Source of the DNA: Macrostomum hystrix
Lineage: Eukaryota; Animalia; Platyhelminthes
Assembly: GCA_950097015.1 (NCBI GenBank)
Contig: CATNEN010000034.1
Span: 682,001-746,000, forward strand
DNA: 64,000 bases
Reading direction: 5' to 3'
Made by a program: the position numbers and the translations under genes. The notes beneath the pieces were generated by a model. That model was given only the letters and a program-made list of their open reading frames with translations. It searched no databases and was not told the origin of the DNA. This document shows, in pieces, positions 1 through 64,000 of this stretch (the first letter of the stretch is position 1; every line of letters begins with the position of its first letter).

Positions 1-1937
1 TGAGTAAACAAATCATTTAAGAATTTGCAAGCTGGGTCAGTTCCTTATATTATTCTGAAGGGGATTCTAATTGTAGGGCTCGACTATATGAAATCCGCAG
101 CAAATGTGAACAAAGACAGAATTAGCGATTAAAAAATGACGTCACTTTAGTGTAGTAAGGGCGTGATTTACTATTTTTTTTATCACCAGTTGAATAGGGA
201 GCCCACTTCTTTGCCTTCTCTTATCTTCGCATTAATCAGATGCAACTTATGTGCACAGATACCAGTTTCATATTGACACCTGATCCGAGGTGCATACGTT
301 TATCTGCATACTGAATTAATGAAGCTCCACGATTTTCTCTTCTCAAATTATATATTGCCGGGTGCCCCGGATACAAGTGGAGATAATTCAAGTTTTCTAT
401 AAAACTATTTCAGCCCGACCTCCGTATATTTGTTCCGTTGTTGATCTCAACTTTCCCGACATGCACCCCAAATGTGGCTTCTTAGCTCCCAAAAATAGAG
501 GCAAACAGATCGACTGACTGTTTTGTCTACTTTGCCTGCAACTGACAGTCTCCATATAGTCCACAGACCGGATGTGGGGTAGTTAGTGTGCTTAAAGGGG
601 ATGAAAATGAATTCACAACGCGCGCGCACACTGACAGTCAATACGCAAGCTATAGAAGGCAGAAACCAAATCGAAATAGTAGAAAAAAAGCTGTGAAAAA
701 AGTAGTGAAACGAACAGCAGATGTCGCTTCTTTTTTGCCTGCATATTTGAGTCAACTAATATTTGAGCGGCGAGCAGTCACCAGTTGCTAATGCAATGAA
801 AACTGCGTCAGGTGCAGTGGCATAAGCAGTAGTCTTCATCTGCCGCGCGTAGGTCCCAACAGCGTCAGCCAATGTTCTACTAATGACCAATGACCAGCAA
901 TAGCGATAATTGTTGTTAAAATGGGGCGACTTTTGACAGCCAACTAACTGCCCCAGATAAGAATCTGTTCTGTTTACGGATAATTTATCCAACTGAATCC
1001 TATAAACAGAGTTCTTTGAATGATCGCTTTCACAATTCAAGCAATTAGCCTCTTGGGATGAGGGAGAGAATGGGATCAGTCCGTTGTTGCAGTTATCCTC
1101 AGGGGAGTGCTCAGTTAACTATTCTCCCCTCGCGGAGTCATGCAGAATTTGAGCAATAATATAAATCGGTCCTGGCTTTATTCAATGCTTTATAGTCACT
1201 CGCACACAAACACACGCACAGTGAGTTGAGTTCTCATAAAGCTGCTGCCGCCGCGGTCGCGACGTCAAGTTTAAACACGATGACTTCGCGATTCGGTTGG
1301 GGGTAGGGCAGTGAGATGGTTGAAAGGCTTGGCTGGAGCAACAGGCCGCTGCGGAGGTGGGGTTGGCTGCCAGATAATTGGCCGGATAATTGGACCGCTG
1401 GACCTCATCCATCAGCGGGCCTTTCGTGCCTTCTGTCTTCTGGTATCGAGTCAGAAATTCAACGAGAGGAGAGGGAAAAGGGGAGAGATCGAGCCAGCCA
1501 GTGTCCCAAAATTTACGACTCAAGAGCCGAACAAAAGCAGCTATAGTTGAGCAGTTAAGTTTCAGTTTTTTTCTTCTTTAGAAAATGAGGCTGCTGCAAA
1601 ACTCCCATGAAAAATAGACAGGGCTATATAAAGTTGGGAGCCTGATCTGGACACACCAATTATCCCCCCCGCATGAGACTGTTCCCAAATTCCCAGAGTT
1701 TTTTGTGGCAGCAATTTATATTAAGACTTTAAGCTACGGACCGCAGAGAGCCACAGAAATATATTAGATAAGGCAAGAATGTGAGGTTCTCTATCCAAAT
1801 ATTCCAGGCTTTATCTACAAGTCTTGGACCCCTGAATGTAGAACCTGAAGAGTCAACACCCGGCCTAACCAGCAATTTCCAGTAAATACTGAACTGCCTG
1901 TCTCACATTTACACTGGGCAGATGAGCTATCAAACAA

Positions 1938-2110
1938 GGGGTTGTAGCCTAGTGGTTAGAAGGTCGGTGGTTCGATTCTTGACTCCACTGGAACTATCTC
2001 TGTTCTTTTGTGGCAAGACACTTAACACAGGGTGGGTGTGGCGTCCCCCCAGTCCATGGACTGAACAGCCGTACGCAGCCTTCAGAATAGCAGCGGCTGC
2101 ATGTCTAGTA
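1938..2110 (+). mobile_element. tRNA-derived CORE-like SINE, internally deleted copy
   Basis: A box TAGCCTAGTGG, B box GGTTCGATTC and a core remnant TGTGGCAAGACACTTAAC. The 3' block CCCCAGTCCATGGACTGAACAG...GCAGCCTTCAGA is shared with the copy at 48610-48915. Confidence 0.75.
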
Positions 2111-2659
2111 TTTGTATGCTGAGCTCAATGATTTAGATATGAGTGCAAATTTGTCCCCATATCCCCTCATATCTGGGCGCGCACACTGTTAAGCTAGACC
2201 AGCTCGGGACTATGACCGAGTATTTGAGCTCGCATCGGTATTTATTCTTCATATTCAGTCTATATAGTTGGGCCCATGCATTCGAGCACTGGACATTCTG
2301 CTCAACAGACTTGACAGCTCAAATTGCGCTTGCTTGGCTAGTTGGAAGTTGGCAGATCACGGAACTCATCAGCTGGGATTCTATACTGAACACAGTATAA
2401 CTAAGGCCAGCAATTATCCGCATTTCTCTGACGGTATAGTGTCTGTGCCTTCTAGCTGATGGGCGTTGGCACCTCATTATATTTCACAATCCGCCTGCCC
2501 GGTTCTTGCACGCACAGTCGCGTGTTTGATGGTGGAAATTCGCTTCGAAAATTCTATGAAGTTCAGCTATTTTATCAACTTATAAAATCAACTTATGATT
2601 CTGAGAGGTCAAGAGTTCGAATCCTAGAACCTAAAGACCCTAATCCCAAACGTATCCTA

Positions 2660-2850
2660 AATAGTTCTAAGAAATTTTGGAAACTAGTCTGATTTCTAAG
2701 AAACCCTAACCTAAATTATTCTAAGAAATCATAGAAAAGTGGTCTGATTTCTAAGAAATCGTATCCTAAATGATTCTAAGAAATCATAGAAAACTAGTCT
2801 GAGTTCTAAGAAAACGAATCTTATACCATTCTTAGAAAACCTTCTAAGAT
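2660..2850. repeat. Degenerate repeat built on the palindromic TTCTAAGAA motif
   Basis: TTCTAAGAA at 2665, 2694, 2719, 2749, 2774 and 2804, and its reverse complement TTCTTAGAA at 2829, with alternating spacers. Confidence 0.7.
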
Positions 2851-2884
2851 TAGATAACACCGATTCACTAAACATTCCCCGCAG

Positions 2885-3066
2885 CTTCGATGCCTACTCA
2901 GACGGAGACTCATCATCGAAGGCCAGCGCGACGGCAGCCAGCTTCGGGTTCTCGCACTACATCAAGAATCTGGAGGCTCTGCAGCCGTGCGTCGGCGCCG
3001 CCGGAAGCGACGGGCTGCCTCCCGGCGTCGAATTCCAGACAGCTCGAGGCACCCCAGCGTCCAAAG
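2885..3066 (+). CDS. PEA3-type ETS gene, upstream coding exon (true first exon not identified)
   Basis: Acceptor ATTCCCCGCAG at 2884 and donor AAG|GTAATC at 3067. Open frame FDAYSDGDSS...RGTPASK. Its phase-1 end matches the next exon (G+GC=Gly). Confidence 0.65.
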
Positions 3067-4009
3067 GTAATCAGCTTATTAGCAATAAACTAACTGGGAT
3101 ATACTTTGGGATCAAATTGGGAAGATCAGAAAACTCAGGGAACCCGCAGTGCAGACTGCAATGCACCTGGAACGCGTGTTCGCGGGTGGCAATCCCAATC
3201 CCAGTTCTCGGCACAGGCAACCTCAAATCCCACATTCCATATGGACTGAATACTATATGAGGGATAGGGGAAAATACTGTTAAAGAAGTCTGTGCTGATT
3301 CGGAATTCCACACCTATGCAGATGCTTGCTTCAAATATTCCAAAGAGAAAGAGAGGGAGAAAATCCCCCCCAGCAGTCACTACCATGCCATGAGTAAAAC
3401 TATTATAAGCATTGTCTCTCGTGCACCAACCCCCCCCCGGTGGAACGCAATGAATGAAAACACATGGTCCAGCTGCATCCTTCAAAACTGCCAATCCCTA
3501 CAATTCTCCCCCAGTTAATTTTCCTATAAGTTTTGCTCCTGAGCTGTTGACCCCGTTGTTGCGTCTGTGGATTGAGCACTACAGAGGGGACTCACGACTG
3601 TTGCTGCCGTGGCTCAAACCCCGCATTTTTTAAACCGAAATTTATTATTGTCTCTCTTCTCATTCTACCTGAGTGAAATCTGGCGGACATTAGTTTTATT
3701 GCTGGTATATGCGAACAGTACTGTCATCTGGTCTATGTCAGCCCCAACTCACAATTTCGCCTCTCTGTGTCTCCACTGTATCTCATTCCTTAAGCACTTC
3801 CGTTACAAAGCCGCGTAGAATTGACAGAATTTTTTTAGCTCAAAGGTAAAATGGAACTCAGACAAGCTACTCACAGGGGGGCAGTGCAGTTCTCTCTGAG
3901 CTTGTTTGAGGCACACTTTTAAAACTGACAATTGTACAGCTGAATTGCTTTTTGGTAGAAAAAGTGTCTTCAAATTTGAGCAAAATTTGAGCAATTTTAG
4001 ATTTTAGAA

Positions 4010-4238
4010 AACAACTGTCACTCTTCAACAACTGTCACTCTTCAACAACTGTCACTCTTCAACAACTGTCACACTTCAACAACTGTCACTCTTCAACAAC
4101 TGTCACTCTTCAACAACTGTCACTCTTTAATGAGTTCAAAAACTGTCACTCTACAAAAGCTGTCACTCTACAAAAGCTGTCACTCTTCAACAATGGTCAC
4201 TCTTCAACAAATGTCACTCTTCAACAAATGTCACTCTT
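4010..4238. repeat. 17-bp minisatellite (CAACAACTGTCACTCTT)
   Basis: About 13 tandem units in an ETS intron, ending about 25 nt before the acceptor at 4265. Confidence 0.95.
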
Positions 4239-4265
4239 AACTCCACAATGTCCCCTTTCCTCAAG

Positions 4266-4469
4266 GCTACTCAAATCGCAGTTCAAACAGCTGCAGCGGC
4301 GACGTCCCGGAAGACGACGAGGAGGACGACGAAGATGATGACGACGAAGACCACGGCGGATTCGCGAAGTCCGTGCAGATGGCGAATGTTGCAGATCGGG
4401 ACGAACGAGCTTCGGCAGCTTGCACAGTCGCGGCCTCCGCTATGGATCTGGTGGATGAGAAAGCTGCAG
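4266..4469 (+). CDS. PEA3-type ETS gene, acidic coding exon
   Basis: Acceptor CCTTTCCTCAAG and donor CAG|GTATGT at 4470. Reads YSNRSSNSCSGDVPEDDEEDDEDDDDEDHGG...MDLVDEKAA. Phase-1 end joins 5272 (G+CA=Ala). Confidence 0.75.
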
Positions 4470-4783
4470 GTATGTGTTTTTCTGTTGACATCCGCCATTT
4501 GATGCCATTTTCTTAACCCAGTCTAAGCCTCTTTATCAGTCAACAGGCTTCTGCATCCTTATCCCAACGGGCCCGCATCCCAATCCCAATGGCCCATCAC
4601 CTGCGCTAAGGCTGTGATTACAGCCTCTTCAGGCGGCGAAAAAGGAGATTGTTTACTAGGTATCCAAGCGACAATTCAAAACAATTAAATGACATCAGGT
4701 AGTTTGAATGAAACCCAAACATAAAATTGAAACTTCTGCCCGTCAAAAAAGAATCATAAAAACAAAACAGAATCCAGATACCA

Positions 4784-5130
4784 AAATTATCAAAGTGGCA
4801 CATCATCAAAGTGGCAAATTATCAAAGTGGCAAATTATCAAAGTGGCACATCATCAAAGTGGCAAATTATCAAAGTGGCAAATTATCAAAGTGGCAAATT
4901 ATCAAAGTGGCAAATTATCAAAGTGGCACATTATCAAAGTGGCAAATTATCAAAGTGGCAAATTATCAAAGTGGCAAATTATCAAAGTGGCAAATTATCA
5001 AAGTGGCAAATTATCAAAGTGGCAAATTATCAAAGTGGCAAATTATCAAAGTGGCAAATTATCAAAGTGGCAAATTATCAAAGTGGCAAATTATCAAAGT
5101 GGCAAATTATCAAAGTGGCCAATTATCAAA
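4784..5130. repeat. 16-bp minisatellite (AATTATCAAAGTGGCA)
   Basis: About 21 tandem units in an ETS intron. Confidence 0.97.
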
Positions 5131-5271
5131 AGTCAAATGATATCAGTTATCTCATTATAACATCATCGCCTTCATCTCTCCCTTATCACCGAATTCGGTA
5201 AACACGCTTGGCCAATTCAACTGCCAGCTGTGAAAATACGAAATTCTATTTGCTAAAAAACTTCATTGCAG

Positions 5272-5343
5272 CATCGCAGCCACCGCTGCATCAGGTGCAG
5301 TCAGCAAAAACAAGTGACTACTTCACAGCCTTCTCAAGCACTT

Positions 5344-5374
<31 letters not shown>

Positions 5375-5624
5375 GGCAAAGCCTACCCAATCGGCAGATT
5401 CTAACGGATCTGCAGCCGCAGCCGCCACAGCCGCTGCCGCCGCAGCTGCAGCCGCTCACTGCAGCCTTCGGCGTGCAGCCGCCGCTCTCGGCGGTCAGCC
5501 GAATCGGCGTGGCTCCCTGCAGCTGTGGCAGTTTTTGGTGACTCTGCTCGACGATCCGGGCAGCGGCGGCTGCATCTGCTGGACCGGCAAGGAGATGGAG
5601 TTCAAGCTTATTGAACCAGAAGAG
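5272..5624 (+). CDS. ETV1/4/5-like (Pea3): PEA3-type ETS gene, exon with N-terminal half of the ETS domain
   Basis: Acceptor TTCATTGCAG. Encodes RRGSLQLWQFLVTLLDDP...WTGKEMEFKLIEPEE, then donor GAG|GTTAGT at 5625 (phase 0). Confidence 0.92.
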
Positions 5625-7607
5625 GTTAGTCAGGAAGGCAAATGTGTCTTTTTATACTGTTAAATAATTGCATTCCTCCATATTTCTAATACGGACTTGT
5701 AGGGAAAAGTGACGTTTGTGAGTTATAAAAATGGGAAGTTTCCGTTTGATAAAACTTTTTAATGCAAAGCTGCAATTTCTCAAAAACTTTCTAACCAGAA
5801 TTTTCATCATGGATACGGTTTTTTCGGAATAGACTTATCAATCAATATTCCCGACCCTTCCCCAGAGCAGGTTACAGGTGAATATTGTGTCCCAATGCGA
5901 AACCAAAGCTAAATTCACTCCTCCTGTAGCGGAAATGAAATCCCATGATCTGAAATAGTCAAAAGACTTTTTTTAATCCTAATCTGGTATCTATGGCTGA
6001 TGAGTTTGTCCCAACACCCTATAGCGCGCAATGCGTATAGGAGAAAGTTATCTAAATTTCTTTCTTACCAGATTTCTAGTTGCATGAGCAGACGGACTGC
6101 TCAAAGAAAGGTTGAGCAGCAAGGATATTCAAAGCTTTGAAAAGGCCCAGAGGCTATACGGCTGGATTTCATTAGTTTAATGGCTGAGTGTTGAGACTGC
6201 GCATTGCAGGAATGAGAAGGATTAGATGGATTTAGGGAGGGGAGAGAAATTTTAATTCATCTAGAATTCGCCTTCCCAAAGGCCCCGTCTCCGCCCTGTT
6301 ATCTGGGTCTTAAAATCTGCTTCTAACTCTGCTCCCGTTGCCACACCAAAGTCCTCTAATTAGGGCCGCATTGATCATCGAGAGGGTGTCCTACCCTTCC
6401 ATGAGACATGGCCTGACCACAGCAGCAGTCTTAAGAAGCTGTCCTCCCCCCTGCTCTTCATCTCTCGCCGCGTCTCCATACGGAGGCAGCTTGGCAAGGT
6501 GGCGAAAGAGGAGGCAGAGACAAGATGCGGGGGCCAAGGATTATAGGTGGAGAGATAATTGGACACTGCAGGACACTGGCGTGTGCTACACCAGGGAGGG
6601 ATTAGTCAAGGACCCTCTGCCATGAGAGCATAGTCTGCGCTGAGCTCGCTCACGAAATGGACACCGACCCTGTTACGCGTTTTGAAGTGTGCGGGAGAAA
6701 TCCTCATTGAAGATAGGGAATTATGGAAGGGTTTAGAAGGCCTTGAGGGGGGAGAAAATTAGGATCAGCAGGTGGTCCTTGTATAGCACCTCAGTAGTTA
6801 AGTTACAGATCTTGTCGTTGTATTACCGATAAATGTCCGATAAAATATGTCCAGCGAAAAAAAAGAATTTAGCTCAACAGAATTTTTAATTAGCTCAATT
6901 CAAATAAGAAATTCTATCTATATAGAATTTAACTTATCAGATCCTAAAATTTAATAATATCGGCAGAAACTCCATGATGGTCCAGTCTGTGTTGATATTT
7001 GTCTGGCCTGCTACTTCGCAGATTAAAGAAAATCTTAGCCACACACTGACACACACACACAGACATTGTCCATCGGAGCGTATAGCTTCAGGTCGGGGCT
7101 GCACGCGTTGACACACTCTCAGTCAGTCGCTTATTAACAAGTTAGCCAATGCACCTGAGCTTCCGTTTTGGCGGAAAATTAAATCTATCATTTTTCTACA
7201 GAGCCGCTAGTATAGGTCAGTGGGACAGTCAGAGCGAAGAACCGAAGGAATGAGCAAATATGCTCAAATCTCTATATGATATAGAAGCGCTTGACTTATA
7301 TCTGAACCGATCAACTTGCTCGCTCGGTGTTGGTGGCACGTGACTAAACAGTTGAAGCAGGAACGGCTACCAACAACCTCACCGCCATGGGGCCAAAGCA
7401 AACTACCGCTGTCGCATCTTAAACAGTCAATAAAACTTTTTCTCCATCTTTCTGTTCGAATTCGTTTTCCTTCGCAGTCGCTGCACGACAATGGCAGCAG
7501 GATGTTTGCTTTTCTGAAAAAATGGGACTTATACTTTAGCTGTAGAAGACTAAATGAACATGCTACTGGCATTTCATCTCAGATTTCATTAATGATGTAG
7601 AACTGAT

Positions 7608-8365
7608 GCTATTAGAGTCCGTGTCTAACAGCTATTAGAGTCCATGTCTAACAGCTATTAGAGTCCGTGTCTAACAGCTATTAGAGTCCGTGTCTAACAT
7701 CTATTAGAGTCCGTGTCTAACAGCTATTAGAGTCCGTGTCTAACAGCTATTAGAGTCCGTGTCTAACAGATATTAGAGTGCGTGTCTAACAGCTATTAGA
7801 GTCCGTGTCTAACAGCTATTAGAGTGCGTGTCTAACAGCTATTAGAGTCCGTGTCTAACAGCTATTAGAGTCCGTGTCTAACAGCTATTAGAGTCCGTGT
7901 CTAACAGATATTAGAGTGCGTGTCTAACAGCTATTAGAGTCCGTGTCTAACAGCTATTAGAGTCCGTGTCTAACAGCTATTAGAGTGCGTGTCTAACAGC
8001 TATTAGAGTCCGTGTCTAACAGCTATTAGAGTCCGTGTCTAACAGCTATTAGAGTCCGTGTCTAACAGATATTAGAGTGCGTGTCTAACAGCTATTAGAG
8101 TCCGTGTCTAACAGCTATTAGAGTCCGTGTCTAACAGCTATTAGAGTCCGTGTCTAACAGCTATTAGAGTCCGTGTCTAACAGCTATTAGAGTCCGTGTC
8201 TAACAGCTATTAGAGTCCGTGTCTAACAGCTATTAGAGTCCGTGTCTAACAGCTATTAGAGTCCGTGTCTAACAGCTATTAGAGTCCGTGTCTAACAGCT
8301 ATTAGAGTCCGTGTCTAACAGCTATTAGAGTCCGTGTCTAACAGCTATTAGAGTCCGTGTCTAAC
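7608..8365. repeat. 23-bp minisatellite (CTATTAGAGTCCGTGTCTAACAG)
   Basis: About 33 near-identical units in the intron splitting the ETS domain, ending about 110 nt before the acceptor. Confidence 0.97.
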
Positions 8366-8476
8366 GACAAGTCAGTTCCTCAGTCATTCTCCAGACCTTC
8401 TAGTCAGGCGTCTAAACACAGGGCTTCAATTGATTCAGGCTTGATGACAGAGCAATCCCGGTCTTCCGCAATCCAG

Positions 8477-8944
8477 GTGGCCCGACTGTGGGGCATACAG
8501 AAGAACAGGCCGGCCATGAACTATGACAAGTTGAGCCGCTCGCTGCGCTACTACTACGAGAAGGGCATCATGCAGAAGGTCGCTGGCGAGAGGTACGTCT
8601 ACAAGTTTGTCTGCGACCCCGAGATCCTGTTCAGCATGGCCTTTCCGGAGACCCAGCGCCAGCAGTCCTCCGCGGGTGGCAAGAGCTCGAGGGCCCGGGA
8701 GCACGGCTCGCATGGAAGCTCCGACCAGCAGCGTCTTCCAGACCTTGTGCATCACCAGCAGCAGCAATCCCAACAGCCGCAGCAGCAGCAGCCTCAACAA
8801 AACATCGCCAAGTCTATTGAATACTCGGAACCCCAAGACTTTGTCATGGGTTCACTGCAGCCACCACCGCTGCAGCAGCATCAGGCGCATCAACAGCATC
8901 AGCCGCCGCCATTGTCTTCCAATCACCACCAGCAGCATCACCAG

Positions 8945-8985
<41 letters not shown>

Positions 8986-9417
8986 GCCGATTGTGATCGA
9001 CCTGCTGGATCCCACGTCGGTAGCGCCCGCAATGGAAGAGCTCACGGCGATTGGCATTGACGACGGCTACCGGGGATATGCTCAGCAGTATGCTCAACTG
9101 TCCTACGGCAGGCCGGCTGGCGTCGGCGGCCACTATCTGGATGCCAGCTCGTACGACAGCCGGCAGTACTGCGGCAGCGTCGGTGGCGGCGGCAGTGGCG
9201 GCTACAGTCCCGGCGTCTACTTGAACTACCCCTACGGAGACTGTGCATCCGCAGCCGCAGCCGCAGCAGCTGCCGCAGCGATGGGCCTACCTATGCACAT
9301 GTACTCTGCGCCAAGCCCGCAGCCAATCACTCATCAGCAGCAGCATCAGCACCTGAATCATCAGCAACATCAGCAGATGCACGCTCAATACGCGATTCCT
9401 GTACCAATGCATCATCA

Positions 9418-9455
<38 letters not shown>

Positions 9456-9787
9456 TGCTGCACCAGCCGATGCACAGGCTGCCCTGCGGCGGCCAGGACT
9501 ATTACGGCAGCGGCGTTGCAGGCGGGCAGCTGAGCTACCAGCAGCACATGGAGTATTTTCAGCGCATTGGCAGCTGCTCGCCAGGCGACTATCACCAGGC
9601 CATGTGCGCCGCCGCCGCAGCCGCCGCTGCTGCCGACGAAGACGTCGCCGATGACGACGAAGACGCGGATGGCGACGAAGAAGACGACGACGAAGAAGAA
9701 GTTGGCGGCAAGGCGGCTGCGGCTGCGGCGGCGGCGTTGTCTTCGGCTTCCGCGGCCGAAAAGCTGCAGGGCAGTTGCGTGTTCTAG
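8477..9787 (+). CDS. ETV1/4/5-like (Pea3): PEA3-type ETS gene, last exon (C-terminal half of ETS domain plus long low-complexity tail)
   Basis: Acceptor ATCCAG at 8476. Encodes [57 protein letters not shown], the PEA3-subfamily ETS signature. Stop TAG at 9785-9787. Confidence 0.93.
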
Positions 9788-10501
9788 ATGGCACTGATTT
9801 TCTTAGAAACCCGCAAAATATTATAACAATTGTTGATGCGCAAATGTCAATTATAAAGCTCCAAATAGCAGAAATTATTTAAGTTGCGAAGTCCCAAATT
9901 TCCGAAATTGTTTAAACAGCAAATCACTCGGCTGTCTAGGAAAGTACATCGACTACCGCCTAGTCAATTCGCCCTAATCCTCGCGTATTTTTCGTCTAGT
10001 CCGAGTTTTTTTAAAGCAATTTGTGCATGTTCCCCCTGATCGCATCTATAAAAATGAACGCATGTTTTGTTGTTCTTCTGAAAACTCCAAATTCTAATGT
10101 TTTAATCCAGATGCTTTTCTAGTTGCCACAGCAACTATAAGCTCAGAGAACACATTTCAATTAGATTAAATAGGCCCCAAAATTTTACGGCATTTGTACA
10201 AAAAATTCTGCTTGTACATACGAACTGAACTTCAGATCTACCGACAACACAAACTCGCAGCGAGCTAAACTACTAGAATCATTTACCAGTACAAATATAT
10301 ATATCTATATCTGATGCGAATTACTTAACTGCTGAAATATTTGGAAGACTATGCAATCCTTCACTCCATTTGTCACTATAGGAATTCGTGAGCAAAATTA
10401 GACATTTTCGTTGGGTATTTTCGATGGGCATTTGACCACAAAAATTAGAAAAAGTAGTTTGACTAATTCTTTTAACAGCGAAATGAAATGAAGCATTTCC
10501 A

Positions 10502-13500
10502 CCCCCTGATCCTTCAGTGTGTCAGCCTCACCCTCTCCCTGATCCTTCAGTGTGTCAGCCTCACCCTCTCCCTGATCCTTCAGTGTGTCAGCCTCACCCT
10601 CTCCCTGATCCTTCAGTGTGTCAGCCTCACCCTCTCCCTGATCCTTCAGTGTGTCAGCCTCACCCTCTCCCTGATCCTTCAGTGTGTCAGCCTCACCCTC
10701 TCCCTGATCCTTCAGTGTGTCAGCCTCACCCTCCCCCTGATCCTTCAGTGTGTCAGCCTCACCCTCTCCCTGATCCTTCAGTGTGTCAGCCTCACCCTCT
10801 CCCTGATCCTTCAGTGTGTCAGCCTCACCCTCCCCCTGATCCTTCAGTGTGTCAGCCTCACCCTCTCCCTGATCCTTCAGTGTGTCAGCCTCACCCTCTC
10901 CCTGATCCTTCAGTGTGTCAGCCTCACCCTCTCCCTGATCCTTCAGTGTGTCAGCCTCACCCTCCCCCGGATCCTTCAGTGTGTCAGCCTCACCCTCTCC
11001 CTGATCCTTCAGTGTGTCAGCCTCACCCTCTCCCTGATCCTTCAGTGTGTCAGCCTCACCCTCTCCCTGATCCTTCAGTGTGTCAGCCTCACCCTCCCCC
11101 TGATCCTTCAGTGTGTCAGCCTCACCCTCTCCCTAATCCTTCAGTGTGTCAGCCTCACCCTCCCCTTGATCCTTCAGTGTGTCAGCCTCACCCTCTCCCT
11201 GATCCTTCAGTGTGTCAGCCTCACCCTCTCCCTGATCCTTCAGTGTGTCAGCCTCACCCTCTCCCTGATCCTTCAGTGTGTCAGCCTCACCCTCTCCCTA
11301 ATCCTTCAGTGTGTCAGCCTCACCCTCCCCCTGATCCTTCAGTGTGTCAGCCTCACCCTCTCCCTGATCCTTCAGTGTGTCAGCCTCACCCTCTCCCTGA
11401 TCCTTCAGTGTGTCAGCCTCACCCTCCCCCTGATCCTTCAGTGTGTCAGCCTCACCCTCTCCCCTGATCCTTCAGTGTGTCAGCCTCACCCTCTCCCTGA
11501 TCCTTCAGTGTGTCAGCCTCACCCTCCCCCTGATCCTTCAGTGTGTCAGCCTCACCCTCTCCCTGATCCTTCAGTGTGTCAGCCTCACCCTCTCCCTGAT
11601 CCTTCAGTGTGTCAGCCTCACCCTCTCCCTGATCCTTCAGTGTGTCAGCCTCACCCTCTCCCTGATCCTTCAGTGTGTCAGCCTCACCCTCCCCCTGATC
11701 CTTCAGTGTGTCAGCCTCACCCTCTCCCTGATCCTTCAGTGTGTCAGCCTCACCCTCTCCCTGATCCTTCAGTGTGTCAGCCTCACCCTCCCCCTGATCC
11801 TTCAGTGTGTCAGCCTCACCCTCTCCCTGATCCTTCAGTGTGTCAGCCTCACCCTCTCCCTGATCCTTCAGTGTGTCAGCCTCACCCTCTCCCTGATCCT
11901 TCAGTGTGTCAGCCTCACCCTCCCCCGGATCCTTCAGTGTGTCAGCCTCACCCTCTCCCTGATCCTTCAGTGTGTCAGCCTCACCCTCTCCCTGATCCTT
12001 CAGTGTGTCAGCCTCACCCTCCCCCTGATCCTTCAGTGTGTCAGCCTCACCCTCTCCCTGATCCTTCAGTGTGTCAGCCTCACCCTCTCCCTGATCCTTC
12101 AGTGTGTCAGCCTCACCCTCTCCCTAATCCTTCAGTGTGTCAGCCTCACCCTCCCCCTGATCCTTCAGTGTGTCAGCCTCACCCTCTCCCTGATCCTTCA
12201 GTGTGTCAGCCTCACCCTCTCCCTGATCCTTCAGTGTGTCAGCCTCACCCTCCCCCTGATCCTTCAGTGTGTCAGCCTCACCCTCTCCCTGATCCTTCAG
12301 TGTGTCAGCCTCACCCTCTCCCTGATCCTTCAGTGTGTCAGCCTCACCCTCTCCCTGATCCTTCAGTGTGTCAGCCTCACCCTCTCCCTGATCCTTCAGT
12401 GTGTCAGCCTCACCCTCCCCCTGATCCTTCAGTGTGTCAGCCTCACCCTCTCCCTAATCCTTCAGTGTGTCAGCCTCACCCTCCCCTTGATCCTTCAGTG
12501 TGTCAGCCTCACCCTCTCCCTGATCCTTCAGTGTGTCAGCCTCACCCTCTCCCTGATCCTTCAGTGTGTCAGCCTCACCCTCTCCCTGATCCTTCAGTGT
12601 GTCAGCCTCACCCTCTCCCTAATCCTTCAGTGTGTCAGCCTCACCCTCCCCCTGATCCTTCAGTGTGTCAGCCTCACCCTCTCCCTGATCCTTCAGTGTG
12701 TCAGCCTCACCCTCTCCCTGATCCTTCAGTGTGTCAGCCTCACCCTCCCCCTGATCCTTCAGTGTGTCAGCCTCACCCTCTCCCTGATCCTTCAGTGTGT
12801 CAGCCTCACCCTCTCCCTGATCCTTCAGTGTGTCAGCCTCACCCTCCCCCTGATCCTTCAGTGTGTCAGCCTCACCCTCTCCCTGATCCTTCAGTGTGTC
12901 AGCCTCACCCTCTCCCTGATCCTTCAGTGTGTCAGCCTCACCCTCTCCCTGATCCTTCAGTGTGTCAGCCTCACCCTCTCCCTGATCCTTCAGTGTGTCA
13001 GCCTCACCCTCTCCCTGATCCTTCAGTGTGTCAGCCTCACCCTCTCCCTGATCCTTCAGTGTGTCAGCCTCACCCTCCCCCTGATCCTTCAGTGTGTCAG
13101 CCTCACCCTCTCCCTGATCCTTCAGTGTGTCAGCCTCACCCTCCCCCTGATCCTTCAGTGTGTCAGCCTCACCCTCCCCCTGATCCTTCAGTGTGTCAGC
13201 CTCACCCTCTCCCTGATCCTTCAGTGTGTCAGCCTCACCCTCTCCCTGATCCTTCAGTGTGTCAGCCTCACCCTCTCCCTAATCCTTCAGTGTGTCAGCC
13301 TCACCCTCCCCCTGATCCTTCAGTGTGTCAGCCTCACCCTCTCCCTGATCCTTCAGTGTGTCAGCCTCACCCTCTCCCTGATCCTTCAGTGTGTCAGCCT
13401 CACCCTCCCCCTGATCCTTCAGTGTGTCAGCCTCACCCTCTCCCTGATCCTTCAGTGTGTCAGCCTCACCCTCTCCCTGATCCTTCAGTGTGTCAGCCTC

Positions 13501-14281
13501 ACCCTCTCCCTGATCCTTCAGTGTGTCAGCCTCACCCTCTCCCTGATCCTTCAGTGTGTCAGCCTCACCCTCCCCCTGATCCTTCAGTGTGTCAGCCTCA
13601 CCCTCTCCCTAATCCTTCAGTGTGTCAGCCTCACCCTCCCCCTGATCCTTCAGTGTGTCAGCCTCACCCTCTCCCTGATCCTTCAGTGTGTCAGCCTCAC
13701 CCTCTCCCTGATCCTTCAGTGTGTCAGCCTCACCCTCCCCCTGATCCTTCAGTGTGTCAGCCTCACCCTCTCCCTGATCCTTCAGTGTGTCAGCCTCACC
13801 CTCTCCCTGATCCTTCAGTGTGTCAGCCTCACCCTCCCCCTGATCCTTCAGTGTGGCAGCCTCACCCTCCCCCTGATCCTTCAGTGTGGCAGCCTCACCC
13901 TCCCCCTGATCATTCAGTGTGTCAGCCTCACCCTCTCCCTGATCCTTCAGTGTGTCAGCCTCACCCTCCCCCTGATCCTTCAGTGTGGCAGCCTCACCCT
14001 CCCCCTGATCCTTCAGTGTGGCAGCCTCACCCTCCCCCTGATCCTTCAGTGTGGCAGCCTCACCCTCCCCCTGATCATTCAGTGTGTCAGCCTCACCCTC
14101 CCCCTGATCATTCAGTGTGTCAGCCTCACCCTCCCCCTGATCCTTCAGAGTGTCAGCCTCACCCTCCCCCTGATCCTTCAGTGTGTCAGCCTCACCCTCC
14201 CCCTGATCCTTCAGTGTGTCAGCCTCACCCTCTACCTGATCCTTCAGTGTGTCAGCCTCACCCTCTCCCTGATCCTTCAGT
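10502..14281. repeat. 33-bp minisatellite (CTGATCCTTCAGTGTGTCAGCCTCACCCTCTCC), about 114 units
   Basis: Continuous 3.8-kb tandem array with a single 1-nt insertion near 11460 and variant units concentrated at the right end. Confidence 0.98.
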
Positions 14282-14641
14282 GACAGGCAAGCCTTTATTA
14301 TCAAACGGTTTCAAACTCAGTCATATTGTGCTGTTGTTCAGTAGAAATGGTTATTAACAGCAAAGCGTCACATTCTTCTTCTGTGCCTGTCTTTTATTCC
14401 AGCCAGATTTAATTGATTCTTTTTGTCTCTTCCAGCTCGCCCCAAATCCATGTATTTTATTTGTCAGCTGCCCCCCCGCTATTCTCAAACTCATATTGCT
14501 CTCCACATTATTCTATATTAGACCTGTAGAGCTCTCCGTGCGACAGTCTATACTCGTCTGGCACTAGTTCGTTGTGGAATTGATTTTGGTTTGAAATTGC
14601 CTGAAATTGCTTTCTGAGTCACGCGCGCTGCCTCCGCCGCC

Positions 14642-14642
<1 letters not shown>

Positions 14643-14732
<90 letters not shown>
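14643..14732. repeat. Pure (CTG)30 / (CAG)30 trinucleotide repeat
   Basis: 90 bp, uninterrupted. Confidence 0.97.
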
Positions 14733-16033
14733 ATCTAGAAGACGGAGAGCGCCAGATATAGTTCGCTCTCCATTCAGGAAGTCATTTTGCCCAGGCGAGT
14801 ATACACCTTGTTGACTTATTGAGCCGCGCAGAGCGAAGAAGACGATCACACGATACTCGGGGTGCTGGGGTGGGTGTCCGTTTGCTCAAGGATTGGACCC
14901 GCGCATTCTCGTCTGCTTCTAGCTATCCCATTGTTTGGCCTGTGGGTGTCCCTGCTTCTTCGCTGTCACACTCGCTAACTCTCTCAGATTATGGGGCCTT
15001 AGTCTATATAGATTTGCTTACCAATTCAGTAGCAGCACCTGCCCGGCCTGTCTCTGATTATCATGACTGCCTCCGTGCCATTCGGGGTGGAAAAACAGAG
15101 CGTTGACTATCACTCCATACATTCCCAATAGTCACTCCCTACCTTTGTTCCCAAATCGCCAGTTTTACGTGCAGCCAAGCCAATACTTTCAATTTGTCTT
15201 ACAGGTAAGCCTCCCGAGGCTTGACCGGAGCATGTTAATTCATTGTGTAATTAAACGCTTATGCATGATCACGCGCAGTACAAGCGCACACCTGTTGAAG
15301 ATTAGGGTCAGAATTAACGCCGACTGTCCAAAGTCTTGCTGACTTTTCGAGTTTATCAATGGTCTTCTTAGAAACGAAACTTTTGAAATCAGTTTTTGTT
15401 GCCTGAAAAGTGGCACCTCCTGTGAACTGCACTGTGTGATTTCCGGTCAGGACCCACTCTTCTGACCCGCCCAACCCATTGATTATCCCAGCTGGCACAG
15501 CCGCACCGATTCAAACTGACAATTTTCTGTAGCCGTGGCTTTCCCAAATCTGATGCCATTCCTGGAGATGCTGGGGCAGCGACGCATTCAAATTGAGCTG
15601 CTTCAACATGAAGTTGCGCCATCAGCATCCGCCTAGTTAATTACTACCTGGAGCTAGCTGATGAAGGACTGAGGACTTGAGTTTATTGAATTGAGACAGT
15701 ATAGCAGACTGACAGTATGGCGCTCAGGAAGTTATAATGAATCATTTGCTTAATACTACTCAGAAGTATACCGCATAGTAGCAATTTGTGCATTTTATAT
15801 CACTTCAAATGAGCAAAAATGAAACATTCTAAAGTTTGCCCTTAAGTTTCATACTCTTATATTGTATCCATCAAAAGAGTTACAATGCATACTGAGAAAC
15901 GCCACAGCGAAGGAAAGACCGCTTTCTGCGATTGCCGAATTTAAACAAATTATTTTATTTGACGACCCTACTGCGCGTCCGTTCTCAGATTAGAAAGTGA
16001 AGAGAGTTCGATCACTGTCTATGGGTGAGGCTT

Positions 16034-16831
16034 TCAGATGCGCTCGCTGCACTCCCTCTCGTTAATGATGGTGTACTGCGGGCTCGTCCAGGCCTTGAAC
16101 AGCACCTCGAAGCGGCAGCTGTAGGTCTTGGCGGAGTTGCTGACGGCGCACTCCTCGATGCCCTTGCCGTGGTTCTCGGGCACATTTGCGCAGATGGTCT
16201 CAATGAAGAGGCCGTAGAACTCAAACAGCATGCCGGCCACGACCTGCTTGGTGGCGTGGTCGTAGCGCACCAGAGAGTGCAGCCTTGACAGCTGGCTCTG
16301 ACGGTTGAACTCCACGGCGGCGATGGTCATGGCGCCCTGGAACATCGGCGAGGAGGACTCCTCCGGGGTCAGCGGCACCTTCTGGCCGGCGAAGGGCATC
16401 TCGCGGGGCGACATGCAGGACGGCTCGCTGACCATGCGGTACTCGGCGTTGACAGCCCACGGCTGGTAGAGCACCTTGAAGCTGCAGTGGAACTCCGAGG
16501 CGCCAAGCAGGTTCACCGGAGTGCACTTGGCCAGGTTCTCCAGGTTCTGAGCCTCGTGATTCTCGCAGCTGGTGGCGCGGAAGATGACGCTGAACTCGTA
16601 GAGGACGCCGGCGACCAGTTGCTGGGTGCCCTGGATGAAGTTGAACACGGTGTGGAAGCGCGGATGGTTGCTGAGCCGGTTCATCTCCAGGGTGGACATG
16701 TCAAGGGCGCCGCGGAACTCGGACGACCTGACGTCGTCGTCGGTCAGGGGCCGCTTGCCGCCGACCATGGAGCCGAGGGCGACGCCGGCCAGACAGCAGG
16801 CGATGGCTGACACGAGAGTCAGGCTCTTCAT
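16034..16831 (-). CDS. Secreted tandem two-domain cystatin (cysteine protease inhibitor), 265 aa, single coding exon
   Basis: Signal peptide MKSLTLVSAIACCLAGVALG. Domain 1 has N-terminal Gly, QLVAG and PW; domain 2 has Gly, QVVAG and AW, each with paired Cys. 5'UTR intron 16987-16842 (AAG|GTAAGT...CCCGCAG). AATAAA on the minus strand at 15954-15959. Confidence 0.92.
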   Translation of the reverse strand: MKSLTLVSAIACCLAGVALGSMVGGKRPLTDDDVRSSEFRGALDMSTLEMNRLSNHPRFHTVFNFIQGTQQLVAGVLYEFSVIFRATSCENHEAQNLENLAKCTPVNLLGASEFHCSFKVLYQPWAVNAEYRMVSEPSCMSPREMPFAGQKVPLTPEESSSPMFQGAMTIAAVEFNRQSQLSRLHSLVRYDHATKQVVAGMLFEFYGLFIETICANVPENHGKGIEECAVSNSAKTYSCRFEVLFKAWTSPQYTIINERECSERI

Positions 16832-17482
16832 GTTTGAACGGCTGCGGGTGGGCCGGTACGTTCAGTAAGACTAGATCTGTGGTTCTCATCAATCTATGCA
16901 AAGATCAGTTTTCGAGTCATTCGATATTCAAGGTAATGAAATTGAGAATATGAGATCGGATGTGACAAAGGCTACATAGGAACTTACCTTGGATAATAAT
17001 TAATCAGCTGTATCGAGGGTCCCGTTCAAAAGTTGAGAGTTGGTTTTTCTAAGACACTTGGCTGCGAATGAGCCCCTATAAATTGGATTGTGTGGGAAGA
17101 CGGCCTGTTGCCAAGACTCAGTAATAGATAAGAGCAACACTAGACCTGATTCATGGCTTTCGTCACGACAACGACAACTTCGGGTACAGTCAATTCCCAT
17201 TGTTTTGCTTTTCTTTCTTCCTTGCTAAACAGGTTTTGTCCAGTTTAGCAAGAGCCCTGGATTTTCTTCTGATTTTTATAGCGATCTCCAACAAATCGTG
17301 CAGATCCATAAAGTTTCTGAATACGTGACAGTTGTGCTTCTATACACAATTGGCAAATTTGCAACCAATGAGACTTTGTTGTGTGAAAAAAAACTTTTTT
17401 TTTAAAAGACGAAACAAATTTTTATGTCATTTCGAACTCGTAAAGGGCATTCTGCAGGGGCGCAGCTGAGGTGCAGTGGCGC

Positions 17483-17711
17483 CAAATCCAGTTAAGGTGG
17501 AGCCACCCAAATCCATAGTGGAGCCACCCAAATCCATAGTGGAGCTACCCAAATCCATAGTGGAGCCACCAAATCTATAGTGGAGCCACCAAAATCTATA
17601 GTGGAGTCACCCAAATCTATAGTGGAGTCACCCAAATCCATAGTGGAGCCACCCAAATCCATAGTGGAGCCACCCAAATCCAAAGTGGAGCCATCCAAAT
17701 CCAAGGTGGAG
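17483..17711. repeat. 21-bp minisatellite (CCACCCAAATCCATAGTGGAG)
   Basis: About 10 units between the cystatin 5' region and the LTR element. Confidence 0.93.
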
Positions 17712-18356
17712 TACTTGCTGTATTGTAGGCCCGCGCTTATTTGTAAGAAATGTCATTTAATATGTGTTATTTCCTGCTTGCTTTATTTATTATGGCTGGA
17801 TGCGGCTGAGGACGAGTTTAATTGCAAATTAGCGAGTCCGTAGACGCTTACGGCCAAACAACATCCTATGACAATTGTAGGCATGGACAATTATTTTTTT
17901 ATAAAAATAATTACAATATTATATTTCATATTTTACTTTTTTACTTTAATTATAATAAAAAAATTATTATTAATAATACGTGTTATTACTTTGTTATTGT
18001 TAAATGCTAATCATTTCTATTTTGTTTTCGCTCGCGCGCACCCTTACTGTACTTTCTTCTCTCTCCCTCTGTCGGCCCTTACCCTCGTCTCTGATTGGCG
18101 CAGGTCATCTCTCTTTCTTCACCCCCCGTCCCTTTCATCTCTCGGTAAATATATTATTGACTCTCGGCCTAAAGGGCACGCGCGCCCTCTTAACGTGCCT
18201 CGTTCAGAGCCATAAAATTCTTACTGTTAACCCTCAGTTATTTTGCCTTGAAGTCAATACATGGCGCCCAATGGTAAACAACGAACCAGATTAGTGTAGT
18301 AGTTAGCTTTCGGCAGTTTTTTTGACTGTTCGCTTTTCTTCGGTGTAAACGCAACG

Positions 18357-18597
18357 GCTCTCTCGCTCCTGGACTGCTGTCTCTCCTGTCGTGGCTCTCT
18401 CGCACCTGGACTGCTGTCTTTCCTGTCGCGGCACTCTCGCTCCTGGACACTGTCTCTCCTGTCGTGGCTCTCTCGCTCCTGGACACTGTCTCTCCTGTCG
18501 TGGCTCTCTCGCTCCTGGACTGCTGTCTCTCCTGTCGTGGCTCTCTCGCTCCTGGACTGCTGTCTCTCCTGTCGTGGCTCTCGCTTCTGGACTGTGG
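18357..18597 (+). repeat. 36-37-bp tandem repeat in the retrotransposon 5' leader
   Basis: Six full units plus a partial unit of GCTCTCTCGCTCCTGGACTGCTGTCTCTCCTGTCGTG between the PBS and gag. Confidence 0.93.
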
Positions 18598-18808
18598 TTT
18601 CTCCGGCTTCTCCCGGACTCTCGTTACTCAGCGCGAACTGCCAATTCTCGGTGACTCAGTTTTGACATTTATTTTGTTGGCAGTAGGCCTCGTGATTCGC
18701 CCCTCTGTTAATTTTCTGTCCTTTTCTTGTCCCTGTTTGCGGGTTTTTCTTTCTGCGCTCTGTTCCTCTGTCGTCTAGAGTTTCGGTCCAGTGCTGTCCG
18801 AGTTAGGC

Positions 18809-19741
18809 ATGTCGAAGGAAGAGTTATCCGAGTTGATTCGCAAGCGTGGCGTTGTTCGCTCGAGTCTGACCAAGGCTATACTTAGAGCCGAAGCTATTCT
18901 AGCTAGTGGGTCTCGTTTTGATTCCAAGGGAGTGGTGGAGGCAGAAGCTATTCTCGAGGTGTTGGCAACTAAACATGAGCAACTGAATGATTTTGACGGT
19001 AAGGTTGAACTCGCTGTCGATCAAGATACGTTAGATGAAGAACAAGAACAAAGCCAGAATTACTCTCTTAGAGCTAAGCAGACAATCAAGTTGTTAGGAA
19101 GATTTATTTCTTCTGGCGTTCCATCCTTGGATCCTCCATCGCTCAGACAGCCCAATATTAGCGTCAAATTGCCCAAACGGCATATTCCAGTCTTCGATGG
19201 CTCCATCTCTGAATGGCAGCCTTTCTGGGATCAGTTCGCGTCGTCCGTTGATTCCAATTCTACTCTGTCTGACATAGACAAATTCAACTACTTGCTTGAC
19301 TCTCTATCCGAATCGGCGCGAGCTTCGATTCGTGGGTTTGCGGTTACTGCTGCTAATTACCGTGAGGCATTGTCTACCCTCAAAGAACGGTATGGAAATC
19401 AGGATTTAATCATTCGCGACCTTATGTCGCAACTTTCTGACCTGCGTCTCACAGACACGTCTCTGCAGCAGTTGCAACGATTCCATGATGATATTGTCGC
19501 CGTGACTTTGAGCCTTAAAAATCAAGGCGTGTCAGAATCCTCTTATGAAAAACTTTTTCTCTCTAATCTCTTGAGACATTGCCCCGCTGACTTTCGTTTA
19601 GAACTGCATCGCGCGGCCAGCCTCATGAACAGGGAAATCGGCTCCGTCAATTCTCTGTTGCTGTGTCTTAAAAATGAAATCCAAATTCGCCAGGCAGCAG
19701 GTGCTGAATTTAGCAGGCCCCTTCTCATCGAGTTGGGATAA
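18809..19741 (+). CDS. gag: BEL/Pao gag N-terminal part (DUF1759-like region); start Met uncertain
   Basis: KLPKRHIPVFDGSISEWQPFWDQFASSVDSN...DIDKFNYLLDSL...NYREALSTLKERYG is typical BEL gag. Ends in TAA at 19739-19741. Confidence 0.88.
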   Translation: MSKEELSELIRKRGVVRSSLTKAILRAEAILASGSRFDSKGVVEAEAILEVLATKHEQLNDFDGKVELAVDQDTLDEEQEQSQNYSLRAKQTIKLLGRFISSGVPSLDPPSLRQPNISVKLPKRHIPVFDGSISEWQPFWDQFASSVDSNSTLSDIDKFNYLLDSLSESARASIRGFAVTAANYREALSTLKERYGNQDLIIRDLMSQLSDLRLTDTSLQQLQRFHDDIVAVTLSLKNQGVSESSYEKLFLSNLLRHCPADFRLELHRAASLMNREIGSVNSLLLCLKNEIQIRQAAGAEFSRPLLIELG

Positions 19742-22700
19742 GGCTCCAAGCAGTTCCAATCCCACTCGACTTGGCTCAGCCTGTGCTTTGGTCTCACAGA
19801 AAACACCCGCTCAATCACAGCTGACTCACCGTTTCAATGGGCCTAGACCCGGGTTTGAGACCTCTCAGAAAATCTTCTGCACCTATTGCCGGGCCAGTCA
19901 TAGTTCTGATCAATGTACTAAGTTATCGTCAGTGGCTGAACGCAGGGAATTTCTAAAAAATAACTCTCGCTGCTTTCGGTGCCTTCGCTCAGGCCACTCG
20001 GTCAAGTCTTGCCCTGACAATAGAGGCTGTCGCCAATGCGCAGGGTCTCATCACACTAGCATTTGCGCTAAGCCTCCTCAGCCCAATGCTGGGTCTGTAA
20101 AACAGAACAATCCGAAAAAGTCTTCGGCCGTCATACCTAGAAAAGGCCAGTGTCTCACAGCTGCATCGCAACAACTCACAGTAGACACACCAGCTTCTGC
20201 TCCACAAGAGCTAGGATCTAAAGGAGACACATTGACGTGTGCTGCCCAAGTTGCAACGAACTCTCAACCGCTTAACATGTTCATTCATCACAATCCTGCT
20301 GTTGCTCTTCCAGTCGCCAAAGCGATACTGCTTAGCCCTGATGGATCTCGAGAGTTACTGGTTCGAATCCTGCTTGATACCGCGAGTAATCGAACTTATG
20401 TTCGTCATGATGTCTGTCAACTTCTCGGAATCGTCCCAAAAAAGGCTGAACGGTTGCAAATCTCAGCTTTCTCTGGGATAAGTTCGATCATCGAATCCGG
20501 AAAAGTGACCCTCTCAATCCGAAAAATCGACTCACCACAGGTACTTCGCCTGAATGCCAACGTAGTCACGGACATTTGCCAGCCGCAGCGCTCAGTCCTG
20601 ACAGACAGCTATAGACATCTTTGCGATCTTGACTTAGCTGATCCATTCGATCCTCGCGACGCATCTACGCCCATCTCTATTCTGGTAGGGTCGGATCAGT
20701 ACTACCAGATTGTCAAAGATCAAATCGTGCGTGGTGCTTCTGGACCAGTTGCCATCGCTACGAAACTGGGCTTCGTGCTTTGTGGCCCACTGACAGTTTC
20801 TGTGAAAGACGAAGCTGATGATTCGATTGATGACGTCGCCTGCACTGCTGTGCAAGTTCTGTGCTGTACCACTCGGGAAGAGTTCAGTAGCGACGAGCAG
20901 CTACATTCCTTTTGGAAACTTGAGACATTGGGGATCGCGGAACAGGGTACAAAGGAGGTGATTGAACACTTTAATTGTAGCCCTCACTTTGTTCATGGTC
21001 GCTACTCCGTAAATCTTCCATGGAAGCAAGCCACTGCGCCGCTTTCACTCAACAGTCACTTTGACCTCGCTGTTCACCGACTGCACTCGACTATACGCAG
21101 GCTTTCAAAGGATCCTCGTTGTTGGAAACAATATAGTGACATTATCGAGGAACAGGAGGCTACTGGCATCATCGAAAGAGCTCCACTGTCCGATCATAAA
21201 CAACCAGTTCACTATTTACCTCATTCGTGTGTTTTGAAATCCGATAGCGAACATACCAAGCTTCGGATTGTCTACGATGGATCCGCAAAGTCTCATAAGG
21301 CGGACCTTTCAATTAATGATCTTTTGCAAAGCGGACCTAGCGAATTTCCGCATATTCCAGCTCTGTTGATTCGGTTTCGATGGCACTCAATCGCAGTTAT
21401 CGCAGATATTGAAAAGGCTTTTCTCCAAGTGGCGATTGACCAATCCGACAGAGATTTCCTTCGATTCCTTTGGCATGAATCGAACAATCAAACTGGTGAC
21501 GTTTCCATCGTCCAGTATCGATTTTGCCGAGTTCCATTCGGCCTGACCTGTTCGCCAGCTCTCTTGAAGGTCACGATTTTACGCCACCTTGAGACTCAAA
21601 AGTCCGATTATCCAAAGACCGTTTCAATTCTAAAGCGCGATTTTTATGTCGACAACCTAGTTACGAGCTGTGACTCCGTGGATGAAGCTCAACAAATACT
21701 TCAGGACGCTAAATCTCTGTTTCACATGGCAGGTATGAATCTACGACAATGGCAATCCAATTCCGAGAAATTTCTCGCCGGTATTCTCTCGGAGGATATC
21801 GGTCATGCCGGAAAGGTTCTTGGGTTGCGATGGAACCCTACTCACGATGTTCTAAGTTTAGACTTCCGTCATCAAGCTGAAACAGCTTCCTCACAAATTC
21901 CAACAAAGCGTTCAATCCTCGCGTTTCTCGCTAGAATTTATGACCCTCTCGGTCTACTTTCACCTCTGCTCACAGTTGCTAAATGTCTACTACAACAATT
22001 ATGCATTCGGAAAGTGACATGGGATGCTGAGATCCCCGCCGACATTGGTCAAATCTGGAGCCAATGGCTTCAATCAGTCCAAACTTTTAAATTGGACATA
22101 CCCCGCTTCCTATTCATTTCTCAACCATCCGAAGCCATCCTATACGGCTTTTGTGACGCTAGTGAAAAAGCGTTCGCTGCATGCATCTATGTGGCTGCGA
22201 CCTATCCCGATGGCTCACGGTCCTCAAATCTGTTGATTTCAAAATCGAGAGTAGCACCTATCGCACAGCTTTCGATTTCTCGACTAGAGCTATTGGCAGC
22301 ACTGATCTTGGTCCGACTAATGCACGCGACCTCACAGAACTTGTCCTCACTTCCTCGAAGGTTTTACACTGACAGCATGAACGCTTTGCAGTGGATAAAA
22401 AACGAATCAAAACAAAGAAAGCTCTTTGTGCAGAATCGTGTCAATGAAATCCGTCGTCTCTCCTCACCATCGGAATGGTTTCACGTATCGGGAGATTCGA
22501 ACCCTGCCGATTTACCTTCTCGTGGCTGCCTACTTGAGAAGCTAATTAACAACGAAATGTGGCTACATGGCCCTTCGTTTCTGTCGGCTGAAACACCAAT
22601 TAATTTGCCATCAGCAGCGATTGCACAAATACATTCAGGGGAAGGAAAATTTGACCAGAAGTCAGCTTCCCATTCAGCTAACCTCGCCGAAACTGAGTTC

Positions 22701-24311
22701 TCAAGTGAAAAAATAAACTCAGATGTTTCGCTCTCGATCTCACCTTCAGATTCACGTACTGTAGTTACTACGAGCACATATACAGTAGTTACAAAATCTG
22801 AACATTCTGACATCTCTTCGATTATCGACGTAACGAAATTCTCCAGCTGGATAAAACTAATACGCACTACTGCATGGATCCGACGATTCAGTAGCAACAT
22901 CAAAGCGCAACTCACGGGGGGAGCGAAGCAAACCTCGCTGATCACTGCTCAAGAGCTAACTGAGTGCGAACAACTTTGGATTCAATCATATCAGAGAAAC
23001 AACTTTCCTTTAGAGTTGAATCACCTGCACTACAAAGGTCCTGCAACTCAGTTAAGTCGCAACCTTAGTCTTCACTTGGATGAATTTGGACTAATTCGAT
23101 GCCGGGGTCGGCTATCAAATACTTCTCAGTTTGAAGTGAATAATCCGATCCTCTTGCCTCGACATGGCCATATGGAACGACTTCTCATCGATCATTGCCA
23201 TAAGCTAGTTTTTCATGGCGGTGTTGCAGATACACTCTGCAAACTTCGAGAAAAATACTGGCTCCTGAAAGGACGTCAGAGAGTCAAGCAAGCCTTGAGT
23301 CGATGTGTGACTTGCAAAAGAGTCCAGGGTCGGCCATTCGCAGTATCAACTGTACCGCCTTTGCCGGAATTTCGTCTGTCAGACATTCGTCCATTCCAAA
23401 CCGTAGGAATCGACTATGCCGGACCACTTCTTTACCGGTCTGTCATTCACAATACTGACAACAAAGCGTACATTCTCCTCTTCACATGCGCATCCACCCG
23501 CGCTGTTCATTTAGAAACTGTTTCTGACTTAACTACAGATCAATTCATCAATGGGCTTCGACGTTTTGTCGCTCGACGTGGAATTCCGTCAATCATTAGT
23601 GACAACGCCAGAACCTTCACTTCAGCAGCAAAACTCCTAGCAGCCAACATTACGCAAGACGTTCAGAGTTTTTGTGCTTCGAAGGGAATTTCTTGGTCGT
23701 TTATTCCAGCCAAAGCCCCATGGTGGGGAGGCTTTTGGGAGCGTCTTGTTAGGTCCATAAAGAATGCTCTTCGAAAATCTTTGGGCCGTTCTCTGCTCTC
23801 GTTTGACCAGCTATCAACGTTAATTATCGAAGTTGAATCCGTCATCAATAGCCGCCCGCTACTTTATGTTTCTTCTGACGAGCTGGACGAGATCTTAACT
23901 CCGTCCCATTTTCTTACGCTGCGTCGGCTCACTCAAGAACCTGTCTCATCCACTGCCGATCTCTCCTTGCTCTCACTTCCAAACCACCTCAGCTTGCTCA
24001 GGTCTGCATTAGCCAGATTTTGGCATACCTGGAGCACCGACTACATCCGCTCTCTGCGAGAAATATCGACTGGTAGCACCCGAGGTACTCGTGAACCTAG
24101 GGTAGGTGAAGTCGTTCTTATTGAGGGTGAAAAACATCAGTCGCGTCTTCTTTGGAAGCTTGGTACTGTCGAAGCAGTTTCTCGGGGTCGTGATGGCTCC
24201 TGTCGCTCTGCCTTGGTCCGTCTGGCCCGTTCTCAAGACGCTCGGAGGGCAGAGTGCATTCGAAGACCCGTTCAGGCTCTCTTTCCCTTGGAGTTTTCGA
24301 TCTCCGACTAA
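19674..24311 (+). CDS. pol: BEL/Pao gag zinc knuckles plus pol polyprotein (PR-RT-RNase H-integrase)
   Basis: Three Cys/His knuckles (CTYCRASHSSDQC, CFRCLRSGHSVKSC, CRQCAGSHHTSIC), protease LLDTAS, RT ADIEKAF...FYVDN, RNase H FCDASEKA, integrase HH-CC plus GIDYAG/SDN/WERL, and C-terminal FWHTWSTDY. Confidence 0.96.
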   Translation: MKSKFARQQVLNLAGPFSSSWDKAPSSSNPTRLGSACALVSQKTPAQSQLTHRFNGPRPGFETSQKIFCTYCRASHSSDQCTKLSSVAERREFLKNNSRCFRCLRSGHSVKSCPDNRGCRQCAGSHHTSICAKPPQPNAGSVKQNNPKKSSAVIPRKGQCLTAASQQLTVDTPASAPQELGSKGDTLTCAAQVATNSQPLNMFIHHNPAVALPVAKAILLSPDGSRELLVRILLDTASNRTYVRHDVCQLLGIVPKKAERLQISAFSGISSIIESGKVTLSIRKIDSPQVLRLNANVVTDICQPQRSVLTDSYRHLCDLDLADPFDPRDASTPISILVGSDQYYQIVKDQIVRGASGPVAIATKLGFVLCGPLTVSVKDEADDSIDDVACTAVQVLCCTTREEFSSDEQLHSFWKLETLGIAEQGTKEVIEHFNCSPHFVHGRYSVNLPWKQATAPLSLNSHFDLAVHRLHSTIRRLSKDPRCWKQYSDIIEEQEATGIIERAPLSDHKQPVHYLPHSCVLKSDSEHTKLRIVYDGSAKSHKADLSINDLLQSGPSEFPHIPALLIRFRWHSIAVIADIEKAFLQVAIDQSDRDFLRFLWHESNNQTGDVSIVQYRFCRVPFGLTCSPALLKVTILRHLETQKSDYPKTVSILKRDFYVDNLVTSCDSVDEAQQILQDAKSLFHMAGMNLRQWQSNSEKFLAGILSEDIGHAGKVLGLRWNPTHDVLSLDFRHQAETASSQIPTKRSILAFLARIYDPLGLLSPLLTVAKCLLQQLCIRKVTWDAEIPADIGQIWSQWLQSVQTFKLDIPRFLFISQPSEAILYGFCDASEKAFAACIYVAATYPDGSRSSNLLISKSRVAPIAQLSISRLELLAALILVRLMHATSQNLSSLPRRFYTDSMNALQWIKNESKQRKLFVQNRVNEIRRLSSPSEWFHVSGDSNPADLPSRGCLLEKLINNEMWLHGPSFLSAETPINLPSAAIAQIHSGEGKFDQKSASHSANLAETEFSSEKINSDVSLSISPSDSRTVVTTSTYTVVTKSEHSDISSIIDVTKFSSWIKLIRTTAWIRRFSSNIKAQLTGGAKQTSLITAQELTECEQLWIQSYQRNNFPLELNHLHYKGPATQLSRNLSLHLDEFGLIRCRGRLSNTSQFEVNNPILLPRHGHMERLLIDHCHKLVFHGGVADTLCKLREKYWLLKGRQRVKQALSRCVTCKRVQGRPFAVSTVPPLPEFRLSDIRPFQTVGIDYAGPLLYRSVIHNTDNKAYILLFTCASTRAVHLETVSDLTTDQFINGLRRFVARRGIPSIISDNARTFTSAAKLLAANITQDVQSFCASKGISWSFIPAKAPWWGGFWERLVRSIKNALRKSLGRSLLSFDQLSTLIIEVESVINSRPLLYVSSDELDEILTPSHFLTLRRLTQEPVSSTADLSLLSLPNHLSLLRSALARFWHTWSTDYIRSLREISTGSTRGTREPRVGEVVLIEGEKHQSRLLWKLGTVEAVSRGRDGSCRSALVRLARSQDARRAECIRRPVQALFPLEFSISD

Positions 24312-27300
24312 CGATTTGTTAACTCCTTTCATGGACATTTAAATCTGAAATTCTTTGTCGCAGTTTTTTTTCAAATCAGTTCTTCGCGTTAGTTTTTTTT
24401 GCCTTTTGGTTACGGCCTTCTTAATTTAATTTAAATTCGCTCATACTGTATGGTGCTGGTTCCTTTGCTAGAAGTCAGTTTTTTTTCCTTTATTTAACTT
24501 TTGGTAATTGGTTGCTCGTTCCCTTTTTTTTCTTGCTCTGCAACTATCATTTTTTCGCACTCTTCGGTTTATCGATTGTCTCGAAGAAAAAAAAATAACT
24601 TCGTATTTTTTTGGGGAGAGTGTTATTACTTTGTTATTGTTAAATGCTAATCATTTCTATTTTGTTTTCGCTCGCGCGCACCCTTACTGTACTTTCTTCT
24701 CTCTCCCTCTGTCGGCCCTCACCCTCGTCTCTGATTGGCTCGCAGGTCATCTCTCTTTCTTCACCCCCCGTCCCTTTCATCTCTCGGTAAATATATTATT
24801 GACTCTCGGCCTAAAGGGCACGCGCGCCCTCTTAACGTGCCTCGTTCAGAGCCATAAAATTCTTACTGTTAACCCTCAGTTATTTTGCCTTGAAGTCAAT
24901 ACAATACGCAACACGCCGGCCATACATGCAGTGTGGCCCAAAAATAGAGGAAGCGTCAAAACGCGCGCTTAAGGGATAGTTCACGGACATGCTTCACTCC
25001 ATCAGCCTGGCTTGGAAAAAAGCAGGTCGATGTAACGGGCTGATCGTCCCTGTCCGCGCCTGCACAGTCACTGCGGAGTCCACAGAAGCACGTGGAGCGG
25101 CTCAGGGCAGTAAGCTTCGGTCCTGATCACGTGCCTAGCCAGCCGCAGGCTGTACGTATACGAACCGAAACCAGCCAGAACCGTACAGCCAGAACCGTAT
25201 ACGAAGTATAAAACTAGGGTAACTTCTGATTTGATGCAAATGGTGGATAAATATTTTCTTATCATTTAGTCGTCTAATGTGCAAAGGCACTCGGCTTCTC
25301 ACCGAGTGAGCCTTTGCCCGCTAGACAACAAAAAACCCTTTATACCGGATCAGTCAGAGTCGGATCAACGATTTAGATTTATATTTGAATTGTATTAGTT
25401 AAAAGAGTTACTTTGTTACGTTAATGTTACCATTTTACAATAGATTTTGCACGAAATTGACTTTAAACGTTCCACGAAAACATGAAAGTTATAGGCCTAG
25501 CATGCGCGCGATGGCGGCGTGTCGCGAGATTTTTTATGAGAGAATGTCTACAGTCTACGTCTAGGTGGTTGTTTATCCGAAATAGTTAGCTATAACTTTA
25601 AATGTTGCTTATTACTATTCTCATTGCCCTGGTACAGTTTCAATTAAAAAATGCAAATTGTTGGTTGGCATATTTACAACATGCATAGCTTAGGTTTCAC
25701 TAACTAATTATTCATTCTCCAATCTATTGTGTATCGTTGCATATTATTTAAAAGCATTTATTTAAAAAGAGTTGTTCACCAATGACTGAACTGAGGTGCA
25801 GTTTTGTTTCTGGTTTCCAATTTAGCCATGTTGGTATATTTAATTTCAATAAAGTTGTTAATTTTTTTGGCTTGAAATGACTTAAATCAGACACATCTTT
25901 GCTGCTTTGCAAATCATTAAATATTAAGTTTTAAGTTAAGACATAAGTTAGGGCAACTTATATTTTATGTCCTAATAAAATTAAATTTTGCTTAGCAGGC
26001 AATACTGCAGTTTTTTCTCTATTACACAGAATTTTCTTACTTTTTCTCAATTGTTAATAATACAAAAAATCAACAAAAATTTTTGTCAAACTAATTTCAT
26101 TATTGTCACCTAGCTATAACAAAGGCCATTTTTTCACTCAATTTGTTGCATAATTTTACTTCAGAAAAATATTTGTAAGTTATAATTTAGTATACTTCTA
26201 AAAGACCTCAACTTACTAAGGTCTGAATACTGATAGAACTTGTTATATTCTGTATAATGCCCTTTTTTAAAGCTATCAAACTATTGCTTTCTAATGAACA
26301 ATTGAAATTATTAAAATGTGGATTTCTTTTCAATCAAGAACTAAAAAACAAGAAAACAACATATGTTCAAAAACTTCTAAAATTAAGTTCAAGTTGACCC
26401 TGAATCTTGCACTGCTATAGACATATAGCTAGAGCACTTGGACAAGTGCTAGGCCCTACCCAAAATTTGTTGGCAACAAAGCAATATGTATGCCTTCACA
26501 CTACCAAATAATCAAATACAACTAAACTCTTAGTTGCTAGACTTTTTGTCATAGACAATGAAAGTGAATATAAAAAATAAATCTAACTATTAGAGTGTTA
26601 GACCAATAGGATCTGATAGGATCCAAAAAAATTAACTAGAAAGTCTACTGTATTCTAAGTATTTTTAAACTTGGTTGTTAATTTGATAATGTCACTAGCT
26701 ATGGATTAGGTCAATTTACAAAAAAATAAAATAAGTTAAAAGAATTAAAAGCTTACTATAATACGAGTAGTAAGTAGCTTAGTACTAAGTACTAACTATA
26801 TTTGGCTATAAAGGCTTTTATTTTTATAGACCATGCACACTAACTTCTATCTTGCGAAACATAAAGTATATATGTATGATAATACAAAAGTATTTATTTG
26901 CTATTACTATAAAAAGTCTATAGTAATTATATAGTAATTACAAAAAATACTATTTTATAATAATACACTCATCTTATTTTATATATTTATCAACAAAGGT
27001 TTAGAACAGATTATAGCAAGTTCTTGGGTTATATTTTGAATGAGTAGCTTTTTTGAATTGTGAGTTTGATAAGGCTAGAGAATACTCTAGCATTACTTAT
27101 TTCTGACAGGGGGCATAGCTACTGCAATCGAGCCCCTATTGTAGGAAAGCATAATAAAGATGGAACTTTTTATTATATAGAGCTTAAAATACTTGCAAAA
27201 TGTTTGATTTTATATTATCACTACAATAATACTAACACTACAGACTAGACTACTACTAATAGTAAGTCAGTGAGAGTTATAGAACTTACAACTTAAATCT

Positions 27301-27430
27301 CAAAATAGTATGAAAGTGGTTTACAAAAAAACTTGTAGAACTGATTTCAGGGATTTTTGTTCTTTGTGTTCAATGTATATACAAGTCCTTTTGAACATTT
27401 CAGAGCATATAAACAGTTAATTTTTCTGCA

Positions 27431-27616
27431 ATGTCTGGCCCAGCTGCCTCTTTGAGGATGATCAAGTCTGGTCTATGCCTGGCTCGTTGTCTGTCACAGG
27501 TGCCGAGGACATTGAGCACAGTTTCGAAGCATTTTCTAAATCTGCAGCAGTCAAGTAGGATGGTTGGCAAAACCTGTGTCTCAGGTCGCACCCAAAGGTT
27601 TTCTGTGTCGCACCAG
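27431..27616 (+). CDS. Proposed upstream exon encoding a mitochondrial presequence, probably of the peroxiredoxin
   Basis: 62 codons (MSGPAASLRMIKSGLCLARC...GRTQRFSVSHQ) with 6 Arg, 3 Lys, 11 Ser and no Asp/Glu. Donor CAG|GTAGGT in phase 0 matches the Prx acceptor at 37492. Confidence 0.55.
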
Positions 27617-27822
27617 GTAGGTTCTTAAATAGCGATTCGCTTAACATTTTCCTGATACTCTACTAGCAGTAGCCGATTTCAACCAATGCGCTGTCGAACT
27701 TTCTAGAACATTCATTATGCACTTTTTTAACTGCAACTGGTCAGGGCGCTTAAGCAATTTTTTTTGCTATGCAAAGTAGTAAGTTGTCTCATTGCTTGAT
27801 AGGACATTTCTTTGTAATGAAA

Positions 27823-27975
27823 GAAGTTGCAGCCTAGTGGTTAGAGCGTTAGACTCACGACTTTAAGGCCAGGGGTTCGTTTCCTACTGACAGCTGTTCG
27901 CTCTGACAGCTGTACACAGCCTTCAGATACGCCATAGCTACGGCTGTACTGTCGGCTGCTCATCTGGCCTGATTG
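27823..27975 (+). mobile_element. tRNA-derived SINE, internally deleted copy
   Basis: GTTGCAGCCTAGTGGTTAGAGCGTTAGACTCACG...GGGGTTCGTTTCC head and CAGCCTTCAGAT...GCTGTACTGTCGGCTGCTCATCTGG tail match the 48610-48915 copy. Confidence 0.75.
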
Positions 27976-29978
27976 GAGCATAAATGATTACCGACTAGCC
28001 TTAATGGGTAGGTTTGAGTTTGACTAATACTATGCTCAGAACTTAGGCATCGGTATGTTATAACAAAGTACTTTCAATTAAAATACTTTCTGTACTTTAC
28101 TAGCGGATTTCGAGGACTCAGTGTCAGAAGCTCTCAGACAGAAGTATACTATATCCCAGCTGCAATGACCGCCGTTAAGCGATGTAAGCATAGATAAAAG
28201 TTGGCTAATTTCATTTCGATGTCGACGGTCTACCGTTTAAATAAGTGAACGCTAAAACATTATTTTTTCCGAACCCCACTTTCTGTACTCTCGTTTTTTT
28301 CGTAAGGGAGGCTGCAAACCCGCCTATGTGTACACTGAGAGTGAATGTACAGTCTAGGGGTGCGGTGTTATTTGGACCCTTTCTATTTAGGCTGAGGCTT
28401 AAGCTAAAGTCTGGGGGTGGAGGTGGGGTGGGTGAGCCGTGGGTTTGGAGAAAAGAAGGGCCTCCTCACCAAGGCCAACCCCAAACGGCCAAGGTTTCAT
28501 TGGGTTGAATTCCACTAAACAGACAAACGTGCTTCGTCCGCTCATTTTGTGACACAGCGGAACTCCTGAATAAATATTAACAGATTTTGCTAGTGCTGCG
28601 CTGTTACTGTCTCTCACTCGAATCGATATCAAGCCTTACTCCACCTGTTCAATTCTTTATCGTTGGCTAAGGCAGACTTATTCCTCCCTTCGGTTTGAGT
28701 TTTTTGTCCCCAAAAGTGATATCTTTTTTAAGCAAAAAAGCAAACGGTAAGTTGCGAAGCACTTTTATTTATGTTTAATAAGATATCATTAAAAATGTTT
28801 AGCTTAGGTGTGGCATCAATTAATTATTGAATTTTTTCTCTCGACTTGCTACTGCTAAGCACAGTAAGCACTAAACAGAATGAAAAGAAAGGTTATGCTT
28901 GCTTTTAGCAGTCATCGCTCCTTTAGGAATATTTTACTTATTATAAATTTGTTGTACTTGCACGTTTTCTTATGCCAGATCATGGAACGACTGTTTATTT
29001 ACCCAGTTTAACTATTACCAGAGTCTAACATTTTGTAGTTTTGGGGCCTTAATTGTTAAGCAGAATTATTATAGCAAAAGTTATTGATGGTCATAATTCT
29101 ATTATTAACATACTTATGAGTCTCAGAGTCTTGGCACATATGCATAGATTAGGTAAAATATAATGTAACAAATTTAATTTGAAGCTTTTAGAAAACAATG
29201 ATTATATGCCTAATTTATTCTCAGTCTATATCTTATATCTACTTGCATGTTTTAACTTGTCTAATTTACATTATAAAACATTTAAATTGTGTCAGAAAGT
29301 GTGTCGAAAAATGGTCAGACAACAAAGAAGGCCTCAAATGTAAAATCCTATTTAATATATTTTCTCTTTATTATGCTCACCTGTTAAAACTGGTAGATGA
29401 CTGTTAAGTTTTCCTTGCCACTGGCACAGATGCACACCAGATGTTTCACATAGAATAGACTCCCTGTTTCACATAAACCTTTCTACTTACACATCAGCGA
29501 GTTGGATTACACAGATAATATATTATGACTACCAGCTGTCTGTTGGGTCTCTTCCATTTTCTAAAATGCTTTGAACATTCATGTCTCTTGTATCTATCTG
29601 ACAGATCTTGTGTAGTTCCAATTCTATAAACAAAAAAGTGATGCCAGAATAATTTCTAATTTGCTATAGAACATAGTCCTCAACCCTTTCTTGGGTTCGT
29701 CGCTTTTTGTCGGTTGATAAACTCTACTTGAAGTAGTGTGATTATCATGTTTGGGTTTCCTCGAAAAATATATTTGAATTTTTTTTAAACAGTATTTGGC
29801 ACCCTCAGATTCAATCCAATTGGTCAACGAAGTTGGGGTTGTAGCCAAAGGATTCCTATAAATTCTCAATTGAGGATTTGGAAAGAAAATAAGATTTATA
29901 CACTGCCGATTCGCCTACAACTTCCCGAAAGAAAATTTGTTGAAAAAACAGCAGCTCGCATCCTGAAATAGTGCCACA

Positions 29979-30419
29979 ATGAGCTGCCGACCAGTGAAGC
30001 AGGACTCGCGCGACTCCAGCTCCGAGCGACACGTGTCCTTCTCGCCGGCAGTCCGCAGTCCGCCTAGTCATCGTCGACCTCCGCCCTCTCCGGTGCCGCC
30101 CGAAATGGCAGCGGCAGCCTCCTCGGCCTCTGGAGCCACTGGCGACGGCCATTTGCATCCAGTGAGCCTCTTGGAGCATCCGGAATGCTCGCTAGTGATT
30201 CCCTGCCCTGTGGCCCGAGCTTGCCCAGTTGCTAAGCAACAGCGGCGCCGCGAAGAAGGCGAAGGCGAGGAGGGCTACAGCGAGGGTGACGGTGACGATG
30301 AAGTTGTCTTGCTGATGGATAACAACGACAGAGCTGCAACAGCTGGCGATGGGGAAAAGGGTCTGGTTGCACAGCTTCTGCGTGGCCTCGTTCAGCAGCT
30401 GCAGCTGGCGGAGCCGGCG
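29979..30419 (+). CDS. First coding exon of an uncharacterised protein with a PP1-docking-like RHVSF motif
   Basis: GC-rich exon in AT-rich surroundings. Acceptor GAAATAG 7 nt before the ATG and donor GCG|GTGAGG at 30420. Pro-rich and acidic segments. A possible phase-0 second exon starts at 35372. Confidence 0.5.
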
Positions 30420-30455
30420 GTGAGGAGCTGCGTGTCGTCTGGCAGGTTGCAATGG

Positions 30456-31480
30456 CCTTCAGGTTCCTTTGGACCATGCCACCTTCAGGTTCCTTCAGAC
30501 CATGCCACCTTCAGGTTCCTTCATACCATGCCACCTTCAGGTTCCTTCATACCATGCCACCTTCAGGTTCCTTCAGACCATGCCACCTTCAGGTTCTTCC
30601 ATACCATGCCACCTTCAGGTTCTTCCATACCATGCCACCTTCAGGTTCCTTCAGACCATGCCACCTTCAGGTTCCTTCAGACCATGCCACCTTCAGGTTC
30701 TTCCATACCATGCCACCTTCAGGTTCTTTTAGACCATGCCACCTTCAGGTTCCTTCAGACCATGCCACCTTCAGGTTCCTTCATACCATGCCACCTTCAG
30801 GTTCCTTCATACCATGCCACCTTCAGGTTCCTTCAGACCATGCCACCTTCAGGTTCCTTCATACCATGCCACCTTCAGGTTCCTTCAGACCATGCCACCT
30901 TCAGGTTCTTCCATACCATGCCACCTTCAGGTTCTTTTAGACCATGCCACCTTCAGGTTCCTTCAGACCATGCCACCTTCAGGTTCCTTCATACCATGCC
31001 ACCTTCAGGTTCCTTCATACCATGCCACCTTCAGGTTCCTTCAGACCATGCCACCTTCAGGTTCCTTCATACCATGCCACCTTCAGGTTCCTTCAGACCA
31101 TGCCACCTTCAGGTTCTTCCATACCATGCCACCTTCAGGTTCCTTCATACCATGCCACCTTCAGGTTCTTTTAGACCATGCAACCTTCAGGTTCTTTCAA
31201 ACCATGCCACCTTCAGGTTCCTTCAGACCATGCCACCTTCAGGTTCCTTCATACCATGCCACCTTCAGGTTCCTTCAAACCAAGCCACCTTCAGGTTCTT
31301 TTAGACCATGCCACCTTCAGGTTCTTTTAGACCATCCCACCTTCAGGTTCTTTTAGACCATGCCACCTTCAGGTTCTTTTAGAACATACCAACTTCAGGT
31401 TCTTTCAAACCAAGCCACCTTCAGGTTCTTTTAGACCATGCCACCTTCAGGTTCCTTCGGTCCTTGTCACCCTTCGGTCC
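30456..31480. repeat. 26-bp minisatellite (ACCATGCCACCTTCAGGTTCCTTCAG)
   Basis: About 38 units with variable 3' halves, starting about 36 nt after the donor at 30420. Confidence 0.96.
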
Positions 31481-32771
31481 TTAAAAAAACCTTTAGGTTC
31501 CTACTTGCTTTCTATGTTCTGTATTTCAAACGAAAAATGTGCACAGTTCATTAACCATTCAGCAACCTTTTTTATCATTTGCAAAAGACTTCCAAAAGAT
31601 TTCCAAAAGATTATTCAAAAACAGTATCTGTTTCGTTCAGGATGCACGCTTAATGGCGTGCATTCGCGTGTTCCTATCGCTTTGTACTTTGGTCTTTGCT
31701 GTGCTTATCAAATAACTTACCGACTACTGACTTAAGGTTCACCCGAAGCGAGGCAGAGTGACCAGGGGAAATGGGAAAATGTAAATCAGCCCAGCTCTGG
31801 GTAACCCTGCCAAGAGAGAAAGGGAGAAGAATTACGAATGGAGGCGAACAGACGTCCGGATTAAGGCACTGGCAAGGATTATCGCAATCAGCTTTCTTGG
31901 CCGTAGCTAGATCCCTAATTCGGGTCCCAGCTGGCCAATCGCCGGTATCCCTTTGCTCTCAAACGCGTGCCCCATTCGCCTCCTGTTGTTAATTGAATCG
32001 GGCCCGGGCCGGACTAGACAGAATGCTCCGCCGCCTCGAAAGTGTCCGATTGAGGCCCATTGCGGGCAGGGGAGTCGGCGGTGTCGGCTTCGAGTGGTGT
32101 CCAGAGCGGCTGAAGCCACTCTCCCAATGCATCATATCCTCGCCTTCTCTCTCCGCGCCGGCTCCTTCCTCTTCCAGTTTTTTTTCGCCCTCGCCTTTGC
32201 ATTAGCTCTTACTCTCTTCCTGCCTCTCCCTGGCCTTCCGCTTCATTCAGCTCCTTTACTTCCCCGTGCATTATTAGTCCTCTGCAACCCTGACCTAGTG
32301 TGTTCGCCAGGCTTTCTTAACAGTAAACAGCTGGTTTTCCATCAGGATTAGCCTTACCTGCTTACTCAAGTTAGCTCCATTTTCCGACCATCTAGGCCAA
32401 TAGATGAAAAGGCGAAAATGGGTATAGAAAATATATTCGGACAAAGAGAGGGAATAGAGCCTGTCATGGTATCGCGTGCTGGCCCCACTAATTCCCATTT
32501 GCTTTCCTCTTCTCCTTTTCGCCAGGCCATCTTGGTGCCTAATTGAGAGAGGGGAGAGAGAGCACTCAGCACCGTCAAGTCTCATTCGCACACTGCATGC
32601 TTCAGGGTGTAATATAGTTGCTAAGGAGAGAGTTTTCCTTTCTAAACCGATTGCTATTCATTCTATCCTTCCCTCACTTTTGATTGGCTTTGAGTCCTGC
32701 TCACACAGAAAGTTTTTTCTCTCTTTTGTGTCGCCGTTTGCCGTCCCGGGCTCAACTACCCATTCAGCTAA

Positions 32772-32860
32772 TAATAATTAATAATAATTGCAGGAGGGCT
32801 GCGGGCAATGGCACATCATTTGGTGACCATAGACCCACAGCCAGCGAGAAGGAAATTCTG
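32772..32860 (-). mobile_element. 3' end of a non-LTR retroelement or SINE with (ATT)n tail, copy 1
   Basis: TGCAGGAGGGCTGCGGGCAATGGCACATCATTTGGTGAC preceded by an (AAT)n tract, shared with 52612-52705. Confidence 0.55.
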
Positions 32861-33862
32861 TCTATTTCGCTGACTCCTGAGCACACACGCACACAGATAC
32901 TGTACGCATGCATGCAACTTTCTCATCGTCAGGCAGTGTACACTCTCAATGTGCCTTGAAGATTGGCCCTCAAGGGCGTAAATTGCACGACAAGCCCCCG
33001 AGCCTTCTCTCCGCGGCTGCGCCCCAAATGAATCTGGCCTCGCGCGCGGAGTCGAGCTCAGGGACCTTGGTGTGAGAGGCAAACGCTTTAACCGCTCTGC
33101 CACCGACTCCCCACCCATTCCGCTAGTAGGATGCCATCCTTTTGTGTACTAGTTGCAAATATTTTCCTTTCATTCCGCGCTCCTTCAATGCTTCACTTCA
33201 TATTCTGTATGGTCCTGCACTGAGGAACTTTAATTAGGAACTATCTTGTCTATTCAAGTGAGGAAGGCGAAATGTTGTAATATGCAAAAAATGGAAATGA
33301 GGTGACACATCCTTACCGTGAAGTGCGTGGTGCATAGCAAAGCCAGACTATGTCGAAGTCAAGTGAGCCGCACAATGTCTCCTCTACGCCAAAGAGTAGA
33401 CACTACTAGAAGCCATGGTTTAGGTTATTCACGCGCTCTCAAAGCAGTTATTTTTTACGGATAGAAAGTCCTATCTCTTCATTATCTTATTCGATTTCCT
33501 CTTTCAAACGGAGCGCTTATGGATCTGAAGAAGATCTAAATAAAAGCCGCTGGTATTATTTTCACGAATTTAGTCAGCATCTGGATGCCGCAATTAAAAA
33601 GCTGTCAGATAGCAAAGAGTGATAGAGCGTGCACTTTTACGTTTGACGATAAGTAGACAGTCCCTGAATAGATAGGACGTCAATTCGACTTTATTTTAAT
33701 TAACGCGTTTTAATATTGTGCTACGCATATAATTTTATCGAAATATGTCGATTTGCTGCGATTCAATCACAATGGCGTTCTTTCAATTGGAAGTTTTTTA
33801 TTGCAAAATATCTTTTGCAAAACGCATAAATAGCTAATTATGCGCTCAGAGCCCTCCATTAT

Positions 33863-35354
33863 GCCTGTGACAGTGAGGAATGGGGGACTGAGCAGAGCCT
33901 GTGACAGTGAGGAATGGGGGGGCTGAGCAGAGCCTGTGACAGTGAGGAATGGGGGACTGAGCAGAGCCTGTGACAGTGAGGAATGGAGGGCTGAGCAGAG
34001 CCTGTGACAGTGAGGAATGGGGGGCCGAGCAGAGCCTGTGACAGTGAGGAATGGGGGACTGAGCAGAGCCTGTGACAGTGAGGAATGGAGGGCTGAGCAG
34101 AGCCTGTGACAGTGAGGAATGGAGGGCTGAGCAGAGCCTGTGACAGTGAGGAATGGAGGGCTGAGCAGAGACTGACAGTGAGGAATGGGGGACTGAGCAG
34201 AGCCTGTGACAGTGAGGAATGGAGGGCTGAGCAGAGCCTGTGACAGTGAGGAATGGAGGGCTGAGCAGAGCCTGTGACAGTGAGGAATGGAGGGCTGAGC
34301 AGAGCCTGTGACAGTGAGGAATGGGGGGCTGAGCAGAGCCTGTGACAGTGAGGAATGGGGGGGCTGAGGAGAGCCTGTGAAAGTGAGGAATGGAGGGCTG
34401 AGCGGAGACTGACAGTGAGGAATGGGGGGCTGAGCAGAGCCTGTGACAGTGAGGAATGGAGGGCTGAGCAGAGCCTGTGACAGTGAGGAATGGAGGGCTG
34501 AGCAGAGCCTGTGACAGTGAGGAATGGAGGGCTGAGCAGAGACTGACAGTGAGGAATGGGGGACTGAGCAGAGCCTGTGACAGTGAGGAATGGAGGGCTG
34601 AGCAGAGCCTGTGACAGTGAGGAATGGAGGGCTGAGCAGAGACTGACAGTGAGGAATGGGGGACTGAGCAGAGCCTGTGACAGTGAGGAATGGAGGGCTG
34701 AGCAGAGCCTGTGACAGTGAGGAATGGAGGGCTGAGCAGAGCCTGTGACAGTGAGGAATGGAGGGCTGAGCAGAGCCTGTGACAGTGAGGAATGGGGGGC
34801 TGAGCAGAGCCTGTGACAGTGAGGAATGGGGGGGCTGAGGAGAGCCTGTGAAAGTGAGGAATGGAGGGCTGAGCGGAGACTGACAGTGAGGAATGGGGGG
34901 CTGAGCAGAGCCTGTGACAGTGAGGAATGGAGGGCTGAGCAGAGCCTGTGACAGTGAGGAATGGAGGGCTGAGCAGAGCCTGTGACAGTGAGGAATGGAG
35001 GGCTGAGCAGAGACTGACAGTGAGGAATGGGGGACTGAGCAGAGCCTGTGACAGTGAGGAATGGAGGGCTGAGCAGAGCCTGTGACAGTGAGGAATGGAG
35101 GGCTGAGCAGAGCCTGTGACAGTGAGGAATGGAGGGCTGAGCAGAGCCTGTGACAGTGAGGAATGGGGGGCTGAGCAGAGCCTGTGACAGTGAGGAATGG
35201 GGGGGCTGAGGAGAGCCTGTGAAAGTGAGGAATGGAGGGCTGAGCGGAGACTGACAGTGAGGAATGGGGGGCTGAGCAGAGCCTGTGACAGTGAGGAATG
35301 GAGGGCTGAGCAGAGCCTGTGACAGTGAGATATGGTGGGCCGAGCAGAGCCTGT
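33863..35354. repeat. 34-bp minisatellite (GAGCAGAGCCTGTGACAGTGAGGAATGGAGGGCT), array 1
   Basis: About 44 units with a recurring diagnostic variant pair at about 34367, 34838 and 35208. Confidence 0.97.
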
Positions 35355-35616
35355 TGACTACTTGACTACAGAGTGCATCGGCCCGAGCGGGGAGGCGTAA
35401 AGGACCGCCCTTTTCACTGGCCCCTGGCAACCAGACGATCTCTGATGAGGTGGTGTTGCTCAGGGGACCCACCGTCTCCTGCAGCACGCTCCTCCTCACC
35501 AGCATGAGTGGGGAAGGAGTCAGTTTGTCTGCGGCGTCCCTCAGGACGCTTCTAACCGGGCAAGCAGCGGGGCAGAGGTTTAGTCCAAGATATTTTAACC
35601 TTGCCTTGGAAACTAC
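35355..35616 (-). mobile_element. Short copy of the unique segment also at 40133-40400, probably the 3' end of a LINE
   Basis: Near-identical to 40133-40400 apart from a 10-bp indel and a few substitutions. Minus frame SKARLKYLGLNL aligns with STKARLERLGLNL of the longer copy. Confidence 0.55.
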
Positions 35617-37492
35617 TTACTTTATTTCAGTAAGAAAGATCTGCAAAGTTTTATTTGCTCGTATTATTCAATGACGTACTCGTAGTTTTTCTCAAATCCA
35701 GTAGTTATGTAATCAATGGGAAGCTAGAATAAATAATTATTCTACTCTTATTCTACTCTAATTCTACGAGTATAAAAAAGACTCATTAATTCATTCCATG
35801 AATGTAACATCGCTACAGGATAGAGTGAAAACAGATGTTCAGTGATAAGGGCATACTGTAGCTAAATTGTATGCCTCAGAATGCGGTGAGACTGAGCAGC
35901 TGAGGCCTCAGATAATGTGTGCGCCATCAGCTCATAGGCAACGTTTAGTGCAGCGGTGGGCTGAGCATAGCTATAAAATAGGCGCTAAACACATTTCCAG
36001 CATAAATAATTCAACAATGCTCATTTTGGGACGTCATTAATCTCCCTTTTCGTGTCAGCTTCTTGTTGGCTGCTCTTGTTGCCTCCTCAATCAACTCCTG
36101 TCAGGCTCCTGTTTTGCGTTTTGCCCAACTGTTCAAAGTCACATTTGCTGAGTTTGTTGATGCAAACTTTGTGTTGCAGCTTTGTCGATAGTGAAATAGT
36201 GAAAGCAGCTCTTCGCAAGTCCAAATCCCTCACATCGATGGCTTCTAAGCGATTGCGTCCATCTAGAAGATTATCTATGTCGTCCCAATTCCCATGCTGA
36301 CGGATTATTATGGTTCCATGTCGAGACATTCGACGCAATATTTCAAAACTTGCAAAATACAAACAGGATGGAAAGATTCTTCGGCAAAAATCATACCACG
36401 AATTTCAACTCGTCGTGTTTGCGTGCTAGGCCACAAGCCTGTTGCCGAGTTCTAGCGAGTTTATTGTAAACTGAAAATACTTTGCCCGCCAGACTAAAGC
36501 TGCTCTGATTGGATTGTATCGGTTTTTTTAATGAAATGGCAGCTTTAAGCTTCCCTGCGTACTCGAGGGCAATCGGAATTGCATCGTGGTAGAATTCGAT
36601 GTAGTAGTAACTAGGATATATTTTTTAAGAGAATTGCTTATATCCGAGGCCTGCTTGAGCAGGCGCCGAGACATACAATCAAATGCAATCTCATAAGTCG
36701 CTCAACCGTATTGCCATGCATCGTTCGCATCGCACATTTTAATATCCCTTCACGATTGATCCCATTTCTATCTTTTCCTCTAGCTACCTCGTTCTACTGT
36801 CCATCTATCTCTCCAGATGGGATTCTGAAATCCTCCTAGTTTTTCGCACGGATTAGGTACAACTCAGCTCAAATGAACTCAAATGCACACAGAAAGTCCC
36901 GATGGAATGGGGAAAGCGATTGAGTTCGCTTCACAAGGGAGATCGACTCCTGGCCTACTTGCTCCTCATTTTCTTTCCTGACTCTCTTGATTTTCCTATT
37001 GGCCAGTTTTTTACCTCCGTCTGTGCATCTTTCCTGTCCTATGTTGCTTTAATTAATATCCGTAGCTTCACCATGCACACCTTGGGCGAGAGTAGAAATA
37101 TCCCCTTTTTGATTGCAGTTTCTTCGAAATTGCTACATAGAAATCCCATTTCTGAGGATTCGTTGCCCGTGGGGCTCAAAAGGAATTAGCTATAATCTGC
37201 CACTTGCAGCGTACAGGGTGGAATAAGCTGCAGTCCCAGTCTGAAACTTCTGGTGAATTTTGGTTGAAAAATAAGCGCCACAATTGTACGGAAATTCGGA
37301 TTCGCAGTGAAATAAGTTCTTCTGAATAGCCTAAATACAAGTACAACTTTAAAAAAGGTTTTTGCCCGATTTAAACTCTGTGGCAACTCGGAATTTATGA
37401 TAGGGAACGATTTGGTTTTCTACAAAACATTCATGTGGGAGAGAAAATAAACTACTTTGTTTCCAGTAATTCTTTCCGCAATGATCCCGCAG

Positions 37493-38107
37493 CTGTACAG
37501 CAAGGACCAAATGGCCGCCACAGTTCCCCAGCAACTGTTGCCGGGCTCTCCGGCGCCTAACTTCACTGGCAAAGCTGTGATGCCGGACCAGTCATTCGCT
37601 GACATCAGCCTCGCCGACTACCGCGGCAAATACGTGGTCCTGTTCTTCTATCCGGCCGACTTCACCTTCGTGTGCCCCACCGAGATCATCGCCTTCTCCG
37701 ACCGGGCCGAGGAGTTCCGCAAGGCCAACTGCGAGCTGGTCGCCTGCAGCACCGACACGCACTTTGTCCACCTGGCCTGGACCAACACGGCTCGCAAGGA
37801 CGGAGGACTCGGCCGCCTCAACATGCCCCTGCTGGCCGATCCGTCCCACGCCATCAGCCGCGCCTACGGTGTGCTGAAGGGCGACGAAGGCATCGCCTTC
37901 CGCGGCCTCTTCGTCATCAACGAGAAAGGCCAGCTGCGCCAGATCACCATCAACGACCTACCAGTTGGCCGCTCAGTTGACGAGACCCTGCGCCTGGTGC
38001 AGGCATTCCAGTTCACTGACAAGCACGGCGAGGTCTGCCCGGCCAACTGGAAGCCGGGCGGCAAGACCATGAAGCCCGACCCCGTCAATAGCAAGGACTA
38101 CTTCAAG
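37493..38107 (+). CDS. PRDX: Typical 2-Cys peroxiredoxin (Prx1/AhpC subfamily), main exon; internal Met at 37511
   Basis: [15 protein letters not shown] (peroxidatic Cys), GGLG, RGLFVIN, and [11 protein letters not shown] (resolving Cys). Acceptor ATCCCGCAG at 37492 and donor AAG|GTGGGC at 38108. Confidence 0.95.
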
Positions 38108-38267
38108 GTGGGCTGTTTCTCAGATCTTTGCATCCCAAAATTATCCCACCTTAGGATCCGCCTCCAAAATCCCAAATTATCTTCCCGAAAACCCACCTTT
38201 ATCCATTTGGAAATCTATATTGATCATCTAATAACATATTTAATAAGAAAAGCGATCGCCCTACCAG

Positions 38268-39094
38268 ATCCCCAGATTATCCCATCGCCCTACCAGATCC
38301 ACATATTATCTCATCACCCTACCAGATCCCCATATTATCTCATTACCCTACCAGATCCCCATATTATCTCATCACCCTACCAGATCCCCATATTATCCCA
38401 TCACACTATCAGATCCACAGATTATCCCATCTCCCTACCCTACCAGATCCCCAGTTGATCTCATCACCCTACCAGATCCCCAGTTGATCCCATCACCCTA
38501 CCAGATCCCCAGTTGATCCCATCACCCTACCAGATCCCCATATTATCCCATCACCCTACCAGATCCCCAGTTGATCTCATCACCCTACCAGATCCCCAGT
38601 TGATCCCATCACCCTACCAGATCCCCAGTTGATCCCATCACCCTACCAGATCCCCATATTATCCCATCACCCTACCAGATCCCCAGTTGATCTCATCACC
38701 CTACCAGATCCCCAGTTGATCTCATCACCCTACCAGATCCACAGATTATCCCATCACCCTACCAGATCCCCAGTTGATCTCATCACCCTACCAGATCCAC
38801 AGATTATCCCATCACCCTACCAGATCCCCAGTTGATCTCATCACCCTACCAGATCCACAGATTATCCCATCACCCTACCAGATCCCCAGTTGATCTCATC
38901 ACCCTACCAGATCCACAGATTATCCCATCACCCTACCAGATCCCCAGTTGATCTCATCACCCTACCAGATCCACAGATTATCCCATCACCCTACCAGATC
39001 CCCAGTTGATCTCATCACCCTACCAGATCCACAGATTATCCCATCACCCTACCAGATCCCCAGTTGATCTCATCACCCTACCAGATCCACAGAT
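38268..39094. repeat. 29-bp minisatellite (CATCACCCTACCAGATCCCCAGTTGATCC) filling the last Prx intron
   Basis: About 28 units with alternating variants, ending about 60 nt before the acceptor at 39154. Confidence 0.95.
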
Positions 39095-39154
39095 GATCTC
39101 AGCTATCAAATTTGCACAATTTAACTCCGCGATCCTGACCGCTTGTTATTTCAG

Positions 39155-39163
39155 TCTGTCTGA
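39155..39163 (+). CDS. PRDX: Peroxiredoxin terminal coding micro-segment (SV-stop)
   Basis: Acceptor TTATTTCAG followed by TCT GTC TGA gives the C-terminus SKDYFKSV*, normal for Prx length. AATAAA at 39321-39326. Confidence 0.7.
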   Translation, partial: SV

Positions 39164-39576
39164 ACGCCAGACCGCAAGGCATCTCAGCAGAGGCACATTT
39201 AGTTTTCGGTGCCCGTCTGATGCAACTGGCCTATCTGCCATAGACGGCTCATATTTTCTTTTCAACAATTTAACTTTTATCATTTTTAGGCGATTTTGTT
39301 TAAGAAAGTCATAATCCAACAATAAACTAATTTCCCTATGCTGGAGCTATAAATCATGGTCTGACGTATCGCTTATCGCTATTTTTCGCACGAATAATCT
39401 TTCCAGCTGTCCGTTTTTCTGGTTTCGAAGCTAAATAAACGAACATAAATTGTTACTAACCGCAGTTTAGTTCATAAATTTCATCGATGACTTAGTTATC
39501 ATAGCCAAATACATTTTTGTTTTTAATTGGATTGTTTTTTCTTTTACCATGGAATAATAAATATCTTCGATTTTGT

Positions 39577-40132
39577 GAGCAGAGCCTGTGAAAGTGAGGA
39601 ATGGAGGGCTGAGCAGAGCCTGTGACAGTGAGGAATGGAGGGCTGAGCAGAGCCTGTGACAGTGAGGAATGGAGGGCTGAGCAGAGCCTGTGACAGTGAG
39701 GAATGGAGGGCTGAGCAGAGCCTGTGACAGTGAGGAATGGAGGGCTGAGCAGAGCCTGTGTCAGTGAGGAATGGAGGGCTGAGCAGAGCCTGTGACAGTG
39801 AGGAATGGAGGGCTGAGCAGAGCCTGTGAAAGTGAGGAATGGAGGGCTGAGCAGAGCCTGTGAAAGTGAGGAATGGAGGGCTGAGCAGAGCCTGTGACAG
39901 TGAGGAATGGAGGGCTGAGCAGAGCCTGTGACAGTGAGGAATGGAGGGCTGAGCAGAGCCTGTGACAGTGAGGAATGGGGGGGCTGAGGAGAGCCTGTGA
40001 AAGTGAGGAATGGAGGGCTGAGCGGAGACTGACAGTGAGGAATGGGGGGCTGAGCAGAGCCTGTGACAGTGAGGAATGGAGGGCTGAGCAGAGCCTGTGA
40101 CAGTGAGATATGGAGGGCCGAGCAGAGCCTGT
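39577..40132. repeat. 34-bp minisatellite, array 2 (same family as 33863-35354)
   Basis: About 16 units, with the same variant pair at about 39987. Confidence 0.97.
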
Positions 40133-40850
40133 TGACTACTTGACTACAGAGTGCATCGGCCCGAGCGGGGAGGCGTAAAGGACCGCCCTTTTCACTGGCC
40201 CCTGGCAACCAGACGATCTCTGATGAGGTGGTGTTGCTCAGGGGACCCACCGTCTCCTGCAGCACGCTCCTCCTCACCAGCATGAGTGGGGAAGGAGTCA
40301 GTTTGTCTGCGGCGTCCCTCAGGACGCTTATAACCGGGCAAGCAGCGGGGCAGACGTCAGAGAGGTTTAGTCCAAGACGTTCTAACCTTGCCTTCGTGGA
40401 GACTGGGCAGGGGCAGAAATATTGTTCCGCATTTCCCCTGGCCACTTGCAGAAAGGGTCACCGCTCCGCTCCTGGCTGGAGGAAAAGGTGTGACGGGACT
40501 AGCAGTCTATAAGGGCCCTGCTGATCGTCGCTCGGAGGTATCGGCCATTGAGCTTCAGGAGGCTATGGGTGTTGGTCCGACTTTCCTGGTGTTTTTATTC
40601 CATCCCAGGGTCTTCACTCTAACGCAGATGACGGAGGGTGGGATGGGAGCCCATAATTCCGGGCCTCTTGCGAGCTGGTTCACCTGGTTTCCAGGAAAGC
40701 CCGCGTGGCCAGGTATACCTAAGCAGAGCCCGTGAAAGTGAGTTATGATGGGATAAACGCAAAGCCTACTACTCATCGCCAGAAACTTTTTTAAGTACTT
40801 TAACTGTGGTTCAGCTCTTGTCGTGCAATTAGCGATGTTCGGCACCAATT
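40133..40850 (-). mobile_element. Degraded 3' portion of an RNase H-containing LINE (I/R1/LOA-type group)
   Basis: Minus frame LGIPGHAGFPGNQVNQLARG (40661-40740) resembles the RNase H motif WxPGHxGxxGNExAD. Downstream DPFCKW / GNAEQYFCPCPVSTKARLERLG resembles the terminal CxxC...ETxxHxxCxCP...RxxxLG motif. Broken by frameshifts and stops. Confidence 0.6.
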
Positions 40851-41518
40851 AGTGCCATAGACAAGCAATTAAAGGATTCTAGATAGGCACTTAAAAAAGT
40901 TAGGCTGTTTTGAGGGTGAAAAATTATGGCATTTTTTACATAGACAATGGATTATCACTGGATTATATAAGCAGGAGACTGATCATGAGCTACTGAGGAA
41001 GACTTGCATTTTTGTATAAAAGTTCTCGATTGTAACCAAAGGCAACTCTAAAGCTTTTGAATTGGATGGTAATGATGTATCAAATAATCAGTGCTGGATA
41101 AGTTGAATTTTGTAAAACATGTATCTAGCGCCAAGTAAATATGGTTCACATCCTTTGTTTCTTTCAATAGAAGTTTTTTTCATCGCAGATGAATCAATTG
41201 TCACTTAAGTTGTCTATAGCGCTGGGCCCTGTAGCAGTTGACCTTACATTTTGATCTTGTAAATTCATGTAAATGTACTTTTCTATTCTTTTCTTACTTG
41301 TTCAATAAAGTTTTTCGGTATTTTTAGAAGCTACTATATAACCCTACGCTTAAGCGAAATCAGCCGTGTAAGCTTCTGGACCACAGACTAACTCGAATAT
41401 TAGTCTATGGTCAAGCATCCGGTGAGCGGGGGAACAGGCCTCACTGCCGATTCAGCGATTCTCCAAACGAAAGCCTATCGTTTATGCTAATTCTCATTCG
41501 CTATTCTCACTGCCAGTC

Positions 41519-41952
41519 ATGAATCTTCTGGATGAGGAGTGCAAGGAGCGCTTGTTCGTGTGCGGCTGCTGCAGCCATCCATTCACGAATGCCTCCCGAC
41601 TGTCGGAGCACCTCAAGAACCACCTTGGCGCAGAGCTGGCGGCTGCCATCTCCGCCAGCAGTGCCGCATCGTCGACTTCTTCAACAGCGATGAGCGACTC
41701 CACGTCCGCAGGCAATTTACAGTCGTTTGATGCCATCGTCTGCAACTTGAAGGTCGACCTGCGCTCCGAGACTTTCAGCAGTGTTGCCGCCACCGCCGTC
41801 AGCACCACTGCGGCTGCTACAGTCGCCTCCGACGCCATTACTGCCGAAGAATCTCAGCGGCCTTCGCCGGGAAAGTGGCCAAAGCGGGTTCGAATGACGC
41901 AGCCGAAGCAGCATCAGCAGCAGCTGCTGCAGTTAAAAGCGCATGGTGACAG
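41519..41952 (+). CDS. C2H2 zinc-finger protein, first coding exon
   Basis: Acceptor CTGCCAG 2 nt before the ATG. One finger FVCGCCSHPFTNASRLSEHLKNH followed by Ala/Ser/Thr-rich sequence. Exon end uncertain; proposed GC donor at 41953. Confidence 0.7.
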
Positions 41953-42289
41953 GCAAGAAGTGAAAGCTGTGTTTTTTTTTGAATGATCAATTATGCTTGT
42001 TAGAATTATGCATTTAATACATGAACAGAAAAGTAAGGAAACAAATGTAATTTAGACAAGACACAAGGTGTGAACATTGGGTGCTGGGATTGGCTAGCTT
42101 ACAGAGTGTGTAGCCGGCAGTTTAAGCTCAAAATTCAGACCTCATTACGTGTATTTCAGCAGGCTGGTTCTGTCTGTGGCAAAAATTTGAAATATGAAAC
42201 TCATTCTTCTGGGGTCATTTGCATAAAAATTACCGATAAAGCTTTCGTCTTTGGCAGGGACTCCAGCTTTTTTCTTAGGGCTTAATTTC

Positions 42290-42423
42290 ACCCACCCTTA
42301 ATTACCCATTTAACAGCTGGGTGAACTGAAGCAATGCAGAGTTAAGAGACTTGCTAAAGGGCACAAATAGTTATCGGATTGAGTCGGGAATCGAACCCCC
42401 GACCTTTAAGAGACTACAACCCC
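42290..42423 (-). mobile_element. tRNA-derived CORE-like SINE, partial copy
   Basis: Minus strand has B box GGTTCGATTCCC followed by TTTGTGCCCTTTAGCAAGTCTCTTAACTCTGCATTGCTTCAGTTCACCCAGCTGTTAAATGGG, resembling the MIR CORE domain. Confidence 0.75.
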
Positions 42424-42684
42424 TTCTCAATCTCAAAATTAAGATAGAAAGACAAAATAGAGAATAGATTAGAAATTGCACCTACGTAGTATTGAATCCT
42501 TGATCTGGGAAGCCTGCACACCGACTTAGATTTCTACCGGAGCTGTTGCTAAGTGAATTTTCTTTGCTCAAGTGCACAACTTGCATCTTTTAAGTTGAGA
42601 TTCGGGCTACAAGCTACCCTTTTGTGTCATTTCTGTCACACTCAGACTCAAATTCAAACGCTCAATCTCAACTCATTGCTCTAG

Positions 42685-43210
42685 CAGCGGTCCCGGCATT
42701 CACCGCAGCCCCGTCGTGCCGGTGACAACATCCGCAACTGTTGCCGCCTCCACCGTCGCAACGCTGGCTCACCTGCCACCGTCTGCCGGGCATCACCAAC
42801 TGACTGCCGGTCTGGCCAGCCCGTCGACTCTGGCGGCAACGGCGCCAGGCGGTGTCCTGAGATTCGCCAGCCTCGCCAGACTGTTGCCGATGCCGCAGCA
42901 CCAGCTGGCAGCTCTGGCGGCTCAGCAGTCGCTGTCGGCGGTTCCTCCGCCTAGATTTTTTCGGCTTCCACTGCCGACGCCGAAGCACTCGATGCCCAGC
43001 GAAGTAGCGAACCAGAGCAGCTGGCAGCGGCCCATCCAGCTCAGACCAACTGAGATCCAGCTGCCTCCTTTGGCTACGACGTCGTCTGCATCGCGTCGGA
43101 GTGCAATTGAGATGCATCAGCAGCAGCAGCAGCAGCAGCATCAGCAGCAGCAGCAGCAGCAGCAGAGGCCTGTGAAGCTTGCAACAGCCCCAGCGGATTT
43201 GGACTGCTGA
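42685..43210 (+). CDS. Probable last exon of the zinc-finger gene (Pro/Ala/Gln-rich)
   Basis: Acceptor TTGCTCTAG (or CAG 3 nt later). Open frame to TGA at 43208-43210, with poly-Gln. AATAAA at 43337-43342. Confidence 0.6.
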
Positions 43211-44106
43211 AAACTGCATCGTTTTTTAACAAAAAATACTAGCCATGTTGCCGGATGCAAAAAGTGGCAAGAAGTTGTTCTGTAACTGTTTGTGAGCAGC
43301 TTGTTAGTCTATTTGTTAGACAAAAGTTTCATAGTTAATAAAATAATAACTGTTACCCATCTTCAGAAAATGAAGGAGTTTCACTATTACACTACTGTCA
43401 GTAGAGATGTCAGCAGTAGTGACGCCGCTTGCTACAAAGCAGAATACGCTCGTAATAATAAAGATTGAAACATCACCGACTGTCAAGTTGGTGAATGATT
43501 GACGCATTGTTGGCGGAAGGCTGGTGCATTATTGTGTTTGTTTTCAGTTTTGATTAAGATTGCAATCTTCATTGTTCCGTGTGAAATTTTCTTTGCTGCT
43601 TTTCAAAAAGTTTTTCGTCACATCCGACTAAATGTGGACAGATCGGCGTTTCTTGATGTCCGATTCTGATTGCAGGCCAAACACGAACTAGCAGCGGAAT
43701 ACCCTGTTGTTCATGAAACCGATTTAACAATTTGTTTATAGTGGAACAGCACTGATTGTTTGCTAGATCTACCTCACCACCAAGATGAAAGTTAGAAGGT
43801 ATAGAGCATTTGCGGAGGTCACGGACCAGGCAAGCCTAACCTCAAAATCGGGATTTTCTATAGAATTATTTGCACCACCATCTTTTCTTGTCAGTCATGA
43901 TAATCCGTTCACACCCAAACGACTTGCGCGCGCAAATACCATAAAAAAGAGGCCTTGGGGGCAAGTGTGTGACACACCAGGCATAATCGCTGTTGTAGAA
44001 ATAAATGAACAACCACACATGCAGCTAAACCTGCTGCTGCATGGGGGCATTGCAGTTCAACATGCATTCCTTCGGTATGCTATCTGGGCAATGCGCGAGA
44101 TTGTAC

Positions 44107-45996
44107 AATGGATTGCTAGACTATTCAGGTAATAACTGTAGAATGGATTGCTAGACTGTTCAATGAATAACGGTAGAATGGATTGCTAGACTATTCAATG
44201 AATAGCGGTAGAATGGATTGCTAGACTATTCAATGAATAACGGTAGAATGGATTGCTAGACTATTCAATGAATAACGGTAGAATGGATTGCTAGACTATT
44301 CAATGAATAACGGTAGAATGGATTTCTAGACTATTCAATGAATAACAGTAGAATGGATTGCTAGACTATTCAATGAATAACGGTAGAATGGATTGCTAGA
44401 CTATTCAATGAATAACGGTAGAATGGATTGCTAGACTATTCAATGAATAGCGGTAGAATGGATTGCTAGACTATTCAATGAATAACAGTAGAATGGATTG
44501 CTAGACTATTCAATGAATAACGGTAGAATGGATTGCTAGACTATTCAATGAATAAAGGTAGAATGGATTGCTAGACTATTCAATGAATAACGGTAGAATG
44601 GATTGCTAGACTATTCAATGAATAACGGTAGAATGGATTGCTAGACTATTCAATGAATAACGGTAGAATGGATTTCTAGACTATTCAATGAATAACGGTA
44701 GAATGGATTGCTAGACTAGTCAATTAATAACGGTAGAATGGATTGCTAGACTATTCAATGAATTACGGTAGAATGGATTGCTAGACTATTCAATGAATAA
44801 CGGTAGAATGGATTGCTAGACTATTCAATGAATAACGGTAGAATGGATTTCTAGACTATTCAATGAATAACGGTAGAATGGATTGCTAGACTATTCAATG
44901 AATAACGGTAGAATGGATTGCTAGACTATTCAATGAATAGCGGTAGAATGGATTGCTAGACTATTCAATGAATAGCGGTAGAATGGATTGCTAGACTGTT
45001 CAATGAATAGCGGTAGAATGGATTGCTAGACTGTTCAATGAATAACGGTAGAATGGATTGCTAGACTATTCAATGAATAAAGGTAGAATGGATTGCTAGA
45101 CTATTCAATGAATAACGGTAGAATGGATTGCTAGACTATTCAATGAATAACGGTAGAATGGATTGCTAGACTATTCAATGAATAACGGTAGAATGGATTT
45201 CTAGACTATTCAATGAATAACGGTAGAATGGATTGCTAGACTAGTCAATTAATAACGGTAGAATGGATTGCTAGACTATTCAATGAATTACGGTAGAATG
45301 GATTGCTAGACTATTCAATGAATAACGGTAGAATGGATTGCTAGACTATTCAATGAATAACGGTAGAATGGATTTCTAGACTATTCAATGAATAACGGTA
45401 GAATGGATTGCTAGACTATTCAATGAATAACGGTAGAATGGATTGCTAGACTATTCAATGAATAGCGGTAGAATGGATTGCTAGACTATTCAATGAATAG
45501 CGGTAGAATGGATTGCTAGACTGTTCAATGAATAACGGTAGAATGGATTGCTAGACTATTCAATGAATAGCGGAAGAATGGATTGCTAGACTATTCAATG
45601 AATAGCGGAAGAATGGATTTCTAGACTGTTCAATGAATAGCGGTAGAATGGATTGCTAGACTGTTCAATGAATAACGGTAGAATGGATTGCTAGACTATT
45701 CAATGAATAACGGTAGAATGGATTGCTAGACTGTTCAATGAATAACGGTAGAATGGATTGCTAGACTATTCAGGTAACAACAGTAAAATGGATTGCTAGA
45801 CTATTCAAGAAATAACGGTAGAATGGATTGCTAGACTATTCAATGAATAGCGGTAGAATGGATTGCTAGACTGTTCAATGAATAACGGTAGAATGGATTG
45901 CTAGACTATTCAGGTAACAACAGTAAAATGGATTGCTAGACTATTCAAGAAATAACGGTAGAATGGATTGCTAGACTATTGCTAGACTTGCTAGAC
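44107..45996. repeat. 35-bp minisatellite (GTAGAATGGATTGCTAGACTATTCAATGAATAACG)
   Basis: About 53 units, including an internal 525-bp (15-unit) block duplication. Confidence 0.97.
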
Positions 45997-46655
45997 ATCA
46001 GGTAGGGGGGGAGCTCCCATCTGGTGTTGAGTAATAGTTTGAGTTCCCATTCGTTTAGAATCCACTTCTATTCCCCCCTTAACCGCTCGGTTCCGAATCC
46101 CAGGTGATTTGCCATCAGTGTTCCGCGCATTATTCCCATGCTTAGTCGCTCTTTAGTCTTTAGTTTTGGCTTCTTCAGTTCCTATTTTTTTTCTCTTTCT
46201 CTCAGCGTCCCCCGGCTGCCGTCTCCTCTTCTGCCCCATCTCTCCCCCCCCACGGCCCTTGTATTGCCAAATTCCCACAAAAATTCCAATCTGATTTTCC
46301 CCACTTTCCCGGGCCGCGACCCGCTGCTCCGCAGTCGTCGCCACTTCTGGGACTCGGCCGGCCGACTCCCCAGCCAGCCCCCTTATTTTCTGCTTCCAAT
46401 GAGGAAGCCGCGCCGCCGTCTCATTGTGCGCGAAGTGAACGAAAAATCAATTCCCAATTTAATTTCTGCCTTCTTCCCCATTTCACCCTGCAGCCTCACC
46501 TCCTTCTTTCTCTGGCCATATTCTTCATGGGGGGAGTGAGTCTTGATTGAAACTCTGGGGTGGCAGCAGCAGCTTTTTACACTTCTATATACTGCACACT
46601 GCTTGGGTCCAGCAGTGCTACGGATAAATATATTGATGCATTCTTCGCGTGGGAT

Positions 46656-47324
<669 letters not shown>

Positions 47325-48003
47325 GCAGGCATCCAGTGCCGTCAGCAACAAGACATAAAATGAAGAATGAAGGCTTTGAACTCGAATTCTAGCCCTAGCA
47401 TTAAGCCTAGGCAGGGCTGACTGCCATCTAAATTATTGGTGTTAATTTCTTGGCGGTCGGACCTCTTTTCCTAGTTGTTAGTGAAGACGCTTTCCGCGCC
47501 CCTGACCCCACCCCACTCCCCCCAGTCACCTGTCGTGTTTACGATGCCCTGCGCTTCGACTTCTGGCCATGGAAACATGGCGTCAGCGGTCCTGCAAAAA
47601 GAGGGCCCAGATACGCGGGCCCTCATCTTTCATCCCGCGGAGGCGCAGTTGACAGGTGAAGTTGGGCTGGCAGGCCCTGGTGGTGTTGCCTCACGGCAGG
47701 CTATAGTAGGCGGATACAAAGGCCCAGTATTTATTAGCAGGAATGGCAACATGGTTTTAACACAGAAAACCCTGCGGCCAATTTCAGTTCTGTTGGACCA
47801 ATTAGCCGGTTGCCAGGTGCATCAGGTAGACAGCATGGCTGCAGCAACTCTCTTGCCTTGTCTCTGGGCGGCGGACACTCGTGTAAGCCGTTGGCTAGTT
47901 GCAAGAGAATCAAGCAAAAGGTCTGGGCAGTGATAATGATGCTTGATAATATTCTCCTCAAATCCTTTCGCGGTCTTGCCAGTGGAGAATCCGAAGTGCT
48001 AAT

Positions 48004-48563
48004 GGTAACTCTGTAGATACCCATCCAGGCAAATCTGCAGATACCCTTCCAGGTAACTCTGCAGATACCCTTCCAGGTAACTCTGTAGATACCCATCCAG
48101 GCAAATCTGCAGATACCCTTCCAGGTAACTCTGTAGATACCCATCCAGGTAACTCTGTAGATACCCATCCAGGTAACTCTGTAGATACCCATCCAGGTAA
48201 CTCTGTAGATACCCATCCAGGTAACTCTGTAGATAACCATCCAGGTAACTCTGTAGATACCCATCCATCCAGGTAACTCTGTAGATACCCATCCAGGTAA
48301 CTCTGTAGATACCCATCCAGGTAACTCTGTAGATACCCATCCAGGTAACTCTGTAGATACCCATCCAGGCAACTCTGTAGATACCCATCCAGGTAACTCT
48401 GTAGATACCCATCCAGGCAACTCTGTAGATACCCATCCAGGTAACTCTGTAGATACCCATCCAGGTAACTCTGTAGATACCCATCCAGGCAACTCTGTAG
48501 ATACCCATCCAGGTAACTCTGTAGATACCCATCCAGGCAACTCTGTAGATACCCATCCATCCA
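48004..48563. repeat. 24-bp minisatellite (GTAACTCTGTAGATACCCATCCAG)
   Basis: About 23 units. Confidence 0.96.
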
Positions 48564-48609
48564 TGTAGCGTTGTAGAAGGTAGCACTGTAGAATCCCTAT
48601 AAGTTAATA

Positions 48610-48915
48610 TTATTTAATAACGATTTATAAGAACTGCATCGAATTGACCAGATGTGCAGCCGACAGCACAGCTGCAGCTATTGTGCGGCGCATCTGAAGG
48701 CTGCGTTCCACTGTTCAGTCCATGGACTGGGGACACCACACCCGAACTCTATTACCCCAGCTAAGGCTTGTACCAATATAAGATCTGGGTAAAATGAAGT
48801 AGGGCAGAGTTAATTGTCACTCTAAAGGACACAAATTGTACCAGTGGAATCGGGAATCGAACCCCCGACCTTTAAGTAGTGAGTCCGACGCTCAAGCCAC
48901 TAGGCTACAATCCCT
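48610..48915 (-). mobile_element. tRNA-derived CORE-like SINE, most complete copy
   Basis: tRNA-like head GGGATTGTAGCCTAGTGG...GGGGTTCGATTCCCGATTCC, core-like TGTGTCCTTTAGAGTGACAATTAAC...TTCATTTTACCCAGAT, and a 3' body shared with the 1938 and 27823 copies. Confidence 0.8.
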
Positions 48916-49419
48916 CCCAGGTAACACTGCTGAATACCTGTAGATTCTTGAAACGTTGAATTATGAATTTATCCCTGGTACTCTGCATGCAGTCACATCC
49001 GTGATCCCATTGGTTGGGGATTCTCTCCCGAATCCCTCCCCCCCAGGCCAACCAGTTGTAGGAGTCATCGGGGTTGTTATTTGACTTGCAGACTAGCTAC
49101 AATGCATAAACTGGCTCCGATTTTAGTCAGCGAGGGCCTTTATTTCTGGCAAATAAAATTGCTGATCGACAAGAAGAACGAAAGAAAAGTTAAGGCAGCA
49201 CTTGTTAAAAGGGCCGGCACTACAGTTCCATTATAAACGATCTGCAGACGACCTGATTACACATCTGGGTGAGTACCAACTCTGTACTGCGTCAAATCGA
49301 TGCCAATTGAGGCGTGATTGATTGATTCTCTCATTTTCTCATCTCCTGCAGTGAAGTCGTCAGAACATTTTTTAGATCGGAACTGTAAAAATCGTGCTAG
49401 AAATTGACCGAAAGAAAGA

Positions 49420-49905
49420 ATAACGGAAAATGAAAGAGAGGGAGACAAAGAGGAAGACAGAGAGGTGGACAGCGGGGAGACTGAGAGGGAGACAGAGACG
49501 AAGATAGAGAGAGCGGCAGAGAGGCAGAAAAAGAGGTAGTTAGAGGGGTAGACAGAGATGTGGATAGAGGGGGAGACAAAGAGATAGACGGAGTGGAGAC
49601 AGAGATAGACAGAGAAGGAGTCAGAGAGGTAGATAAAGAGGTAGATAGAGAGGTAGATAGAGAGGTAGATAGAGAGGTAGACAGAGATGTGGAAAGAGGG
49701 GGAGACAGAGGGTGGATAGAGAGGGAGACAGAAAGGTAGATAGAGAGGTAGATGGAGAGTGGAGATGGAGAAAGAGATAGACAGAGAGGGAGACGGGGAG
49801 GTAGATAGAGAGTTAGATAGAGAGGTAGATAGAGAGTTGGATAGATAGACAGAGAGGTAGACAGAGATGTGGATAGAGAGGGAGGCGGAGAGGTAGATGG
49901 AGAAA
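49420..49905. repeat. Purine-rich (AG/GATA-like) low-complexity tract
   Basis: Almost entirely A/G, with repeated GTAGATAGAGAG and GAGACAGAG motifs. Confidence 0.9.
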
Positions 49906-50776
49906 TCGGGCAAGCAAAGTGGATAAATTAAGTGACAGCCCGGGGACAGAGCAAGCAGTGGCATGCCCTGACACTAGCGACTGTAGTCGGGGAATCAAAA
50001 TCTCAACCCTGCCATTCAGCTCACCCGAAAGCAGATTACTCGGGAGTCTGGAAGCTCGGAGGAAGCAGCTGCGCCTTGCCGTGTCCGGCAAAGCGACGAC
50101 TCGTGAAGATGGGAGCGAAAAAAGTGAAATTAAAAAGCAAGAGACGCGTGTTGAGGATCACGCCGTTTGGGATTTGAAAAGATGAACAAGGATTGTGAGC
50201 ACATCAGCTACAAGTGTATCAGTTGAGTAAAGCACTCGACACTCCCTTGTGCATTAGCAAAGAAGATACTTTCTGCTCCGAGAGCTGAGTAGCATTTTCC
50301 CACTTGCTTTTTGATATTCTCGCCTGAAATTATCGACCTCCCCTCTACACATCCAAGAGATGAAAATTGGTTGAAAAAGTGACTATAAATTTTGTTAAAG
50401 CTTGGCTGAACACAAGGGCCACTTCTGTATTCTGTTGTTGCGAAGCGAATTTTGTATAAAAAACGATTTTCTGCCCGCAGTACCTGATCGCTACTTTCAG
50501 GCACACTGTCTCTAGGGAGAGTTGCTTTTGAGATCCAATTCCAAAGAGACAAAGAATCGCAGTGAAGTTGCCGGCAAAGATTAAAGGAGATTAAACAATT
50601 CTTCAAGCAGCCCCTTCTAGTGGCAAACTTTTTCGATTATTCATGAGACCAGTGTCCCGCGCTCCCGGGATTTGAAAGCTTTCGGAGATCCTTCAGGTGC
50701 TGAAATACTCAAAGAAGAAAGTCAGAATGCAGCATAAAGGGCAATTGTTTTGATGCTTTGAGAGATCAAGGTGGGT

Positions 50777-51845
50777 TAATGGCTGATGCGTTTAAGGATC
50801 TTCGTGTGTTTATGGCTGATGCGTTCAAGGATCTCCGTGTGTTTATGGCTGCTGCGTTCAAGGATCTCCGTGTGTTTATGGCTGCTGCGTTCAAGGATCT
50901 CCGTGTGTTTATGGCTGCTGCGTTCAAGGATCTCCGTGTGTTTATGGCTGCTGCGTTCAAGGATCTCCGTGTGTTTATGGCTGATGCGTTCAAGGATCTC
51001 CGTGTGTTTATGGCTGATGCGTTCAAGGATCTCCGTGTGTTTATGGCTGATGCGTTCAAGGATCTCCGTGTGTTTATGGCTGATGCGTTCAAGGATCTCC
51101 GTGTGTTTATGGCTGCTGCGTTCAAGGATCTCCGTGTGTTTATGGCTGATGCGTTGAAGGATCTCCGTGTGTTTATGGCTGATGCGTTCAAGGATCTCCG
51201 TGTGTTTATGGCTGATGCGTTGAAGGATCTCCGTGTGTTTATGGCTGATGCGTTCAAGGATCTCCGTGTGTTTATGGCTGATGCGTTGAAGGATCTCCGT
51301 GTGTTTATGTCTCATGCGTTGAAGGATCTCCGTGTGTTTATGGCTGATGCGTTCAAGGATCTTCGTGTGTTTATGGCTGATGCGTTCAAGGATCTTCGTG
51401 TGTTTATGGCTGATGCGTTCAAGGATCTCCGTGTGTTTATGGCTGATGCGTTCAAGGATCTTCGTGTGTTTATGGCTGATGCGTTCAAGGATCTCCGTGT
51501 GTTTATGGCTGATGCGTTCAAGGATCTCCGTGTGTTTATGGCTGCTGCGTTCAAGGATCTCCGTGTGTTTATGGCTGCTGCGTTCAAGGATCTCCGTGTG
51601 TTTATGGCTGATGCGTTCAAGGATCTCCGTGTGTTTATGTCTCATGCGTTCAAGGATATCCGTGTGTTTATGGCTGATGCGTTCAAGGATCTCCGTGTGT
51701 TTATGGCTGATGCGTTCAAGGATCTCCGTGTGTTTATGGCTGATGCGTTCAAGGATCTCCGTGTGTTTATGGCTGATGCGTTCAAGGATCTCCGTGTGTT
51801 TATGGCTGATGCGTTCAAGGATCTCCGTGTGTTTATGGCTGATGA
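50777..51845. repeat. 33-bp minisatellite (ATGGCTGATGCGTTCAAGGATCTCCGTGTGTTT)
   Basis: About 32 units. Confidence 0.97.
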
Positions 51846-52611
51846 AATCAAGGATATGACCATAGAGGATTAATAAAGCAGTGTTGCTTTCTTGTTAGAA
51901 CAAAGATCAGGATTTGGGACTCTGAAGCAGAAAATGTCATCAGACCAACCAGAAATATATGATCCACAAAAATGCGGTAACAAAATGGGAGAATTTCCCC
52001 ACTCGCCGAGTGCCAGTCATTCCCCAGCAGGCCAAAGGTGTCAGGGACTTGGTTGGCAACTAATTACAGCCCAGGGGGGATCTTTCACACCTCCATTCCC
52101 ATCACCGCCTGAGTCGGAAGCGGTAGGGCCACTCCACTGCTCAATTGTCCACTCTAGGCAGAAGAAAAGTTAGCTGTAACAATGGCCAGTTGCATCTGCT
52201 CCCAGGCTAAAGCACACCCAGTTTGAGAAGGACTCGCTGACAGGTGCTGCTGAGGCTGAGGCAGCATTTGGATGAAGCTGGGAGGCTGCGGGTCCAGGTG
52301 GGCAGGAATCTCAGGAAGAGATTAAAAAGAGAGGAAGAGAGTGAGGGGGTACCTATCCAGTGGGATCTGATTCCCAGAGCTGATGGTGGCTCACTTTCCT
52401 CAAATTAGCGGCCCAAGTGCTGCCTGGCTGCTTATTTCATCTTCCACTTAATTGCGAAAGCAATCTGAAAGTAAAATCAGCAGCTGAACCCGTTTCCTTG
52501 GCGTCTGAGCTGATGTAGCAACTCTTTTGAGGGGCTTCTTATAGTCTCTCATTTCTTTGCTAAGCGCAATGCACTGGTTCCATTTCATGCCTGCGTTTAT
52601 TGGCAAATCCA

Positions 52612-52705
52612 AAATAATAATTATTATTATTGCAGGAGGGCTGCGGGCAATGGCACATCATTTGGTGACACTAGACCCGCACTAGACTAGCGAGTAGGCA
52701 ATTCT
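52612..52705 (-). mobile_element. 3' end of a non-LTR retroelement or SINE with (ATT)n tail, copy 2
   Basis: Shares a block of about 40 identical bp plus weaker flanking similarity with 32772-32860, and the same AAT/ATT tail. Confidence 0.55.
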
Positions 52706-53680
52706 GCCCATTCTGCCCAGTCCAATCATGCCTGACACCCTAGTCAAATCATCACTGACACCCTAGTCAAATCATGCCTGACACCCTAGTCAAATCATCC
52801 CTGACACCCTAGTCAAATCATGCCTGAGACCCTAGTAAATTCATCACTGACACCCTAGTCAAATCATGCCTGACGCCCTAGTAAATTCATCACTGACACC
52901 CTAGTCAAATCATGCCTGACGCCCTAGTCAATTCATCACTGACACCCTAGTCAAATCATGCCTGACGCCCTAGTCAATTCATCACTGACACCCTAGTCAA
53001 ATCATGCCTGACACCCTAGTCAAATCATGCCTGACGCCCTAGTCAATTCATCACTGACACCCTAGTCAAATCATGCCTGACGCCCTAGTCAAATCATCAC
53101 TGACACCCTAGTCAAATCATGCCTGACACCCTAGTAAATTCATCACTGACACCCTAGTCAAATCATGCCTGACGCCCTAGTAAATTCATCACTGACACCC
53201 TAGTCAAATCATGCCTGACGCCCTAGTCAATTCATCACTGACACCCTAGTCAAATCATGCCTGACGCCCTAGTCAATTCATCACTGACACCCTAGTCAAA
53301 TCATGCCTGACACCCTAGTCAAATCATGCCTGACGCCCTAGTCAATTCATCACTGACACCCTAGTCAAATCATGCCTGACGCCCTAGTCAAATCATCACT
53401 GACACCCTAGTCAAATCATGCCTGACACCCTAGTCAAATCATCACTGACAACCTAGTCAAATCATGCCTGACGCCCTAGTCAATTCATCACTGACACCCT
53501 AGTCAAATCATGCCTGACGCCCTAGTCAAATCATCACTGACACCCTAGTCAAATCATCACTGACACCCTAGTCAAATCATCCCTGACACCCTAGTCAATT
53601 CATGCCTGACGCCCTAGTTAAATCATCACTGACACCCTAGTGAAATCATCACTGACACCCTAGTCAATTCATGCCTGACA
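52705..53680. repeat. 23-bp minisatellite (TCATGCCTGACACCCTAGTCAAA) with largely alternating GCC/CAC variants
   Basis: About 42 units, ending about 70 nt upstream of the protocadherin ATG. Confidence 0.96.
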
Positions 53681-53752
53681 ACCCAGTCCCATCATTCCCT
53701 GAGACGCTAACTCAGAACCTCAACCCTGATCTGGATTTAACAACGACAGGAG

Positions 53753-54658
53753 ATGCCAGCGTTGCGACACCCGCCACTGCCAGCCCTGCTCCTCTGCAGC
53801 TGGCTACTCGCGACGATGACATCTGCCGATCGCCTCCACTGCAGCGTCCGCGAGGAGCTGCCAGCCGGCGCCCTGGTCTGCGACCTGGCCGAGAAACTCC
53901 TTGGACGACCGCAGCCTCCGCCCCAGCTGCCGGGCGCGTCGCAGCAGCAACATCAACAGCCGGCTCATTTTCTGCTCCTAGCCGGCAGCGCCGGAGGCAT
54001 CGGCGACGCGCGCCGACGATTCAGTCTCGACCCCCTCACCGGCCGCCTGACGTTGTCAGAACGACTCGACCGTGAATCCATTCAGCACTGCCGACGGCGC
54101 AGCCGCATCGCATGCCAGCTTGACCTAACAGCCACCTACCGACCCGCGGGCCCAGCCGGCACTACAGATCTGCGACTAATCGACCTGGCCGTCAGCGTCG
54201 AGGACGTCAACGACAACGCTCCGGCCTTCTCGATGTCGGTTAGGATTCAGCGACTCCGCCTGAGGGAGCACGACCGCTCGACGAGGCTCCGCCTGCCGCG
54301 GGCCGCCGATCCGGACGCCGGTCGAAACGGCAGCATTCGGTACTCGTTCCCGGCTCCGCCGCTGCCCCGCCAGTACGAACTGTTTGTCCTTGACGAGGAG
54401 CCAGTCGCTGAATCCGCTGGCCTCGTCGACGAAGACGCTGGTGATCGAACTCCAGTATTGCGCGTCGTTCGACCAATCGAACTGGCGACTGACGCGGACA
54501 TGGCGGCCCTCGCCGACGGCTTCAGCCTGATAGTGCAGGCCTGGGACGAGGGCGAGCCTGCGCTGGTCGGCGGCAACCTGACGGTGCTAGTGAGCGTCGA
54601 AAACACCAACGACTTCGATCCGGAGTTCGAGCCCACCTCGCGGGTCCAGTCTGTGTCT
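53753..54658 (+). CDS. PCDH: Protocadherin exon 1: signal peptide, EC1, EC2
   Basis: Acceptor ACGACAG 3 nt before the ATG. Signal peptide; VREE...LDRE...DVNDNAP; AADPDAG...NTNDFDP. Donor TCT|GTGAGT at 54659 (phase 0). Confidence 0.9.
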
Positions 54659-54947
54659 GTGAGTTCAACCTTTCGCGTAGCAACAAAGACAAGAGGCTAG
54701 GAAGCATAGATAAAAAAAAATTTTTTTTGTAAATAAGCATTCACTTACCTGTGATTTTTACACAGAGAAATTCCGTTAGTCACAGACTGTGTTCTTACCG
54801 CGGAAAGCGAAATCGAATGAATGCCTTCGGCGAAACCCCATGGACATGCAGTGGATTGTTTAATATTTACAAACCTGTTTATTTGTTGCTGGATGAAATA
54901 ATGCGTGTCGCATTTGTGAAATTTTGTTATGGGAAAGTTAAAATTAC

Positions 54948-55704
54948 AGACTGAGACTGAGAGATCTGAGAGACTGAGAGACTTAGAGATCTGAGAGACT
55001 GAGAGACTGAGAGATCTGAGAGACTGAGAGACTGAGAGACTGAGAGACTGAGAGATCTGAGAGATCTGAGAGACTGAGAGACTGAGAGACTGAGAGATCT
55101 GAGAGACTGAGAGACTGAGAGATCTGAGAGACTGAGAGATCTGAGAGACTGAGAGACTGAGAGACTGAGAGACTGAGAGACTGAGAGACTGAGAGACTGA
55201 GAGACTGAGAGACTGAGAGATCTGAGAGACTGAGAGACTGAGAGACTGAGAGACTGAGAGACTGAGAGACTGAGAGACTGAGAGACTGAGAGACTGAGAG
55301 ACTGAGAGATCTGAGAGACTGAGAGACTGAGAGACTGAGAGATCTGAGAGACTGAGAGACTGAGAGATCTGAGAGATCTGAGAGACTGAGAGACTGAGAG
55401 ACTGAGAGACTGAGAGACTGAGAGACTGAGAGACTGAGAGACTGAGAGACTGAGAGACTGAGAGACTGAGAGACTGAGAGATCTGAGAGACTGAGAGACT
55501 GAGAGACTGAGAGACTGAGAGATCTGAGAGACTGAGAGACTGAGAGACTGAGAGACTGAGAGATCTGAGAGACTGAGAGACTGAGAGATCTGAGAGACTG
55601 AGAGACTGAGAGACTGAGAGACTGAGAGACTGAGAGACTGAGAGACTGAGACTGAGAGATCTGAGAGACTGAGAGACTGAGAGATCTGAGAGACTGAGAG
55701 ACTG
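54948..55704. repeat. 8-9-bp repeat (GAGAGACT / GAGAGATCT)
   Basis: Tandem array in protocadherin intron 1. Confidence 0.96.
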
Positions 55705-56577
55705 AATCGTGTGGGTTGAAATTTAGGAAACAGAACAGAAACAGGAGATTCCGTGTGACAGGTTGTCCTGTCAAGACTGCACACTTGGTGTCGGCTGGCT
55801 GGCTTTGACTTTCTTCCCTTCCTTCCCCTGGGGATTTGCCAGACTTTGGCCAAGACCTTTTGTATTTGAGCTGTTTCCCTTCTATTCTGTTCTCTACTCC
55901 CTTCCCTCGCCGGCCCTCCCTGTGTATCTGCGGGAAATTCGATCTGACACGGCACGACAATGCCAAGACCCTGCTTTCCAGCTTCTGACTGCCCTCCTGA
56001 CACCGCAGCCACCGGGCGCTCCGGTGCGTGCGGCAGTCGGCGCCCCTCCGTCCCGTCTTGAATTTCCAGCCTCACTTTCCCGCTCCCCCTCCGAGTCAAC
56101 TGCTCAAGCCACCGGCTCCCCTCTCCTTCTCTTCGATCTCGTGTTTGTGTTGTCAAAACTTCTACCGCCTCAGTGGCACAACAAGGGGGCTTCAGATCCC
56201 CCTTATCCTTGATCCCCCCCAACATCCACCCGCCGCGGCAACTTTGTGAATCCCGGCTCATCATTTGCCTAGGCAGAAGTTGAATTTCATTACCCGATGA
56301 GAGAATCGTAACCTGCCTTTTTACCTTTTAATTATGTCCTGCAAAAATCTCGTCTATCTTTTTTCTGCGAATTTTAATCTTGCCCGCCCTCTAAGTAAAC
56401 AGCCTCATTCCATGAAGTTGCGAGACTTCTGCTAGAAATTTGACAACTGAAATCGATAGGGATCGATCTAGTGCAGCGTGCTTTTAGAGTTCATTTCTCC
56501 TTTGATCACGGTTGCTAATTAGTTAGCTTTTTAGCAGATAGTGGTTCTCAAATTATCCTCTTCTCCCTACTTCCCTC

Positions 56578-58130
56578 CCCTCTCTCCTGTCTCCTCTCTC
56601 CTGTCCCCTGTCCCCGGTTTCCTGTCTCCTGTCCCCTGTCTCCTGTCTCCTCTCTCCTGTCTCCTGTCTCCTCTCTCCTGTCTCCTGTCTCCTCTCTCCT
56701 GTCTCCTCTCTCCTGTCTCCTCTCCTGTCTCCTCTCTCCTGTCTCCTGTCCCCTGTCTCCTGTCCCCTGTCCCCTGTCTCCTGTCTCCTGTCTCCTCTCT
56801 CCTGTCTCCTGTCTCCTGTCTCCTCTCTCCTGTCTCCTCTCTCCTGTTTCCTCTCTCCTGTCTCCTCTCCTGTCTCCTCTCCTGTCTCCTCTCCTGTCTC
56901 CTCTCTCCTGTCTCCTGTCTCCTGTCCCCTGTCTCCTGTCCCCTGTCCCCTGTCTCCTGTCTCCTGTCTCCTCTCTCCTGTCTCCTGTCCCCTGTCCCCT
57001 GTCTCCTGTCTCCTGTCTCCTCTCTCCTGTCTCCTCTCTCCTGTCTCCTGTCTCCTCTCTCCTGTCTCCTCTCTCCTGTCTCCTCTCCTGTCTCCTCTCT
57101 CCTGTCTCCTGTCCCCTGTCTCCTGTCCCCTGTCCCCTGTCTCCTGTCTCCTGTCTCCTCTCTCCTGTCTCCTGTCTCCTGTCTCCTCTCTCCTGTCTCC
57201 TCTCTCCTGTTTCCTCTCTCCTGTCTCCTCTCCTGTCTCCTCTCCTGTCTCCTCTCCTGTCTCCTCTCTCCTGTCTCCTGTCTCCTGTCCCCTGTCTCCT
57301 GTCCCCTGTCCCCTGTCTCCTGTCTCCTGTCTCCTCTCTCCTGTCTCCTGTCCCCTGTCCCCTGTCTCCTGTCTCCTGTCTCCTCTCTCCTGTCTCCTCT
57401 CTCCTGTCTCCTGTCTCCTCTCTCCTGTCTCCTCTCTCCTGTTTCCTCTCTCCTGTCTCCTCTCCTGTCTCCTCTCCTGTCTCCTGTCCCCTGTCTCCTG
57501 TCTCCTCTCTCCTGTCTCCTCTCCTGTCTCCTCTCTCCTGTCTCCTGTCCCCTGTCTCCTGTCCCCTGTCCCCTGTCTCCTGTCTCCTCTCTCCTCTCTC
57601 CTGTCTCCTGTCTCCTGTCTCCTCTCTCCTGTCTCCTCTCTCCTGTTTCCTCTCTCCTGTCTCCTCTCCTGTCTCCTCTCCTGTCTCCTCTCCTGTCTCC
57701 TCTCTCCTGTCTCCTGTCTCCTGTCCCCTGTCTCCTGTCCCCTGTCCCCTGTCTCCTGTCTTCTGTCTCCTCTCTCCTGTCTCCTGTCCCCTGTCCCCTG
57801 TCTCCTGTCTCCTGTCTCCTCTCTCCTGTCTCCTCTCTCCTGTCTCCTGTCTCCTCTCTCCTGTCTCCTCTCTCCTGTTTCCTCTCTCCTGTCTCCTCTC
57901 CTGTCTCCTCTCCTGTCTCCTCTCCTGTCTCCTCTCCTGTCTCCTCTCCTGTCTCCTGTCTCCTGTCCCCTGTCTCCTGTCCCCTGTCCCCTGTCTCCTG
58001 TCTCCTGTCTCCTCTCTCCTGTCTCCTCTCTCCTGTCTCCTGTCTCCACTCTCCTCTCTCCTGTCTCCTGTTTCCTGTCTCCTCTCCTGTCTCCTCTCCT
58101 GTCTCCTCTCCTGTCTCGTCTCTCCTGTGT
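56578..58130. repeat. Pyrimidine-rich 5-7-bp repeat (CTCCTGT / CCCCTGT / CT)
   Basis: 1.5-kb array in protocadherin intron 1, containing duplicated blocks. Confidence 0.96.
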
Positions 58131-58323
58131 CCTGTCTTCTCTCTCCGTCTCTCACTTCTCCTCAAATTAGTTTAATTGACTTATATCATACCACTTACCA
58201 ATATGTTATTTTTTGCAGCCAAAAAGGATCATTCATTTTCAATTCTTCTAACCTGTAAATGTCCTAGAATCTAGACACCTGCTCAATAGCCTAACCCCTG
58301 CCCCGTGCTGTTAACCGCCGCAG

Positions 58324-58587
58324 ATCAAGGAGAACGCCAGCCTCAACACCCTGGTTCACCGAGCCAACGCCACCGACAGAGACTATGCCGCCGGCAGCCA
58401 CCTCAGCTACAGCCTCCGCAGTCCGGAGCCGCAGCTGTTGCCGTTCCGCATCGATCCGGCCAGCGGCGAGATCCGCCTGCGTCAACGCCTGGACGCCGAG
58501 GAGAAGCAGGAGTTTCGCTTCGAGGTTGTCGTCAGTGACAACCACGCGCCGGAGCCACGGACAGCCGCCATGAGCCTCACGGTGAAG
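58324..58587 (+). CDS. PCDH: Protocadherin exon 2 (EC3)
   Basis: Acceptor CCGCCGCAG. Encodes IKENASLNTLVHRANATDRD...LDAEEKQEF...LTVK. Donor AAG|GTGAGC. 264 nt, phase 0 to phase 0. Confidence 0.92.
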
Positions 58588-58629
58588 GTGAGCTGTCATT
58601 ATTTCACAGTCTACGGAAGCCTGTCTCTT

Positions 58630-58930
58630 TTCAGTGTCCAGTGGCCTGTCACTCCCAAGGTCTGTCACTCCTGAGGGGTCTGTGTCCTATAAGCCTGTCA
58701 CTCCTGAGGAGTCTGTGGCATATAGGCCTGTCACCCTGAGGAGTCTGTGGCCTAAAAGGCCTGTCACCCTGAGGAGTCTGTGGCATATAGGCCTGTCACC
58801 CTGGAAGTCTGTCACCCTGAGGGGTCTGTGTCCTATAGGCCCGTCACTCTCAAGTCTGTCACTCTCAAGTCTGTCACTCCTTAGGGGTCTATGGCCTATA
58901 GGCCTGTCACTCTGGAAGTCTGTCACTCTA
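58630..58930. repeat. Degenerate repeat on GCCTGTCAC(T/C)C in protocadherin intron 2
   Basis: More than ten CTGTCAC cores with variable spacers. Confidence 0.8.
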
Positions 58931-59098
58931 GACAAGTCCAGGATTCTATACGGCTGTCGCTTTAATGGGGCGTGCGACTTTTGAAGCCTGTCACAATGGA
59001 ATCCCATTCCGTGGCTTTTAGTCCACTCATCGAATGGCATGCAAGCTTTCTGCGACTCTAAAACCAAAAGTACATCCTGAACTTTGCTCTAACCCAAG

Positions 59099-60821
59099 GT
59101 AGAAGACGTGAACGACAACCCGCCCAGCATCGAGGTGATCTCAACCACGCCCTCATCCGGCCTCTCCCTGCCCGAGAATCATCCACCAAAACTGGTGGCG
59201 CTCATCCGCGTCACCGACCGAGACCGCGACAGTCGGCACCAGCCGCCGCCCGACTGCGACCTGGCCGGCTTCCACCGACGCACCGATGCGTTCGAGCTGA
59301 CTCCGGAGCTGGCCATCAAGGCAGCTTCATCATCCAGCTTCGGCACCGGCGGTGGCCGCAGCGTCGGATCGACCCTTCGCCTTCTCCTGCGCAGCCGCAG
59401 GCCGCTGGACCGAGAAGCCGCCGCCGAGCACCGGCTGCAGCTCGACTGCGTCGACTCCGGGGGGCTTCGCACCGAGAGTCGCTTCGTTGTGCGCGTGTTG
59501 GATCAAAACGACAGCCCGCCGGCCTTCCCGCTTGGGGCCGCCACGGACGGGTTCACATTCCGCCTGCTGGAAAATCTTCCCGCCGGAGCGACCATCGGTC
59601 GAGCTGAGGCGCGCGACCCGGACGAGGCGGCTGAGACTGTCTACTCGATGCTGCCGCCGTGCGACCGCCTCGTAGGCGTCGGTCAGCGCAACGGAAGCCT
59701 CTTTTCTCTGGCCCCGCTGGATCGGGAAGCCAATGCCAGCCTGAGCTGCCACCTGTCGGCTACCGACGCTGCCAGGCCGGAGCTCAGCGCGGTGGCCACG
59801 GTTCGCATCGACATCGACGATGTGAACGACTGCCCGCCGGTGTTTCTGCGGCAATTCACGAAATCCGACGATGCCGACGCGGACAATGTTCGTCGCTTTC
59901 ACGTGTCCGAGGACGCCAAGCCGGGCTTCTCACTGGGCCGCGTGGTTGCTACAGACGCCGACGCTGGCGAAAACGGCCGCGTCTCCTTCGCGCTGCTCCC
60001 TGCCGTTACACCGGAAGAGTCAACTGGAGCGGCAGCGTTCAGACTGACCTCCGCTGGCGAGCTTCTGCTACTCGGCAGTCTCGACCGCGAGCGCCGCAGT
60101 CGCCACCGCTTGCGCGTGATCGCCCGCGATCACGGTCGGCCATCGTTGAACGCCCAGACGGTCGTTGACATCCATGTTGACGATGTCAACGACAACGCGC
60201 CTAATTTCGTCTTCCCGCCTAGCTCCGACACCGCCGCTGCCGTTGTCAATGTCAGCATTCGAGAGCGTCCCGGAGCTGGCATCGCCCGCCTGTCTGCCCT
60301 CGATCCCGACGCCGGCGAGAATGGCAGCGTCGATTTTCGCATCGTTTCCGCCGGTAGCGGCGCCGGCGCCTGCCAGCCAGGCCAGTTCAGCGTGGAGTCC
60401 GACACCGGCCGGCTCCTGCTGGTCCGCCTGCCGCCCTCCTCAGCGGGCCACTGCGCCCTGAGCATCGAGGCGCTCGACCGCGGCCAGCCGCAGCTTCGAT
60501 CTTCCTCGCGTCTGCTCATCAACTTCACCGACATCCGGCCGCGCAGCACCTTGTCGTTTTCTGGTAGGCCTGGTGGCAGAGGTAGCGACACCAACGCAGC
60601 AGGCGACGGGGGATTCGGCGGCGCTCGAGACCTCATAGTAGTCACAGTGTGCGTGGCCGTGTCCTTCCTTGTGCTGCTGTGTGCCGTCACGTTGGCCGCG
60701 TATTTCTGCTACTACATGCAGGTGCGCCGATCGTCAAGAAGCTCGGCTGCCGCAGCCTCTGGTGCCGTTGTGGATAGCTTTCCAGGCGGCGTGTCGGGCA
60801 CTGCTGGAACAAGAAGTTCTG
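59099..60821 (+). CDS. PCDH: Protocadherin exon 3: EC4-EC7, transmembrane helix, start of cytoplasmic tail
   Basis: Acceptor CTAACCCAAG. DVNDNPP, DQNDSPP, DVNDCPP and DVNDNAP linkers; TM LIVVTVCVAVSFLVLLCAVTLAAYFCYY. Phase-1 donor at 60822 (GTTGGT) or 60840 (GTGGCT) is uncertain. Confidence 0.9.
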
Positions 60822-61485
60822 GTTGGTTCTTCCAAAAATGTGGCTGATTTACAGTTAAAAAGAACTGGATTTTTTTCTGTATCTCCCAAAATATTCAACC
60901 TATCGCCATGAAAATGGAGACCATGGGCTAAAATATTCCGCTCTATAAGAAGAAACAGTTTCCAGAATGACAAAACATTTGCGTCGTCAAGATATTCAAC
61001 GATTCTCATTAGGGTGTCAGATCGCAAAAATCACAGAAATGTCAGATCGCAATAGACATAAATTTTCAGCTCTATGTTGGGTTTGCCAGCTCGTCGGGGC
61101 TGCGCGGCAGCATTCCGTTGAAGGTCCCGAAGGTTGCCTGTATGTGTACAGGTTAGTCTAGAAGGTCGCCATCGTCCATTTCATTCACTGATTATTGTCT
61201 CCTGAAGACTGCAGAATTCTTAAATTTCAGCTTTGGAAACGCGATAGTCTTTGATATGCTGATCGGGTGCTTTTGTTGAAGGTCCCGACGGTCGGCGCCG
61301 ATACTTCAGACAGTGATGAAGGGGATCCTGGTGATTGGGATGCTGAGAACAAGGGTCCCCACGGCAGATGGACTCAGATTATTGAACCAATATGGATTTC
61401 CAACTACTTTTAGTAGTCTACTTCAGTCGCAAAGTCAACAAGCAGAAAAAAAAGAAAAAAGAAACCTCTACGGTCGTTTTTTCAG

Positions 61486-61670
61486 CTTGGCTGTCTCGAG
61501 TCTCCCTTGGCAACGCCAGTGGCGGTGGTCACGGCAGCGGCAAGCGGCTGCGTCGCCCATCAACTGGTTGGCTGCGTGGCGGCATTGTCGGTGGTGACAA
61601 CGGTAACTGTGGCCTAGCTGGTGACAGTCTCCTAATATCTCATCCTGTCCCAATCAAGTCTGCGTGTGAG
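61486..61670 (+). CDS. PCDH: Protocadherin cytoplasmic exon 4 (proposed)
   Basis: Acceptor CGTTTTTTCAG (phase 1), open Gly-rich frame, strong donor GAG|GTAAGA (phase 0). Confidence 0.6.
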
Positions 61671-62470
61671 GTAAGATTTGGCCGTATTCTACAGATTTCT
61701 CTTCTAAGCCTGTGATGTCATTTGTACACTCACACAGTTAATTTCCTTTCCCCTGTTATCTTTGCCCATGTGCCTGGCCATAGAACCTTATAAGGCCCAC
61801 CCCCACTCCTCAAAGCCTGCCTGGCCATGGTATGTACATACTGACACCCGCCTCACGCCGCTTACTGCACCTCGCCAGTCCCGCCCACCCCACTCCTCAC
61901 AGACAGCCGGGTCTAATGTATGTACGAACATTATGCAACCATTTTCTTAACTTTCTTCCGAAACCTGAATCACGCAAGCTATAAATATGCTGCTTTTCGA
62001 TAATCTAACACATGGTTTACTACTCAATCCAGTAGTTTAAAGCGTTCCTCATTAAACAAGTAGTCAGGTAAAGAGAGTGTCATGAGAATCGCAACAGCTG
62101 CACATGCTAAAGTACAGGCAATGGTGAGAAAGTAAAAACGGTAAAGTTATGCTTTCAGTGCAAACAGTCAATGCGTAGTTCCTTGTCACAAGTAGGCCTC
62201 CGGTTCAAAATTCTAATCGAAATTTGAGTCAAGCCTAGATCGCGCTACGGTTCTAGCATTGTAAAACATTGTAAAAACACAGAGAAGATCTGACAGGTTA
62301 ACAACACCTGTTTAATTTGTGAAAGTAATGAGATATAAGCATACTGCACGATTATACTTTATTTCTAACAAAATTTGAATCGCTATTATTAAAGCCTTAA
62401 TGTTAATCAAAGTTTTACTAAACTGCATTATGAACAGTAGTCAGACAGTTTTGTAAAAACTATTTTTCAG

Positions 62471-62537
62471 CGTGCAGTGGCGCAGGAGTCTCACTACACT
62501 GCAGATCGGGGCACCATTGCACGGCTTGCATCTCTGG
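62471..62537 (+). CDS. PCDH: Protocadherin cytoplasmic exon 5 (proposed, 67 nt)
   Basis: Acceptor TATTTTTCAG. Reads RAVAQESHYTADRGTIARLASL. Donor TGG|GTGAGT, phase 0 to phase 1. Confidence 0.6.
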
Positions 62538-62567
62538 GTGAGTAAAGGTTTTACGATTAAAGTAAAG

Positions 62568-62604
62568 CCTAATCCTAACCCTAACCCTAACCCTAACCCT
62601 AACC
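62568..62604. repeat. Interstitial telomeric-type (CCCTAA)n inside a 73-nt intron
   Basis: CCTAATCCTAACCCTAACCCTAACCCTAACCCTAACC directly before the ATTCAG acceptor. Confidence 0.9.
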
Positions 62605-62610
62605 ATTCAG

Positions 62611-63029
62611 ACTCCGCCACAGAGCAGCGCACCGGGCGGTCCCGAGGCCGACATGGCCTAATTGGCGCTGGAACCCTGCCAGGTGAATACCAGGTGCTAA
62701 CCGGGGCCTGCACCGGACCTGCCAGCGCAGCACCGCCGCACATTGGCAAGAGCTTCAGCGTGGACGCCAAAGGCGGCAACCTCGGCTACAAGTCGCTGGT
62801 TCGGCCACCCTCGACGGAGCCGACACACCGGCGAGGAGCGGCGACGTCAGCGTCATCGGAGGAACACATGGCTACGGCAACAACAGCTCACGCGGCAACG
62901 CCTTTGGCTTCGTCCAACTCTATGTCGTTGGCAGCCATGCAGCAGCAGCAGCAGCAAATGCAGCAGCGCACGATAGGTAGCAGCGGCTACGTCTACGGCA
63001 GTCCTTACCTGACCAGCAGCTTTGTGTGA
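62611..63029 (+). CDS. PCDH: Protocadherin last exon, ending in a class I PDZ-type motif (SSFV*)
   Basis: Phase-1 start gives DSATEQR.... Open frame to TGA at 63027-63029. Confidence 0.7.
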
Positions 63030-63261
63030 CTGCAAATTTTCTTTTTTACTTTGCCGCTTTGCTCTAAGCATGTAAACGAAAGTTTTTACTGGATTATGTT
63101 ACCCTGTAAGAATACCTTACCTAGGTTGCTTGAAAATTCACCCTTACCTAAGGATATGATCATAAATGCACTTTTACTGACATCACCTATTCATTCTATA
63201 GAAAATTATTAATGAACTACTTGGCTTTTAAAGAAGGTATAAAGATGTAAAACCTGATCTT

Positions 63262-64000
63262 ACACTGCATCTCAGAATCCCATCCCACACTGCATCTCAG
63301 AATCCCATCCCACACTGCATCTCAGAATCCCATCCCACACTGCATCTCAGAATCCCATCCCACACTGCATCTCAGAATCCCATCTCACACTGCATCTCAG
63401 AATCCCATCCCACACTGCATCTCAGAATCCCATCCCACACTGCATCTCAGAATCCCATCTCACACTGCATCTCAGAATCCCATCTCACACTGCATCTCAG
63501 AATCACATCCCACACTGCATCTCAGAATCCCATCCCACACTGCATCTCAGAATCCCATCCCACACTGCATCTCAGAATCCCATCCCACACTGCATCTCAG
63601 AATCCCATCTCACACTGCATCTCAGAATCCCATCCCACACTGCATCTCAGAATCCCATCCCACACTGCATCTCAGAATCCCATCTCACACTGCATCTCAG
63701 AATCCCATCTCACACTGCATCTCAGAATCCCATCTCACACTGCATCTCAGAATCCCATCCCACACTGCATCTCAGAATCCCATCCCACACTGCATCTCAG
63801 AATCCCATCTCACACTGCATCTCAGAATCCCATCTCACACTGCATCTCAGAATCCCATCCCACACTGCATCTCAGAATCCCATCTCACACTGCATCTCAG
63901 AATCCCATCCCACACTGCATCTCAGAATCCCATCCCACACTGCATCTCAGAATCCCATCTCACACTGCATCTCAGAATCCCATCCCACACTGCATCTCAG
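63262..64000. repeat. 25-bp minisatellite (CACACTGCATCTCAGAATCCCATCC), runs off the window
   Basis: About 29 units visible. Confidence 0.97.

What the first reader, a model, noticed from the sequence alone, without database searches (positions are those of the whole stretch)
27431..39163. One peroxiredoxin gene may encode both mitochondrial and cytosolic enzymes through a distant presequence exon
Seen: an isolated 62-codon ORF at 27431-27616 has 9 basic residues, 11 Ser, no acidic residues, ends RFSVSHQ, and finishes at a phase-0 donor. It joins in frame to the Prx acceptor at 37492, giving ...[19 protein letters not shown]..., and the Prx exon has its own Met at 37511. It is out of phase with the intervening gene at 29979 (phase-2 acceptor). 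An inverted CCAAT box at 36505-36512 could mark a second, proximal promoter. Established: mitochondrial Prx3 proteins carry a presequence of about this length and composition, and animals usually use separate Prx1/2 and Prx3 genes. Inference: alternative first exons across a 9.9-kb intron give two compartment-specific isoforms.
Basis: partly seen in the sequence, partly recalled or inferred. Interest (0 to 1): 0.75.

Follow-up and report, generated by a model that had tools for sequence, protein, structure and literature searches.

The report
Flatworm peroxiredoxin with two first exons
A Macrostomum flatworm peroxiredoxin gene makes two messenger RNAs from two far-upstream first exons, one adding a mitochondrial-type leader and one giving the plain enzyme, a well-known way of serving two cell compartments that is here applied to a Prx1/2-type enzyme.

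Summary
The window comes from a Macrostomum flatworm.

- **Long form.** RNA contigs from four public runs (two studies) join the 62-codon exon (27431-27616) exactly to the peroxiredoxin exon at 37493. M. lignano and a third Macrostomum species carry the same presequence-Prx fusion. The product is 269 aa.
- **Short form.** One run also holds a second abundant 5' form. A non-coding exon ending at 28746 (donor ACG|GTAAGT) joins the same acceptor. It has no ATG and an in-frame TAA, so translation starts at Met 37511. The product is 201 aa.
The second first exon lies only 1.1 kb downstream of the presequence exon. It is not at the proposed proximal CCAAT site near 36505, where no joined transcript was seen. 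No spliced leader was seen at 37493 either.
- **The leader.** It has 9 Lys/Arg, no acidic residues and 11 Ser. It contains an amphipathic stretch and is conserved in three species. This is typical of mitochondrial presequences, but import was not tested.
- **The enzyme.** It is Prx1/2-type, not a PRDX3 orthologue.

The mechanism matches PRDX5, GPX4, GLRX2 and flatworm TGR, so this is a new member of a known kind.

The parts
27378..27616 (+). Exon 1a. It holds the 5' UTR and the 62-codon presequence (ATG at 27431) and ends at the phase-0 donor CAG|GTAGGT (GT at 27617-27618). The 5' limit is only the reach of the longest contig.
   Evidence: Loose ends of 235-236 letters before 37490 in X1 and X3, whose last 30 letters equal 27584-27613. 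It is 47% identical in protein and 64% in DNA to the M. lignano exon at L001 10025-10213.
28609..28746 (+). Exon 1b, an alternative non-coding first exon. It has no ATG, carries an in-frame TAA at 28729-28731, and ends at the donor ACG|GTAAGT (GT at 28747-28748). The 5' limit is inferred from the contig length, assuming the contig is colinear with the genome.
   Evidence: An X12 contig of 167 nt (depth 267) has 137 letters ahead of 37492 that end GTGATCTCTTTTTTAAGCAAAAAAGCAAAC. This matches 28716-28745 at 29 of 30 letters and occurs once in the window, with 0 expected by chance.
28570..28576 (+). TATA-like ATAAATA, about 33-39 nt upstream of the inferred 5' end of exon 1b. It is a candidate core promoter for the short-form mRNA (inference only).
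   Evidence: Read directly. There is no functional test.
37493..38107 (+). Exon 2, the whole peroxiredoxin body (205 codons). The shared acceptor AG is at 37491-37492 and a minor acceptor gives an exon start at 37500. The short-form start codon is at 37511-37513, in the context accaaATGg.
   Evidence: Pfam AhpC-TSA 4.7e-40 plus 1-cysPrx_C 1.3e-14. Contigs of four runs cover 37490-38107 with 0-1 mismatches. A minor X12 contig joins exon 1b at 37500 with depth 6.
38108..39154 (+). Last intron. It is mostly filled by a 29-bp minisatellite at 38255-39098.
   Evidence: The loose ends behind 38107 read TCTGTCTGAACGCCAGACC..., which equals 39155 onwards, in all four runs.
39155..39409 (+). Exon 3. 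It holds the last two codons (Ser-Val), the stop at 39161-39163 and the 3' UTR. AATAAA motifs lie at about 39321 and 39434. The 3' limit is approximate.
   Evidence: Junction 38107^39155 is seen in X1, X2, X3 and X12, with loose ends up to 255 letters.

Best explanation
This is a typical 2-Cys peroxiredoxin gene of the Prx1/2 type in a Macrostomum flatworm. It has two alternative first exons, both far upstream of a single shared acceptor at 37493.

**Exon 1a (ATG at 27431).** It adds a 62-residue leader in frame. The leader is basic, free of acidic residues and rich in Ser and Thr. The product is a 269-aa precursor that is most likely imported into mitochondria and trimmed there.

**Exon 1b (ends at 28746).** It is non-coding, with no ATG and an in-frame stop. 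Ribosomes therefore start at Met 37511 and make a 201-aa enzyme with a normal Prx1/2 N-terminus, which should stay in the cytosol.

Which first exon is used sets how much enzyme goes to each compartment. The most likely control is choice between two promoters 1.2 kb apart.

**Shown:** both junctions, the reading frames, conservation of the leader in three species, and the Prx1/2 affinity of the enzyme.

**Inferred:** the two localisations, the separate promoter for exon 1b, and regulation of the isoform ratio.
For: - **Exon 1a junction.** Junction 27616^37493 appears in contigs of X1, X2, X3 and X12, from two studies. In X1-X3 a single contig of 891-1184 nt runs exon 1a, exon 2 and exon 3 without a break.
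- **Exon 1b junction.** In X12 a second contig (depth 267) joins a sequence matching 28716-28745, followed in the genome by G|GTAAGT, to the same acceptor. The exon 1a junction contig has depth 147 and the shared body 358. A minor exon 1b variant uses the acceptor at 37500.
- **Coding potential.** Exon 1b has no ATG and a TAA 15 nt before its end. The first AUG of that mRNA is 37511.
- **Leader composition.** 9 Lys/Arg, 0 Asp/Glu, 11 Ser. The amphipathic moment is reached by only 1-4% of shuffles. No hydrophobic core of signal-peptide strength is present. The values resemble the presequence of a protein named mitochondrial PRDX3 (P0004) and differ from the N-terminal extensions of several other invertebrate Prx isoforms.
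- **Leader conservation.** M. lignano P0122 and RNA contig L002 carry it at 47% identity, with zero acidic residues in all three, a single whole-codon indel, and the same intron position and phase.
- **Enzyme identity.** AhpC-TSA and 1-cysPrx_C domains. The motifs FVCPTE, GGLG, EVCPA and YF are visible in the translation.
- **Enzyme type.** Bit scores against solved structures are PRDX1 324, PRDX2 294, PRDX4 277 and PRDX3 261. All five Macrostomum Prx sequences form one clade with 100/100 support among Prx1/2-type proteins.
Against: - Localisation was not tested, and no trained predictor (TargetP, MitoFates) was available.
- The exon 1b form was seen in one run only (X12). In X1-X3 the contigs pass from exon 1a into exon 2 unbranched, so the short form may be rare or conditional there.
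- Only the last 30 of the 137 upstream letters of the exon 1b contig were shown. Its 5' end and its own promoter are therefore inferred.
- Contig depths are crude.
- No exon 1b equivalent could be recognised in M. lignano by DNA similarity. All M. lignano database entries are the long form.
- Macrostomum has other short Prx1/2 paralogues (P0005, P0006), so a cytosolic form from this gene is not strictly needed.
Confidence: 0.75

Rival explanations
1. The 62-residue extension is not a mitochondrial presequence. It could be another kind of N-terminal tail, such as a different targeting signal or a regulatory or tethering segment. In that case the two isoforms differ in something other than mitochondrial versus cytosolic location.
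For: No localisation data and no trained predictor were available. At 62 residues, with three Cys, it is at the long end for presequences. No clean R-2/R-3 cleavage motif could be assigned with confidence.
Against: All three species have zero acidic residues, a net charge of +6 to +9, about 25% Ser+Thr and a significant amphipathic stretch. There is no signal-peptide-grade hydrophobic core (maximum 9-residue Kyte-Doolittle mean 1.47). The composition nearly matches the presequence of a named mitochondrial PRDX3.
Confidence: 0.12
2. The short form is produced mainly by another route. The candidates are a proximal promoter just upstream of exon 2, spliced-leader trans-splicing onto the acceptor at 37493, or leaky scanning to Met 37511 on the long mRNA. 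The leader's terminal AUG would be in frame at that acceptor.
For: About 30% of M. lignano genes receive a 35-nt leader ending in ATG (PMC8629364). The acceptor is phase 0, so that ATG would read ATG-CTG-TAC... in frame. Contig assemblies drop rare variants and break at highly shared sequences such as a spliced leader.
Against: In X12 the assembly graph at the acceptor shows only two predecessors, exon 1a and exon 1b, plus the minor 37500 variant of exon 1b. No leader-like loose end and no contig running colinear from upstream genomic sequence into 37493 was seen. The only contigs upstream, at 35750-36521 and 37006-37176, have depth 5-6 and are not joined to the exon.
Confidence: 0.08
3. Exon 1b transcripts are a by-product without a separate protein role. 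For example, exon 1b could be the 5' exon of the nested gene at 29979 that occasionally splices to the strong Prx acceptor. The gene would then be functionally a mitochondrial Prx only.
For: The exon 1b form was seen in one study only. Exon 1b lies 1.2 kb upstream of a conserved nested ORF on the same strand. Other paralogues can supply cytosolic Prx.
Against: In X12 the exon 1b junction contig is deeper (267) than the exon 1a junction contig (147). A second, minor splice variant also uses exon 1b. The resulting mRNA has a clean 5' UTR without upstream AUGs and a well-placed AUG.
Confidence: 0.05

Closest known systems
Human PRDX5, with long mitochondrial and short cytosolic/peroxisomal forms from one gene (PMC3759418)
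   Same: One peroxiredoxin gene gives a presequence-bearing long form and a short form that starts at a downstream in-frame AUG. The choice is made at the 5' end of the mRNA.
   Different: PRDX5 is an atypical 2-Cys Prx of another subfamily. Its two AUGs lie in the same exon and are selected by alternative transcription start sites. Here two separate first exons 1.1 kb apart are each spliced across 9-10 kb to a common acceptor.
Flatworm thioredoxin glutathione reductase (TGR), with mitochondrial and cytosolic variants from a single gene (Agorio et al. 2003, as cited in PMC6155587 and PMC9220675)
   Same: Same phylum and same redox pathway. Alternative 5' ends of one gene add or omit a mitochondrial leader.
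   Different: In Echinococcus the alternative mRNAs are reported to arise through trans-splicing. Here both 5' exons are cis-spliced from the same locus, and no spliced leader was seen at the shared acceptor.
Vertebrate PRDX3, the dedicated mitochondrial typical 2-Cys Prx (for example P0004, or PDB 5JCG and 1ZYE)
   Same: A typical 2-Cys Prx with an N-terminal presequence of about 50-60 residues and very similar composition.
   Different: The Macrostomum enzyme is closer to PRDX1/2 (324 and 294 bits) than to PRDX3 (261 bits). It groups with short Macrostomum Prx1/2 paralogues. PRDX3 is not known to make a cytosolic form from an alternative first exon (my own knowledge).
Mammalian GLRX2 and GPX4, with alternative first exons or start sites giving mitochondrial and cytosolic/nuclear isoforms (my own knowledge; not checked in a paper here)
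   Same: The same logic of alternative first exons in thiol-redox enzymes.
   Different: They are different protein families. No flatworm or Prx1/2-type case was found in the literature searches.

Membership tests
Typical 2-Cys peroxiredoxin (Prx1/AhpC subfamily) | AhpC-TSA thioredoxin-fold domain plus the C-terminal Prx domain | tested here: met
   PF00578 at 4.7e-40 (136.8 bits) and PF10417 at 1.3e-14.
Typical 2-Cys peroxiredoxin (Prx1/AhpC subfamily) | Peroxidatic Cys in the DFTFVCPTE motif and resolving Cys in the GEVCPA motif | tested here: met
   The translation of exon 2 contains ...[13 protein letters not shown]... and ...[10 protein letters not shown]....
Typical 2-Cys peroxiredoxin (Prx1/AhpC subfamily) | GGLG and C-terminal YF motifs of the eukaryotic 'sensitive' type | tested here: met
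   KDGGLGRLN and KDYFK are present. Their meaning for hyperoxidation comes from my own knowledge.
PRDX3 orthologues (ancestral mitochondrial 2-Cys Prx) | Mature domain closer to PRDX3 than to PRDX1/2/4 | tested here: not met
   PDB bit scores are PRDX1 324, PRDX2 294, PRDX4 277 and PRDX3 261. The tree places it with short Macrostomum paralogues inside Prx1/2-type sequences at 100/100. Caveat: only one PRDX3 row was included, it is a flawed model, and no invertebrate Prx3 was available.
PRDX3 orthologues (ancestral mitochondrial 2-Cys Prx) | N-terminal mitochondrial presequence | tested here: inconclusive
   The composition and amphipathicity fit. No predictor or import assay was available.
Dual-compartment genes using alternative first exons (GLRX2/GPX4/TGR type) | Two different 5' exons joined to one common acceptor in mature RNA | tested here: met
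   Exon 1a is joined in 4 runs and exon 1b in 1 run, both at 37493.
Dual-compartment genes using alternative first exons (GLRX2/GPX4/TGR type) | Only one 5' exon supplies an in-frame targeting peptide, and the other mRNA starts at a downstream AUG | tested here: met
   Exon 1b has no ATG and an in-frame TAA. Its first AUG is 37511.
Dual-compartment genes using alternative first exons (GLRX2/GPX4/TGR type) | The two proteins are found in two compartments | not testable with these tools
   This needs fractionation, imaging or import assays.
Spliced-leader-dependent isoform switching (Echinococcus TGR type; SL-AUG genes noted elsewhere in this genome) | Spliced leader joined at the isoform-defining acceptor | tested here: inconclusive
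   No leader-like loose end was seen at 37493 in four runs of contigs. However, contigs cannot show absence.

The most novel reading that the evidence does not exclude
Macrostomum, and perhaps flatworms more widely, may lack a canonical PRDX3. They would then have re-invented the mitochondrial typical 2-Cys peroxiredoxin by attaching a new presequence exon to a lineage-specific Prx1/2 paralogue. A second first exon 1.1 kb away would be kept so that promoter choice tunes how much of one enzyme goes to mitochondria versus cytosol. In the runs seen here the share ranges from nearly all long form (X1-X3) to about one third long form (X12).
Probability: 0.3. Interest if true: 0.55.

Novelty: new member of a known kind. 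Interest (0 to 1): 0.4.

Why it matters
- **A clear worked example.** This is a transcript-verified case of how a cytosolic-type antioxidant enzyme can also be supplied to mitochondria by adding one small upstream exon. It occurs in a regeneration and ageing model genus in which redox biology is studied.
- **A warning on names.** Annotation by similarity alone ('peroxiredoxin 1' or 'thioredoxin peroxidase') hides the compartment. The M. lignano database entries are all the long form and carry no such note.
- **An evolutionary question.** If Macrostomum has no PRDX3 orthologue, this would be a convergent replacement of the mitochondrial Prx.
- **Limits.** The mechanism itself is familiar from PRDX5, GPX4, GLRX2 and flatworm TGR. 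A specialist would find this a tidy case rather than a surprise.

Tried and rejected
1. **Proximal promoter near 36505.** Rejected. No contig starts there and joins exon 2. The only upstream contigs are at low depth and unjoined.
2. **Spliced-leader trans-splicing at 37493.** This was my first rival, because the genus trans-splices about 30% of its genes. No leader was seen at the acceptor. It is not excluded.
3. **First read-laying request (33401-39400).** I repeated it on the repeat-free part, 35600-38240.
4. **Origin of the presequence.** A word search restricted to the M. lignano presequence (P0122, residues 1-70) found only itself. No donor gene was identified. The large representative search was not spent on this.
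5. **Exon 1b in M. lignano.** Sensitive blastn found nothing. The exon is non-coding and the introns of the two species do not align.
6. **M. lignano RNA contigs.** Exact look-ups of the long and short forms (P0122, P0123 and their residues 71-268) found nothing on record.
7. **Other invertebrate 'isoform X1' Prx extensions** (Mercenaria, Palaemon, ticks, Watersipora). These are mostly not presequence-like, so they are not evidence that the design is widespread.
8. **The joined protein model.** Exons were searched separately by reference. The only joins were local frame checks inside one script. That script translated exon 1b followed by the first 48 nt of exon 2.
Full report
**What the window is.** The single-exon peroxiredoxin body at 37493-38107 matches Pfam AhpC-TSA (4.7e-40) and the Prx C-terminal domain. 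Its best database relative is a Macrostomum lignano protein at 93% identity (P0001). No identical protein is on record. The coding DNA is 88% identical to the M. lignano locus and the introns do not align. The window therefore comes from a Macrostomum flatworm other than the M. lignano reference assembly. Earlier notes of this scan on the same genome also call it Macrostomum.

**Checking the observation.**
- The ORF at 27431-27616 codes 62 residues with 6 Arg, 3 Lys, 11 Ser and no Asp or Glu. It ends RFSVSHQ at a phase-0 donor, CAG|GTAGGT.
- An in-frame stop six codons upstream makes 27431 the first usable ATG.
- The acceptor ...tcccgcag|CTG places the exon start at 37493. The frame reads LYSKDQ then MAATVP, with Met at 37511.
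- Exon 2 ends at 38107. A last exon from 39155 adds Ser-Val-stop, with the stop at 39161-39163.

**The presequence exon really is spliced to the Prx exon.**
- I laid the contigs of four runs that hold the Prx exon on 35600-38240.
- In all four runs (X1-X3 of one study, X12 of another) a contig covers 37490-38107 with 0-1 mismatches. It continues upstream with GGTCGCACCCAAAGGTTTTCTGTGTCGCAC.
- That sequence, with the shared CAG, occurs exactly once in the window, at 27584-27616.
- The same contigs continue downstream of 38107 with TCTGTCTGAACGCC..., which is 39155 onwards.
- In X1-X3 a single contig of 891-1184 nt runs exon 1a, exon 2 and exon 3.
- These spliced forms show that the runs are RNA, although their records do not say so.

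**Independent support from relatives.**
- M. lignano entries P0001, P0121 (276 aa, partial) and P0122, P0123 (268 aa) begin MSVSVASFRAMRSGLCLTRCLTQLPRSMSTV...IQQFSVSNQ-LANKPDQ-MSAQQLLPG.
- The genomic locus L001 has the same layout. The presequence exon ends at CAG|GTAGGT, an 8.3-kb intron follows, and the acceptor is cccag|CTAGCT.
- A Logan RNA contig of a third species (L002, SRR28338165) runs from a homologous presequence straight into the Prx exon in frame. The gene caller had named only the inner 198 aa because the contig is cut at its 5' end.
- The three leaders are 47% identical to the window's. They share the blocks SGLCLxRCLxQxPR and RxQxFSVSxQ, differ by one whole-codon indel, and contain no acidic residue.
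- The exon is alignable at 64% DNA identity while the flanking introns are not. This argues for selection on the coding sequence.

- In X12 the acceptor has a second predecessor. It is a 167-nt contig (depth 267) whose 137 upstream letters end GTGATCTCTTTTTTAAGCAAAAAAGCAAAC.
- This matches 28716-28745 at 29 of 30 letters. It is the only match in the window, with none expected by chance.
- The genome continues G|GTAAGT, a consensus donor, so the junction is 28746^37493.
- A minor contig (depth 6) joins the same exon to an AG seven bases further on, giving an exon start at 37500.
- If the contig is colinear with the genome, exon 1b spans about 28609-28746. A TATA-like ATAAATA sits 33-39 nt upstream. 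That is an inference, not a test.
- Exon 1b has no ATG and carries a TAA in the Prx frame 15 nt before its end. The first AUG of this mRNA is therefore 37511, in the context accaaATGg. The protein is 201 aa and aligns with ordinary Prx1/2 N-termini.
- In X12 the assembly graph at the acceptor has just these inputs. The exon 1a junction contig has depth 147 and the shared body 358.
- No contig runs from unspliced upstream DNA into 37493, and none carries a spliced-leader-like end.
- The two contigs upstream (35750-36521 and 37006-37176) have depth 5-6 and are not joined.
- The inverted CCAAT near 36507 exists but has no support as a promoter.
- Contigs cannot prove absence. A rare trans-spliced form remains possible, and the leader's ATG would be in frame at 37493.

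**Is the leader mitochondrial?** This step is inferred.
- The leader has net charge +9, no acidic residues and 24% Ser+Thr.
- It has an 18-residue stretch (ARCLSQVPRTLSTVSKHF) whose helical hydrophobic moment is reached by 1% of shuffles. The M. lignano and L002 leaders behave the same way.
- Its strongest 9-residue hydrophobicity (1.47) is below what a secretory signal needs.
- Its figures are close to those of the presequence of a protein named mitochondrial PRDX3 (P0004: 6 basic, 0 acidic, 25% Ser+Thr). The N-terminal extensions of several other invertebrate Prx 'isoform X1' models are acidic or short.
- No trained predictor was available.

**What kind of Prx.**
- Against solved structures the exon scores PRDX1 324 bits, PRDX2 294, PRDX4 277 and PRDX3 261.
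- In a maximum-likelihood tree of 25 rows, the window, the M. lignano long form and the third species form a clade (98/91). That clade is sister to two short M. lignano paralogues, and all five group at 100/100 inside protostome Prx1/2-type sequences.
- The tree held only one PRDX3 row, which is a flawed gene model on a long branch, and no invertebrate Prx3.
- The statement 'not a PRDX3 orthologue' is therefore well indicated but not rigorous.
- Whether Macrostomum also has a true PRDX3 was not testable here.
- A word search with the M. lignano presequence alone (P0122, residues 1-70) found no other protein sharing it.

**Comparison with what is known.**
- One gene serving mitochondria and cytosol through its 5' end is established for human PRDX5. 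There, alternative start sites select between two in-frame AUGs (PMC3759418).
- It is also established for flatworm thioredoxin glutathione reductase, the enzyme that ultimately feeds peroxiredoxins (Agorio et al. 2003, as cited in PMC6155587 and PMC9220675).
- From my own knowledge the same holds for GPX4 and GLRX2.
- Parasitic flatworms are described as having three separate Prx genes.
- My literature searches found no report of a Prx1/2-type gene using alternative first exons for this purpose, and nothing on Macrostomum Prx isoforms.
- I file it as a new member of a known kind.

**Verdict.** The transcript architecture is shown directly: two first exons, one acceptor, and one coding leader. 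The compartment assignment is a strong inference. Interest is moderate.

Noticed in passing
window 29979-30421 (+); L001 12884-13310: A conserved protein-coding exon lies inside the big Prx intron on the same strand. It reads MSCRP..KQDSRDSSSERHVSFSP..RSPPSHRRPPPSPVPP...HLHPVSLLEHPECS..LLRGxxQQLQL. It is 62% identical to M. lignano, its indels are whole codons, it has no Pfam match, and it ends at a likely donor GCG|GTGAGG. It is probably the first exon of a nested gene of unknown function. Whether exon 1b also serves it as a 5' exon is open.
   Followed up: partly
window 30456-31458: A 26-bp minisatellite (38.6 copies, 92% matches) directly follows the nested exon. It reads open in all three frames, which inflates the ORF at 29979 to 441 aa. 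The long ORF is not a gene.
   Followed up: yes
window 34801-35607 and 39576-40394: A direct repeat about 820 bp long and 96% identical brackets Prx exons 2-3. It consists of a 34-bp minisatellite (33863-35354 and 39576-40132) plus about 250 bp of unique flank. It could be a repeat-bearing mobile element or a local duplication.
   Followed up: partly
window 38255-39098: A 29-bp minisatellite (28.9 copies) fills most of the last Prx intron. M. lignano has a different microsatellite-like repeat in the corresponding intron (the (CAGA)n-like ORFs at L001 19170-20111).
   Followed up: no
window 35750-36521 and 37006-37176: Run X12 holds low-depth contigs (5-6) colinear with intron sequence. The first has 4 mismatches in 772 nt. 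They may be pre-mRNA, an unrelated low-level transcript or DNA carry-over. They also show that the X12 animals differ from the reference by about 0.5% in non-coding DNA.
   Followed up: no
runs X1-X3 versus X12, at 37493: The isoform mix appears to differ between studies. X1-X3 have unbranched exon 1a-to-exon 2 contigs. In X12 the exon 1b junction contig is deeper than the exon 1a one. This could reflect tissue, condition or strain, but contig depth is too crude to say.
   Followed up: no
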